Below, in pieces: positions 1 through 64,000 of a stretch of DNA of 64,000 bases. Source of the DNA: Asterias rubens (Eukaryota); the NCBI RefSeq assembly GCF_902459465.1, contig NC_047066.1:20584001-20648000 (forward strand). Direction: 5' to 3'. The position numbers were made by a program, and so were the translations under genes. The notes below the pieces were generated by a model. It was given only the letters and a program-made list of their open reading frames with translations. It was not told where the DNA came from and did no database searches. How positions within the stretch are numbered: position 1 is the first letter of the stretch; each line of letters starts with the position of its first letter.

Positions 1-2033
1 TCAAAGGAACATTGTTCCCTTACCAGTCACTGGTATGTTTAAAGAGAGTTGCAATCATACACAATGTTGCAAGCCAAACATTCGATGGTATACATTACGA
101 TTTATTTAAATGTTCAAAGTGCCGACTCCCCTTCGTGAGGCCCCTTTCATCCATTAAGTTCCAGAATCTCATATAAAACAATATAGTTGCAACACACGGC
201 CTCAAATTGGAAAGTTGATTGCCCGGATAACCTATAGATTATCAATGAACCATGGGTATGAACGCTTGAAATCGATCTGAACGATTCTTCCGGTGAAGAG
301 AGTTACCCAGACATGTCCATCATAGAGTCTGAACCTATACATGCTTAATAAGACTATCACTGCGGGTTTCCCGTCACAACAGTATAACTCAATCTACACG
401 TTGCTCACATTTTAAATCTTCAACAACAACATTAAAGGTTTTTAGTGGTATGTGATAATTTTAACTGTTTAGACAAAGTAGAGATGAAAAGAGTTACCAG
501 ACTATACAAACAGAACCTGCTACTAATAATAAGACACATATCATTTTATCAATGTGTGAAAGCTTCACCACTTGTACACACTGTGGAGAAGATGACACTA
601 TGGGGCCCAAAATCGCCGTGTTAATCACACTAGCATGAAGCTATGTTCACAGAATTACTACATTAAATAAACAAAACATACAGACTCAAGGGGTACCATT
701 CAACTTTTTAAAGTGGTGACCAAGTCGACTTATTTAGTAAGTCCAGGAGTGAAATTATAACTCAAACAGCCAGTTAATAGTAACGTTTTACCGAGGAAAC
801 AAATGGGAGGGTTTACTTTGGGAAGCTGGGAGTGTGGTCACAAATCATAAGACTAAATGTGTGAGATATGGAGCAAGAACCGGTCTTTGCTCTACGGTTG
901 ATCACGCCCAAAGGATCGCCTGTTGGACTGCATGGTTCTTTGAGTGACTATAATACCCACCTTCCTGTACGTAGAGAATCAATGTTTTGAAACTCAGACT
1001 CGGGACATGCCTTTAATGTACCGATACCTCTTAAAATATCAATGACAGTGTACCCATGGATTCGTTAGCTTGAACCATGCACACGATCTATGCTTTCAGC
1101 GACCGGTTTATTACTTCCCTTGAGACATAGTCAATGTGCTGCGAATCCCTAGGAGAAAAGAAACTCGCAATGCTATTGACAGAGAACATCAGAAAATTCT
1201 TTGAAGCACTTTCCTATGATTCGCCGCAAGCATTTTAAGAATCGGGCTCCTCCCTGTGCGCTATAGTTTCTTCTCAAGTATATTTAAACCCATCGCTGAA
1301 TTCGGTACAACATCACGCACTCTCTTTCAAGACAACCGCCTTGACTAGAGGCTACTCAGCCACTGGCTGACACCGATGTGCCATCAACCCGTACGTTCAC
1401 GGAGCGATATCTGGGCGTGACGGTCTGAGGATCACACACTGTGGTGAATAACACTGTCATTAGCGAACCGGAGTTGACAGTTTCCAGGCGTTTGGTTTAC
1501 ATAATACACGTGCTCCGCATTGCCGACTCTATATTAATTGGGATGGGTGCTAATAAACAAGGAAGCGGTAGTGTTGATACAACTTGAATGTTGAACCCTG
1601 AAGGACGAAGGAGCTTGTATTAAAATCAATAGATGAGACTGTAGGATTTTCAAACCAATTCAATTCACTGGATGTAATTTATCCCTGGCAATTTATAATG
1701 ATGCACAAATTGATAACAACCCAAGTATAGGCATTACACAGTCACATTGTGTACATACAATGTTGTAGCAACCTGGCCAAAGAAGAGGAACAAGTAAATC
1801 AAATTGATGTTGTACTTCCCATATGGGGCAACAACAGACTTTATATAAAGACACCAGACAGCATATTCTCTCAGGATGAACCTTCAATAAAAACTTTCTT
1901 TCTGTAAGATCTTTCTGTGAGATATTTCTTAAAACGATATTAGTTGAGACATCACATGTTTAAACAAGTTCCACAATCACTTCCCAACAGTGGTATAAAT
2001 GCATTACATAATTATTTTGTTTATAACACACAG

Positions 2034-2078
2034 GATGAAAGAAACCAAGTGCTGACTTCGAAGGTGTGGGTTAAACAG
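2034..2078 (+). CDS. nAChR exon (45 nt), DERNQVLTSKVWVKQ
   Basis: cacacag|GAT...CAG|gtaaac; matches the conserved 45-nt nAChR exon (DEKNQ...WLKQ type). Missed by the ORF track. Confidence 0.93.
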
Positions 2079-5000
2079 GTAAACAATTTGTGAATTTTAA
2101 ATAGTATACGTACAAGAGTGTTAAAATAATACAACTACTTGGCTGTCTAAATACATTATCAGTCGAGTAGTTTGAAGAGACGCGTCCTGACACGTGCTGA
2201 GCAACAACCAGCTGGTTGTGTCATCTTTGGTTTAACGAGAGGTCGAACACAGTTTGCAAGCAAGTTTAATTACAAACTACATTTCCACAAACCTAATGAT
2301 TTTGGTCGTTTCTCGACAGCTAAACTGAAGTCTAATTACGAAATGCCCAGGGCAGATATCCCTGAAGAAACAATCAAACAGATCCTTTTATTTAACGTGG
2401 ACTGTATTCATCTAGTGTGAGGGATGTAGCTCTCTTCAAAATGCAATTTTCAGTCCTTGTTGTCTTTTGTCTACATTTTCCTGCAAAATGATCCAATGTC
2501 ATCCTTCCATTCTTCTGTATTCTGCCTCTTTGTTAGTTTCGGGCAGTGTGTCCAGCCCATATCCATTTAGCTTGCTGTAATCTACTTGTGCTGTCCCAAA
2601 CACCAGTTTTCTTGCGTGTTTCCTCACAGACCCTGTCTTTGATGAAGCATTGTCTCTCAAATTGCTCTTTGAGCTGCACAAAGTTTGTGTTTTGTTGTTA
2701 CCAAAGCAAACACCAACTTGCGGTAGGGAATGACCAGTAACTTGACTGTCTTCGTAGCTTGTTGCAATCTATTTGTTGTCTAAAACTCCAGTTTTCTTGC
2801 GTGTTTCTGCACACCGACCCTGTCTTTGATGACGCACTTTGTCTCTCGATTACTCTTCGTGCTGCACAAAGTTTGTGTTATGTTGTTGCCAAAGCAAACA
2901 CTAACTTGCGGAAGGGGATGACCAGTACCGGTAACTACACTGTTTCCACCGAGCGAAGCTTGTGATATTACAGCCTTTAGGCATTGCTTGAAACAGTGGT
3001 TGCAATATTTAAAGGTCAATGAGTGATGTGTTTCTTCACGCAGGTGTGGAATGACTACAACCTCAAGTGGAATCCTGATGAGTTTGACGGCATCGAGAGG
3101 ATAAAGGTACCAAGTGACGCCATATGGATTCCGGATATCCTCATTTACAACAAGTAAGTGTGATTAAGATTCTCGTTGAAAACATCTACAGGGCGCTCGA
3201 TATTCTGTGGGTGCTTTTTACACCAACCTGAAAAGTCACAGGCTCATAATGGGACATCATAAGAAGATTAAAATTTGTAACTTGGTATACAGATATGGTG
3301 AAATTATAAGTTTGCGACAGTAACATTGCTGCGAAAAATATTGTTCGTTCCTTGTTCTGAAGTTGGAATGCATCCATGTGGAAAGAAAAGTTCTGCCAAA
3401 CTTCGCACGATAGAGTACACTTTACTTTGTTATTGAGACAAGGATCATCATTGGTCCCAATGCAACTTTTACAAAATAGTGTTCAAAACTCTTCTGCCTC
3501 TTTAAAATGGAAATTCATGTGAGATTGTTCTTTTGTTTTTTTACTGCAGTGCCAACGGGTCATTTGACATGCAAACTGGAGCCTGGGCGAGCGTAGACAG
3601 CAACGGCAACGTCAACTGGTCTCCGCCCGCAGTCTACAAGAGCTCGTGTAAGATCGACGCACAGTACTTTCCTTTCGACGAGCAGAACTGTACCATGAAG
3701 TTCGGGTCGTGGACCTACGACTTTGGAAAGATTGACTTGATACCTTCCAGCCCGAGTGCAGAGAAGAAAGATTATTGGGAGAACGGTGAATGGGCGATCA
3801 TCCAGTCTCCGTGCGAACGGCACGTCATCAGCTACCTGTGCTGTGCCGAAGTGTACGTCGATGTCACATGTACTTTTCTCCTACGCCGGATGCCGTTGTA
3901 TTATTTCGCCTATTTGTTGCTGCCCTGCGGCCTAATCTCCTTCAACACCGTCTTGGTGTTCTACTTACCACCGGATATCAGTGAGAAAATGTCACTTTGT
4001 ACCTCCGTCTTGCTGTCCATGGCGTGGTTCCTCTTGCTTGTCACGCAGCGCATCCCGCCCACAGGCAACAACTTCCCTCTAATCGTCAAGTACCTTCTGT
4101 TCACGATGGTTGTGGTGTCTTCCTCGATCATTCTCACAGTGTTTGTGCTGAACATTCGCTACCGATCGCCCCACACCCACAAGATGCCAAAGTGGGTCAG
4201 AACCATATTCATTAATATCCTCCCAAAATACATTGCCTTAAAAAGACCAGAGCGATACGACCAGAGGTGTCGTAACGTTGGAGTTGCGTTGACAAGGGAG
4301 GCAGTGACTACAAAATATGTAGACGCAAAAAAACTTGTTATGGAGAGCAAGGGCAATAGTTATACAGTACGGTTGCGCAATGAGGTGGATCGTGAAAATG
4401 GACTGGAGACAGATTCAGATGGTGACGTCATCACATCAGGTAACCATGGTAGGACAACAAAAATACCATATAATCACAAATATGTTCGTATGATCAATGA
4501 AACGATTTAAAGGGAATCTAAATTTAACGAGAGCTTATGTATGTTTTGTTTGTAGGAATTTACCAACAACACTTTATATTATAAGCCAAGTTAGAATGCT
4601 GTGCAGTGAGTAGAATCGGGGGGGGGGGGTGGGGGTGGGGGGGGGAACAGGAGCATGATTTGTATATGTGTTCACAGACAGTGATTAGTAACGCAATGAC
4701 ACTCGCCAAGTAGCCATTAGCTTGTCACATTAACCCATTGTGAATATTGCTTGGAACCAACAAACATGCATGATAGTTTACTTTTACCCTTGTTGGGATT
4801 CAGTTTGACAACAGAGATATAATCCAAAATAAAGACTTCGACTCACAGGCCATGATCAAATAACCTTCAGCATCATTGTTAACGATGGCAGCAGCCAAGA
4901 GCCATAGGTGTAGCCAAAGTAGCTTAGTTCGCACATTATTGTCTTAATATGCTTGTTTGTAGTCCTTTTCGAAAGTTCTTAAAGTAATTTTCGGGGTTAC

Positions 5001-8000
5001 ATTTTCGGGGTTATGTAGGCTAAAAATGCTTCTTCACATAGCACTGTATTAGCTCAGGTGTATTTTATTGCACACAGAGCGGAATGGTGATGCATGCGGG
5101 GCCGGGGACGGGAGTAGACACCCATCCTTCTCCCTTACACCCACCTACTGGGCCGCTGCTGCCTCCTCTGCCACTGGCAAGGCAGACGCTCCATCTAGCT
5201 CCAACGGACTTCGCAGAACAAGTCCAGGTATCTAGAACACGTTTTGGTATTAGAAACTGGCCATTAGGGCTTTACCCAAATTTTGTGTATAATGACCTTT
5301 CCGTGGTTGTAGGCTACAATTGCATGTACTTATATATTGGTCTAAACACTAATCTCTTCTATGCTGATTGGGAAGCGGGTATAGCGGATCCGGACTAAGC
5401 TTGTGTATTTAAGGTGTATTTCACAGAATGAAACCATAGACTTCACAAAAGTTATCTTTGGCCAACTTGGGTCCCACAAAGGAAATCTTATAAACAGAGA
5501 GTAATAAGACAACAATAGCAGGACCCCCACAACCCTGATCCGTAAAAGTTGTGTGCACAAGCCCAGTGCATGCAGACGTCACACACAAGCAGCCGCCATT
5601 TGCAATTTGCAAAACATAACACAACAAATTTCATCAACAACTTTTTATTTATTCCTCAAACAAAAAAATGACGTCAGGTGATTTCAATGAACAAAGGCAA
5701 CTCGCTCTCCAGTCAGTATAATAGAATGGATTTCCCACCGGATATTTAGAAGAGTGACACTTTAAAGACAGTGGACACTACTGGTAAATGTCATACACCA
5801 GTCTTCTCACTTGGTGTATCTCAACATATACATAAAATAACAAACCTGTGAAAATTTTAGCTCAATCGGTCGTCGAAGTTGCGAGATAATAATGAAAGAA
5901 AAAACACCATTGTCACACGAAGTTGTGTGCTTTTAGATGGTTGATTTCGAGACCTCAAATTCTAAACTTGAGGTCTCGAAATCAAATTCGTGGAAAATTA
6001 CGTCTTTCTCTAAAACTATGTCACTTCAGAGGGAGCCGTTTCTCACAATGTTTTATACCATCAACCTCTCCCCATTACTCGTTACCAAGTAAGGTTTTAT
6101 GCTAATAACTATTTTGAGTAATTACCAATATTGTCCACTGCCTTTAATCCATACGAGACCAACCGGGTTTATGAGCAATAAACCCCACTTTGTTACACCT
6201 GCATGCTTGTTTAAAGTTGATTAATGTGTTTTGTCAAATTACTGTTCAATAACAATTAAACATTGTAAGGGAGAAAGGGGGAAGTACAATATTTTGTTGA
6301 TACCCATATGTTGAAACGCATGAACCGAGAACTGTCCACAACTGAGCGGACAGGTAAACTAGTCTAATTACAAATCAGTCAGCTCTGATTATGATCAATC
6401 ATCGAAATGCAATATCATCTGCAAAATGATATCAATTGAGCCATGCGTAAAGGTAATTACTTCAACAAGAAAATAATATCTCGCTGGGTCAATGACGGTG
6501 AAGAAGAACATAGACCATTTCACTCATATCAACTCCGGTGTGCGTCCGTGTTTATGCGATTGTCATCATATACAAAATATTACAACACTCATACAAACTA
6601 AGACCAAAGATCACTGTAATAATGTGAAGAATTGTTCACAGTTCATTCTCCCCGAATGGGTAACTTTTTCTATTGTAATCTTAGACAAGTACACTTGTGC
6701 AGTTACTTTATAATGTCATCAGCTTTTATGCAGTCTTCGCCCGGTACGAGTATCGTGGTTAATCCATCACTGTTTGCCGACTGATACACATAGGCTTCTC
6801 TGCATTTATGCTGCAGATGTAGAATGGCTGTAATTTAAATCCTAATAAGACAGGGTTTGTTTTATTGTGGAACCGGCAAATAATCCAAAAACAGAGTCGT
6901 CCGGCACCCTTGGGCATTTGCTTTATCTCTCACTCGTCGTCGACAATTTTGAAGCGGTGTTCCTCCACTTATACAATCTATTTCAAAATGATCCACGCAG
7001 CCACAGCCGGGACCGGAACCCAGGCTTCAAACCGTGCTGGTAAGCGCGACGTTCATTGTAACCACACTAGCTGCCATTCCGTTAACAACAACCCTACATG
7101 GAAGATGGCTTAAAGACCCCTAAGTGAACGTAATCACTGTTACTAGCAAGCCTTGGGAATCCTGCAAACTAGTGCCTATAAGTGAATTGGAACCAGAAAC
7201 ACCGGGGTTAACCCTTACACTTTCATGACACGTGTTCTGGTGTTCTTTTACGTGCACGAGATCCTATCGTACAATCAAAAAGTACACGAGACCACGGCTT
7301 AATGTCCCATCCGAAGGACGAAGCAGTTGTTTATGGACACAAGTGCCAAGACCAGGACTCGAACCCACACTCTGCTTATCAGAAACACAAGAGCTTGAGT
7401 CCATTGCTCTTAACCTCTCGGCCACAACACATCACAATGTTTTGATGTTGTACTGGAGTTGAAACTTGCCTCCTCCATGTTATTGAGAGGTTTCACACCG
7501 TCGGCAATCCATGTCAAGAGTACCCTGGAGGCATACTGGAGATCATGGATTGGGTACCACTTATTAGGTGCCAGACTATCCAGCTTACGCACAGTTGTTC
7601 GGAGGGTCGTCTATACTTTTAATGGTACCCGATCAAGTATGTTATATGTCACTGTATCCCCTGGCAAGATGTACATAAAGGTGTATGCTGCAGAAGGGGG
7701 AAACTCGGTCCAATTTGTTGAAAAATTAAATACGGAAAACAAACACCACAGATAGCAGTACAACTGGGATTATCTAAGTCAGAGCACTTGGTAATATAAA
7801 ACAGATGACTAACAAATCTATACGCCATTACCCCCATTACCCCCCATGGTCCAATGGGTCTTTAACACATTGTTTCAAGGAGTTTCATACAAATTTAAAG
7901 TCAGCAGTGACATATGTAAAATGTCGATCACTGGAATGAAATGCGTCTCACCTTGCTGGGTTAATAGTTACAACGGGGACCATCAGGTTTGCAATTCCAG

Positions 8001-10317
8001 GTCAATCTGGCCCTCAATGTAAGTTCCGGTAATCATACCGTTCCATCTGCCCGATAGTATGGGATTGTTCTGTTTACCAAAGGGTTGTGCACCAAGAATT
8101 GGGTCCCAACAGACACCAGCTTTAACTTCGTCCCTCGGCCATACCCCCCAAACGTGCTTGTTTACAAGTCCAAAGCATGACATAATCAGCATTAAAATCC
8201 TGGCCCGTAGACAAAAGCATATTTATTGCGCATTATCTTTGGAGTAGTCCTGACCCATTTACTAGTGGTATCCCCAAGGGCACGGCAGAGGGACCGCATA
8301 TCTGTCAGTTTAGGAAAGCAATTACAAAATGAAGAGTCCGTACTCTCTGGATAAAAATCTTTGTCAGACGTAATGATGTGAGGGGTAAATCTGCTCAATC
8401 AAGCCGGTGGCGAAATTTCACACGAAAATAGCTTGATGCCTTTGAACCTCAGACCGTACATGTGATGTTTGAAAGACGAGCAATAATTGCCGCCGTTTAA
8501 AATCTCCATCCCTCGGCAAGAAAGGCAGGATTAATTAGTGTGGGCACATCTTCCTATAAGGCTTGGTTTGCGTGCGACTGCAGACGGTGATTTTAGAAAC
8601 ATGATAGGCACACGCAGATTATTGTCAAGATAAAAAGCTGGTGGTGTTGCCAGCTTTTGCCGATGCTGAGATTTGAATGAACCTGGAGAGATCCATTTAC
8701 GTCACCAAGTACTGATGCCGAATCGCGATCAGTAAAACGTAATTTAAACCAATGACAAAATGCATGGAGTTGAACTCACAGCTTGGAAGATGTCGAGAGA
8801 TATTGTCAACTGATTTACAAGAGCAAGTTTATATTTTTTTCTTTTTACTACAACAAAAAACCTTTTTATGACGATTTGACTGCATGGAAAATCAAGGCAC
8901 TTTTATCTTACAAAGAGCTCACTGCATGATCAAAATTTACACAGAAAAACCCACACGTCTGAGTATTAAAGAAGGTTACCTTTGAAGAAAAAAGGTGGGA
9001 GCGGGCACACTAACTTGTTTAACTTTTAGTAAAATATGCAGTGCGCCTATAGCCAATGTGATCTACAATGCGGGGGGGAGGGGGGAGGGGGGGGGGGGTT
9101 GCGCGGTGAAATCATGATGTGGGAACGAGGTTGGGTACCGCCTTTTCAGAGAGAATTGGGAACAGGGGAGAATACAGAGTAGCGGTTCGAACAATGGAAT
9201 TGGCGAAACACTTCCATATAGCGGCAAAGGCACCGCGTGTAATCGTGACAGGGTCGTTGTTCGTGGGTGTTTGTTTGTTAGTGGGTGTTGGCTTGGTGTT
9301 GTTCACTGGTTGCAATTGTTCACTGTAATAGCTATAGCAAAATAACACTTATCAATAATAATGAGGTAGGCCGTCATGTAACAATATAAAACCCTCCTTG
9401 CTCATTTTAATTTCAGCGGGTCAAGAAGAGCGCCAGTCATCTAGTCGGTTCCTACCCTCTACCAATCACGATCCTGACCCCTGCGAGGCCATGAATGTAC
9501 ACAGGGCAGTGGAAGAAATCATGTACATGACGTCGAGATATAGAAACGAGGATGACTTGGTTAGGGTAAGCAACTAACCTCAATCGCCTCATCCATTTAT
9601 ATATTTATTTTATTTTATATATTTAACACCCAACAACACAATTGGCCCCTTAGATAGGAAATGGGAAGAAAATTTTTAAGTTTTAGAGAAAAAAACCAAT
9701 AAAGGAAAACCCATTGGTTTTACCCTTTTTTTTTTTATTTCCTCTCACATCTAAAACTTAAACACGAAGTAAAGGTAGAGACTGAAACACCCAATCAACA
9801 TGCAAGGCTCAAGTCTGAGGTGGGATTTGAACCAGTGTCCACAAAGCTGACAGACAGGGAAAGGAACAACTGAGCCAACCTGATTTTACTGTAGATCATT
9901 ACATTACCATATTGAATCACTACATATCTGTTAAACCACATTGGGGCTAGAAGGGTGTGGGAGTCAAACCCTTTCCTGGGGAGCCCCCCCCCCCCCCACC
10001 CCTTACAAAAAAAGATCGGGAAAAAACATCTGACTGCGTCACGGCTTTTTGGTATGATCATGAACGTTAGCGGATTCATTACTGTTACTACACTCAAGGA
10101 TCACTCCAAAAAAGGGTATCTACTGATCGGACTATTGCTCATGAAAAGTGATTTATTCTTTTCTTCTGTACAGGCACGAGAGGATTGGAAGTACGTTGCC
10201 ATGGTAGTAGACCGCATCTTCCTCATCATCTTTCTCTGCGGTGTCTTCGCTGGCACCATCACAATCATGTTAGAGGCTCCTTTGGCCAAGGAGTTCTTTG
10301 CACAAGCATTCATATGA
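2034..10317 (+). CDS. Nicotinic acetylcholine receptor alpha subunit, 5'-partial gene model: join(2034..2078,3044..3153,3550..4439,5078..5227,9417..9565,10174..10317)
   Basis: Spliced frame is 1488 nt (495 aa + TGA) and all introns are GT-AG. It contains loop D W (VWVKQ), loop A ([10 protein letters not shown]), Cys-loop CKIDAQYFPFDEQNC, loop B WTY, loop C vicinal cysteines YLCCAEVY (alpha type), M1-M3, the MA helix and M4 (EDWKYVAMVVDRIFL). Signal-peptide and RPV exons were not found in the window. Confidence 0.96.
2430..2950 (-). mobile_element. RTE-clade LINE 3' ORF relic with internal ~187-bp tandem duplication
   Basis: Minus-strand frames give KLCAAQRA (frameshift) ERQCFIKDRVCEETRKKTGVWDSTSRLQQAKWIWAGHTAR, the RTE C-terminal KWxWAGHxAR signature. 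Copies at about 2568-2753 and 2755-2947. Confidence 0.75.
3044..3153 (+). CDS. nAChR exon (110 nt), [37 protein letters not shown]
   Basis: ttcacgcag|GTG...AA|gtaagt; conserved 110-nt exon carrying loop A. Confidence 0.96.
3550..4439 (+). CDS. nAChR large exon: Cys-loop, loops B/C, M1-M3, start of intracellular loop
   Basis: ttactgcag|T GCC AAC; lies within ORF 3533..4510; donor CAG|gtaacc at 4440 (phase 1). Confidence 0.96.
5078..5227 (+). CDS. nAChR intracellular-loop exon (150 nt, phase 1-1), ERNGDACGAGDGSRHPSFSLTPTYWAAAASSATGKADAPSSSNGLRRTSP
   Basis: tattttattgcacacag|AG...CCAG|gtatct; GC-rich, open in the required frame and phase-compatible at both ends. Confidence 0.8.
5766..6143. mobile_element. 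TTAA-flanked MITE (Kolobok-like termini), full length
   Basis: ttaa|AGACAGTGGACACTACTGGTAA ... TTACCAATATTGTCCACTGCCT|ttaa; internal hairpin gatttcgagacctcaa-ttgaggtctcgaaatc near 5943-5983; non-coding. Confidence 0.85.
7185..7428 (-). mobile_element. tRNA-derived SINE
   Basis: Minus strand begins gtgttgtggccgagaggttaag (A box) and has gggttcgagtcct (B box), followed by a non-tRNA body. A degenerate relative lies near 20870-20950. Confidence 0.8.
7440..8400 (-). mobile_element. Heavily decayed CR1/L2-type reverse transcriptase fragments
   Basis: Degenerate motifs EVKAGVCWDPILGAQPF (cf. AGVPQGSILGPLLF), DLELQT and VRKLDSLAPNK, interrupted by stops and frameshifts; motif order is not fully colinear. 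Confidence 0.4.
9417..9565 (+). CDS. nAChR exon with MA helix (VHRAVEEIMYMTSRYRNEDDLVR)
   Basis: ttttaatttcag|CG...AGG|gtaagc; phase 1 in, phase 0 out; matches the AVE..YI MA-helix pattern. Confidence 0.92.
10174..10317 (+). CDS. nAChR terminal exon, M4 (AREDWKYVAMVVDRIFLIIFLCGVFAGTITIMLEAPLAKEFFAQAFI*)
   Basis: ttttcttctgtacag|GCA; canonical M4 signature; stop TGA at 10315-10317. Confidence 0.96.
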   Translation, partial: AREDWKYVAMVVDRIFLIIFLCGVFAGTITIMLEAPLAKEFFAQAFI

Positions 10318-10442
10318 GAATTGGACTAACTTAAAAACTTTGATGCCAGCGTTGAAGCCATGCAAAAGGTCAAGATCTACCGTAGGAGTTCGCTATGGCG
10401 GCATCGGCTTGATTGATGGTTTAGAGGAAGGATAACTTTAAC

Positions 10443-10655
10443 TTCTCTGTGGTGTCTTGGCTGGTACAATCACAATCATGTTGGAGGCTCATCTAGCTAA
10501 GGAGTTCTTTGCTCAAGTCTTCGTATGAGAATAAGAAACTGTTTGAACGTGGAATAAATTGAAAACTTTGATGCCAGCGTTCAAGCAGGTTAAGATCTAC
10601 TGTATGATCATTCGCCGTTTGGTGGCAGTGGCCTAATTGGTGGTTTAGAGGAAAG
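10443..10655 (+). pseudogene. Diverged tandem duplicate of nAChR M4 C-terminal half, stop and proximal 3'UTR
   Basis: Aligns to 10232-10432 (offset about 211). Reads LCGVLAGTITIMLEAHLAKEFFAQVFV*. Preceded by in-frame TAA (10439-10441) with no acceptor. Contains the first downstream AATAAA (10553-10558). Confidence 0.85.
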
Positions 10656-13600
10656 ACAGTTTTAGAAACGGGTACTTTTGAAAACACCACGGGACCGCTT
10701 GGGCATTTTGCAGCCGTATACCACCGCGACCATCCTTTGCTTTAGCAAGCGACCAACGGTGCAGATGCCTCTCTGCAGACTGATCACTATTGTGGGGTAG
10801 CCTCAGACACCACTGAACAACTCCGTCACTGTCATCGAAACCATTCGATCTCATCATATTCACAGTCCATATTAGACATGAATAGTGCCTACAATATGAC
10901 GTATCGAATAGATTGTCTGTCAACATGGCTGTCAATGTGCTTTCTTTCACTGGAAGATTGTTTTATAAATATCTTAACTGAAGCTGATGATCATTGACAA
11001 CATCTATCGTCAGCCATTTTGTAGATCTATCGAGCCCCGAAATGACGTAATGTGAGCCCAAAAATAAAGGTGTTTTTTTTTACGTGATCGCCCACAGTTC
11101 TTGTACGAGTATATAACCCTTGAACAACAACAATAAACCTAATCATGTGGAACTTAATCATGTGGAACTCAACCAACTACTAATACCATGTACTTAAGTA
11201 ATCTGATTTACATGTATTTATGGACTTTTGCAGTAAAATAACTTATATCCAAGCGTAACGTGCGATCTGCCATCAACGGCCTCTTTCTGAGCGAAAGTGC
11301 TGCACTACAGCGAACAATTTGTACGCGTGGTTTGTGACAAACAAAACTGTCGGGAAAATGTGATTGTGTATATTAGACAACTAATTATAACATTAACAAA
11401 AAGTTTTTATCGAATTATTATGTTAGCTATGTAAATTGTCAATATAGAACAGGATTTTATTTTTGCCAAATAGACTACACGACATGGTATTGTTAGGTCC
11501 ATCCACCCAGGAGTTTTGAAAATACTGTTCAGTTAGTTTTGTATTTGTTTAACTAGCATTATCAGTATTCCAACATGACATCGATTATCACTTCTACTCC
11601 GCCAACGGAAGATTCGCCATAATCATCCAAAGCTTTAAAGTTTTACTTTATGATACTTTCAAGTTATGTTTTATTTATTTGTTTCAAACACTTATAGACC
11701 TGACGTTATCTATTCTTGGTCATGTATGGTTATAAACGAGGAAAACCAAAAGTTTAAACTACAAGTTTCCTAATTTTCTGACCCCTATTTCAATAATACA
11801 CAGTACACTCTGAAAATAGTTGGGCCGGAACTACTTTCATCATAGAAACAAATATCCTCAAAAAATCAGTAGTTATGTTGATAAACCAAACCGAAATTGG
11901 CACATCGAGGGTGAGACCCCCCCCCCCCCAAACAACTCAGATATTGGCAAATAACTCTAAAATGACATCGTCACAAGTCAGGTTGATTGAAGTGGTTGTT
12001 GATGAGAATAGATTAACGCTCTCTTTAAAAAAAAAACAATGTATCGTACATTAACCAATTAAGGGGAAATCAATACGATTAACTGTCAACATTATGCGTA
12101 ATTAATATTTTCTTCTCCTAGGCTACCCATCACAAATATAATAATGAATGAAAATAAGAGCTAAATGTTAATAATCACAAGCAATAATTTCCATGGTTGT
12201 GGTAAAGGTGTTCGTTTTGTTTATTTGAGTGTGGATGTTTTACTGAGTTACTAGTCCGTGGTCCCAAAACATGTGCTCATTTTCGCTAGGCCTCGAAAAA
12301 AGGGGGAAAATAAAAGGACTCCAATTCTCCACACAGGGACATTTTGTGTACAAAGTCTATGGGGAACTGTTATTGTGCAGGGACAAGGATGCATTTGCAT
12401 CCTGATGATGAGAATGTGAGAATGCCAGTGTGTCCAAAATACATTGCCGTTTTTGTTCACAGATTTACGTCTTCGTTTTTGCTTTACAAGTTGTGGAATG
12501 TTTTAGTACATAACATTATTAATGTCACAGAAGTAATTAATGGGCATCATCACTATCGTTGAGTTGGGGGGAAAACGTGTGAAAACCCCCAACAAATCCA
12601 ATAGATCTAGTTACAGTGATCTGCCTACCAGCGACTTAGCACGAAGATTGTCTATTCTAACAAAAACAGTTTAAGCCTGTTATACCATGCTCTTTCGGAG
12701 ACGTAGGTGGCAGTAGACAGACCAGGTATAATAGAGGGCACCACAAACATGAACATAATTATTTTATGCAATACACTGTGCAACAAGAACGGGAGGGAAT
12801 TGTTTTCTCTGAAGAACCTTTAACAATTTTAGGAACAAAAGTATTTACGTTATGTCCAATTGTACAGTAACAGAAAAGTGAATCAATAATTGCCTATTTT
12901 CATTTCTTATGCTATCTCTTGTTTAACTTCTATGTAAAGTTGTTTATTGTTTACTCTGGTTGCCGTGGTTTAATTCCGTACATAATGGTGCATTTCCATC
13001 CACTATGCATGTTTATCGGTCAAGATTTGTTGTTTCCGTAAAAAATATATACGTATAAAAAACAACACTTAACATTTCAGTTTATAAGAGATAACTTTTC
13101 TTTTCCAGAAAAGTCGTTTGACTGTAAAATCATTCATTTGAAAGTCACCCTGGGAAATAAATAATTAATTCAAAGTCAATAATAAAAAATAATAAAAAAT
13201 TCATTAGTCAACAAGTTTCGTGACTCCGATGTATAACGACTCCTTGTAATATTAAAAACTAATTAAATTGATCAGTTAAGGTAAAATCGACTTTCGCCAG
13301 ACCTATCACTATTAGCTTAATGTTGCTTTTAACTTGCAACAAAGATCCACCAATATGCAATCATTGCCATCAAGAGGTTGTGGGTTCGAATCCCACCAAG
13401 CTAACCGCTGATTTCAAAATAACTAAAGTATACAAGTATTGTCATGTAATACTGAATCACAAATTGATTTGTGCAATTTTAAAAAAAATCATAGACATCA
13501 ATTACCAATGTCTATATGAGAGGGAGATGGCTGTTGTTGCAAGCTTGTACTTTATATCCCCTTGTGGGAGTTTGCCGAGTTCCCTTCATGGGAAGATCAT

Positions 13601-14169
13601 TGAGGGAAACTTGCAGGGGTATAATTTTGCAACACTTTGGCCTACGGAAGAAGAATGACTCAATCAACCATAAAAAAATGATAAGTTCGCGCCTCTTATT
13701 TTTTTCATTTGGTGATAAACAGGAAGGAAAAACAAATCAAAGATCTAAAATCCTCCAAATTGAAACTTCCTGACAAACCTCACACGCCTGGACTTAACTT
13801 TAGATTTGCATTATACATGTACATTTGAACCTCAATCGTTCAGATTTAAAATGGGGTGGAGTACGCGGGGGGGGGGGGGTGCATGAACAATTACATCACT
13901 TTTTTCGTCTCAGCTGTCTCTTTACAAAGAGCCGATGGTGGCAGTATACAAGGTTCGCATGGCTTGCCATTATTTATTGATCGTGCAATTTCTTACCGTG
14001 ATGCCGATAGTGCGCCCTCTTGGTTTTAATTACTACAACTCGGGGTTTTGAGTTGCCACTGCTCGTGTCAGACGCAATAGTGTCCGCTCGGCCGAACATG
14101 ATGATGCACTTAGCTTGTAAAACAAATGCCATGGCATTTAATTTACTGCAAGGACGGTTTTGCACGGGG

Positions 14170-14337
14170 GCGGACACAACTGCATGTGCAAATGTGTCCG
14201 GGCAGACACAATTACGTTATGCAGCAGCGCCCGGGCGGACACGATTGCATATGCAAAACCGTCCGGCGAACATTATTGCATATGCAATAATGTCCTCCAG
14301 ATAGTATTGCATAGAGGACATAATTGCATGCGACACC
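14170..14337. repeat. Array of ~30-bp palindromic units centred on TGCATATGCA
   Basis: Units such as cggacacaactgcatgtgcaaatgtgtccg, gcggacacgattgcatatgcaaaaccgtcc and gaacattattgcatatgcaataatgtcc; about 5 abutting units, no spacers. Confidence 0.7.
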
Positions 14338-15025
14338 CGCTGTGGTAAACTGGCAACGAAATTTCTGATAATACAAGACAGTAGATTTTGAAACAAATGA
14401 AATCAACAAATTAATGGGAGAACACTTATGTTTAATTTTAATAATTTAAAAAACGTGCCAGCATGTTTTAATCATCAGTACTATACAAATCATTTTAAAA
14501 TCACAATATAATCGTTTTCTATACAATCATTTGATAAAAATCTATTTAGATTTAGGTGGGAAAGTCAGCTTCAATTCGATATTGTGACACTAGTGGTTTT
14601 TATCAAAATATTTTAAACAAATTATTGCTTTCAGTTGTGTAAATTTTCAAGACTTTCTTGGTTGATGTCTAGTTTAGGCAGATTTGGAGCTGGGTTAAAA
14701 AACAGCACACTATCCATAAAAGTGTGGGAAAATTATAGAAAAACAAATCTAGATACTCCCATCTTTACATACAATGGCTGAAGTTCCCCTGCGTCTCTTT
14801 CTCTTTTTACCTCAACTTCAAACAAATTTGGGTATGCTGTTTATCCCTTGTTGAGCAAGAATTCTTTCTCATGCTGACCGAATAATTAATCTTGCTTGGC
14901 ACAGACAAGGGGGTGGGTTGACTCAAGGCCTTTTATCCTGTCCCTATAAAATTGGTGAACAAGTTCAACACAGGCACATAGAGACTTATGTGAATATTAT
15001 GATATGTGCTCTACAAGAACGGTTC

Positions 15026-15031
15026 TTTATT
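15026..15031 (-). terminator. Candidate polyadenylation signal of GLT1D1
   Basis: AATAAA on the - strand about 65 nt downstream of the GLT1D1 stop. Confidence 0.5.
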
Positions 15032-15096
15032 GTTATATAAACTGCTTTCTTCGTCCGATGGATCCACTCAAAGCTTCAGCTTGCAAGCTTATTCTG

Positions 15097-15246
15097 TCAA
15101 GGCAGCATTTTCTTGATGAGACCAGTGTACATGAACCTCTCTGCTTGTGCTGAGTGACAGGATTCGACCAACTGCTTGGCCTTTGCAGTGATTACTGACC
15201 GCTGCTCAGGGTTCATCAGAAGATCTTTAGCCAAGAAGATAAATTC
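15097..15246 (-). CDS. GLT1D1: GLT1D1 terminal exon ([16 protein letters not shown]...IKKMLP*)
   Basis: ttttcttctttatag|GAA; 49 codons + TGA. Confidence 0.93.
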   Translation of the reverse strand, partial: EFIFLAKDLLMNPEQRSVITAKAKQLVESCHSAQAERFMYTGLIKKMLP

Positions 15247-18200
15247 CTATAAAGAAGAAAATAATGGGAAAAGTAAGTTTCAGATTGAACCAGAGGAAAA
15301 TGGGAAGAGGACACTAGGTGGCAGCAGCCAGGGATCAATTCTTCTCAAAAAATATACCATATTTCTTTACAAGTAAATGTACATAAATATAACGTACTGA
15401 AAACTGTAATGAAAAAAACGATACAAAATTAACATAGAAAAACACAAGACAAATTCTCCCTATTTATTTTTAAACAGAGAAACTATAAAGCCTAACTGCA
15501 AAAAAAAAACCATGGTTGTATGCACAAAGTCTTTCAAATCGTATTAAATTATATTTTATGGTTTACTCATCAAAGGAAAGAGAGACAAATAAAATGGTTC
15601 AAAACAACTGATTTGTGAGATTCTCAGTTCAATGAATTCATTGGTTAACAATTGAAAAATATGACAAAATATATATTCACTGGGAGGGAATTGTACAAAT
15701 AAAATACAATACAATAATAGCATATAAATCAGTGACAGGTAAACATATCAATCAATTAGGAATAATGTATGAGGAAATATTATGCAACAGAAATCAGACA
15801 AATCAAAAGAATTGGAATGTTAAGCAATAACATAAAACATACCAAGACAAAAGTTCATCACAACAATTATGTAATTAAACCAGTGAGATTACATCAAAAA
15901 TGCAATACAAGACAATTCAATTTACAAATTGTTGATGTAAAAACAAGTAATGCAAAGCAATACAGTACATGTATATACATTTACACACTTGTTTAGGGGT
16001 GTGGAGGGTCGAGAGGTTTGTGGCAGTGGGTTTCTACAATAGGATTTCGGGCCTGAGGAAGTTTGAGCTGGAGGGGAAAGTAAGTGTTCCCCCTAGGCTA
16101 ACCATGAAATAGAGAAACCTCAAGCATAAAATACAATTGACATAAAATATCACACATGCTGCAAGAGGAAACAGGTTGCCTACCCCCCCCCCCCCACCCC
16201 AACACCCTCTCCCTTTCTGAGGGATATAACTGTACCCCCTCAAAGGATTTGGGTACTTTTTGTAGCACAAAACACAATGATCACAGATTTACATTGAACT
16301 AAGCCGTTTAAAAATAATGGTAATAGACAGCTTACCTTAAAATATTAGTTGCTGAGGTGCTGTAGTTTTGGGAAACGACATGAACGAGTAAAACATTGTC
16401 ATGAAAAAACGTTTTTACATGCTAACATAATTTAATGATCACTGAGACCAAAATATTTTCATAACATTGCTTTACTCATTTCTCATAACCTACAGCACAT
16501 CAGCCAGTAATATTTTCAGGGAAGCTTTATCTTCAAACTGTGTGAGTTTATTGTAAATCTGTGGACATTGTGTTTTTGGTCCTACAAAAAGTACCCAGAC
16601 CCTTTAACAGTGGTTTACTGGCCAAATGATGGTTGAAATAACACAGGACCAGTAAATATTTTCTCCAAGTGGTTCCACTTGGGCCCAATTTCATGAAGCT
16701 GTTGAGCGGAAAATACTGCTTGACAAAATTCTTTGCTGAGCAAAAATTGAGTGGGACACCAGTCACAACGGTGTCACCTTTTGGCAGGTAACCTGTTTCT
16801 GTTAAGCATAAATTGTCTGTGCTTAGCAAGCTTTGTGCTCACAGGTTTTATCAAATTGTAGCCATTTTTTTTTTTAAACATACACATCTACTAAATATGA
16901 AATTTGGACCAGTGGAGAATCTGACTGTGAAAACTAAAAGAAACCACTAACTGGTCCTGCTGACTAGTTACAGCAAACCCTGGCTAACTCAATGCAATGG
17001 TACTGACCTGTGGAGTGTCATACAGCAGACCAGTCTGTCTATGTTCAACTAGTGTTCTGTTTCCTGGTATGTTGCGTGCTATCACTGGTACACATAAATC
17101 CATAGCCTGCAATGTTACCAAAAGGAGAAAAAATATGTACATTTATTGACCCATCTTGCAAAGTCACAGTGTTTTGTGCCAACTACGGTCAATTGGTGTG
17201 CAAAACTAAGAGTTACTGTCACTTCAATAAATACAATGTACAGCAGCTAAAAATTTATAACAAATTTTAATTTCAGCACTGAAAAGTCTGTCTTATAATT
17301 TGCATGGAATCTTAAACCACTATTTGAAGCACCTAGAATTGACTTTACTGTAGGGCACTTGCCAGTCATTGGTATGTGGGTAAACTGCGAGTGTGCACGC
17401 GAGCTGATATTAGCTTGCAGTACACAAGAAGTTCAAGAATTAAACAGAATCTGGACCAGTAACCATGCAGACGAGCTTGTGTTCTCGAGCATCAAAAATG
17501 CTTGATAACAGTTCAACAGGAAATCTGTCCCAGCAGATTCTGTCCCGCATTTGGTAAATTAATATGAGCTGGAGGATGATAAAACAAAAGAGGGCGATAG
17601 CAGAAGAAGTACACAGTTGAAGTATCAGTACACGTACAGTTCGCCGTATGGGGGACAGAATCTTTGAGGGGACAACAAATCGTGCCACACCAGCACTATA
17701 TACATGTCAGTTATTATTATTAACTACACTGTACCTCTAGTATAGCAGTGGACATGCCTTCACTCAGCGACGAGTTGACTACAGCAGTACATTCTTGCAT
17801 GGCTTTATGGCAGTCATCTTGTGCTAAAGGTTCTATCATCTCAACCCCTGGCAACCTGCACACACAAAGTAAAAAGAAATTAAGTTATTAACAAAAATAC
17901 ATGATGTGAACTGGCGCTCATCACCAGGCACACTCTGTGGTCGAGTGGTTAGCTCAACGTGATAATGGTGAGAGTAACTATAAATATAAATATGAATAGT
18001 AAACTTGCGGGTACAACCATGAGTAAAATCTCTTTTGAAGGAGTGGTGCAGAGCCAATTTGGTCTTGACGTTTCAAACAGTATACTCTGCTCGTCTTCAG
18101 GAGAATGGTGGTTCTAAACCCACCCGAGTAGAATCTGAATTTGAATGTAAGGACACTGCTCACGACCAGACAGAAAGCATCATCAAGAGTGACAGTGTAA

Positions 18201-19284
18201 AGCCACAAAGTCAAGAAAAATTGGTCAGTCAAGGGCGCGTGTTTACCTCCAACCTGACCATGTGTATTTTGGACATGATGCTGTACAGCAGGCCTGGAAT
18301 TTCATCATAAAGAGGGCAACACCATTTTCAATTTGCAAAGGTCACTTCCATTTAAAAATCTTTATGTGCACCAGAGAAGTCACTGCCTTCGTGTAGTTAC
18401 AAGAGGTTCGATCCAAGAGTTTCAACGTTGGACACAACAAAACTTCCTGAAGTTAAATGATGATAAGACAGAGTTCCTTTTATTTGGGTCACGTCAACAG
18501 TTAACTAAGGTTTCAGTGCCATACATCTCCATCGGTGATGCTCGGATAGCTCCCTCGCTGAAAGCTCGGAACTTGGGGGTTATTTTTGATTCATCGATGA
18601 CACTTCAGCCACACATCAACAATATTGTTCGTTTATCATCATATCACATCAGGAATATAGGTAAGATTCGCAAGTACTTGGACAAAAGTGCCACTAAAAA
18701 GGTCATTCACGCATTTGTTACTTCCCGCTTGACAACGGCAATGCTCTTCTCTACAGTCTTCCTAACAACCAGATTTCCCGACTTCAACGGCTCCAAAATA
18801 CTGCTGCCCGCATTGTGACACTGTCTAGAAAATCCTGTTCTATCATCCCCATTCTGAAACAACTACACTGGCTCCTTATCTCTCAACGAATCATCTTCAA
18901 GCTGATGCTCATTGTCCACAAAGCTCTAAATGGCAAGGCTCCCCACTATATTTCTGAACTGCTTCAAGTTTACACTCCATCAAGGAATCTTCGATCAAGT
19001 TCCATTCTTCTCCTCATTGAACCCAAGTCTCGACACTCATGGGGTGACAGGTCTTTTTCTTCAGCCGCGCCACGCATCTGGAACTCTCTACCACTTAATC
19101 TTCGATCTTGTGTTTGTACCGCAAAATTCAAGTCTCTTCTCAAAACTTATCTTATGTCACAGGTTTTCAATGACTAATTTTGTTGTGTCTGTTTTTCTTT
19201 GTGTTGTGTTTTTGTTTTTGTTTTGTTTTTGGTTTTACTGCGCCTTGAACACCCAGCAGGGTGGATATGTGCGCATTACAAGTC

Positions 19285-19325
<41 letters not shown>

Positions 19326-22300
19326 GTTACAGGCATCATACAATGCACACTGGGGTTAAGGTAAAACGGAAACAATAAATACAACCTTTTTAAAAACACA
19401 CACGTCTCTCAATTAACATGATATTTTATCTCACTTAGAGTGAAAGTTCATTATCTTTAATGAAGAGTAAATCCAAGGTGCAGCATACATTCCCTTAACC
19501 TTAACACCACCCCCCCCCCCCCCCCCGCCCCAATATCCCAGTAAGCCCAAACTGAAAAGAACTAAAGATAAAGAGGTACCACATGTACATACCGTTTTGC
19601 GGTTACTTTGACCTTTTCTGCAAACTGATTATCCAAACATGGTCCCATGATGACAAGATAAATACTCCTGTTCTCATTATGCCACTCTGTAAAAAGAAAA
19701 CAAGGAAAAGACCTTCTGAAAAAAAATTCTCACCTGTAGCACATTGTCCATGTTGGACAATGATATTACTTACATATCCAACACAAAATGAAACAGACCC
19801 CCCTGCAGCTTTAAGCCATGTCCGTTCAAGTCTTTGGCGTTCAACTGTGTCTTTAAGAGGTAAGTGAAGTGCATCTACATCCAAGTTTCAAGTTTATCAT
19901 GAATTTGTTATTCCTTTCATGTTGTGTTTTCTGTAACATTTTTTGACTATAGCAACCCTCATCTTTTGATATACACTTTTATTTGAGAATTTGAAAAAAA
20001 AAAATAAATCTTGCTGCCTTTGAAGTAAAAACATTCAGTCAGTAGTGCAAAGATATTGTAGTATGAACAATATCAAAAAGGTATCAACAATGCAAGTGAG
20101 TGAAGTAAAAGACCGATCCATTAGGCTCCGCCCAATCGCACGTGTGAGCAAGAACACGTGAGCCTCTCCAATGCCTCTCTGCACAACTCTGCCGCGTTCG
20201 CCAAAGCATACGCGCACGCATGTTGGACTTTATTTGTCGGACCTTCAAAACGCAATGGGGCGGAGCTTAATGGATCGGTCTATTGTTCCATTGTATAAAA
20301 AGAAAAAAAAACAATCAGAATACCTGAAAAACGGTGAGCCAGATACAATGGATCCTTGACTGGTCTCATTCCAGCCACCAACAGAAATATCTTGCTGTGA
20401 TCTGGAATGCCACACGCATCACGAAGATGGAGGTGAAAATCAAAATGGCTGGAGGGTGAGGTTACAACTCCTAAAAGAGATCAAGAACACAAGTAGACTT
20501 TAATCAAATAATCACCAGGGTCAAAATTCATAAGGTGGATAAAGCAGGAGAACAATCAAGAGTCAAAGTTCATGGAGAACAAAAATGATATGTGAAAGTT
20601 AACACATTTAGTGTCTCAAAGCGCTTCACAAAGAAAAACATTATAAAATACAGAATGAGAAGTTACAAAATGAAATATAAATTATAAATACAGAAAAAGC
20701 AGCAGGAACTGGTTTCATATCAGTTTTTATGTGGTGCGGCAATTGTGCAGGTGACAAGTGTGAGAAAGAGCGATGGCATGTACTCGATGGTACACTTGGT
20801 ATTTTGGCTGGTTAAACTTTTGCCAGTTAGCGAAATGTTTAAATGCTTAGATAATAAGGTTGTTTTGGATGAGCGATCCAGAGCACCAAACTAAAATTCT
20901 TTGTTGTCGGAGTCTGGGTTCCATTCACAGCACTTGTGTCCTCGAGCGAGATACATAATTGTATCCAGACTCAACATCAGCTATTTCCCCACTAATTTCA
21001 AGAGCATCCTTACCTTGTGGCTGGGTGTACAGTCTGCTACCAATGTCAGGCTGCAAAAAATAATTAAATCTTAAGTTAAACTATTTAACTAGGGTAATTT
21101 AACAGTTATTCAAATTGCATTGATTTAAGACCAGAATTCTGGATTTCATGGGAATTTTTTTTTAATGAAAAATGTAAATTTGTCGATCATGGCACTGATT
21201 ACCAGAGAATTCTGCACTCACAGTGCAAAATTTGTAGGCCATACATGTACATGTAAGCGCAGAATGAAAACATTGTTGCCCACAGTATACTGCGGTAGTA
21301 GAAAAATATGTCCAGTTTAGTTCAAAGAAAGGGTCAGAAAGTTTTGTTTATACCTATGCATGCTACACATAACTAAGCATTCTTTGCTCACACAAATAGT
21401 GCAGTAAGTTAAGTGGTAATTGGTGAACTTGAGAACAAATTTCTATGGCAGGAAGAGCCATGAATAATGGAGCTTGGTTTTCCTGAACATGTCTTACATT
21501 ATATTTTGACAATCAGGGCCCAATTTCGTAGAGCTGCTTAAAAATAGAATTTTGATTGACACGTTTCTGCTTAGCAGAAATGAGCAGGATACCAGTCACA
21601 AATTGTAGCCTACATGTGACATGGAAGTTTGAATGGTAACCATATTTACCGTGCTTAACTGATTTGTGTGCTTAAGCAGCTTTATGAAATTGGGCCCAGA
21701 TATTGGAATATATGGTCAATGAAATGCAAATAACCACAACATTTTTGTTTAGTTTGCTATAGCTTTTGCCTTGAGTGACATAGCCTTGCTCAAGGCAGTC
21801 GCATTATTCGCTCCGAAAAGACGCTACTGTAAACCCACCCATATACCCTGTGAGTGGTGCGTGTAATCACACCGCATGACCCACCCGTATACACACTGTC
21901 ACATCGTACGACTACTGTGCACACAAGTCATCCGCACTCGTACCACTAACCGCATGCGGAGGCCGTCAGGCCGACAGCCTTGTTGGGTCTGTAACTTCCG
22001 GGTTTAATGTGTTTCATGAAAAAAAATTCCACTAGTGGAAAAAAATGGGTGGGCTCTTGGACATGCTGGTATGCAGCTCATGAATATGTGTATCTTTCGT
22101 CAGACCAATTGCAGACGACACAGGATGGGAAGCAAATGAATTATTCATTTTGACGTCAAATCACGCACTTCCCTTATCACGACCTTTGGACCCTATCATG
22201 CTCGCTGAGCGTCCGTGGTGGTGGTGTGTGATGTAAATATGTCTTGTCTTTCGCGGGCATTATGGTAATGAGCTGACCGTGGGAACTATTCGCTTATTAT

Positions 22301-25125
22301 AGTAATGAGGTCAGTGGCTTCAACACAGACCCTACAAGGCTGTCGGCCATTTTATCAACTAATATGTAAACAAACAATGACAGTACTTACCCATAATGTA
22401 ACAGCCTGATCCCTCATGGCTTGATTAAAACTCACAAGAAACCTGTTATATTAAAACGAAATTAAAAAATAAACAAAACTACACACAATAATCTTATCAA
22501 ACAGGTCATGAAACTTTTAGTTGGTGCTTCAACAATTGAAGCTCAGTCAGTTTCCATAAATCATGCAATGACAAAACTGTTCCCGTTTCTGCTGTGCTAT
22601 TTTAAGTTGTCTGACAAAACTAACATAAAAACTGTACTAAAGAAATTTATGCAGATTGTATTTAGAAGTGAAAGTCAGTACCCAAAAAAATGAAAGTCAG
22701 TACCCAAAAAAATGAAGGTGAAATCTTGCATAATTGGTTTTATGTTTACATCTGGAGTAGCGTAATAGAAAATAGGAACCTGCATTAGTTACAAATAAGG
22801 GTATAAAAGGATGATCATACGTTTATAAAGCACAGTTTATACTTCACGCCAAAGCGAAGTGAATTTTGCTGATGCAATAATTGATACATACATGTAGGCT
22901 ACCGCTTTTCCAATAATGATGCAAGAAAATTTGCTAATGATGTTGAAACTATCTAAAGCTTAGATGTGGGAGGAAAACCCCAACTGGGGAAAACCCACCA
23001 TTCAGGTAGGAACTGAAACCCAAATGCAAGGTTCTGATCCTTAGCAGGATTGGCACAGCCATCTATGTCCCAAAGGTGAAAGGAGCGGATGAAACCAGAA
23101 CAAAAGTGCCCAGTAGTAATTTGTCTTTAAAATATTCAAAGCTTACCTTGCTTTCATTATGACTGCAGTCATGGTCCGTAATTTCTCATGATTCTTAGGA
23201 TACTCATTGATGTCTGTGCCACCAAACACTATGCCGTACGGTACAGGACACTCTGCAACAGAAAATACCCAAAAGGTCTTAGCACCTATGCAGTATAGAA
23301 TCTTCAATCTTTCTAGACATGCTAGATGCAGAAGCCATTTTTAAAGCACAGATATAATGACCAATTAGCAAGGGAATAAAAGAGTGGGGACAAGTTCTTA
23401 AACGACCGTTAAAAACCGACAGGGTCGTGGCTGCATGATAAAGGCCAAAGGCGGCGCCCGCACGGCCATGACCTTGTCGGTTTTAAATAAGGGAATAAAA
23501 GAGTAGCGACGAGTTCTTACATGGCCGTTTAAAGCCAGCAGGGTCGAATTGCCGTGTGATAAAAGCCCAAGGCGAAGGGAAGCGCACAGCAACGACCCTG
23601 CAAGGTTTTAAACGGACGTTTAAGAACGAGTCACTACTCTTTTATTCCCATTCATAAATGCCCTTTTGTTAAAAAATATTTTTAAAAATACAATTACAGA
23701 CATTTTGACAATTGAAAATTCGAGGTTTAAAATATTTTTTTTCAAAAACTTCGAAGAGTCTGTTGCGCGTGGGTTGTGTGTTCGCGCGCGCACTTAGAAA
23801 TAGATTACGCGCGCGCGCTTAGAAGTAGATTACGCGCTGTTACTAATAGCTATGAATTGCGGTCAAGGTATTTCCCCAAAAGAACCAGTCAATTTGATAC
23901 TCAGTTTCAAAGTGGGTGTGAGCCAGTACATATGTGGGAAGACTTTGGGTGCAATTACATGTAACCCTGTTTTCCTCCACAAGTGTCAAGAACGTAACCC
24001 TAACCCACATTCTGATGATAAAAACACCAGAACTTGAGTTCAGTTCACTAAACCGCTCTGCCTTATTATGCCAGGTAGAAACATGTGAAGCCTTGCAAAG
24101 CCTAAAAAATCTACATTTACAAAAAATCAAAATCTTACCAAGGAGGAGCCTGCCACTACGGTAGGCGTGTATGGCTAGCACACAGTCAGCTGCTGTCATG
24201 ACAACATGATGGTTGAAGTCAACACCACTGCTAAAGCCGTTGCTATCAACTAATTCACTCTCAATGCCATCTTGTTTAAAAAAGTCACTGAAAACATAAA
24301 ATGGAAGTGGTTAGTTTGAATCTCTCACATTTTGTTTGTGTTCTTAGAGTACAATTACACTTTTTAAATAAATATATTAGCAGGGCGGGGTGGCGGCCGG
24401 AAAGGGGGAGCGGTGGAATAAAGCAGCATCTTCACCAGCGTTTCTAACTGACTGAAGACTATGCAGGCAAATCACCGGGCTAACTCAGTGGTCTACAGGT
24501 ACATGTAAGACATCTGCTATTGCAATACAAAGGTCGTGGGTTCGAATCCAACCCGAGTAATTTGCCTGTGGATTTTTTTTTACAGAACTCTGGTAATGTA
24601 CTGATTAGATAAAGTCTCGACAGTCCTTATTACGCATCAGTATAAGGGTAAAAAAAAATATCATTCTTTATCCCTCTGATGCAAAAAAAGGTTATTATGA
24701 CAAATTATTTTTTGATTATATCTGATCTCTTTAGAAACTACATGTAAGGGCATCCTTGTAACTTTTGCTTAGCCCTGCACAACACATCCACTATGGAAAC
24801 ATTTGGGTCCCCGAGAGAGATTTACTGAGATCCTTCCTCACTAACAAAACCCAACACCATAAAATGGTAACTCAACAGCAAAATGTTCGACTCTTGCGGT
24901 ATGCACGTAAGCCCTTGCAAAACATAATTTAAGTTTACTTGTGCATACCTCAGTCCAACACAATCAAACAAAGAACATTCATTTTGAAAGGTTAGGGATG
25001 GCTGTGTGGCTATAGACGTGAAAATTGATGAGATTGATCTATTTAAAGTATGAGTACCTTATTCTATGAGCAGATGAGAAGTTCCCAGTGTGTGCCCTTA
25101 GTGCAGAAAGAACCAAAACCTTCAT
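15097..25125 (-). CDS. GLT1D1: Glycosyltransferase 1 domain-containing protein 1 (GT-B fold), complete: complement(join(15097..15246,17008..17106,17735..17855,19593..19686,20324..20470,21014..21050,22391..22442,23147..23252,24139..24287,25058..25125))
   Basis: Ten GT-AG exons sum to 1023 nt (340 aa + TGA). The protein matches human GLT1D1 colinearly: [77 protein letters not shown] (E-X7-E), ARNIPGN, TGLLY. Confidence 0.96.
16681..16863. mobile_element. Diverged copy of the GGCCCAATTTCAT (Harbinger-like) MITE family
   Basis: Left end gggcccaatttcatgaagctg; degenerate right end; shares internal segments with 21517-21696. Other copies near 32553-32853, 34617-34800 and 56987-57224. Confidence 0.6.
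17008..17106 (-). CDS. GLT1D1: GLT1D1 exon 9 ([33 protein letters not shown])
   Basis: cattgcag|GCT...CAG|gtcagt; 99 nt. Confidence 0.95.
17735..17855 (-). CDS. GLT1D1: GLT1D1 exon 8 (LPGVEM...[16 protein letters not shown])
   Basis: tgtgtgcag|G...GAG|gtacag; 121 nt; carries the E-X7-E motif. Confidence 0.95.
18020..18125 (-). mobile_element. Penelope-like terminal fragment with minimal hammerhead-ribozyme-like motif
   Basis: Minus strand reads CTGAAGA-cgagcag-agtata-ctgtttg-AAAC-GTC (about 18061-18106): CUGANGA core, stem II and GAAA with a very short stem III, the layout known for Penelope-associated minimal hammerheads. Confidence 0.55.
18405..19325 (+). mobile_element. L2-clade LINE, 5'-truncated, frameshifted RT C-terminus with (TTA)n tail
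   Basis: ORFs 18333..18818 and 18815..19177 give [53 protein letters not shown]; frameshift near 18730; ends acaagtc(tta)n. Lies antisense in a GLT1D1 intron. Confidence 0.92.
19593..19686 (-). CDS. GLT1D1: GLT1D1 exon 7 ([15 protein letters not shown]...VTAK)
   Basis: ttttctttttacag|AG...CG|gtatgt; 94 nt. Confidence 0.94.
20110..20281. mobile_element. MITE with 24-bp terminal inverted repeats
   Basis: agaccgatccattaggctccgccc ... gggcggagcttaatggatcggtct (1 mismatch). Confidence 0.85.
20324..20470 (-). CDS. GLT1D1: GLT1D1 exon 6 (VVTSP...[21 protein letters not shown])
   Basis: ctcttttag|GA...TCA G|gtattc; 147 nt. Confidence 0.95.
21014..21050 (-). CDS. GLT1D1: GLT1D1 exon 5 ([12 protein letters not shown])
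   Basis: ttttttgcag|CCT...CAA G|gtaagg; 37 nt; corresponds to human PHAKGKVYVQSQG. Confidence 0.88.
21517..21696. mobile_element. PIF/Harbinger-like MITE with 3-bp CAG target duplication
   Basis: cag|GGCCCAATTTCGTAGAGCTGCTTAA ... TTAAGCAGCTTTATGAAATTGGGCC|cag. Confidence 0.85.
21969..22348. mobile_element. MITE with 24-bp terminal inverted repeats
   Basis: ggccgacagccttgttgggtctgt ... acagaccctacaaggctgtcggcc (1 mismatch). Confidence 0.75.
22391..22442 (-). CDS. GLT1D1: GLT1D1 exon 4 ([17 protein letters not shown])
   Basis: aatataacag|G...TGG|gtaagt; 52 nt. Confidence 0.92.
23147..23252 (-). CDS. GLT1D1: GLT1D1 exon 3 ([16 protein letters not shown]...IMKA)
   Basis: ttctgttgcag|AG...AG|gtaagc; 106 nt. 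Confidence 0.95.
23372..23649. repeat. Long hairpin repeat (23491-23649, ~56-bp arms) preceded by a truncated tandem copy
   Basis: gggaataaaagagtagcgacgagttctta... and its inverse ...taagaacgagtcactactcttttattccc; the first copy (23372-23490) lacks the outer right arm. Likely the end of a non-autonomous DNA element; class not determined. Confidence 0.75.
24139..24287 (-). CDS. GLT1D1: GLT1D1 exon 2 (DFFKQDG...[12 protein letters not shown])
   Basis: ttttcag|T GAC...CTT G|gtaaga; 149 nt. Confidence 0.93.
24472..24660 (+). mobile_element. tRNA-derived SINE (second family)
   Basis: A-box-like taactcagtgg (24481) and B box ggttcgaatcc (24539), then a T-run and A-rich tail. A fragment of the same head lies near 13370-13415. 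Confidence 0.65.
25058..25125 (-). CDS. GLT1D1: GLT1D1 coding exon 1 ([22 protein letters not shown])
   Basis: ATG at 25125; donor AG|gtactc; upstream acceptor tttttgctttccacag just above 25211 implies a 5'UTR intron. Confidence 0.92.
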
Positions 25126-25649
25126 AGACAAGCTGTTGATTCTCAAGAATCATCATCAGATAGTGACCCAAGGGTTCACCAATTAATATTGGCTACTTTA
25201 CACTAGTCACTCTGTGGAAAGCAAAAAGTTGACAGTTAAACAATATACAAATAATTGTATCAGTACAAACACAGGCTGGAACCCTAAGCAACTTAACCAA
25301 TGCCCCTTAACCCACCCCAACACAATGGACATGTACCCTATCCCCATGGTTGTTATGATTAGGCCTACACTAGTAATAATTTATGATACGATGCAATGTA
25401 GGCCTACATTAAACAAATTAACAAATAGGCATACATGTAGTTCTTATCATTAGTTTTTGATTATGTATTTCACTTGTGAGTTCAGTGGGAAAATATGCCA
25501 AATCGAACGGCCACTTTTGTTCAGTAATCAGATTGGGTATGTTTCAGAACTGGTACCCAGCAAAGTCCACTTAATTGTTGGATGTAAAGTTGAAGTAAAA
25601 AAAAAAAAGGAGTACTGTATGTATGTGAAGCAAGTGGAAAGTTGTGCAG

Positions 25650-28600
25650 AGTAAAGAAGTGCAATTTAAAACAAAAATCCTTCAAGCTACATGTTGTGAT
25701 TTGAAGATGCCCATCACTGATGGAGTGGTGATAATGTCTGCAGGGAGTAAGCTCCAAAGTCTGCCTGCTGTGTGGGCATGAAGGAGAACTTGCAGATATC
25801 CTTTTAGGAATGGGTTGTAAGAAGCTGACAGTGTTTTGCTGAATGGTTGTTTCTCAGTCTAACATTAGACATGGTTGTGAGTAACTGGTGAATGAGGTAC
25901 GGCTCTTTATCCCTTCTAGTATTGGAGTGACGCCCACTGCAGACTCCTGAGAATTTCAATTAATGCTCTCGGTCCGGTAGGATGTATATGTAACTGCACA
26001 AATCTTTCTTCCAATGGTTTAAACCTGGTTGATGGCCGAGCAGTTTTCTAGATGGAGTCTCAAAATAGAGATGGTACTATCTATGCCTGGTCTTTCAATC
26101 TTAAACAACAGTGTCTTAGGTTAGCTTGATGAGTCCCTACATTCAGTTGGCTTTCAGGGTGATGTTTGTTTAATATGTGAGCTTTCCAGGAGAGCTTGGG
26201 TGTGAAGGTTAGACCCCAGATATGGATGTTCAAATTGGTGTCAATACGTCTATGCCTTGGTTGTACTCAAAGCTGTTTTGTGGGTACAGTGGGAGACTTG
26301 CATTGCTTGGAACTGGGTCGACTTGAATTTTATCTGCAATTTCGATGACCAAGACTGCAGTAGAGAACCAATATTTTTGCAGTCATCCTTGGTGTTACTA
26401 GGCTCGTCTAACGAACAATCATTTGTGAATAGACGATGAGATGGAGTCGATATTATAGATGAATGCAAGAAATAATAATGGTCCTAGCTTCGTGCCTTCA
26501 TGAACTCCAGAGAAAACATCTGCCCACTCCAAACTTTTGCCATCTACAAGTACCATTAATCGCTGGGATTGCTTTATAAGGAAGTTTTCAAACCACTTCA
26601 AGACCACAAACTTCAGGATGTAGTTTTATGGGAGGAGTCTCTGGTGGTGTACTTGATCAAAGAAAGTCTTGGAGAAGTCAAGGATGATGAAGCAAAGTGC
26701 TTTTCAGTCAAAAAGGGCTTTTGCAAAGTCATTGGCTGTGATGATGTGTTGCGACTCACAGGAACAGCCAGGATTCAGAATGTTGTTTGTGTGTCATTAT
26801 GATTCATTACTTAGCTGAAGATGATGATCGATAAATATTTTACCCTAGCCTGTACTGCAATCAACCGTCTTGAGGGAAGGTGAAATTTCAGGATTCTGTG
26901 CACACCTTCCAGATTTGAACTGCATGTTGGCTTTTTTCTTTATTGTCAGTGACTGTCTTATTCCTGTGTGTCATCAGGGCTGAAATACCGGTGATATTGC
27001 ACCACTTGGCTTTTTTGAAGCGCCACAAACTTTTCTTGTGTATGTTATTCTGATCATTCAGCATTGTGGATGTTAAGCATGTTAAGTAGAAGACACGAAT
27101 CTTGTGAACTGCACATGTACTCATCTGGAATGACTTGAATTGGTCCGAGCCGAATCCTAGAATTTGAGTTCTTCACATTCTTGTACATTCTTGATTTCTT
27201 CTTTGTTTGATGTAAGGAGTATCAAGCTTGGCTGGCATGACATCTTGTGACATTACTGGAAATGTTCTCTAATATTTACAGCTGGATTGCTCAATGGTGG
27301 ATCGTTGAAAATGCTTGATCTTGCTAGAAGTTCTTAGCTTGAATTTTCTTGTAGGATGTACATTGTAGGTCAACTTTACTTGAAACAGCATCATCACTGA
27401 TTCTTTCCACTATCTAAGTGCTCTTGGTGGATTTAGGACGAGTCGTAAAAATAAGGTCCAGGATGTTGCTGGTTCGATCCCTAGTTCTTGTAGGTCCAGA
27501 CACCTGCTACTCCATGTCAATACAAGCGATCAAGAGAAGTTGACACTAAGTGGTTTCGTTAAGCGTTTGCTTGACTGTGCTGTTAGTCCAATCAATGTCA
27601 TCCATGTTGAATTCACCTTTGAGAAGAATGACAGCAGATGGATCTCTTATATTGGCACAGCATGATGAGCTGTAGTGTATGTTTTCAGTGACCGGCTTAT
27701 TGTTGTAGTTGAGGTGAGATACCAATGCTTTCTTGCTGCTCGGCTTTGATAAATGGCAGACACTTTTCTTGTACTTGTCACCATGATCATTCAGCATACG
27801 GTTGATACACAACCAGTAGTAGGACTGAATCTTCTTCACCACACTCATCCGGAATGTCTTGAGTTAGCCCAAGTCTAGAAGTGAGTCTTCATTTCAACTT
27901 TCTTGTACATTCTGGCCCTGTTCAATGTTTGATGTACTTTTAGGAAGTAACAAGCATGGCTGGCATGAGATATTTGGAGTGGGATTGTTCTTTATTTTCG
28001 TTAGTATCATTGAGAATGCTCACTGAAAAAAGGGTTGTAAGATTTCAACAGTTCAATGTCAGACTTTACATAGATGCATGTAGCAGTCTCCTACTGATGG
28101 TAGGATGTACACTATGCGTTAACATGATCTGAGATTCCTTGCTTTACATTGGTGTCTCAGAGGTGAGAGACAGTGTTGTGTGCTGCTTGGCTTTGATGAA
28201 GCGCTAATATTATTCTTGTATCAGGATCCTTCAGCATGCGGTTGGTGAATGACCAAAAGAGGGCATCGTTTTTCTTCTGCACACTCATCCAATGTCTTGA
28301 TTTGGTCCAAGTCAATCCTAGACTTTTCACATTCTTGTGCATTCTGGCCTTCTTCCTAAACGACCAAAGGTTCCAACCCGTTCAATGCACATTAGGGAGT
28401 AACTAGCTTGGCTAGCATGATATTTTTAAATGTTAATGAATGGGAATGTTCTCCCTATTGTTTGCTGGATTTCTTGTCGGAGGATTATAAGATTAATCAC
28501 TGAAAAAGGGGTAGTGAAAGATTTCAACAGTTCAAAGTCAGATTTAATACAGCCATACATGTATTGACTTGAAGTAGATGAAGAACTTTTTTTTCCCTAC

Positions 28601-28885
28601 TGATGGTAGTCAATGTTCACTCAGAACAGTTCCATTATAACTGACTCATTCTATCTTAAGTGCCTTTGATGGAGTTAGGATGAGGCGTTAGAATCAGGCA
28701 CAGGATGTTGCTGGCTCGATTCCTACATGTAGTTCTTGTGGGTTCAAAAACCTGCTGCTCCATCATGCAAGTCAATGTCGTACATTACCCATTATTACAA
28801 ATGTTCAAGAGAAGTTGACAATATTAGAGATGCCTATTGCTTGACTGTGCTGTTACAATGTAGTCCAATCAATGTCGCCTTCGAT
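25650..28885 (-). mobile_element. Decayed CR1-type LINE complex with internal tandem duplications (endonuclease C-terminus, linker, RT)
   Basis: RT motifs SGVHEGTKLGPLLFL, RLFTNDC and LSWKAHI at 25650-26700. Endonuclease motifs GEFNMDDIDW and NILDLIFT near 27400-27700, repeated at 28640-28885. Linker block in three diverged copies (about 26880-27400, 27720-28130, 28130-28620). Confidence 0.75.
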
Positions 28886-28914
28886 ATCAGAGCCAAGACG
28901 GAGAAATCATCAGA

Positions 28915-29565
28915 CAGCGACGCAATCTGAGCCACAGCAGCCAGAAAATCAAAGAAGCTGTCTACACCACCTTTATTCGACAGCAGTCGAATACGCAGCA
29001 ACTTCATGGGATCCCCACACGCAACGTAACATCAAGAAGCTATAGAGCAAGTCCAACGAAGCTCAGCTCGATTCGTCATGGGAGGTTATAGAAGAACGAG
29101 CAGTGTTACCGCCATGCTAGATCACCTCGAATGGCCCTCTCTTCAGGAACGTCGTTACCAAAGCCGCCTTCAAATGATGTACAAAATAAGATTCAACTTG
29201 GTCGACATCCCTTGGAACACCCTTCTCACACACTCAACCACATCAACAAGAAGTCATGGCTCTCGTTTCACAATCCCACATACCAGCTCTTCAGTCTACG
29301 CCAGCTCCTTCTTCCCACGAACCATCCGGGACTGGAACAACCTCCCAGTTGATCCTGCGGTGTACCCGTCCCTTGACGCTTTCAAACTGGCGTTAAGGGA
29401 CCCCCGGCTGAAGTAAACCTCATCTCCAGCTTTTTACTCACACCTGTACATAATTCTATCTGCACCTGACACAAATTCCTGTTGCCTAAGTCAACACATG
29501 CGCTCACACGCAGTGCGTACATCTTCAACCATTTGAAGGCTGCACTTTATAAGGAAGAAGAAGAA
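28915..29565 (+). mobile_element. CR1-clade LINE 3' fragment with (GAA)n tail
   Basis: RNLSHSSQKIKEAVYTTFIR, YAATSWDPH, QVQRSSARFV, SVTAMLDHLEWPSLQERR, SFFPRTIRDWNNLP; frameshifted 5' part; ends tttataaggaagaagaagaa. Confidence 0.9.
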
Positions 29566-30028
29566 TCATCATCTGCTGAAGTACTGGATTGCGCAGTATA
29601 CAGTACAGACAGTAGCTACTATACTACACTAGGCATGAACACATAGTACATACAGGGGGGTCCCCATACAGGTAGCAGAAGAAGCTGTCACTAGCTACTG
29701 GCACTGCCATCGTGCCAAAAGAACTTGCCCAACTCCCCCACTGCACCCAAACAAAATTAATGTGAACTTGACTGTGTCAGTCAGTGTGTATTGCATTCAC
29801 AATACATTATTTACTTACACGTGTGTGTTGTGTCACTTGTGTGTACCAACCATCACGGCACACACAGCAATATCATAATATGGAACTTTATCTTGGTTTT
29901 AATCCACAAGCAGTTGTAAAGATAGAAGTAGATTTGGCACCTAATCTAGCTTTATCAAAATGTTAACACATTTAACTAATAAATATCAGCATATAACTAG
30001 TAAACTAGAAGTAGAATTTGTAACCTAC

Positions 30029-30460
30029 CTCCAGCCATAGAGTAACTCTATGCTCCAGCTTGCTGACGTTGACGTGTTGACAACATAAACAACAGCTGTA
30101 CGATATGACCTTCTTCTCATACTTCTTCTCATATGTATGTATAACCATAGCACAATTTATGGGGTCGGTCAGCAAGAGAACGAGGTGGTGCAGCCAGCCG
30201 CGCTCGCGCTGCAGCATGCAGTATGCACCGCACACATACATAGTACGCGCAGCCCCCCCCCCCCCCCACCCCCGAGAGGCACGATTTGTTTACTAGTTTA
30301 TTTTGTGGGCGTGACCAGCAGCCTAAAAGTCACGTACAGGAGGACAGCACGTGGATGATAACCATACTAACCAAACACGTCATAAACATTACCAGACAAA
30401 TTATGCTAATGAGCAAAAGACTGGCCAATGAAGTTGAGCGAAATTGATTGACCAATGAAA
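30029..30460 (-). promoter_or_regulatory. Candidate GLT1D1 non-coding first exon and promoter
   Basis: Strong donor GAG|gtaggt at 30029/30028; CpG-enriched segment; two CCAAT motifs near 30425 and 30452. It could splice to the acceptor at 25211. Inference only. Confidence 0.4.
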
Positions 30461-30731
30461 AGACTGTCCACTGCCACCATAACCCACGGCCATTTCATGT
30501 GCTAATTGTAAAACAGACGACTTAAAAAAAATTATACAACAACTTAATTTTATACTATGGGGCCATGTGCCAATACTCCGGGGAAAAATGTACTTTTTTG
30601 CTCGAGGGCAGTTGCCTTCAACCCTTCTCTAAAGCCACTCGAATGGTTGGACCAATATAATTGGAAAATTAACAGGCCCTAAATTACATTTACTTCACAA
30701 AATCCCCTAACTCACAAATACACGAGTGTAA

Positions 30732-31100
30732 ACGCTCTCATAAAACCGGTACATTCTTCAACAATATACATGACATAGCCTATCGTCCGTTTATTTTTTT
30801 CCAATAAAATTATGCCACTAAACTTCAACTACCAGTACGCTTAAATATTCTAAATATTCCTTAAAGGTCGTCAGACATGTTCGCAAAACTGTAATGTTGT
30901 TTTTGGACCAACATAATTGGAAACTAGGAGGTAAAAGATTACGTTATTTAAATAAAAAAAATCCTCGAAGTCAAAAACAAGTAAAAAGCGAACCGCTCTC
31001 ATAAAACCTGCGCATTATTCAACAACACAGCCTACCGTCCGTTTATGATTTTTGCAATGAAAGTATGCCACTAAACTTGAGCTACCGATACGAAGTCAAA
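30732..31100. repeat. Diverged two-copy tandem duplication (period ~260 bp)
   Basis: cgctctcataaaacc...gcctatcgtccgttta...tatgccactaaactt at about 30732-30850 and again at 30992-31100. Confidence 0.75.
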
Positions 31101-31659
31101 AGTTCCTGTGAAGGTTTTTGCACGGATAGTGCTGATATGACCAAATTAAATGTAAAGTTATAGCCTACAATTTAAAAAAAGGTTCGAAACAAAGCTATCC
31201 AAATTAAAACGCCGGGGTATGGTGGGGGGGGGGGGGGGGTTCTGTATTCTGAGGCAGAACCCAGTAAAGTAAATGAACTTTCAGAGAAAAATTTTGGGGA
31301 AGAGTTGTTATTCGTTTGTTTGTTTGTTTGTTTGTTCTGGAAGGGTGGTTCTCATAGTTATCAAAGCCTTATCAGGTAAACTTGTAAGGAAAGAGTACAA
31401 AACAAAAGTCAAACTAACACAGGTTATGTCCATGGTATATACATCTCGCTCATAAAGAATGTCTGGGCACTAAACAAAAAAAAAGGGAGAGAACAACATG
31501 TCGTATGTCTCACTTAAAATTTGTCAGTATCCATCTCAAAATACCGCCACACGTTTACGGGGAATGAATTTGTGTACAACTCACATCATTTTCAACAACT
31601 TTTCAGCTGTGGACTCACCCCTCCATTTGGTATATCTTGAGGAAACTTCTTGCAAGAAA

Positions 31660-32110
31660 CCGTCGAGGGTCGAACCACGTTTTCCTCCGCCGGTCAAAAG
31701 TCATCGATGGTCCCCTCGAAAAGTTTGACATAAACTTGTCACTGACTGCACAGAAATCTTGCACAAAATCCCTCCTTGTTTGTAGACTTCCACCGTAAAA
31801 CAACTTCGCTCATTTGACAAATCCATCTCACCGACTGCGTATTCCACAATGTCAGAAGTTCCTCCAAACATGGTAGAAATACCGCCTCCATGTTCCAAGG
31901 ATAAACACGTTTCCGTCAGGTCCAAAGTCATTGATGGTCCCCTCAAAAAGTTTGCAGACGGCACAGAAATCTCGCACAAAATCCCAGTTTCCTTGAAGAT
32001 TTCCACCGTAAAACGAACGCTTTGATAAATCCATCTCACCGAGTGCGATAGTCCACAATAAAAGTCAAAAGTTCCTCCAAGGATAACATACAAATGTCCA
32101 AAGTTCCAAG
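31660..32110. repeat. Diverged tandem repeat (period ~215 bp)
   Basis: aaagtcatcgatggtcccctc...cacagaaatct.gcacaaaatccc...ttccaccgtaaaac...aaatccatctcaccga present twice. Confidence 0.8.
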
Positions 32111-35100
32111 GTTAAATTTGTAATTGTTGAAGTTGATCCTTAAAATCACGTTGCAGTGTTGTCGTGTGTAAATGATGCACTCAAGTGTCTAATCATGTCA
32201 TTATGTTAATTAGGTTCGCAAACTTGTGAGGCTCCTCATTAGTTAACGTACGAACCGCACGCTTGCACACGTGTAATCACGTGTCATTGGTTGAACAAAA
32301 GTTTTGCCCAATGGTAACAATATGGCATGCGCGCGCATACAACAGGTGCGACGATGAAAGAAACTTGATAACTGGCCAAGTATCTGTGCTGATGATTTGA
32401 ATGGGATTAAAAAACACATTCTTTAGAGCAGTGGAATGACAATAAACAACATCCTGTGTAATGGTGGCCCACAAATATACGTTTGATTTATAAATTTAGG
32501 CAGCCTATCCCCCAAAATAATGTTGTGTTTGTTGATATTCAATCTTGAACCGTGCACAATTTCATGAAGCCTGTAAGTACACAAACGTGCTAATGACAGG
32601 CAAATGTTACTTAGCAGAAACTGGTTACCAGCAGAAAGCCCATATAGTTGATATAGTTGTGAATGATCCCGACCTCTCGTCGTGCTTTAATAACGGACCG
32701 CGTCTTCCGTGCAGGCTCGCGGGGGACAGAGCTCCACTGGCCCCCACGGCCAGTCCCCTGCGTAGTCATCTGACTCTTTACTGGCGCCCCACCCATTTGT
32801 TTTTGCCTAGCATATAAATTTGCTAAGCAGTATTTTCTGCTTAGCACCTTTATGAAAATGGATCCAGATCATTGGTCTTTGATAAACTCGTTTAATGTCG
32901 CAGGGAAGAAGATAAAGGTCCATTTAATGGTGATTTAAAAAAAAAAAAATATTTCAAAGAAAAACAAAATTATTTTTTATATAAGAGATAATCGATCCGG
33001 GGAAGAATTTCACGGATATTTATATAATGAATCGATTGATAATACGTCTTGAAGAAATACAGGTTACAAAATCCTCCTGCCAGTATAATATGATAACAGA
33101 TGAATACTAATTTATTTTAATTTTAAAACTACTCAGACAATTATCTGGAGACCAAACATTCTCAAGATGTGCATCATCCCTGTGGTGGATGGAGACATCT
33201 CTTGTTTTTCCTTTGTCCCTGTACCTAACAATTTTCCCATAGACTTTCCATGTGGGAGAGAGATTAAAATTCCCTAATGGAGTCCTTTTAATTTCCCTTT
33301 TTCTATTGATCCCTGTAGTCTCCATAGAGGTACGTAACGAGTACACCCGAGTTCACAATTAGTAATTCACAAACAGCATTGACTTGACAGGCAATACTGC
33401 AGACAAGTTTTGAATGCAATACTTTATTAACATTCCTCAATATTATAATGTTATTAATTATGCGTACCGTGTATGCTTGAAGAGACCTCTACCTTTCAAA
33501 ATATATTTTCACATGTAAAATAAGCCGAGTCAATATTTATTATGTTACAATTACATTAAAAAGTTTATACATCTCAAAAAAGTTGTGTATGTTTATATTG
33601 CAGAAACTTTAAAAGATATCTGACAAATTCATTAATACATTTATTAAAAATCTAAATTCATTAATATGTTTATTAGATATCTTATAATTTTTGCTTTCTA
33701 AAACAAGTAGCAATGCAATTGAATCTGTACGAAAAACAACAGCATGCAAAATAAAATGTCATGCCATTTTTATGTTCGTTATTCTTATTTTAAAAGCCTT
33801 TAATGGCTAAAATGATATTTTGAAAGAGTTTACCATGTTTGTAATTTAGTGTTGGTTATCTGACAATGGATACTGAATACCAGAAGCGCTGCAAAAACCT
33901 GGGGTGTTAAAATTGACAACATGGGTGTTGTCACATAAAGACATTGAACAGAGTCAAAATGAACACCACAGGTGTAAATAACACTCTATTATTGTTTGCA
34001 GTCATTAGTTATATTTTAACATCCTTAGGTCTAAATGTAGACTTTCGTGATCTGTATGTGACAACACACATGGTGTCAATTTAACACTGTAGATTTGGCA
34101 GTGCAGCGTACAGCATAGATTTGACAGTAAGATCAAAAGATACTTTATGATGAGTTGCCAGTATTATCATAGTGACTTTTATTGTGACATCACACTTGCT
34201 AAACAAGCGCAGTCTCAGCTTGTCAGTGAAATCGAGCCCAATTCATTCAATTAATCAATGAGCTAGAAAACTGGTCAATCAATTTGTGTCAAGAGAAAGA
34301 AACATTAAACACTTATACTGCAAAACTATAAACAAACCAACTTGAGAAGTAATCTAAGTAGACTGTTGCCCAAACCCAAATGTGCGTTAAGTTTGGTCTA
34401 AACGTTGTACAGAATAATAATAAAACAATCAGCAGCAGACTATTACTGGAATTGCCACAGTTATAATTCATTACACCAACTACCTGTTAATATTTTGAGG
34501 CACTAACTTTAGACAGTGAATGTTGCATTATCAGGTCTTGTTCCTGAGCTCCCCATTATAAACAGATGCTGTGAGAATTCACAACACATACAACCTATAA
34601 CCTGTAACGACATGGTCGATTTCATAGGCTGCTTAAGCACAAGAAACTAGCTAAGCATTACAAAATCCGGCTTACCAGAATAAGATCACCAGCCAAATAC
34701 TATGCCACTTGTACAAAGTGTGACTGGTACCCTGCCTATCCTTGCTTTGCAGAAAGTTGTTAAGCATTATTTTCTGCCTAAGCAGCTTGGTGAAATTTGA
34801 CACGAACACAAGTGTGTTAACTTTGAAATGCCTAAAAACATAATTTTCATATCTGCAATGATTGGTCAAATAGGTCAGGGTGAATAAACAGCCGAAGACG
34901 GTGCATACTATCAACATGTTTCGTCATTCACTGTGAGTGGTCATTACATTTCTAAATTAATTGGTCAAAAATGAAACTATTTCACCTGGTGTTGTGAATT
35001 ATAAATAATTGTATTAAAGTTGCTGTAACCCTCGCAAAATGCGCATTTGGTCACAATGTTGTAAAAAATAATTGTTACCAGTATTAAAACTTGAAGTAAG

Positions 35101-35479
35101 CTTTAAGCTGAACTGTAAAAGCACCAGTCAGAAAACTACATAAGCAAAAGGCTTGATCTTTTGTCAGGCCTATATTTTTGCCCATGATCAGAAAAGAACA
35201 CTTTATGCTATCTCTACACATGAGGAGATGGCTCAAGACAAAGTGTCCGAAGAATATTTTTGAGCAGGGGTCACCGAGGCCAAGACCGGGCAATCTTGCA
35301 AGTGAGAATATTTGTATATGGGTATGTAAGTGCAAAGACAGGCACGTTATACTACCACATTATTTCAAAAAGATGAAACAAGTCAAACCGTTATTTACAC
35401 TAACTCCATTTAAAACAAATGTTTCTCCATAACTGTCTTAGACCAATCCATTTTAGGTAAGTTTCATATTTATATCCAG

Positions 35480-35610
35480 GGGTCGATTTCACAAAGAGTT
35501 AGCACTAGCCCTATGAGATATTAAAAACTGAAGGCTAGTCCTAAGTTAGAATGAGTAACTCATCCCAACTCGAGATAAGAATAGTCTTAACTCTTTGTGA
35601 ATTCCACCCC
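35480..35610. mobile_element. Short Harbinger-like MITE
   Basis: gggtcgatttcacaaagagtta ... taactctttgtgaattccacccc; a related copy lies at about 44140-44315. Confidence 0.65.
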
Positions 35611-37714
35611 TAGAGGAAATCAATATCAGATCAATCTATAACATCAAAGAATAAGTAGCACCCTTTCGTTTTCAAGCTTATTTTAGTCACCGCAGAAACA
35701 AACATGAATAAGAAATTCAAGCGACGATTGGTCAATAAACGTTGTGTATGTAGCTGTGGTCGGTAAAACCACACACATAGGTCAAGGGCTACAGTAAGAT
35801 ACAGTACTAAAAATAACAAATATAATTAAAAATCTAAAGCAGTCTCCAAATAAACCAACTGTATATTAACCATTTGAAGTATTAGAGTGAAACTAAAGTT
35901 TGCATGATTGATTAATGCACTTTCTGGTATCCATTATTCTCTGCTTAACACATTACACTCTGCTGAGTATCTTCCATGATTGCTTCAACACAAAGTATTT
36001 TTATACCCTACACCAATACTTGTAAGTATCCAAAATAATACCAGTAACACTGTACACGAGCAGCTCAGGAACTGTTCAATTTGTCATTATTTTCTCAGTT
36101 GTCATGGTTTTTAGGGAACTGTAAATACATTTGTAAATGAAACATTTTTGAAAACATATTTTTTTTATAATACACATAGTGAAAATGTAAAATAGAATAA
36201 TTTGAAATGAATTTAAGTTTAAGAGGGGCTTGGAAACAGCATTCTCTATACAGCTTAGACAATTTGCCAAACTTCAGACAGCCCCAAGTCTGTTTGCTCA
36301 ATTTACAAAGATAAATTTTTTCTCGAGTAGGAGTTATAATATTTCCATACCATTATTATAATATTCACAAATAGAAAAATATCTTAAATATCATTTCAAA
36401 AAGTTATTAACAATATCTTCTGTACAAAGAACCTTCCATGTACAATAACATCATATCTGCATTTTGCCCAAAGCAATGACGACAACTGTGTTTTTATCTT
36501 TATAAAATAAAAAAATGAAAATATCTGGAATGGAAAAAAAAAGCAAAATAACTAAATAAATGTGTGAAGTTTTAAATGAATATTTTAACCAAAGAAAATA
36601 TCATGTCAAGTACTACCTTGTTATTCCTATGCAATTCCAACCCTATCGAGACATGCATGCAGCCAACATAGCCTGGCACCTTTTTGTGCAGCATGCATGT
36701 TATGTGATCCTTAATACAAAAGTGTGGTACAGGCTAACCCACAAAACAATTTTCAAAATCTTAAAATTCGAACCCTTTTGTCATCCTTCCTGATTGAGCT
36801 CACCATTAAAATTGACAACTGATTCATTTTTATTCTATTTCGAGTTGTTTTCCCCCAACAAAATTGTAATAAAACATAGCTGGTTGATTTTAACAAAATG
36901 CATTGTATAATTTCCTCAAACAGAGAGCATACTCAGTTAAAGAAACATTTTCTAGCTCGCTTGTTACTTCCTATTTGCAGATAAAAAAGGGAAATAAATG
37001 TCAATAAGGAACAACTTAAGCCATTCAAACATTTCACCAAACTCCCATGGCATTTTGACCAAAATAATCACAACATATTTGTACATGTGTCAATGAAAAG
37101 TTATTTTTTACATTCTTTTGATGAAAACACAAGCCCCAACAAAAGTCAATTAAGCCATATGTACATGTATATTAAAACAAACGAATACAAAAATCTTGGT
37201 TAAACTCCATATAACAAACTGTATACACAAGTGCAAACAATGCACAAATTCAAGGGGACCATCAGTTGGAACCAATTTACAAACAGCTTGCTGCAACCAA
37301 CAGTTTATTTTTTCCAGAAAAAGTCATGAACAAATGGATCACTAGCAGACCAAAAGTCACTGGTTAATTATTGTATCGCATTGTATTTCCTTTTTTAAAG
37401 ATAAAAAGTTAGATCAAATTAGTTTTAACACAATTTTGCCCCTTTTTGAGTATGGAAAAACAAAAAGAAGCTCTGCGCAAATAAAAAGAGACATATGTTT
37501 TCATTCAATAAGGTCATCTGGATTGTTGATAAGATGACAAGGTTTTGTTTTCTTTCCACAAATAATATGTAAGTAACATCTGCATTATTTTTAGATTCGA
37601 AAAAACAAAATTCATAATCCAAGATGTAATTTTTCTTCCTTGATTGGAAATAATGCACCACTGATGTATTGACAGCCAACAAACAAACATAATGAACTTT
37701 GAAACTGCTTAGTC

Positions 37715-37883
37715 CAGGCTCAGAATTACACGCAGGCAACGGACGCCATGGCCTCCAATGCCCCTTGTCTTGGCCTTGGTGCCCCTTCAAAAGTTCCCCA
37801 TTGACATTAAAGATTTTCCAATGGAAGTGCCCTTTGCAAAATAAAAATGGCCTTGCCCTTTTAAAAATGAAATTCCAGGCCTG
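37715..37883. mobile_element. Copy of the abundant CAGGCCTGGAATTTCAT MITE family
   Basis: Ends aatggccttgcccttttaaaaatgaaattccaggcctg. Related copies at about 18290-18362, 45302-45454, 45961-46143, 46880-47105, 52651-52822, 54904-55086 and 63581-63769. Confidence 0.75.
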
Positions 37884-38996
37884 TAAGACCACCCCATCCT
37901 CGAACCGTCCCAATCAGGAAATACTGTACTGTATGTTACAGCGCCAGGAGCGTCACTGAGTGACGAATATGCACACTTTATAAGAAGCCACTACTAAAAA
38001 AAAAGCACCTTTTCATGAAAACAGCAATGTTACAATTCCTTATTTGAAAAAAAATACATGACTTTTCTTTTTCAAGTACTTGTAATTGTGATTGTGTTCT
38101 CTTCATGTTAAATCATTTCAATTTGTTGTTCTCACTGTTCATCAGGTTATTAAAAAACAAAAGCAAAATTGGGACTGCATTTTTTTTTCAACACAAATGG
38201 GTTTGCTTTTTTACATGTTAAAAAGTAATATCAAACTGTTGATTTCAGATTTAAGTGTTGAGTGTAAGCAATTAACGGCATTGAAAATAAGGTAAATTTG
38301 AGCATTTCAGAGCTTGTATCCTTATAAAAATTGCAAATAGGTAAAAAAAAAAGCGTCAAAAGCAAAATGCTTGATCAAGGCAATAAACGAGGCAGCTCAT
38401 CTACATCTACATGTACTGTATCATGTGCTCTATTCTTATTCATACAGGATACAGAGTGTGATTTTCTAAACAAATTACAGAAATACAGGTCCAAAAAAAG
38501 CGAGTGGACAAGTAGATTTGGCAAAAAAATGTTGTTGGCAAAAGCTAAACAGTGATCATCTATTTTAACACAAAGTTCTAGTAGATTTCAAATAAGCAAG
38601 AAATGCCATCAACTTTTGCAGAGTATCTTACATAAATCTCCAAATTAATCTCATTATTTTGAAATATGTAGCATATCGAATTGCAACACAATTACAGTAT
38701 GGATAACAACATGTATTATGTACTGCTACATGAAGACAATTATCCTCAATCAGATAAAGATACTCTGCATATTCAAGAGTGTTTCAAATGACCTTTGACC
38801 AGTCTGCTTCTTTAAGTTGCTGCTGTGCCCAAACAATAGACCCTTCCCGTGAAATATGCTAATTACATTCATGCATGCATACATTAGCCCCATACAAAAC
38901 GGCGCGATGTTTCCTCATTTTGCACACCAAAAGGTTAATGCACAGGCGCTATGTGCAATTTACATATTACATGGGGAGGGTCTATTGAAAGCTTGT

Positions 38997-39392
38997 TTAG
39001 ACAAATGAATACTGATTCCGTACTGCCCTCGCCGATGACCGATGGCCATTCTGACCATCCCGTGGAGAAGGCGACTGACCGGCCGAATTCATGGACAAGG
39101 AAAACTGGCTGCCGGATCCTAAGAACTCGTTTGAAATCATGAGGGAATTTGAGGTGCCGAGCCCTCTGTTGGCACCATCCGGCGTTTGTGGTGTAAGCGG
39201 GGTGCTTGGTGTGCTGACTGACTGCGCATTCGGGACGAATTCGGTCAGTGTGACGTCCGGTTGGATTGCACCATCTCTGCTGTCCAGTGGTATAGGATGG
39301 GAGCGAAAGTAGTCCAGCATGTCAAAAATACTTTCAAACCACATGTGTGTGACTTGGCATCGACAGCTTTCATCCAGAGTCATGCGTAAATG
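38997..39392 (-). CDS. SH2B: SH2B terminal exon (SH2 C-half and NQYSFV tail)
   Basis: ttttgttctacag|CAT TTA CGC; 131 aa + stop. Confidence 0.96.
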   Translation of the reverse strand, partial: HLRMTLDESCRCQVTHMWFESIFDMLDYFRSHPIPLDSRDGAIQPDVTLTEFVPNAQSVSTPSTPLTPQTPDGANRGLGTSNSLMISNEFLGSGSQFSLSMNSAGQSPSPRDGQNGHRSSARAVRNQYSFV

Positions 39393-42300
39393 CTGTAGAA
39401 CAAAATAGAAAAAGTCATGATCCACACAAACATGCCTCTGAATTGCGTGGTTTTCCTTTTACTTTGCGATTTAACGCGGTTGGCCCTTTGCTGGCGTGCA
39501 GTGTTAGTTCATCACAGACAAGAAAAACATTACAAGGTTTACAGACAGTACATATACATCACACAAAACTACAAGTTTTGACACATCCCAAAGGCTTCTT
39601 TCTTCATTATTGACTCTTACCTTTGGTCTGCCATGAAAGTTGAACGTCAGTACGCATTCCCCACGTCTTGTTTCACTCTGTCTGACCAGGAATACGCCAT
39701 GTCTTGTGTTACCTCCTTGTAGGACAAGCTGTGCTGCATCCACCCTTGATAACGTACCATGAAACCATGGGAACTCGTTCAGGTGTTCCGATGTTGAGGC
39801 CATTGGGTCTGATGACGGTTGGTTTAAGTTTTGATTTGATCCATCTATAAGTTAATACAAAATTAAGAAAGTAAAATAAATCATGTTCTGTAGTTGGCTA
39901 TGTTTGTTCCCTAAATTGAGAAGTTATTCGTTTGCAATACAATTTTGAATTTGAAAGAATGAAATGAGATGATATTTGTAAAATGTAGGCTAAATAACAA
40001 CACAACAGGTTTGCCTCTGCTACATTTTGGGTTGGTAAGCAGTTTGCAACAGCTACATGTCGTAATGTTTTGTAATTCTATTTTCTCATAATATTAATTA
40101 CGTGTACTGTACATGAACATGATGAAGGCCAGTAAATATCAAGCGCACATGTACAGTACATGTACATGTGCTCATGTAAATATTTAGATGTTTTTTTATG
40201 AGGAATAACAAGAGTAGGCCTAAGGCATATGATAAACCTTAAAGTAACGTCCAGATTGATAGTGCTAGAGTGTACATGTACTGACTGCATGCTGTAACTT
40301 GTAAGAAAACAATTTGCAGGAATAAAAACCATGAGATTTTCTATCAAAACTTCTTGGAGTTCAGCTTTTCTGATAAGAACTTTCTCATACATGTAGGGTT
40401 CCTGTCCCCTCTCCAATAAATGTCAATATGACTCCTTCACTTTTACAAGGAATCAGTCGCACGCAAAGCCATTACTCTACGGAAACACCCCAGCCATACA
40501 GCTTAGAGTCCACCAGCTTGTGCAGTATTGCCAAGGCATGGCGGTATATCTTTAGCAATCTGTTAAGACGACGTGCCTTTCAAACTGTCACTTGTACTCT
40601 GGCTTGATACACTTTGAATACCATATCACAGGATATGAATAATACAGGTACGAGTGTGCGTATACACACATGGATGACATCTAGTGACCTACGTGTGCAA
40701 GAATGAACTGCGAGTTAAAGCGCACTTTAGATCTTTGAAGCTGCTCCTTAATCAAATCTGCAAGGAGATATGACAACAACTTCATAAATGTCTTCATTAC
40801 CTTTCAAAGTCAAGTAGACCAAATTGACTCAACACATGTAACATGTGTGCCAACTCGGACAGAAGACCGGTGATTTTAGCCTCTGGCCAGTAAACTCAGG
40901 ACTGGACAAGTCCAGTGGTCTTGTTTGTTTTTCATTTGACTAAAAGAACCTCACTGTGTAATAATATCCTTACCTTTTAATTGAAAATTAATATCTTTCA
41001 ATTGAATTCATGAATTCATGGTGTGAGCAAAATACTCAACACCTTACGTACTATGTCATAACACAAGTACATGTACTTGTTCAAATAAAAACAGTTTACC
41101 CTAAACCATGAAGAAAGTTCTCTCTCATTATACTCTCTGGGCATGTAAAACAAATGCTGGTCCAGCAAATAATATGCAACCTACTGTACAAGCCCTGTGG
41201 TCTTGCTGACCCCCCCCCCTCCTAGCCAAAGGTCATCTCCACTGTTATGGTCTAGTCAAAATTATTATTTCAAATCACACGGACAGAAGACTCACAAGTC
41301 ACTTTGGTCATAGTCCGGTCAATTTAAAAACCAGCAGCTGCCTTAACTCAACAAATCCCCCTTGATACAACTACAAATTAGGTCTCGGTTTAACCAATAA
41401 ATGGTCATTGATGACATCTTTGTTAAAAAATATCAAACAAGTTCTCTTGATTGAAACACATGTACTACTAGTGTAGAACGCAGACATGAAGCTGCAAAAC
41501 AACAGGAAATGGCCATTAAGGGAAAACAACTTTGTACAGTGTTTTTCCTATTTTTTATGGCACTGTTTTCTTTTAAGGAAACAAGGAAATCAGCTGATCA
41601 GCTGAAAAGATGCATGCCTGTGAGTTGCACACACTTTTACTGTTTGTACTGTTTGTGGACAAAACATTGTACAATTTATTACAATTAAGTTAGACCTTTG
41701 AAGGAAGAAAAAATGTTGAAAAAAACAACATGGTGGAGTAACAGGGGGGATGTCTAATGTACAAGAGCGATGATGTCCACATGTTGCTTTTGTGTACAAA
41801 ACCAAAAGGAACTAAAAAAACAGCGAATCCTTGATTTACGGGGCCTACATGTGCAAAAATGTGTGTACATGTTACATTGCGCTGTTTGCATAAGTTGACA
41901 TACATGTACATGATTGCACATGTCGTTGGCCTGTAAAAATCTCTTCCTGGAAAAATAATATCTGTATCAGCATGTGTGAGCCTCCAATCGGAAACATGTG
42001 GGTGGAACTAATGCATTAGATTTGTGCCTCAGTGTCTGACAGAAAAAACATGTGCACAGGAATGAGGAAGACATCTGTGCGTATTGGGTGGAAATTAAGC
42101 TAATTGCATTACATTACACATTACAATTGTACAGTTCACCGTACACTTGAAAGTTTCACTGCACGTAAAAACAGCACCGAGTGCACAATCTTGTTTCACA
42201 AGGCCAGACAAGTACATGTACAGACCAGTCTTGTAAAAGTAGAAACTGATGGTAAGGTAATAAAAAAAATATTGTTTGAAAGGTGATCGCTAAAAACAAA

Positions 42301-45300
42301 AATGTAAATAATCACTTCTTGGAAATTATGCAAAACATGTAGGCCCTACCAATGACAAGAGGAAAACATGGTGACCTCATTTGTTTAAATTCCGGGAATT
42401 TGAAATGCTCTTCTCCGCATTAGACCTATTGTTCAGATCTAATTGAACAATCATCTCTCTTCTTACTGGGCGGATTAAGGTCCACCGTTATATTGTAATG
42501 ACGTTTCGTAAACTACATGTAACACGGAACGCCATTTTGTGGAGTCAAGTTTTTGACTCCATAAAATGGCCGACCGCGTGTAGTTCACAAAGTAAAAGGA
42601 AAACCACGCAGTTTCGAGGCATGTTTGTGTGGATCATTATATTCTACATCTTTCTAACTATGCAATTCACAACAAACGGTTTCAAACGCTTTTCAAACGC
42701 TTTTCATGGACCAACGTGTCCCTTTAAGCAGCACTACGAAATTGGCCCTTGCCTGTTCATAAAAACACTCACCTTGTAAACGTGATTGAGTCTGCATAGG
42801 CATTTCAGGGGTTGTTGGTACATCTGAGCTGCCGCTAGGTAACCGATCTAGACTGTTGCCTTGCCGACGTCTAGGGGGTACCTGCGGTGGCGGGGACGAA
42901 GGGGGACTCGGATCTCGACTGGAGAAACCCTCGATGGAATGCTCTGGTGTTAAGGGACTCCTTGAGTTAGGACCGTTTGAATCTGATAAAAAGCAAAAAC
43001 ATATCCATGATCATTGATGCAAAATTACAGAAAAAGTCATTTCATTTTTATCCTCTAGTTTTCAAGATGGGTGACAAGCAATCATCGGAACTGCAACCTA
43101 CATGTACAGGTCTGTACATCCTAAAGTTGCAAGGTACAATGTACATGTAGGTAGCAGTTGCATTCTACTCTACCAGCCATGCTCCTAGTGGATAACAGTA
43201 TACATGGACATGTACCCATGCCTACATCCTTACAGAATGAGAAGGGGGTAACCCTGTTTCAGCCCCAGGAGAAGGTGGCAGCGTGCCCCTGGTGGCACTT
43301 AATTTTGGTCAATAGCCCAAATCAGTGCAGCCCTCACCTAGAAGTAACCGTACATGGCCTTTTTATAAGGCAATCTCTTGAGTAATTAAAACAATTTAAA
43401 AAGGAGAGGAGAGATTTGTTTGGTCTATTCGGGTCTCAACTTCACGAACGTTCTTGAAGGCTAGGATTTTTCTGAGTTTGGGATTGGTCACTTGAGGTTT
43501 TGGTTTAAAAAGTTGTTGGAGAAAGGCTCTTACCTGATTGTGGGATTTGCACTGTGAGATTTGGTTTTGGTCTCAAGAAGTTTTGAGTGGAGGAAGTTGA
43601 TGATGGTAGATCAGGCAACTGAGGCACGCTAGGTAACGGTCTCCTATTACATCAAAAAAGAAAATGACGAGTTAAAGATTTAATTAAATTTAATTACATT
43701 ATAAGTACATCTAAATTTCTGTAGGATTAAAACAATCGAACAGTTCCAGAAACCAAAGGTATACTTTGCCTTTATTATGTCATAATAAGGAACAGAGTGT
43801 GTCAGGAACCTTTGGTTTGTGACTAATACTCAACATAAAGGACGGAACTGTCGCAGAAAGAAAAAGTAGGCTAAATCCTTATTTTTTTACACACCATTAT
43901 CAAAATTGAAGTGAAGCGTTTGAGAATTGTTTAATATAAATAATTGTATGCGTGTACATTTAGATACTTGTGTAAGATTAGAAGATTAGCATACACATAC
44001 ATGTTCACGGAATTTATGTGTACAGGGTTGGCCCCTAAATTTTTCAGTGACTGGCCAGCATTTTACACTGCTTTCTTCAGCTTTTTACACTCAGTCAATA
44101 TTTGAAATGAACTATAGGGATGTTTTTCAACACTACTAGCCACCCGTCAATTTCACCAAACTCTTCCTAACTTAGGATTAATCTTAGGACGTAGGATGAG
44201 TTAAGTTCCGTATCCATAGACGTTCTTTAGGGCGCACTAAACCCATCCTAATGTAAGTGACTCGTCCTATAAACTCGAGATAGGACTAATCCTAGCGTTT
44301 CGTGAAATCGGCTGCATGAGTGGTTCGCATGTGTTTTAATTAGCATTTGGCCAGTATTGGACCACTGCTAAAGTAGTTTCGCGTCAGGCCAGTAACTCAC
44401 CATTGGACAAGTAAGTCTAGGGATACAATTTGCACTGTGAACATATGTAAAGTTGTGACCAGAATTGGAATGGAAATATATGTTAGTTTAACCTCACACA
44501 GATGTATAAAAAGCACTGAACATTATACACACTCCTAACTTTCCGGAGTTCTTTGAATGAAATTTGATAGTCTTACCGTACTTTATTGCTAAAGATCTTT
44601 GAGTAATTTAACAGTAAAAGATTGGCTGCAATGTTATCAGTTTTTTCCGCCGACCATAATGTAGACAAGTATTGAATTCCTCCTTTTTCAGGTTTAATAT
44701 TTCAAATGATTTAATATTGCAATTCTGTAGTAGATGATGATGTACTCTTGATGTATGTAAATATACATGCAACACTCATGTACACCCACAGTGTATAAAA
44801 AAAACGTGTAAATCACAGGGTTTTTTTTCTCCTGAATATGTGCATTACACGTTGACACGTTCCAACCCACATGGGACCGAAAATGAAAACCTGAGTCATC
44901 GCACTGAAGGCTTACATTAAAGGCCAGATGTACAGGTACAATAACAAGTTCACTTTACAGTCACAAGCAAAATGTACAGCTTTAGTTTTCAGTTTTATTT
45001 TAGTAAAAAGTACTTCTCCATTTGAAGACGAAATTAAGATTGTACAAAGCTTGAATGTGTAGTTGACAAACTGTACAGTGTGTTCTTCTTCAAATTTGTG
45101 TACTTTGTACAGGCATGACAGGCAAAAGAAACCATTTCAAAACTGTTCAGGCTTGGAAACGGCCGCCATCTTTGATGAATCGTACACGCGTGAAAGGCCG
45201 TCATTGGCTGAGAGTCAGAAATGCGTGGACATTTCCATTGTTTCACATCAAAGATGATGGTCAATCAAATGATGTGCAATCCATCAACTATACAGAGGCC

Positions 45301-48300
45301 ACAGACCTCATAGAGACAATGGCCTCTGTACATGTAGCTTGTTTTTGCCTTGGTGCCCCTTCAAGTTTCTCATAGTCTTAAAGATTTTCCAATGGAGGTG
45401 CCCTTTTTAAAATGGAAATGGCCTTGCCCTTGTAAAGATGAAATTCCAGACCTGACTGTTTAAATCTACTTTGGTGTAAATTTTCATTGTAGCAGGCATA
45501 AATTGTCTGTCAAACACTTTATTCCATCTCATATCCCTACTGTTTAGCTCCCGGGAATCATAAATGTACCGCACCTCATGAAAAAAGTCAACCTTACTTT
45601 TCTGCAGAGGAGGTGTGCGGGGCCCATTGAGTTTTCACTTAGCCCAGGGTGATCAGCGAGGATACTCAGTACCTTCAGAGGACTTCGCTTACACATAGCA
45701 TCTGGGATTAACCTAAAATGCTGCTTTTTGTAACAATTAAAAGGTTTGTGTACTTTTCGTATGACAAAAACACAAACATTCTGATGGTAGAAAGCTTCCC
45801 TTAAAATATTATTTTCATTTTACGCAACTCTCCTGAAAACGTTTTCTTTTTCTCTCTCAAAAACTTGCCGACTAATGAAGCTGAAACATATACAGGTAAA
45901 TTGAAACATCTTCAGTCACGGTGAGTAGGGAATAGGGATTCAAACTTGATCTACAAAAAGCATGCCTGTACATTCGTTTGCTTCGTTTTTGAAATGGCAA
46001 GGGCATCAAGGCATTTCCTCCTTGGTAAAGGGCACCAATGAGGAATTTGTAAAATTCTACTGGAGCATTTCAAGGGCACCACGGCAATGAACAGGGGGCG
46101 TTTGGGAAATCATCTCTGTTGCCTCTGTGAAGTATCAGGCATGGAAAGATACCAAAACCCTTTACAGTTGAGAACAAGAAACTAAGCCAGAGGGTTGGTT
46201 GATACTGAGGGAGATGAGCAAAAAGTTCATGGGGCTGCAGGCGATGTCAGCCCCCCTTGATATTTGCACTGACTTCAGGGTGAGGTAGCGGTAGATCAAA
46301 CCAAGGTACCCACGGGTTGCCTGAAGGCTACAAGCTCCATCCATGGGACTAGATAGGTACATGTGTGTGAAGTGAGAAGTGGGCTGTTGGGAGACGCAGT
46401 CTGAAGGTCTATAAGGGGAGAAAACTCCACAAAGGAGGGGAGAGGAACTTGTGACATTTTGATCGGGGCCGTGGATCATCGAGGGGAAAGTTACATATAT
46501 GAAGAGCTGCAGGCGTTTTTACAAGTTTTTCATGGGCTATGAATGTGTGGAGAAAGTTTTGAAGACACTCAAAACTTTCATGGTTATAGCACTTTTTAAG
46601 TTAACAACTGGCAATGACAGTTTGAGCTCACCTTGGTGCAACAGGAAGATGCATGCATGCCAGTATATTAGTCAGCCAGGAACGCATGTCCTGCATACTC
46701 TGGGCTTCTATCACATACTCAAGGTTGTTCTCTGCCTGGAATTAGAAAAAAATACATCCATTGGTCAATTCAATGTTTCAAAGTCGACATTTTTGATACT
46801 TTAATATTGTTAGGGCAAGGCGATTTGTCCTTTATTAAAAGTACCTCTTACGTGTAGGCCTAGATTTACACAAAAGCCACAGGCCACAGTGGCCATTGCT
46901 TCTGTTGCCATCTGCCCCTCAAAAGCTTTCCATCGACTTAAAGATTTTCCTATGAAACTGCCCTTTGTGAAATGAAAATGGGCTTGCCACCCAAATGGTA
47001 AAATTCATGACTTGAACTCAGCGAGGAAACATTAAATTTCAACAGGAACACCATCAAGGGACACCTAGAATGACCAGGGGCAGTTGACACAGTTGCCTCT
47101 GTATCAGGTGTCTGTTAATTAGTGTCTGTACACAAAGCACAGGTTTTGAGGGCCTCTTTGAACTTATGAATAGAACTTATGAACATTGTCTATTAAATCT
47201 ATGTTCATACACCGTACATGTTTGTTTCCAATTGCAAGTTCAGAGACTGTATAATGAGTGCACGCTTTACAGGGTGTTCCATTAGCAGTAGGGCACACAG
47301 CATTCGTGTACGTGGTATTGTGCATTGTGCACGTGTGCTGTGTGAATGATGAAAGTTTGTCAACCCTTTAAAGTGAGGACCTCCCTTTAGGTCTATTTGT
47401 ACTTAATTCTTGTTTGAAAGCAGTGCCCAGGTTTGAACAAAAATCAACCCAAGGCATCGTGAGTCAGTCACTGAGCTCTCTTTTGTTTAACTCCTTGGTG
47501 CCATTGATGGTAATACACAAATAGGACTGTTTGTCGTCTAATAAGGCAATGGCGACAGTATCTGAAAATGAATAAAGAGGACAACTTAAAGGTTAACAAA
47601 GCTTACAAGTAAGAGTCATAGTTTTTATTTAAGACACACTCATACTTTTAGGGTATAAATGTACATGGATAGGATATACCAGTATGTGTGAAACCAAACA
47701 AATCTGTGAGTTAAATTTACAGTTATTATGTTAGCTCGTGTCGAAACGTGAGGCCATTAAAAATTAGTGCATGCTATACCACCACCACAGGTCATTTTGG
47801 TTGGTAAACAATTTGCAACACCTTCCTTTTTCTCGTCTTTTAATTTGATATTAATGGTACATGCATGTAGTACATGTATACTGTCAACACATTATTCAAT
47901 TAACTGTCAGTGTGTCAGTAATATACTACATGTTGCACCTGCACTTTATTTCTGAATATGCAATTAATTACATAATTGAAGCTGACTGCTGGTCATTTAC
48001 ATTGTGCATCATTCTCATTCACCCATTATGTAAATTGGCTAGTACATGTATGCTCTGGGAGCTATGTAAAATCAGAATATGTAATGAGCATGCAGTATCT
48101 AGGTAACAAAGGATTCTAGAAATTAGAATGGCCATCCGAACAAACACACAACTTTTAATGACAAATGCAATTTGTCAGTTCCACTGGGGTCTCTCTGTCT
48201 CAGCAAGCTCCGCTTAGCTCAACAGACTTGATTAGATCCCTTGTATGTCTAGTTCAAAAGCCACAAGGGAGTTCGTTCTCCTAATGGGATGTTCGGTGAC

Positions 48301-51300
48301 AAACATGGTACAAACAAATTTGTCTGTTCACTTCACTCTGACTTGTATTGCTTTACAGCTAACTGCCACATCTGTCAGTGTGCATTTAGCTAATTGTCAG
48401 GTTGGTCGCAGCGGCAAAGACACTGCACAAAATAGGGTATGTGATCTCTCAGGGAGGTTTACAAACTGTTATATCTGTAGTTTTCAGAAGACTAGAGGCA
48501 GTAGAACTACTATTTCTAAGTATTAGGTCCCACAGTCAAGAGCCAACTTCATAGCACCTTATAAAAGTATTGGATTTAATTACAATGTTTGACATGCATT
48601 GCTGCAAGTTACATGTACATTGTAGTTCAGTGGTTTCAAACAAAACGTCAACATTGATGGAGAGCAGATAGAACCTGTGTATACCTGAAATACAGCAACT
48701 TGTGAACCCCCCCCCCCACCACCACCCCCACTACACATTTAATCCTCGACGCCAAACCCCTCTTATCATTCTAATCTTAAAATATGTCTTTTACAGTAAT
48801 TTTCAATTGAAATAATGACAATCGGTAATGAACATTTTAGTATGTCAGCTTCCAACAATTTGTTTTCATAATAACATAACCAATAGTACACTGTACTTTG
48901 TCTTAAAACTCTGTTTTTCTGCAGGCCAATCTGCTGGCGTCGCATTTCAGCGTTGCTCAACACTTTGAAGTGCTATACTTCATGGCAAAGTGAGAAACCA
49001 ATACTTCAGAAACGGGCCATTGACCAATCATTATACTTCATAATAATATGCACACATGTTATAATGCATTTTTATTATCAGGTTATTTTTAGCAATGTAG
49101 GAATTTTTTCAAGATGTCAAATTATTGGATTTTTTTTTCTGTATGCCAAAACATGTTCAAAGCTGACGCGTTCCTTTTGGCAGAATAGCATGGTTTTCCT
49201 TTTAAAATATATTTAATTTATATTTTGTTTCCTAAGACTACATTGTACTTTCTACAAATAATAAAGAAACTGAATTCCCCTGGGCAATACATGTAATTTG
49301 GTCTCCTTCAACACTGATTGACAATTTACTTAGCTAACAGGGGTATTTCCTTAAAGGCACTGGACACTTGGTAATTAATCAAAATAATTGTTAGCATAAA
49401 GACCGACTTGATAACCAGCAATGGAGAGCTGTTGGTATACAACATTGTGAGAAATGGCTCCCTCTAAAGAAACATAGTTTTTGAGTGAAAGAGGTAATTT
49501 CTCACTAAAATATTAAAAGACTTTTACAGCTGTTAAAGGCCTTTTAATATGCATCTAAAGGCACACCAATTAATTTGTGCAACAAGGGTGTTATTCTTTC
49601 ATAATTGTCTTGCACATTCATTACCAAATGAGTCAACATTTCACAGATTTGTTATTTTATGCATGTTGGGACATCAAACAAGAATGCTGGTGTTTGATAA
49701 CTAAAGGTGTCCAGTGCCTTTAAAACCAATAGGGGACTTCCTGTTTTTGCAGTCCTGTCATTGTAAAATGTAAGTTATTTTAGTAAATGATGAGTGGCTT
49801 TAGAAAGTGGAACCATAATTGCTAAAGTTATTTATATAGTGTTTGACAGGAACTGGGATTGCTGCCTCATTTGAATGTTAAAAGGCAGTTAAATGCGGAA
49901 TGAGACAGTCTTAACTTGAGGTCTCAAAATCAAATTCGTGGAAAATTACTTCTTTCTCGAAAACTGCGTCACTTCAGAGGGAGCCGTTTCTCACTCATGT
50001 CACTATGTTTTATACTATCAACCTCTCCCATTACTCATTACCAAGTAAGGTTTTATGCAAATAATTATTTTGAGTAATTACCAATAGTGTCCACTGCCTT
50101 TAAGAAAGGCTAGTCACATGTAAGAAGAGGGGGAGCGCGTGCCAAGGGGGGGGGGGGGCAAAGTTATCCCAATACCATTGTACTGTACATAAAGTAGCCT
50201 ACATCATATATAGTACACACATGACACATATAAATTGTACATGTTGTGCCTTGAAAATATGATAACCCGCAAATTCTGTCTGCACTTCTGATTGACCCCT
50301 TTATTGCTAATAATTTTGAGAATAGATCCAGGAATGAAAATCCAGGGTACGAATTGAATCCCAGGTACTTTCTCTTCAACAAAGCCACCTGATGAATACA
50401 GAGTAACACAGGGGGGCACATCATGGGATGCTAGACCACAGGGTCTATTCACAGCTAGAGATTGAGTGAAAGAAACCCAGGATACTGATTGCTGTAGAGA
50501 ACAAGGTTGATTGCGGTTATACTACTTTCCCATGGAGTAATATAGGCCTGCAGGTTGAAGCAGACAGCCACGGTCTAACCCATAGAGCTATTTGACTAGA
50601 GCGCTAACTTGCTCTGCGTTTTGAAGCCACCCTGAGCGCAGACATGTTTGATGTGTTGCATGAGTTCGGAACGATTTTAATTTCAAGAGAACACACATTG
50701 CCGCGATTTTTTTCATTCGCCGTGTGGGCTTACGTACGCGACTGTCCACTCGCATACGTCCGCGCTACGAAAACCAGAACTTCAACTTGATTGACGTACT
50801 AAAAAAAGTATAGGCGCCTTTTAAGCATGACACACATTTGCTGCATTTTTGGGTTCCATGACACATAAAAAAGTACAAACGCACTATCATGCAAATAACC
50901 GTACAATTGCCATACAAAATGTTAAGCTTTTGTATTGGTTTGTACATAAACATGGATGCGCCCATACAGCTTCAAAACCTTAGTGTGTGTATAACGGGCT
51001 GTTAGCGCTCTAGTCAATATATAAATAGCTCTATGGTCTAACCACACTATTCTTTAGTCTATTTCTGGGTGGGGCTTACTGACATCACACTTCTTTCTTT
51101 TGAAACAGTTGAATAGTTGAACTCAGAATGAATAAAATATCAAACTAGAGAAAGCAAGTGACGTACATTGTAAATATTATAGTCCGATAACAATACACGT
51201 ACACGTCTACATATACACATGTGGTATTAACTGGTATACAAAAAGTGCAACTTGTTCAATTTTACAAGAAACACAATAAAGGACACTTTGCTGTCTCACT

Positions 51301-54300
51301 TCAGTGGCTTTTCCAAATGTTGGAAATTTCAGTTCCCAAAACCTTCCAAAAGTGTTTCTACATGTGAATGGACTTTATTTGAGTTATTAAGTATCCTGTT
51401 TTCCCACGCACGAAGCTACTTTCCAGTGTAGGCCTGCACTGCAGGTTGACGCAGACAGCCAGGGTCTAACCTTCTGTTCTCTATTCTATTTCTGGGGTGT
51501 CCAGCTGGCAGTGAAAATACTGGCATGACACTTTTTTCTTTTGTAGTTGAATAGTTGAACTCGGATTAAATAAATAATCATACTACTAGATAAAGCAAAT
51601 GACGCAGAGTATAGTCAATTAACAATGTGAGATTTTCAACTCTAAACTAAACCTTCCAGATAAAGCTCAGAAAGTGAAGCGAAAAAGGTATTGTCCTGTA
51701 TTCAATATTCCTACATGTAGTTAAGGACAAGGTCTTATGGATGTTTGCTTGAGACTTGAGCCCTAGGGGTATGTAAAATGCATGTACACAGATCCTTAAA
51801 TATAAATAATACATTTTCAAAGAGTGTCTCCATAATTTGTGAAATACAGAAGAGTTAAAAATAAACTGCATGAGGCAAGAGCTCAAATTAATCAAGCAAA
51901 ATTCCTGCTGCTGATTGAAAATAGTTTCTTGTTTAAAAGAAATGTGAGATGTGAGGCCAAATAAATTTTTGTTATTATAATTTTTTATTTGATTTTTTGT
52001 TCAAGAAAAGATTGACAAACTTTCTGTGCATTTCTCATTTAACTTACAAACCTTTAAGAACAAGTGGTGACTTTAACCTGAAGAATTGGTGGCCATAGTT
52101 TGCTTGGCAGCCACCTCTTAAAATAATTACAAATAATTTGGAAAAACCTGGATGATCAATTGGTTTTTTGTTTTACTTGGCCTTAGTGAAAGGGTAGAAC
52201 TTTACCTTCAAGACAAATGTGTTGTCTTTCTCCGGTAATTCCAGCGCTGTCGTCTCTCTCGCTTCTTCAATCAGAAAGCAGAAAATTCCAATTCTTGGTT
52301 TGCTCGACTGTGTGACAGACAAAAAGAAAAAGATAAGAGATTAGATAAACAATTCGGACTACAATTTAGATAAAAGTATTTGATGAAAAAAACAAAAACA
52401 AACATATTCTAAAGCAAAAAAAAAGGATTGGCCAACCACAACTTTGGCGCTAGTAAGGCTCTGTCAGTTGTTTTGATAAGATGTGCTTTCGATACCAAGC
52501 TTCAAACAGGCAGAGAGAGACTAAGCCGAGGCTAAAACTACATATTGTTTGGAAAAAGGCATAACAATATTATCAAAGGAAAGAAGGAAAGAGACAAAAA
52601 GTCAGCAGAAAAGATGCATGCCTGATACAGGATTTATAATGAAATGACTCAGGCCTGTACAATATGCTTCGCTTTTGAAAGGGGATGGGCATTTTGTCCT
52701 TGGTAAAGGGCACCCAAAGAGGAAAATGTAAATTTCAACTGAAGCATTTCAAGGGCACCAAGGCAATGACCAGGGGGCATGAAAGCAATCGCCTTCGTTG
52801 CCTCCATGAAGTATCAGGCATGCTGACTGTATAAATTTAATTCAATATATGGGTGAAAAAAAGTTTGAATTGGCGGCTACTGCTACGGCTACAGGCTACA
52901 GCTGGATCGCATATCATCATGGGATGGAGTAGGAGAGGTTATATTTATAAGCAACACCCTTTGGAAAGTCTATTCTGTACGTATGTAGCTGTATAGCCAC
53001 TAATTCTGATTCGGCCTTAAGATTGAGTTAAACCAAGATAATGCACTGCTGGCCCTGCAGATAATAAGATTTAAAAAAGAATTTGGTTAAAACTATTTAG
53101 ATGGAGTCATAACTGTTTAGTGCAAATTGCTTTGTTTACATGATCCACCTACACATGTGGTGTGTGTACTAAGCGTAAAACTAAAGTCCCTACAACCAAG
53201 CCCTGTGTCAGGCTGTCATTTTTGTAAAAGTGCCCCTTGAAAATATTTCTATAAACAGAAAGATGCCCTTTACAATGTTTACCAAGAGTTCAATCACAGA
53301 CTTCTTGAAAGCATTCGGTAAATAATAAGATAAACAATCACGAAGAAAAGAAATCTTCCAAGTACACTACAGTGTGGCATCAGTCCCTGGGGTGATCGTA
53401 TCACTCCCACTTGGACGACTGTATAAACCTCCTCCGAAGGAAAAAGAAAGTTACCGCTTTAGTAAACTCCTCTCTCTTAAGTTCCCCAGGCAAGTCATCA
53501 GATACTCGCTTTGACTTTGATAAACAAGTTGTTATTGCGTTTGAGGTGTATCGGGGCATCTGCGGGTGACTTCGTCCAAACCGCTAGCACTGCGTCATCT
53601 CTGTGCCCAAATTAGATATTTATAGCGCTACGTGACCACTTCTACTATCTATGCAGTGCCCTAGGGAGGCATATCAGACGCACAATGCACTGACATTCTG
53701 TAATCTATAGCCACAATGTACCTTTCAATCTGAAACATTTGAATTTAGGTTTGAAGGATGCTGGATTGGTGTCAGTTTACAGTGTTACTGTTGTTGTAGG
53801 TATCATGTAATGCCTGGTATGTTCAGAGTTGGCCCTTTGTACAGATATACAATGTAGACATGGTGTAGACTATACAAAAACAAAGTGTAAATCTCCATGT
53901 ATGTATGCTACTTGTATGCCTATGACCGTATTGAATAACCCCTTTTTTTGCTATGAAAGGCGCCATCTTGTAGGGCAAACCGTAAGCGCGTACATCAATG
54001 AAGCATGCAGCATTCCAAGTTTGATTTCTACGGCCCCCTGCACGCACACACGCACACGCTCACAGACGCCATGTTGTAGGGCAGATATTTGAACGGTGAC
54101 GTCATATTCAATACGGTCTTTGCTATCATATTCTCATTGTATTCCTGTATAATCGCTCTAAAGGCCTATAAGGCAGTTTCCTGTCAACGAACAGAGTGTA
54201 AGGCCTGAAATGTTGAGACTTGAGTCCATCATTCCTTCTAAGAACCACCAAAACACTCACAGGGAATGGAGTTATCCAACAATTTTGCATAGCAAAGTAT

Positions 54301-57300
54301 TTCGACTGAAATAGTTTTGTGCACACTGAATGCAATAATGTTGAGTAATTAGCAAATGATGTTTTTTGAGTAGCAACTGACCCATTTTCGTTGCATTTTT
54401 CTCTGCTCTACAGGTGAAAGGGAAATCGTTCACTGACTCATAATACACAAGGTGTCACGAGAAATTTCTTATGTTCACTGAACTTTAAAATGCAATGTAT
54501 ACAAAAATTCAATTTTCTACGCTACAAGACATGTGAGCTACACAGGAAAATGTCTCTATTTTCAGCACTGTGTGTACTGTCATGACCGTGGGCATTAAGG
54601 CACATGACTTAATCTATTAACTGAGGACATCATTATCAGTTCCATTTCACTTCACCCTTGCTCTATGATTTCACTCAGCATTGCCTTGTGAAATAGAACA
54701 CAGCTTTGTCTTATCTCATTGGTTATCTCCCGCATCCGAGGTACGATCTTCAGTGTTTCAAATTGTTTCCTTAAATAACTAGATCTACATTGTACGTATA
54801 GAAGACGACAGTACAGAAATAAGTCCACAGTGCACAAGCCTAATGGGATTTCCTGAAAACACAATACCAGCTGTACATACAACAGAAATCCATGCACCCA
54901 ATGCAGGACTGTGCTTCGTTTTTGAAAGGGCAATGGCAATATGAGCATTTTCAAAGGGCACCCTACACGTACATGCCCTATGAGGAAATTGTTAATTTCT
55001 ACTATCATTTCAAGGGCAATAAGGCAAGGGCCATGGGGGCATCTAGGCATTATCGCTTTCAATGCCTCCATGAAGTATCAGGCCTGCCAATGCATTGCTC
55101 CGGGAAAAAATGGCACCTTGCCCAGGACTAGGGTTGGGTTTAAAACCAACCAATCTCGGTAGTACGGAACTGTGTTAACTTTTCTCTTGGAAAAAGGAAT
55201 CTCTGGGTCAGTTTTAACTTCTGTAGCAGGCATTTTACATGTACATTGGTTGCTAACTACATGGATCTGTACAATGTTCTTGGTACTGTAGTGAGAAAAG
55301 GGCTTACAGTACAAACTACATAACATGTATTTGGTGACTTCTTCCAATTATTTTTCTTGGATTTTTTAGCAGCGATTACCTTTGCAACCTTTCTATTCAT
55401 ACAAAGTCTGCAGTAGAAAGCCATTAATGGCATATGATTTCAGTCTTGTCATTTTAGGGATTGTCAAGTAAACAAAAAACAGTACGCCCACATGCTGGCC
55501 AAGCAGCAGATCCAACTAATGTAAGTGAATGGTGATTCTTGTCTACAACGTACAAGTCGCTGTGATTTGCTTGTTGACTCGACAAGTTTTTCAGCACCAT
55601 CCATGGTTTCAGTAATGTCAACAAGCATGAGTGGGTGGAATGCAATAAAGTGCATTGAGCGATATTGGGTTCTAAAAATACAAACACTTTTGCATTCAAA
55701 TACGATTTCTGTGCGGATGGAAACTTCTTTCAGGCGCTACGGTGGGGATGGGAGAAATGGGCAACCACATAGACTTTATCGCAGATGCTTCGTACGCACG
55801 CATTAGGCGTGGAATGATGTGCACAGCACTGGATATGCATACTAGTCTAGCTAGCGATCAAGTGTACAAGTGAACACATACTAAAGGTATCTTCTAATTG
55901 GTACCTTAAGTGTATCCTTAATGCTCCATGGTTACGGTATGGGGAATTATGTGTAAAACAAATATTGACTGCTTAATTAGACATGCCATGGTTTAGACTC
56001 AGACTCTAAAGTACTGTTTTTTCCTTCCCCCAACTTTGCCTCTGGAAAATACAGTGTACATTGTAGAACGCTCCGGGATCACTTCGGGAGCCATAGTCTT
56101 AACCATAGCACTCCAAACAGTCAATATTTACATTGTGTGTACTGAAGATACACGTAGCAAATACTGTAGCATCCATTATTCAATATCAGCCTCAGGAAAG
56201 ATTCCTTAATTGGCATTACTGACGACTAATTTATCACTGAAAAGTCCTACATTAGTCTGGAGACTGACATTCTACAAGGTCTCTGTGTATGAAGTATGTA
56301 CCTCGGACTCGAAACCACTCCCACTCCATCTGCTCATGGCCTCATTGGAAAAGGCATATTCCATTAGACTGATCAAATTCAAATCTAATAAATTATTCCT
56401 GCTGTTGTATCATTCATTTTGTAGTATACGGACGCGTTTTTCTTGATGTAATGTTGTTACTTTGCCATGTTTTGTGCTAATCAAATATGCTCTGTGGCCC
56501 TGGGAAAGATGGTCATTTGTCCAGTACATGTACATGATGGATTGTTCGTACATTTGTACAATGAGAAGGTACATTTCAGTGGGTAAAACATTGAAAGGGA
56601 AAAAAACCATTCAGACAAAAATCGTTTGCAAATTAACCTTTGTGCATAAAAGCCCTAATTATCCTGTACACACACATACCCTGTTGTAATGCTTGTAATT
56701 GTGTATTGCGAAATGTATCCGTTTCATATTCACAATTTTAAAACTTAACATGTTGTATGTAAGCAATAGGGATTTGGAAATCCCTTGCATTGTATGCATC
56801 TTGGAATTACATTTTGTACTCCCTGATTCAGCAATAGGGTTTGAAAGCAAGTGTCTATTTTACATAGGTTTGAGAAGCAATGAACAATTCAGCTGGACCA
56901 CTTGAAGAAAAAGTTTTATGTGAATTGGGGTGTTCACAGGTGTTTCTGGTACACTGTATGACCGGCGAAAAGGGAAGAGAATGGTGGGTCCAATTTGATT
57001 GCTCTGCTTACCGTAAGCAAAGAATCATCGTTTACTGAAGCAGATAACGCAAACAGGTTAGCAGAGAATTTTTGCATGCATGCATGCGTACACTCCACGT
57101 CAGTAGACATTCTTTGCTTACTCAAAGCTACGGTACCACAGAAATTTAACTCTTGCACAATAAGCGGAGAATGGTGGTTGTAAGGCCAGATTTCAGCAGT
57201 AAGCAGAGCCATGAAATTGGGCCCTGGAGAGCTGTGTAAGGTTGATGAACCCTGGTCTTCCCCCAGTCCAGGAGGATCCAGGCTGCAACGCATACCAGAC

Positions 57301-60300
57301 TGGACAAGGTCAGTTTTATTCAAGTAAACCTTTCAACTCTACAATAATGTGTAATCACTGATGGTCACTCCATTGAATAGACACTTGTCTAGACAGACAG
57401 GTGTCATAATAACCTTTGTGCTCATCATCCAGGGTCATCTTAAATAATTTCCAGGTCTTTTTAAATAATTCCCAGGTCATTACTACCTGGGAATTAGGTA
57501 CGTCCAGCCTCAACAAATATTAGCTGATGTCAGCTGAAGGTTTCTTGAAAGAAGTTATGAAATTCATTTGTTATGTTGGGTGACTTTTTAAACACGTTGA
57601 AAGTGAAGTGATGTGACCATCACAAACAACAAACCTTTAGGGAAAACTATTTTTAAACTGAAATATTGCACCTTTTTTGTACTTTTAAGTCATAAACTTT
57701 GAACAGTAGGTGGGTGCTAAAAGATGCTTGTGAAAATTGCTTCCACGCTCCTGGTCAAAGCTTTGGTGCGCTTTAAATTGTTCAGAGAGGCAATTGCCTT
57801 GCTTTGGCTCTCTGAACTGTTCAATGAGGCAGTTCCTTCCATCATACCACATGCTTTGGTGTCCTGTGAATTGTTCACAGGGCAATTGCCTCCATGCCCC
57901 TAGCCATAGCTTTGGTGCCCTGTGAGTTGTTTAATAAGGCAGTTCTGTCCATGCGCCTGGGTCAATGCTATGGTGCCCTTAGAATTGTTCAGACAGGCAT
58001 TTGCCTCCATGGCCTGCCCCTGGACAAAGCTTTGATGTTGTTTTCCTTCAAACTGCCAAACCTTTAGTTTTCCCTTACAGGAACAGACATGACTCACTAC
58101 ACACTAAACGCTGAACATGGGTTAACAACATTTATCATTAGTTGTATTGGATATCAGTACATCAGTACGTGTCAACAGTACTTTGTATCATGATATGACT
58201 GGTTGATTTCATTCAGATTGTGACATACCCATTGCTCTGGAAACTCTGCTTTTCTAAGGAATCTGTCGTATTTCCTTTGAAAAGTATCAGTTTGTCCCAA
58301 GAGACTAACATGTCTCAGATGGAGTAGACAGTATGAGGTTGGAAGCCAAGTCAGCTTCACCTACAAGAAGTACTTCAACAAATGTTTTGAATTTTTGTTA
58401 CAGTGATGTGTAGTAGGCCTACAAATAAGGATGGGGAAAGGTTTCAAATCAAAGGAAACTTGTTATCTGGGGTGGATATTGTTAAAAATATCCACCGTTC
58501 TGGTATCGTCCAATTTTCTTTTCTTGTTTAATTGGAAAAAGAGAAAGAATCCAACATTGAATTGGATTCAATAAAACAATGCTTCAAAAGAATGTGTTTA
58601 CATTGTTGATTATTAAAAGTTTACTTACTACTTCCAGGTTTGCTCTAAACTTTTTAGTGACTAGCCAGCAGGACCAGTTAGCTTTTCATTTCACTGGTCC
58701 CTAAGCTTTTTTCGCTTACATTTTGACTGGTCCTTTGGTGTTTTAACTGGCATTAGGCCAGCGGACAATGGTGACCTACAAGTGTACATCAAATGGCTTA
58801 ATGCTTAATTGATTACTCACAAATTTAACCTTTCCTTTTTGTCCTTTCTGAAACCAGCTCTCACAAAGTTGAACCTCTGTGACCTTTTGTACATGTGTCA
58901 CACAATAAAGCAGATAAATGGCTTATTATAATCCTTTCAAGCTACTGGGCATGCAGTGTGGTTTACATGTGGCTGTTTGTGAATGATGTTTACACAAGAC
59001 CAACAATGTAAATATTCTCAGTATGAACTGAAAGGCCCTATGTACACATACAATATTCTTTGCAATCTGGGCAAGGTGAGAATGGTCAAGGCAAATTGAA
59101 AGTGTTGTTGTCACTGACCACAGTGACAGAGGTGCCTTTTTTTAGGGCATTAATTCAGAAAGTACACCATTGAGAAAAAAGTGGGTTGCTTAAGGACTTT
59201 TTGGGCAACGATCCTGTTTAATGCTTTGGTTTTTAAATGGAAGGGGCATCAAGAGGTTTTCTCCTTGATAAAGGGTACGTCTAAAGCTATTTAGGCCTAA
59301 AGACCTACATACATGTACGTCTCTTACACTCCACACAAAATTGTTTAGAAAATGAAATGCCCAACCCGGTGTTAAGGCATTATTATTAACAGGCCACAAT
59401 CCCTTTGAATCCTGCCCTCTGGCAAATTGGATATTAGGCCCTAGATACAAGAAATTGGAAAACAGCTGGGCATTTTTCTCCCCAGACTTGGACATTGGAC
59501 TAATTCTGTCTCTCTGAACTCAACTGGAATTATTGGGACATGTTTATACTGCTGTTATAATGGCATCTGTTGGGTCAGTCCCAACTCTTGTTGGGACAAC
59601 CCCAACTTGGCGTGGATGTTATTTTTAAACACACCCCTCCATCTTCCCCACTGTTCGGAGGATGCTTGAATGATTGTGATTATCACAACTAAACTTGGCC
59701 GTACTGGAGTATGGTTGGGAGAGGTCCAGTATTGCTCCCATGAAGCGGCATGAGAAAGCAAAAACCATAATTTAGACACTTACACATAATGCAGAACATT
59801 ACAATCTGTCTTTCAAGAAGTCATCTCACTTGGCCACTGCATGTACAAATATTTGCAGAGAGCTTTAAATTTCTACTTTTGTGTGGATTTGAATTGCATT
59901 TTTAGATTTACAAGGAAGTGCAAGTGTGTTGAATCCAGTACTCAAAATAATAGTTAAGATGGTAAAAACCTCTTACTTAAATTGTGTGATCAACAGAAAG
60001 TAATAGAATGACTATATGAGGTAACAAATTGTGGTACTATACAATGAATACCATACCAAGCTTTCTTACCCCAACAGCATTCAGGAAGAGGTCTTCAGTG
60101 ACCCATACATAGTTACAGTATTTTATTCTCAACTAGATAAGATACAACTTTAAAAAGCTGATCTTCAACATTTTGTACGTCTTGATTCAACACTTCCCTT
60201 TCAACACAAGTTATATTGACAGTAAACATCAAGACTGACTTGCTGTAAATTAATGTGTAAGCACAAAACAAACCGAGTTTGTTTTGTCTGAAACTTTTTA

Positions 60301-61335
60301 AACTAAAAAGGTCTTTTAACTGCTTCACGCTTAGTTGCGATAATCGTATTTAGACTATTGCTCTTGGTCACATCCCATTAGTTAAAGGTTAGACCTTAAG
60401 ACTGAGACAGTAAATTTGGGAGGATTGAGGCTTTGAAATATCGCAACTATTTAAGCTCTGCTATCTATGTACGACTGTGGAGCAACAGCTCAATGAGATG
60501 GTTAAGAAAATCACATCACATCACATCACATCACAAGGCATAAAACACTAAGATGTTGAAACTGGACCACTTTATACCCGCTGAACTGTGTGCATACCTT
60601 TGGCGGGGAATAAAAATCCAGCATGTGCCCCTCCAGGCGTTTCACCAATATCAATCGAGTTCGCTCCCATTTTTGTTTCCCTTGATTGTCCTCACCGACA
60701 AGATAGTTCACATTTCCTTCTCGGACAATATCTTCTGGCTGGTACTTGACCCCACGATGTTGGGCCACCGTGTGTCCCCTTCGAAACCGATTCATTACAT
60801 TTTCAGTCATGTTCCGGAAAGAGAATTTCCGCAGAACTTTATTCTCAGTTCTTTGTCCGCCTCCTACAGCGGGGAGGATATTTCTGCTGTTACCATCAAT
60901 GCTTGAGGTGCTGGAGTATCTACTGTTGGACTCACCATTGAACACATTCCCGTTCCGGACTTCAGGCCGTCCTCCGGAAGAGTCCGACAAAAGCCTGGTG
61001 TTGACGTTCGCGTTGGACTCCGAGTCCGCGGGACTAGCGGGGCTTTCCAGGGCGGCGTCATTTGCGTTGCGCTGGTCTTCCCTGAAATCAGACGGGCTGA
61101 CGGTGTTGTAGGCTCGCCGTACTTCTGTTTCAAAATGGTCCATGAAGTGATCGGCGAAACGCCGGGCAAATCTATTCTCATCCACGGGTGGTGCACCCTC
61201 GGCCGGGGGGTTGACACTTATGAACCGGTGGTAGGCGAAGGCGAAAGTAGACGCAGCTTTCTGAGCCTCCACCTCGCAGAATTCATTCATATCGATCACT
61301 CGATCGTTGTCATGTTGCTCCATCGTCCCGTTCAT
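38997..61335 (-). CDS. SH2B: SH2B family adaptor (single pro-ortholog-like of SH2B1/2/3), complete: complement(join(38997..39392,39621..39844,42773..42982,43534..43643,46632..46735,52206..52307,60598..61335))
   Basis: Seven GT-AG exons sum to 1884 nt (627 aa + stop). N-terminal MNG and Phe-zipper dimerisation domain ([15 protein letters not shown]...[17 protein letters not shown]); PH domain (KWERTRLIL...FYSPPK/SSKPR...[27 protein letters not shown]...SWL); SH2 ([10 protein letters not shown]...[14 protein letters not shown]...HLRM); C-terminal [10 protein letters not shown], matching the Cbl-binding RA(V/I)xNQY motif of APS/LNK. Confidence 0.97.
39621..39844 (-). CDS. SH2B: SH2B SH2 N-half exon
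   Basis: ttaacttatag|AT...AAG|gtaaga; [15 protein letters not shown]. Confidence 0.96.
42773..42982 (-). CDS. SH2B: SH2B Pro/Ser-rich linker exon (SNGPNSRSP...[10 protein letters not shown]...)
   Basis: gctttttatcag|AT...CAA G|gtgagt; phase 1-1; 210 nt. Confidence 0.9.
43534..43643 (-). CDS. SH2B: SH2B Pro/Ser-rich linker exon ([13 protein letters not shown]...)
   Basis: ttttttgatgtaatag|G...TCA G|gtaaga; phase 2 to 1; 110 nt. Confidence 0.88.
46632..46735 (-). CDS. SH2B: SH2B PH C-terminal exon ([34 protein letters not shown])
   Basis: ttttctaattccag|GCA...AG|gtgagc; 104 nt. Confidence 0.94.
49355..49719. mobile_element. TTAA-flanked Kolobok-like MITE, diverged, opposite orientation to 5766-6143
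   Basis: ttaa|AGGCACTGGACAC ... GTGTCCAGTGCCT|ttaa; internal segments resemble the reverse complement of the 5766 copy. Confidence 0.8.
49913..50099. mobile_element. Right half of the TTAA-flanked MITE
   Basis: Highly similar to about 5965-6143; starts at the loop of the internal hairpin and ends gtccactgcct|ttaa. Confidence 0.85.
50581..51035. mobile_element. hAT-like non-autonomous element with 8-bp target-site duplication
   Basis: gtctaacc|CATAGAGCTATTT-GACTAGAGCGCTAAC ... GTTAGCGCTCTAGTC-AAATAGCTCTATG|gtctaacc. Confidence 0.85.
52206..52307 (-). CDS. SH2B: SH2B PH exon ([34 protein letters not shown])
   Basis: tgtcacacag|TCG...AAG|gtaaag; 102 nt; missed by the ORF track. Confidence 0.95.
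53924..54118. mobile_element. MITE with 14-bp terminal inverted repeats
   Basis: gaccgtattgaata ... tattcaatacggtc (perfect). Confidence 0.7.
57738..58037. repeat. Degenerate ~40-60-bp minisatellite derived from a MITE subterminal segment
   Basis: About 5-6 units of ttgcctccatg..cct.g.ca.agctttggtgccct.t.aattgttca...aggca, similar to the reverse complement of the gggcaccaaggcaatgaccagggggcat segment of the CAGGCCTG family. Confidence 0.75.
60598..61335 (-). CDS. SH2B: SH2B coding exon 1 (dimerisation domain, PH N-half)
   Basis: ATG at 61335; donor AAG|gtatgc; 246 codons of ORF 60526..61335. Confidence 0.96.
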
Positions 61336-61499
61336 TTTGACTGTCTGCTACAATTTGATGACGAAATTAATGGTAATACATGATTCCTGATACAATCCAC
61401 ATCGTGTTCCTTCCAAGAAAATCAATGACCAAGGTTTGTAAAATATGAAATACACGGTGTCTTTCCAAGATAAGTGCTTGGAATTCCTAATAAGTCGTC

Positions 61500-61700
61500 A
61501 TCATTTCCGCATCTGTTCGTCGTGTGTGATCATCTGCAGCACAAAACACGCGGTAGATCGCGTGCAATGTGTGTGTGTGTGATGTGCGCCATCTGCAGAC
61601 TGCTTCTCTCAAAGCCAATGAAAATAAAATGCGCAGTACGTCATAATGAATCACTGCGCAAACTGAGGAGGTCAACAGTTCAAAGGCTAACAAGAAAGGT
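61500..61700. promoter_or_regulatory. CpG-enriched promoter-like segment between the divergent SH2B and PhnD-like genes
   Basis: Local CpG density, CCAAT (about 61615) and a TACGTCA CRE-like motif, lying between two divergent start codons. TSSs cannot be determined from sequence. Confidence 0.4.
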
Positions 61701-63272
61701 CAACAAAGAAAACAGGTGACTGATTGCTGAATTTAAACAACTTCACACAGTCGTTGCTGCGCAAATAAAAGTTGCTCCAAAATCCAGAACCCTAAAAAAG
61801 TTTATTACTTCAACTTAGATATAACAGCAGAAGAAATCAACGAAAATTGACAATATGTTTGATGCTTGAAGCTTCAAAGTGTGTTGATTTGTGCTGAAAA
61901 AGTTACTTTAAAATAAAATTAAAACTTGTGCAAAGTGGTAAATATAAAAAGAGACTTGGAAGTGTCTAGGTGATCTGGCTGAACGAATTACTTGACAGTT
62001 TCATCAATGAAAAGAAGAACAGGCATGACGGGTGTTTCTCCATGTTCTCTCTGTTTTCAGTGTTTACAAACAAGGTAAGACTTATAAAGATATTGCTATT
62101 TGGAGATGAACTTCTTTTTAGCAACACAATGGGTCAATGGGAGAAGACAGGATAAGAATACCTTCCCAGATTAACTCTGAAAAGTTGACACAACAAAACG
62201 TGAACAGCATGCAGGCTAGTATACATAGCATGAGCAGTGCACCTCCTCACTCAAGTGCAGTGAACTCGTAGTTTCACACTCACTGAGTTGCGATTCAAAT
62301 TCCAAGGCCGTCGGGAGAGGAGGGTTTTAATACGTTATCGCAAATACGCAAGCCCAACACGGCAACAGCATTAAGTCTAACCATACAACAACTCTGAACC
62401 ACACCCCATCCATCTACCTAGCCCCCCGCCCCCTTCCCCCACACTGGCTGCTCATCGCCATCGCCTATCGGTCTGTCCTGTCACTGTCTAGTGTCGGGTT
62501 AGTTCAGTTCAGTGGGAAAAGTTTCCATAATATCGATGGCGCCAGTCACCACTTTTTCATGCATTCGGTATCAATATCATATATGGAAAATTAATATAGG
62601 CCCTAGCTAGGCCTAATAATACCTAATTTACCTTTTTGTAAAAATGAGCGGTTGCATCCCATAATAAGTGGTGGCGCCATAATCACCATACAGAAATTTA
62701 TCCGCTTAGGAAGTTAGGGGGGTGGTTCGCGGGAGTCGATAGCAGACGATAGCAAAATAGTTCTAGCTAGGAGTACATGTAGTTGTCCCCTCCCTATACT
62801 TCACCTCTCTGTGGACGCCGGTTCAAAATTAGGACTGGAGGGCTTCTTGCATGTGGATTGGGTTTTTCAGTTCAACTTTGTTGGTGTTAAATTTTCCTTA
62901 AAAAAACCCTTAAATTTCCTCATTGTCTTCTTAAGTTTTTTACCTCACTGGGTAGAACTTCAATTTATGTGTGTGGGTAGTTTGTGTGTGTAGAGCATGC
63001 TTGCAATGCATGCGCTGGTACTCGGTTATATTTACATTGGCTCAATACACAGCGACATGAGGAGTACCAGTTGTGTAGGATGTAGGATTCCTAAACGACA
63101 CATATCTTGTATTTTTTCTGCAGATCTTGTAGCAATTGGCAAATATATTTCAATTTTTTTTCATAATGCTATACATTTGTAACTGCTAACTACATGTACA
63201 TTTTGTTTTCCTGCAGAACCAAATAAACAGACCTCCATGTCAGCATTTGGGTAGCAGTAATTCTTTCCAAAG

Positions 63273-64000
63273 ATGGCAGACCAAGCCATTCCACTGAGAC
63301 TACGACTCATCACGTATCTTACCCCTGGCGTACCCATCGAGTACTTTGAGTTATTGAAGGAATATCTTGAAGAAAAGTTACAATGTTATGTGTATCTTCT
63401 GTCTGAGAGTCGCTGGTCTGGACCGCCTGCTGACCGTGTAGATCCTTTTGCAACAGGAGATGCTGATATTGGTGAGGAAGAGTAGAACGACAGACGGGCA
63501 AAGAGTGTTGGCAATCGCCCAAAAGGGTGGAGGCAATTGCCTTGATGCCCTACGCTTTTCACTGCCTTGTCAGGCCAGGAATTTTATCATTGAGAGGGCA
63601 AGGCCATTGCCATTTTCTGTTTGAAAATCTTCCGTTGGCCTACGTTGGCCCTGGTTTTGGCCTTGGTGCCCCTTCAAAGATTTCCCACTGACTTTAAATG
63701 ATTTTCCAATGGAAGTGCCCTTTGCAAAATGAAAATGGCCTGCCCTTTCAAAGATGAAATTCCAGGCCTTAGAGTCTATTTGAAACTTGTGTTCTATATA
63801 AGCAGCGCCAAGGCAAAGACCAGGGGCAAACAGGCCATGCCTCTTTATAATTCCAGGCCTGCCTTGTTGCCCTAAATTAATCCGTACTGTATTCACGTTG
63901 CAGGATTTGTTTGCTTTCCAACATTCCACCGCATGTTTTTGGATCCAAACAGCACAGTTATTCTCCTAGGTATAGCTGCTGGAAATGCTGACCCTCGCAT
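63273..64000 (+). CDS. PhnD/phosphonate-binding-type solute-binding-protein-like gene, 3'-partial: join(63273..63471,63904..>64000)
   Basis: Acceptor ttttgttttcctgcag|63217; in-frame TAA at 63258 before the ATG; donor ATT G|gtgagg; acceptor cacgttgcag|GA. Protein MADQAIPLRLRLITYLTPGVPIEYFELLKEYLEEKLQCYVYLLSESRWSGPPADRVDPFATGDADIGFVCFPTFHRMFLDPNSTVILLGIAAGNADPR resembles the N-terminus of bacterial PhnD/SsuA-family proteins (T-F/Y-L-x-P, YLxxxL, ADxGFxC, ELL..P...R). Family assignment is from motif recall. Confidence 0.75.
63581..63769. mobile_element. Full-length CAGGCCTG-family MITE with ~38-bp inverted termini in the PhnD-like intron
   Basis: caggccaggaattttatcattgagagggcaaggccatt ... aatggcctgccctttcaaagatgaaattccaggcct. 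Confidence 0.75.

Follow-up and report, generated by a model that had tools for sequence, protein, structure and literature searches.

Asterias rubens GLT1D1 as a candidate cytosolic selenosugar synthase with a SenB-like active site

It has been known since the early 2000s that mammals excrete selenium mainly as selenosugars such as methylseleno-GalNAc. To our knowledge, no Se-glycosyltransferase other than SenB has been characterised in nature. The selenosugars of animals, which are beta-linked derivatives of HexNAc, have been proposed to form from UDP-GalNAc and selenophosphate; in a 2026 review, their biosynthetic enzymes are still given as unknown (PMC13714061). The locus described here raises the question of whether GLT1D1, a glycosyltransferase (GT) gene in a 64,000-nt window of the Asterias rubens genome (the whole stretch of DNA analysed), encodes such an enzyme. 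The original prediction had noticed a SenB-like order of motifs in this protein and proposed that it transfers sugar to a small anionic nucleophile in the cytosol. Our literature search found no paper connecting GLT1D1 with selenium.

Gene structure, transcription and orthology of GLT1D1

On the minus strand at 15097–25125, the gene model comprises 10 coding exons, with GT-AG at every splice site. The 1023-nt coding sequence runs from an ATG at 25125 to the end of the stop codon at 15097 and encodes 340 aa; the interval first proposed for the gene is exactly this ATG-to-stop span.

25126–25213, minus strand: 5' UTR of at least 88 nt, continuous with exon 1 (RNA contigs)
25058–25125, minus strand: exon 1, with the ATG, strand beta-1 and the GN..S motif (gene model; RNA contigs cover 25058–25213)
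24139–24287, minus strand: exon 2, with the H-A-Y-R motif (gene model, family alignment, RNA contigs)
23147–23252, minus strand: exon 3, with the GGTD motif (gene model, family alignment, RNA contigs)
22391–22442, minus strand: exon 4, 52 nt (AG/GT sites, homology to the orthologue RFAVAF...W, RNA length fit)
21014–21050, minus strand: exon 5, 37 nt, with Q137 (gene model, family alignment, RNA contigs)
20324–20470, minus strand: exon 6, with G-M-R-P-V-K-D-P (gene model, family alignment, RNA contigs)
19593–19686, minus strand: exon 7 (gene model; RNA contig X3 record 12 links it to exon 6)
17735–17855, minus strand: exon 8, with E-X7-E (gene model, family alignment)
17008–17106, minus strand: exon 9, with ARNIPGN...TGLL of the donor-binding domain (gene model, homology)
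15097–15246, minus strand: exon 10, with the C-terminal helices and stop codon (gene model)

RNA contigs join exon 1 to exon 2, and exons 1, 2 and 3 are joined within single contigs (X1 record 2, 1735 nt with 0 mismatches; X3 record 12, 1497 nt), with X1 record 2 and X2 record 11 reaching 25213 in the 5' UTR. An unplaced contig stretch of 88–89 nt fits exons 4 and 5 in length (52 + 37 nt) and is followed by exons 6 and 7. The gene is intact, transcribed and spliced as in the gene model.

The protein is soluble and leaderless, as had been proposed. Averaged over 19 residues, its Kyte-Doolittle hydropathy peaks at 1.19, so it has no transmembrane (TM) segment. Its hydrophobic N-terminus (KVLVLSAL) forms the first strand (beta-1) of the Rossmann fold and is not a cleavable leader, since it aligns from residue 1–2 with cytoplasmic bacterial homologues and the corresponding strand of a crinoid orthologue has a pLDDT of 97. 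AF2 modelling gives two Rossmann domains (GT-B fold, pLDDT 96.7). GLT1D1 orthologues match PF00534 (Glycos_transf_1) at 77–78 bits, above the gathering score, and PF13692 at 73 bits, and the C-terminal Glycos_transf_1 domain with E250-X7-E258 places the protein in GT4/GT-B. It is 47% identical over 339 aa to a crinoid GLT1D1-like protein and 43–44% identical to mammalian proteins, and it falls within the eukaryote clade of the tree (SH-aLRT 96) as sister to the crinoid. Judged by sequence, the gene is an orthologue of vertebrate GLT1D1, which has been described as a lupus or asthma GWAS locus, and its product is a predicted soluble cytosolic GT-B (GT4-type) enzyme. Among the matches listed, arthropod GLT1D1 proteins come from decapods only and none from insects, which is no more than suggestive.

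Similarity to SenB in family profiles, fold and active site

A six-frame search of the animal genome with the SenB model TIGR04348 gave 0 candidates because the GLT1D1 exons are too short, and the profile scans were run on full-length GLT1D1 orthologues in its place. HMMER with a 40-aa exon against the sequence library returned only mis-predicted vertebrate fragments, which served as the bridge to these orthologues. TIGR04348 scored 80, 80, 69 and 63 bits on the animal proteins, against 75, 70, 69.5 and 56 bits for the next family, stp2, which ties with SenB in one mammalian protein. The suggested HMM comparison thus came out in favour of SenB as the best characterised family (63–80 bits), aligned over both domains, while GT4 models other than SenB and NF038229 align to the C-terminal donor domain only. 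When the N-terminal acceptor domain was scanned by itself, NF038229 and SenB were the sole matches at E ≤ 1 among 18,950 NCBIfam models. NF038229 is the best model overall, covering the animal proteins at full length with 232–236 bits. The animal scores of 63–80 bits lie below the curated TIGR04348 cut-off of 300 bits, outside SenB membership, whereas true SenB proteins score 338–380 bits; the NF038229 cut-off of 400 bits is likewise not reached by the animal proteins, and a Geobacter protein with a GPMC neighbourhood scores 389 bits on that model. By these scores, GLT1D1 is not a member of SenB but part of a sister family around NF038229.

The four top PDB sequence matches of GLT1D1 are all SenB, and HHalign of the GLT1D1 family against true SenB aligns 307 columns end to end (99.9%, E 3.5e-32). 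Together with the N-domain match, these results indicate that the SenB resemblance first noticed in the motifs is real. The two proteins appear homologous throughout, and share the GT-B fold, a near-equal length and a leaderless, cytosolic character, but at only ~18–26% identity. SenB structures are 8JJN (with UDP-Glc and phosphate bound), 8JJQ, 8JJT, 8K5U, 8FBX and 8RZ3, and the VIA match to SenB has Z 33.4 with an rmsd of 2.5 over 303 residues. The VIA fold search ranked BshA (Z 35.0), sucrose-phosphate synthase (34.5), SenB (33.4) and MshA (32.7), and also found TreT; since neither Foldseek nor VIA separates SenB from BshA, MshA or TreT, fold alone is uninformative here. BshA and MshA, the GT4 enzymes that act in making bacillithiol and mycothiol, are retaining and transfer from UDP-GlcNAc to a small anionic acceptor. 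By structure they rank best or equal-best. At the sequence level, their N-domains show no detectable similarity to GLT1D1, they lack its GN..T, GGTD and R-x-V-K-D motifs, and their models match only its C-domain (43–47 and 14–39 bits, respectively).

All six motifs named in the original prediction are present in the 340-aa protein in the order given, and sequence alignment places the SenB active-site residues as follows.

Residues 12–19, HTGNFSSA (exon 1): N15 and S18, corresponding to SenB N20 and T23
Residues 62–68, IHAYRSG (exon 2): H63 and R66, corresponding to SenB H58 and R61
Residues 83–86, GGTD (exon 3): T85 and D86, corresponding to SenB T85 and D86
Residues 134–138, TQPQG (exon 5): Q137, corresponding to SenB Q131
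Residues 171–178, GMRPVKDP (exon 6): R173, V175 and K176, corresponding to SenB R155, V157 and K158
Residues 250–258, EGMSTAILE (exon 8): E250 and E258, corresponding to SenB E231 and E239

The motifs are not a product of chance: G14, H63, G84/D86, G171/R173/K176, N245, E250 and E258 are invariant in 42 animal and bacterial family members. The SenB residues that bind selenophosphate or cleave the Se–P bond have been identified in the SenB papers (PMC10891094). SenB N20, H58, R61, T85, D86, Q131, R155, V157, K158, E231 and E239 are kept in GLT1D1, and T23 is Ser (S18). Compared at the level of sequence, the selenophosphate pocket (N20/H58/R61/T83/T85/R155) retains five of its six residues (N15, H63, R66, T85 and R173), T83 being replaced by Gly. 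On the donor side, H235, which contacts the C4' hydroxyl of the sugar in SenB, is Thr in the window protein and Ala in most animals, and the EGGAHV motif has become SEGMS(T/A), with Met for G233 and the same E250/E258 spacing. The putative Se–P-cleaving Lys (SenB K158) is K176 within R173-P-V175-K176; 222/223 animal proteins have its equivalent, as does every bacterial group. The R61 position is Lys or Arg in SenB (10/10), Bacillota (51/51) and animals (222/223), and is basic in 0/29 clade-A, Geobacter and Syntrophomonas bacteria (0/21 in clade A alone); the selD-independent bacterial relatives never have a basic residue there. The N20 position is Asn in animals and Gly, Ser or Thr in more than half of clade-A bacteria. 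Across the aligned proteins, a basic residue at the R61 position tracks selenium association. Taken together, the computational checks suggested with the original prediction turned out favourable to it or neutral.

Genomic context in bacteria and in the animal

The family's GT gene lies within selenium clusters in ~45 Bacillota genomes, arranged as selB-GT-phnDEC-selD-selA or selA-GT-selD-mnmH-selB. In the first layout, the gene is translationally coupled in selB-GT-phnD/E/C with selD and selA alongside; in Paenibacillaceae, it sits between selA and selD, and mnmH and selB adjoin. By tblastn over 80 loci, selB was found in 42, selD in 38 and selA in 36. The Bacillota enzyme, operonic with selB, phnDEC, selD and selA, has a GLT1D1-like score profile (for Fictibacillus L047:7959–8984, NF038229 241 bits and SenB 80 bits), shares GGTD, H-x-x-R and RPVKD with GLT1D1, and has invariant equivalents of N15 and R66. 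It differs in forming a separate clade with 27–31% identity to the animal proteins and in having SEGQ where animals have SEGM; our literature search found no open paper describing such an enzyme. In the tree, the eukaryote GLT1D1 clade branches between SenB and this clade, and the bacterial relatives of both SenB and the GLT1D1 family are linked to selD and a PhnD-type ('selenate') transporter. One or two events may be the sole origin of the Bacillota linkage.

Other members have different surroundings. The nearest bacterial relatives (five Streptomyces, four CPR-like genomes, Actinoplanes and Catellatospora) lack selD. In GT-bearing actinomycetes, the partners of the GT are an alpha/beta hydrolase, a HAD phosphatase and an MFS transporter, so selenium dependence is not uniform across the family. 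Beyond the Bacillota linkage, selD co-occurrence is uninformative, because selD is not significantly enriched in GT-bearing actinomycetes (7/14 against a 27% background) and its background in Bacillales is 57%. In Syntrophomonas, a BshB1/LmbE-like deacetylase gene overlaps the GT start. Geobacter/Pelobacter members of NF038229 ('GPMC system family 4 glycosyltransferase') have the LRPVKD, GN..T and H motifs in common with GLT1D1, but the Geobacter proteins form a separate clade, in which TGSD replaces GGTD and the R61 position is Leu or His, and their genes adjoin an MBL-fold hydrolase, TIGR04442 and a sigma-54 regulator.

The animal genome has two SelD/SEPHS-like genes, on a contig other than that of GLT1D1. 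Its sole detectable PhnD-type gene is 38 kb from GLT1D1, at the window edge.

63273–64000, plus strand: exons 1 and 2 of a leaderless PhnD-type binding-protein gene, exon 2 being cut by the window edge

Complete, this gene has five exons encoding 286 aa and extends to window-extended coordinate 67974. Exons 3 and 4 match PF12974 and TIGR01098, and an HMM built from the binding proteins of Bacillota sel operons gives 49.5 bits. We claim no selenium-specific subtype for it, because the selenate binding-protein model TIGR04553 has no match. The gene is possibly linked to GLT1D1, and its place near GLT1D1 mirrors the pairing of GT and phnD in bacteria. Within 82 kb around GLT1D1, we found no PhnE, PhnC, alpha/beta hydrolase, HAD, MFS, MBL or TIGR04442, nor the GPMC partners (MBL hydrolase NF038231, regulator NF038230). 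No PhnD was found within ±10 kb of GLT1D1 in Capitella, Lingula, Watersipora or Haliotis, a span shorter than the 38 kb seen here.

Candidate acceptor and significance

GLT1D1 is a strong candidate for a selenosugar synthase, because the SenB active site is kept and its bacterial cousins lie in selenium operons. We give a probability of roughly 0.5 to the reading that it is a cytosolic UDP-HexNAc:selenophosphate selenosugar synthase. The acceptor, sugar and physiological role are inferred from homology, residue conservation and bacterial selenium context. In the proposed mechanism, a UDP-N-acetylhexosamine would be bound in the C-terminal domain via E250/E258, R173 and K176, and selenophosphate would be held in a small polar N-domain pocket (N15, H63, R66, T85, R173). 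The deprotonated Se would attack C1 with inversion, and water activated by K176 (SenB K158) would then cleave the Se–P bond, releasing 1-seleno-beta-HexNAc, from which the methylated selenosugars of animal urine would derive. SenB is the Se-glycosyltransferase of the selenoneine pathway, while GLT1D1 has no SenA/EgtB partner, and its expected products are excretion or storage selenosugars rather than selenoneine.

It is also possible that selenium is special to SenB and the Bacillota clade and that GLT1D1 is a cytosolic GT4 enzyme for another small anionic or phosphorylated acceptor, such as thiophosphate/sulfide, phosphate, an organic acid or a phospho-metabolite (compare BshA, MshA and sucrose-phosphate synthase). 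Genomes with the nearest bacterial clade (clade A) have no selD, and the operons of this clade include genes for an alpha/beta hydrolase, a HAD-IA phosphatase and an MFS transporter, a layout typical of small-glycoside synthesis via a phosphorylated intermediate, and a natural hydrolase-GT fusion exists (P0209). The Syntrophomonas deacetylase recalls thiol-cofactor pathways, and every one of the best matches by structure is a GT4 enzyme acting on small molecules. However, animals differ from clade A at exactly two selenophosphate-pocket positions (N20 and R61), the Se–P-cleaving Lys is invariant, and the animal context points to no alternative acceptor.

Two readings in which the acceptor is a macromolecule or lipid-linked glycan seem to us highly improbable. 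GLT1D1 has been published as a secretory-pathway protein glycosyltransferase that N-glycosylates PD-L1, on the evidence that siRNA knockdown in lymphoma cells reduced glycosylated PD-L1 and total glycan-bound mannose (PMC7191186). That study has no in vitro enzyme assay, its TM/stem topology is a cartoon only, and it found GLT1D1 itself to be free of N-glycans (no PNGase F shift), as expected of a cytosolic protein (PMC7191186). The protein has no TM segment or leader, and its GT-B fold begins at residue 2; as the original prediction held, a leaderless protein fits less well with glycosylation in the ER lumen. Moreover, 35–40% identical homologues exist in bacteria without such N-glycoproteins, and the close structural relatives are all small-molecule enzymes. 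The decrease in bound mannose (PMC7191186) would also suit a cytosolic-face enzyme of lipid-linked oligosaccharide or polymer synthesis (ALG2/ALG11-like or exopolysaccharide-type), and stp2 and EpsE-type polysaccharide models score 56–75 bits on the C-terminal domain. These models match the generic donor domain only and none matches the N-domain, GLT1D1 has no membrane-association segment, and the bacterial contexts of the GT are not polysaccharide loci.

An extension of the selenosugar synthase reading, which we think unlikely, is that GLT1D1 is the missing animal synthase in a two-gene module with its PhnD-type neighbour, derived from a bacterial selB-GT-phnD selenium operon. The PhnD-type protein would then bind selenophosphate, or a related oxyanion of Se, or pass it on, and animal selenium excretion and detoxification would depend on a SenB-like pathway that descends from bacteria.

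The selenosugar hypothesis is directly testable with existing SenB assays and a knockout. If GLT1D1 is the animal counterpart of SenB, a 20-year gap in selenium metabolism would be closed, a gene now called a PD-L1 glycosylating enzyme would gain a different biochemical function, and a genetic handle on selenium status and toxicity would become available. A second, much wider Se-glycosyltransferase family would also be defined, including the enzymes of the Bacillota sel clusters.

Gene model and protein identity

The exon reconstruction gave a minus-strand GLT1D1 gene of 10 exons (1023 nt, 340 aa) with AG/GT boundaries at all of them, whose CDS ends coincide exactly with both coordinates of the original prediction (15097-25125).

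GLT1D1 exons in the gene model
25125-25058, minus strand, exon 1
24287-24139, minus strand, exon 2
23252-23147, minus strand, exon 3
22442-22391, minus strand, exon 4 (tiny)
21050-21014, minus strand, exon 5 (tiny)
20470-20324, minus strand, exon 6
19686-19593, minus strand, exon 7
17855-17735, minus strand, exon 8
17106-17008, minus strand, exon 9
15246-15097, minus strand, exon 10

Transcript contigs from public runs (X1 record 2, X3 record 12) join the exons as modeled, their 88–89 unplaced bases between exons 3 and 6 being explained by exons 4 and 5, and the 64-kb window contains no N runs. All six motifs quoted in the original prediction are present in the order given. The protein also lacks a signal peptide and transmembrane segment, as had been claimed: no stretch is of transmembrane grade (19-residue hydropathy maximum 1.19), and the hydrophobic start of the protein forms strand beta-1 of the first Rossmann domain. 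Full-length identity is 47% with a crinoid "GLT1D1-like" protein, and identity with mammalian GLT1D1 is 43–44%; since the protein also falls within the eukaryote clade, adjoining the crinoid, the gene is a GLT1D1 orthologue, and the tree and the marine metatranscriptome runs suggest that it comes from a marine invertebrate, probably an echinoderm. Five decapod GLT1D1-like proteins (P0208, P0215, P0217, P0273, P0277) have 450–780 aa, at least 100 aa more than all others. Intron 7 holds plus-strand ORFs of 161, 120 and 144 aa resembling reverse-transcriptase/retroelement fragments (18333-19364) and a long trinucleotide run (~19250-19310); repeat-derived contigs give very deep RNA coverage over intron stretches at ~20040-20430, 21410-22390, 23370-23960 and 24350-24740.

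Similarity to SenB

Profile scans were run on full-length orthologues from platypus, Bos, rhinoceros, crinoid and abalone, and the window protein was compared in local alignments. The best NCBIfam model was NF038229 ("GPMC system family 4 glycosyltransferase", annotated without assigned function) at 232–236 bits, under its cut-off. SenB (TIGR04348), the bacterial selenosugar synthase, came second at 63–80 bits, whereas true SenB genes from Pseudonocardiaceae, taken as reference, score 338–380 bits; GLT1D1 is a sister family of SenB, outside SenB membership. Besides NF038229, SenB alone aligns across both domains, while matches to the stp2, EpsE, BshA and MshA models are restricted to the C-terminal donor domain. 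With residues 1–155 alone, NF038229 (59–77 bits) and SenB (20–23 bits, E ~1e-4) were the only matches among 18,950 models. The four best matches among all PDB sequences are four distinct SenB sequences, with TreT next, and in a profile–profile comparison a 42-member GLT1D1-family alignment matched true SenB at 99.9% probability (E 3.5e-32, 307 columns).

Five of the six selenophosphate-pocket residues are conserved at the sequence level. In a fold search with an AF2 model (pLDDT 96.7), BshA (Z 35.0) and sucrose-phosphate synthase (34.5) ranked before SenB (33.4), followed by TreT and MshA (~32.7), so that SenB is not separable from other GT4 enzymes by this model's fold. All five nearest folds use small-molecule acceptors.

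SenB residues by role (PMC10891094) and aligned window residues
N20, N15: selenophosphate pocket and donor contact
H58, H63: pocket
R61, R66: pocket
T83, G83: pocket, differs
T85, T85: pocket
R155, R173: pocket
K158, K176: base for Se-P cleavage
T23, S18: donor contact, Ser for Thr
E231, E250: donor contact
Q131, Q137: donor contact
H235, T254: donor contact, differs
E239, E258: donor contact

The window residues at these positions are essentially invariant in 223 animal and other eukaryote sequences, with residues other than N at position 15 mostly in gapped or mis-predicted N-termini. The informative R61 position is K/R in SenB (10/10), Bacillota (51/51) and animals (222/223). The 21 bacteria of the clade nearest animals all carry L, A, G, F, I or Q there, and only 9 of them have N at the N20 position; the R61 position is also non-basic in Geobacter and Syntrophomonas. 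Two residues of the selenophosphate pocket have thus been retained in animals and lost in their nearest bacterial relatives, which are selD-independent.

Selenium clusters and phylogeny

The family pattern L[PVI][ACS]G[LI]R[PDQ]VKD occurred in no more than 116 stretches across 185,579 species genomes; these included 98 confirmed relatives, of which 80 were retained. Within 8 kb of the glycosyltransferase (GT), tblastn found selB at 42/80, selD at 38/80 and selA at 36/80 loci, all Bacillota. In Bacillaceae and Fictibacillaceae (Halalkalibacter, Fictibacillus, Salibacterium and others), the GT is the second cistron of selB-GT-phnD-phnE-phnC, with 4-nt gaps or overlaps and with selD and selA alongside (selB 360, selD 370, selA 557 bits); the PhnD-type binding protein scores 188 bits on TIGR04553, a "putative selenate" model. 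The GT of Brevibacillus and Ammoniphilus sits between selA and selD, and next come mnmH, the selenouridine synthase gene, and selB. These GTs share GLT1D1's score profile (NF038229 241 bits, SenB 80 bits). Beyond the loci L047:6066-14248 and L063:6582-12620, some 45 Bacillota loci hold a GT4 gene inside selenium clusters, laid out as selB-GT-phnDEC-selD-selA or selA-GT-selD-mnmH-selB. This striking linkage may reflect as few as one or two ancestral events; the undescribed gene is a candidate for a second bacterial selenosugar pathway without SenA.

An animal PhnD-type gene also lies near GLT1D1, mirroring the Bacillota clusters, where one is directly 3' of the homologous GT.

63273-67974 (window-extended; G000:C5:20647273-20651974 in the host genome), plus strand, PhnD-type gene, 5 exons, 286 aa, leaderless, modeled on extended sequence; 63273-64000 within the window

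Its exons 3 and 4 match PF12974 and TIGR01098 collinearly, it is the sole match in a whole-genome TIGR01098 search, and it scores 49.5 bits against an HMM of Bacillota sel-operon binding proteins. The two genes are divergently oriented and 38 kb apart; for a single-copy gene in 417 Mb, the chance of lying within 40 kb of GLT1D1 is ~2e-4. The profile check gave no support for a selenate subtype, and the pairing was not seen within ±10 kb in Capitella, Lingula, Watersipora or Haliotis, a span shorter than the 38-kb spacing. In Lingula anatina (L105:1-9328), a PTR2/SLC15-family transporter gene directly adjoins GLT1D1, and in human its neighbor is SLC15A4; the nearest PTR2 match in the host genome is 7 Mb off on the same contig.

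In a SenB-rooted maximum-likelihood tree, Planctomycetes branch first, followed by a three-way split without resolved order into Geobacter, Bacillota and a clade (support 99) of eukaryotes (96), Actinomycetota, CPR-like bacteria and a few others; the eukaryote lineage is thus bracketed by two selenium-linked groups. Within this last clade, selD is absent from five of five Streptomyces genomes, from Actinoplanes and Catellatospora, and from four CPR-like genomes of small size, nor is it significantly enriched among GT-bearing actinomycetes (7/14 vs 80/301). In these actinomycetes an alpha/beta hydrolase (at times fused to the GT), a HAD phosphatase and an MFS transporter come after the GT, and the acceptor probably differs; the whole family is therefore not uniformly selenium-dependent. 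That GLT1D1 itself acts on another small anionic acceptor, as these nearest relatives suggest, is a serious if lesser possibility, against which stand the R61 and N20 equivalents of animals.

The operon GT–alpha/beta hydrolase(–HAD-IA phosphatase–MFS) occurs at L001:12010-15676 and L003-L017, often in selD-less genomes, and P0209 is a natural GT–hydrolase fusion. A YebC/PmpR-family gene adjoins the GT in 8 loci (L021:7178-7894, L019:9960-10718, L046:9120-9845 and five more) spanning four phyla (Gammaproteobacteria, a CPR-like MAG, Aneurinibacillus, Halalkalibacter). In Syntrophomonas (L062:7171-7944), a BshB1/LmbE-like N-acetylhexosaminide deacetylase (119 bits, under cut-off) overlaps the GT start, a hint that the family product may carry N-acetylhexosamine.

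Animal selenium metabolism and GLT1D1 function

The host genome has two tandem SelD/SEPHS-like genes (G000:C2:1382571-1399009) matching TIGR00476 exon by exon, possibly SPS1/SPS2 or a recent duplication. Among the GLT1D1 matches listed, arthropods are represented by decapods only, without insects, a pattern that would fit the lower dependence of insects on selenium but is no more than suggestive.

The sole functional GLT1D1 paper inferred PD-L1 N-glycosylation from knockdowns without an enzyme assay (PMC7191186). Its drawn transmembrane/stem topology is absent from the sequence, and GLT1D1 itself is not N-glycosylated (PMC7191186), making a protein-glycosylating enzyme improbable. In the literature searched no paper connects GLT1D1 with selenium, and the paper that described SenB says nothing of relatives in eukaryotes.

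The observation in the original prediction is confirmed, and its SenB-like reading is supported by all sequence-based tests and, independently, by the operon evidence. According to a 2026 review, the enzymes of animal selenosugar synthesis are still to be named; beta-HSe-GalNAc, the first committed compound of the pathway, is proposed to arise from alpha-UDP-GalNAc through an SN2-like inversion in which selenophosphate is the intermediate (PMC13714061). This is exactly the chemistry of SenB, which also accepts UDP-GalNAc, and we put the probability that GLT1D1 is a selenophosphate-dependent selenosugar synthase at about 0.5.

Follow-up and report, generated by a model that had tools for sequence, protein, structure and literature searches.

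A sea-star gene for a class II substrate-binding protein that lacks an export signal and is related to the arsenic-oxyanion sensors ArrX and AioX

We analyzed a stretch of 64,000 nucleotides of the Asterias rubens genome (hereafter the window) and found that its end contains the first two coding exons of a genuine, spliced, and expressed Asterias-type sea-star gene. Its product is a soluble protein of approximately 286 residues that consists of one domain and has the class II substrate-binding fold of the PhnD/PtxB/ArrX/AioX family. Among proteins of solved structure, its closest relatives are the arsenic-oxyanion sensors ArrX and AioX, rather than PhnD itself. Textbooks describe substrate-binding proteins of the PhnD family as components of prokaryotic importers and sensors that work outside the cytoplasm, and the sea-star protein belongs to a clade in which the export signal is missing.

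The initial annotation had described two canonically spliced exons in frame, and all of the coordinates agree with our gene model (table 1). The donor of intron 1 is GTGAGG at 63472 and the acceptor is TTGCAG, with its last base at 63903; in the spliced translation, the phase-1 junction falls within Gly67, and exon 1 together with the start of exon 2 encodes 98 residues. Residues 1–98 were read from the window, and the remainder of the protein was taken from P0001, the orthologue of Asterias amurensis. In the structural model of P0001, exon 1 covers beta-strand 1 (LRLITY), helix 1, and the conserved ESRWSGPP...DPF loop, and the start of exon 2 carries a Cys that aligns with Cys106 of AioX.

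RNA evidence was obtained from Logan contigs of four runs (X1, X2, X3, and X5), which were placed on positions 62900–64000; runs X2, X3, and X5 represent one organism, a close congener (sister species) of the source of the window. The GT..AG joint 63471/63904 was present in the contigs of X2, X3, and X5 (1083, 1029, and 991 nt, respectively), and thus the predicted junction has RNA support from the sister species. No splice joint was listed for X1, the exon-1 contig of which matches the window with zero mismatches over 63225–63471, stops at the donor, and has 45 letters that match nothing in 62900–64000. Because the X2, X3, and X5 contigs cover every position between 63215 and the donor, the TAA that had been noted five codons before the ATG is part of the mRNA, and an in-frame stop within the transcribed exon means that no upstream exon can supply an in-frame signal peptide. 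The RNA contigs start directly after an AG at 63213–63214, and the X2 contig has 82 extra 5′ letters that lie off 62900–63214; thus, a 5′ untranslated intron and a further upstream noncoding exon are indicated.

Table 1. Features of the sea-star gene and of its surroundings in the window
Feature	Position	Strand	Evidence or remark
GLT1D1-like glycosyltransferase exons	15097–25125	−	NCBIfam scores; 38 kb upstream of the gene
First coding exon, 5′ untranslated portion	63215–63272	+	X2 and X3 RNA contigs begin matching at 63215
Upstream ORF of 5 codons, out of frame (ATG...TAG)	63238–63255	+	Sequence
In-frame TAA, 15 nt (5 codons) before the ATG	63258–63260	+	Sequence; within the transcribed exon
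Start codon ATG	63273–63275	+	Sequence
Coding exon 1, 199 nt (66 codons + 1 nt)	63273–63471	+	Sequence, RNA contigs, homology
Intron 1, phase 1, GT..AG	63472–63903	+	Skipped in X2, X3, and X5 RNA contigs
Interspersed repeat in intron 1, MITE-like, with inverted ends	63569–63769		blastn
Coding exon 2, start (residues 67–98)	63904–64000	+	Frame open to the window end

The sequencing runs that contain this stretch derive from starfish and echinoderm samples. The window was colinear over 10.9 kb with an A. amurensis chromosome (locus L083), with a nucleotide identity of 91–95%. In the coding part, 4 of 294 bases differed (98.6% identity) and the splice sites were identical; accordingly, 95 of the 98 window residues were identical to P0001, and the exon 1 translation was 97% identical to its residues 1–66. 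The orthologue has 286 residues and five coding exons spanning 4.6 kb, the second of which reaches about residue 116 and is followed by three more. In this chromosome-scale assembly, the neighbors on either side are animal genes. The upstream neighbor, on the opposite strand, is SH2B-like; downstream, an ABCB-type half transporter (ABC_membrane plus ABC_tran; L083 18458–24596) follows at 3.9 kb on the same strand. The half transporter was considered as a partner and rejected, as it is of the exporter type and is not adjacent to the gene in Strongylocentrotus purpuratus, Lingula, or Lottia; the adjacency is probably a coincidence.

The homology of the encoded protein is far above chance, because exon 1 alone gave 157 protein matches at E ≤ 1e-3, the best at 3e-35, in an exhaustive phmmer search of 1.84 billion proteins. 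A language-model search led to PhnD/SsuA/transferrin clusters. The 66-aa and 31-aa exon pieces alone, which are too short for such models, had zero matches in Pfam and NCBIfam; P0001 matched Pfam PF12974 (Phosphonate-bd) with 95 bits (E 6e-27; gathering cut-off 27), and eight other family members scored 72–110 bits on this model. On the more specific NCBIfam models, P0001 scored below the cut-offs, with 65 versus 261 for TIGR03431 (PhnD), 87 versus 112 for TIGR01098, and 33 bits versus 250 for TIGR04553 (putative selenate-binding protein). The AlphaFold2 model of P0001, which was built from a 40-sequence alignment (pLDDT 94.4, pTM 0.90), together with the Foldseek matches predicts a two-lobed alpha/beta fold with a cleft between the lobes; the top matches of the model were ArrX, AioX, PtxB, and PhnD (E 1e-23 to 1e-16, TM 0.75–0.81). 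By sequence, ArrX was the closest solved protein with P0001 alone (phmmer 1.8e-16), and a family profile run against the PDB gave ArrX at 2e-38, AioX at 5e-30, PhnD at 4e-18, and PtxB near 1e-17. These results bore out the PhnD-type class II fold that had been proposed from the exons. In addition, the protein is not a domain of a known receptor: it is a single domain of 286 residues, a second domain was present in none of the members examined, and a search for domain fusions as a clue to a partner found none. The animal orthologues nearly all end in an aromatic pair (...YY-COOH) after a conserved Ser-hydrophobic motif, which bacterial members do not have; in Asterias, the final residues are ...NY, and the model for Acanthaster is truncated.

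ArrX of Chrysiogenes arsenatis (PDB 6x6b, 6xl2, and 7l22), the arsenate-binding sensor of the ArrXSR system, shares 24–25% identity with the protein (Foldseek E 1e-23, TM 0.75–0.79), and both contain the Cys, Tyr (Tyr138 in ArrX), Ser-x-Ser-Gly, His, and Asp-Ser motifs. However, ArrX works in the periplasm and passes its signal to a histidine kinase, whereas the sea-star protein has neither a signal peptide nor a kinase partner, and a 4-residue insertion (the WSGP loop), Phe106, and Asp108 are found in the sea-star protein but not in ArrX. AioX of Rhizobium sp. NT-26 (PDB 6esk and 6eu7), an arsenite-binding sensor with 18–19% identity and a TM of 0.79–0.80, is likewise periplasmic and a part of AioXSR, whereas the animal family has no signal peptide and the 80 bacterial loci examined have no conserved kinase or regulator neighbor. 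PhnD of Escherichia coli (PDB 3p7i) and PtxB (PDB 5o2j and 5jvb) share the Pfam family, the fold, and the oxyanion-holding Tyr, Ser-x-Ser, and His with the protein, but they are more distant (profile E 4e-18 to 8e-18) and, unlike the animal protein, are importer parts. The ligands known for PF12974 domains comprise phosphonate, phosphite, phosphate, arsenate, arsenite, glycerol phosphate, and even sterols, and such domains are also reported from thiosulfate and tetrathionate sensors.

The ligand pocket of AioX consists of Tyr88, Cys106, Tyr131, Ser161, Ser163, His192, and Asp210, of which Tyr88, Tyr131, Ser161, Ser163, and His192 are common to PhnD (PMC5908839). In HMMER alignments, six of these seven residues were identical in P0001 (Cys70, Tyr105, Ser137, Ser139, His167, and Asp185), and the structure entry of ArrX Y138A confirms the Tyr counterpart of Tyr105. 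The seventh position, Tyr88 (PhnD Tyr47), falls at the 4-residue insertion in ESRWSGPP and is not clearly kept, being at best replaced by Trp48. In the 40-sequence alignment, Tyr105, Ser137, Ser139, His167, and Asp185 were at least 90% conserved, whereas Cys70 was less so: it was kept in all bacterial members and most animals, but replaced by Asn in sea urchins, by Ser in a sea cucumber, and by Ser or Thr in arthropods. Because Cys70 was replaced in several animal lineages, thiol chemistry cannot be universal in the family. Phe106 and Asp108 are family-specific, with Gln and Val at these positions in ArrX, and Arg11, Glu45, Arg47, Asp57, Asp65, and Asp108 are invariant; this charged set exceeds the needs of oxyanion binding and would also fit an enzyme. 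As judged from the alignments, the kept pocket residues appear to support an oxyanion-type ligand, without identifying which.

No signal peptide, lipobox, or membrane segment was found in the protein, which agrees with the initial annotation. In the P0001 model, beta-strand 1 begins at residue 9 and is preceded by 8 residues; in 26 animal orthologues, 5–17 polar residues precede this strand, with a maximum hydropathy of 0.86 or less, as compared with 2.6–3.4, followed by the lipobox Cys, in the lipoprotein paralogues of Rubrobacteraceae. Within the clade, bacterial proteins likewise begin directly at strand 1. These results indicated that the signal-less state is a property of the whole clade, bacterial members included, and is therefore no animal novelty. 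No PhnE-type permease or PhnC-type ATPase was found beside the gene in A. amurensis, S. purpuratus, Lingula, or Lottia, and most bacterial loci were likewise without them; in bacteria, PhnC/PhnE adjacency was observed only in Rubrobacteraceae, which also carry a separate lipoprotein paralogue. Thus, the protein has neither the export signal nor the permease and ATPase neighbors expected of the binding component of a PhnCDE-type importer. The TIGR04553 proteins and the PhnCDE-like transporters of sen clusters belong to the same superfamily and keep company with selenoneine genes in some bacteria; however, TIGR04553-type proteins are exported lipoproteins or periplasmic proteins, whereas the signal-less family is a paralogue encoded after the permease gene.

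Orthologues were observed in a broad range of invertebrates, including sea stars, a brittle star, sea urchins, and a sea cucumber among the echinoderms, as well as three hemichordates, a brachiopod, a nemertean, chitons, gastropods, and many bivalves. Orthologues in cockroaches, a termite, stick insects, a planthopper, a whitefly, a butterfly, a spider, a tick, and an ostracod demonstrated that the family reaches beyond marine invertebrates. No vertebrate, cnidarian, or other eukaryotic sequence was found among the matches listed, although such blanks are weak evidence. The orthologues keep open frames at 45–62% identity across phyla. In a maximum-likelihood tree of 71 sequences, all animals formed one clade with 100/100 support; molluscs, arthropods, hemichordates, lophotrochozoans, and protostomes were recovered with starred support, and echinoderms weakly. 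Four intron positions are common to Asterias, Strongylocentrotus, Lingula, and Lottia, and the position of intron 1 is common to S. purpuratus and Lottia. Because the animal clade mirrors the species tree and the introns are shared, we concluded that the gene was already intron-bearing in the bilaterian ancestor and that within animals it has been inherited vertically since before the protostome–deuterostome split. The initial annotation had allowed for either retention or horizontal acquisition in invertebrates; the gene tree and the shared introns favor retention from the bilaterian ancestor and speak against a recent transfer. The signal-less clade also includes proteins of Actinomycetota, Chloroflexota, Planctomycetota, Acidobacteriota, and Myxococcota, and no bacterial branch was firmly placed as sister of the animals. 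A sequence titled candidate division TM6 formed a long basal branch. In a search of the literature on PhnD or PF12974 in animals, we found no paper on the animal family; NCBI automatic names of insect and oyster orthologues are "PhnD2" and "PtxB."

To describe the bacterial context, we used 80 of 310 loci that had been found with a four-sequence bacterial alignment; they are mostly from Rubrobacteraceae, Chloroflexota, and other Actinomycetota, together with Planctomycetota, Acidobacteriota, and Myxococcota. In these 80 loci, no universally conserved neighbor was found, the commonest neighbor cluster being present in 10 of them, and no conserved kinase or regulator neighbor was found, with a single response regulator beside P0178. 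The genomic contexts of P0175 and P0178 had no informative neighbors. In contrast to the housekeeping genes that otherwise constitute the neighbors, a sulfoxide/selenoxide synthase (DinB_2 plus FGE-sulfatase) was located within approximately 3 kb of the gene in eight loci of Rubrobacteraceae, two of Planctomycetota, and one contig of uncertain origin. This adjacency involves three bacterial lineages and four different arrangements. In L003, L007, and L019, SenA, SenB, and SelD lie beside the gene, and those of L003 pass the NCBIfam cut-offs (520, 417, and 323 bits, respectively); in L028, a true EgtB (555 bits vs. 345 for SenA) overlaps the gene by 4 nt; in L024, a divergent synthase lies beside it; and in L026, the gene, SenA, and SenB follow each other on one strand. 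The SenA- and SenB-like genes of L026 are 41–44% identical to those of Rubrobacteraceae and lie on a contig titled Klebsiella pneumoniae MAG, which may be mis-binned, because such genes are unusual for Klebsiella. In addition, an operon of Rubrobacteraceae (L005, L006, L008, L012, and L016) consists of a LysR gene, the lipoprotein PhnD paralogue, PhnC, PhnE, and the signal-less gene, and is followed by a convergent senA in L005 and L006. This layout is reminiscent of nitrate transporters, which have a cytoplasmic NrtA-like sensor domain.

PhnCDE-like "putative selenate transporters" have been reported to adjoin sen clusters (bioRxiv 10.1101/2022.04.13.486033; PMC13674229); the signal-less paralogue beside these clusters is not noted in that literature. 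The origin of selenoneine in marine animals has been described as enigmatic (bioRxiv 10.1101/2022.04.13.486033). We regard the selenoneine/ergothioneine adjacency as a lead for part of the bacterial family, and not as a function that carries over to animals, because the tree does not join the animals to the sen-linked branch, most loci have housekeeping neighbors, the window contains no SenA, SenB, or SelD homologue (none below E 0.9 in tblastn), and GLT1D1 is not recognized by the model of SenB itself. The GLT1D1-like gene was considered as a SenB candidate and rejected, as three of its exon translations scored best on NF038229 (GT4, "GPMC system") and none on TIGR04348; NF038229 is the second-best match of one bona fide SenB, so that these families are related. 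Since GLT1D1 was not shown to be SenB, its linkage is no evidence of a shared pathway, and nothing relevant was found in the literature linking GLT1D1 with SenB. A sister relationship of the animals with sen-linked bacteria, based on the ESRWSGPP insertion, was also rejected, since it found no support in the tree and the insertion is probably ancestral to the clade.

Taken together, we proposed, as a reading that is on balance probable, that the protein is an intracellular binding protein that closes around a small oxyanion-bearing molecule and has a sensor, buffer, or hand-over role rather than being an importer part. As far as sequence analysis reaches, this agrees with the initial annotation, which had proposed a cytosolic orphan binder or sensor of oxyanions or phosphonates. 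The protein would stay inside the cell and close its two lobes around the ligand, which would be held by Tyr105, Ser137-x-Ser139, His167, Asp185, and, in most members, Cys70. Ligand specificity would depend on the ESRW loop and Asp108, both family-specific, and the candidates are oxyanions of Se, As, P, or S with pyramidal or tetrahedral geometry. The periplasmic-binding fold works inside cells, as a solute sensor or as an enzyme, in the NrtA-like C-terminal domain of the nitrate-transporter ATPase NrtC, in LysR effector domains, in Thi5, and in MqnA. These cases are functional analogies; no specific sequence relationship with the sea-star protein was detectable. Moreover, the cytoplasmic relatives have a known partner, to which they are fused or with which they are paired, whereas the sea-star protein stands alone, and the way in which a stand-alone cytosolic binder without a known partner would act is not obvious, which counts against the binder model. 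The broader importance lies in a whole substrate-binding clade without an export signal, one branch of which has resided in the genomes of invertebrates for over half a billion years. This animal branch is intron-bearing and strongly conserved, and databases give it automatic names only. Because the protein is small, soluble, and confidently predicted, with a recognizable pocket, its ligand should be findable by simple binding screens. If the ligand is an oxyanion of Se, As, or P, the protein would be a new piece of animal trace-element handling and could be used as a scaffold for intracellular biosensors.

Alternatively, the protein might be an enzyme built on the substrate-binding fold, comparable to Thi5 and MqnA, with an anionic or zwitterionic metabolite as its substrate; the metabolism of thio- or seleno-imidazoles (ergothioneine/selenoneine) is a possible setting. 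We regard the enzyme explanation as possible, though not likely. The position of the bacterial gene beside a sulfoxide/selenoxide synthase in all four arrangements, the many invariant polar residues beyond the oxyanion set, and the presence of Thi5 among the structural matches (Foldseek rank 44) are consistent with catalysis. However, the binding residues of the noncatalytic ArrX and AioX are kept, no catalytic motif is recognizable, and most bacterial loci have housekeeping neighbors. Furthermore, insects, a tick, and a spider carry the gene, and arthropods are reported to lack OvoA.

We also considered, as an unlikely but more novel reading, that the protein is a conserved intracellular chaperone for a reactive Se or As oxyanion (selenite, selenophosphate, or arsenite), which would feed or protect selenoneine/ergothioneine-type biosynthesis in bacteria and would have been kept in invertebrates since the bilaterian ancestor as a cytosolic Se- or As-handling protein and lost by vertebrates. 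If true, it would be the first dedicated small-molecule Se or As carrier of this fold in animals. The bacterial selenoneine/ergothioneine link offers a concrete, testable lead. A strictly selenium-specific carrier, which would hand cytosolic selenite or selenophosphate to selenium-using enzymes, is improbable. Such a role is suggested by the senA-senB-selD adjacency in Rubrobacteraceae and L026, by the gene closing the LysR/lipoprotein PhnD/PhnC/PhnE operon in L005, L006, and L008, and by the putative selenate transporters reported beside sen clusters (bioRxiv 10.1101/2022.04.13.486033; PMC13674229). The pocket Cys common to arsenite-binding AioX would also suit it, and selenophosphate, like phosphite and phosphonates, has one non-oxygen substituent on phosphorus. 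These points are countered by L028, where the adjacent gene encodes a true EgtB, which is a sulfur enzyme, by the score on TIGR04553, which is far below its cut-off, by the tree, which does not set the animals beside the sen-linked branch, and by the lack of detectable SenA, SenB, and SelD homologues in the window. Furthermore, Lepidoptera (Vanessa) keep the gene, although this order is reported to lack selenoproteins.

Many invertebrates make 2-aminoethylphosphonate, and a strict PhnD/PtxB-type binder of phosphonate, phosphite, or phosphate, for example of this compound, would fit the PF12974 membership, the automatic names, and the Tyr, Ser-x-Ser, and His that form the oxyanion side in common with PhnD. 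We consider this explanation more improbable still: the NCBIfam scores for PhnD and TIGR01098 stay under the cut-offs, ArrX and AioX are much closer than PhnD, and phosphonate genes were absent from every bacterial neighborhood examined. In addition, Glu177 of PhnD, which holds the amine of 2-aminoethylphosphonate, corresponds to Asn187 here, as mapped through Tyr212 of AioX.

The chance of bacterial contamination, an assembly artefact, or a dead pseudogene is negligible, even though the Pfam family is otherwise overwhelmingly prokaryotic, as these are refuted by the spliced mRNA, the host repeat in the intron, the colinear sister-species locus with animal genes on both sides, the introns conserved across phyla, the animal clade that mirrors the species tree, and the intact open frames; the initial annotation had likewise argued against bacterial contamination. 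It had also invoked flanking host MITEs, and this holds in part. The repeat inside intron 1 has four more copies in the window (37749–37882, 45338–45453, 18290–18363, and 46913–46984) with 80–88% identity in blastn, whereas none was detected in the 800 bases that precede the gene. Reverse matches of 63569–63616 revealed the inverted ends, and the word depth of the intron 1 repeat in the RNA contigs reaches approximately 86,000. Elsewhere in the window, at 18333–19177 on the plus strand and within the GLT1D1 region, two adjoining ORFs of 161 and 120 aa precede an (ATT/AAT)n run; as read from the sequence, they resemble the C-terminal portion of the reverse transcriptase of a non-LTR retrotransposon.
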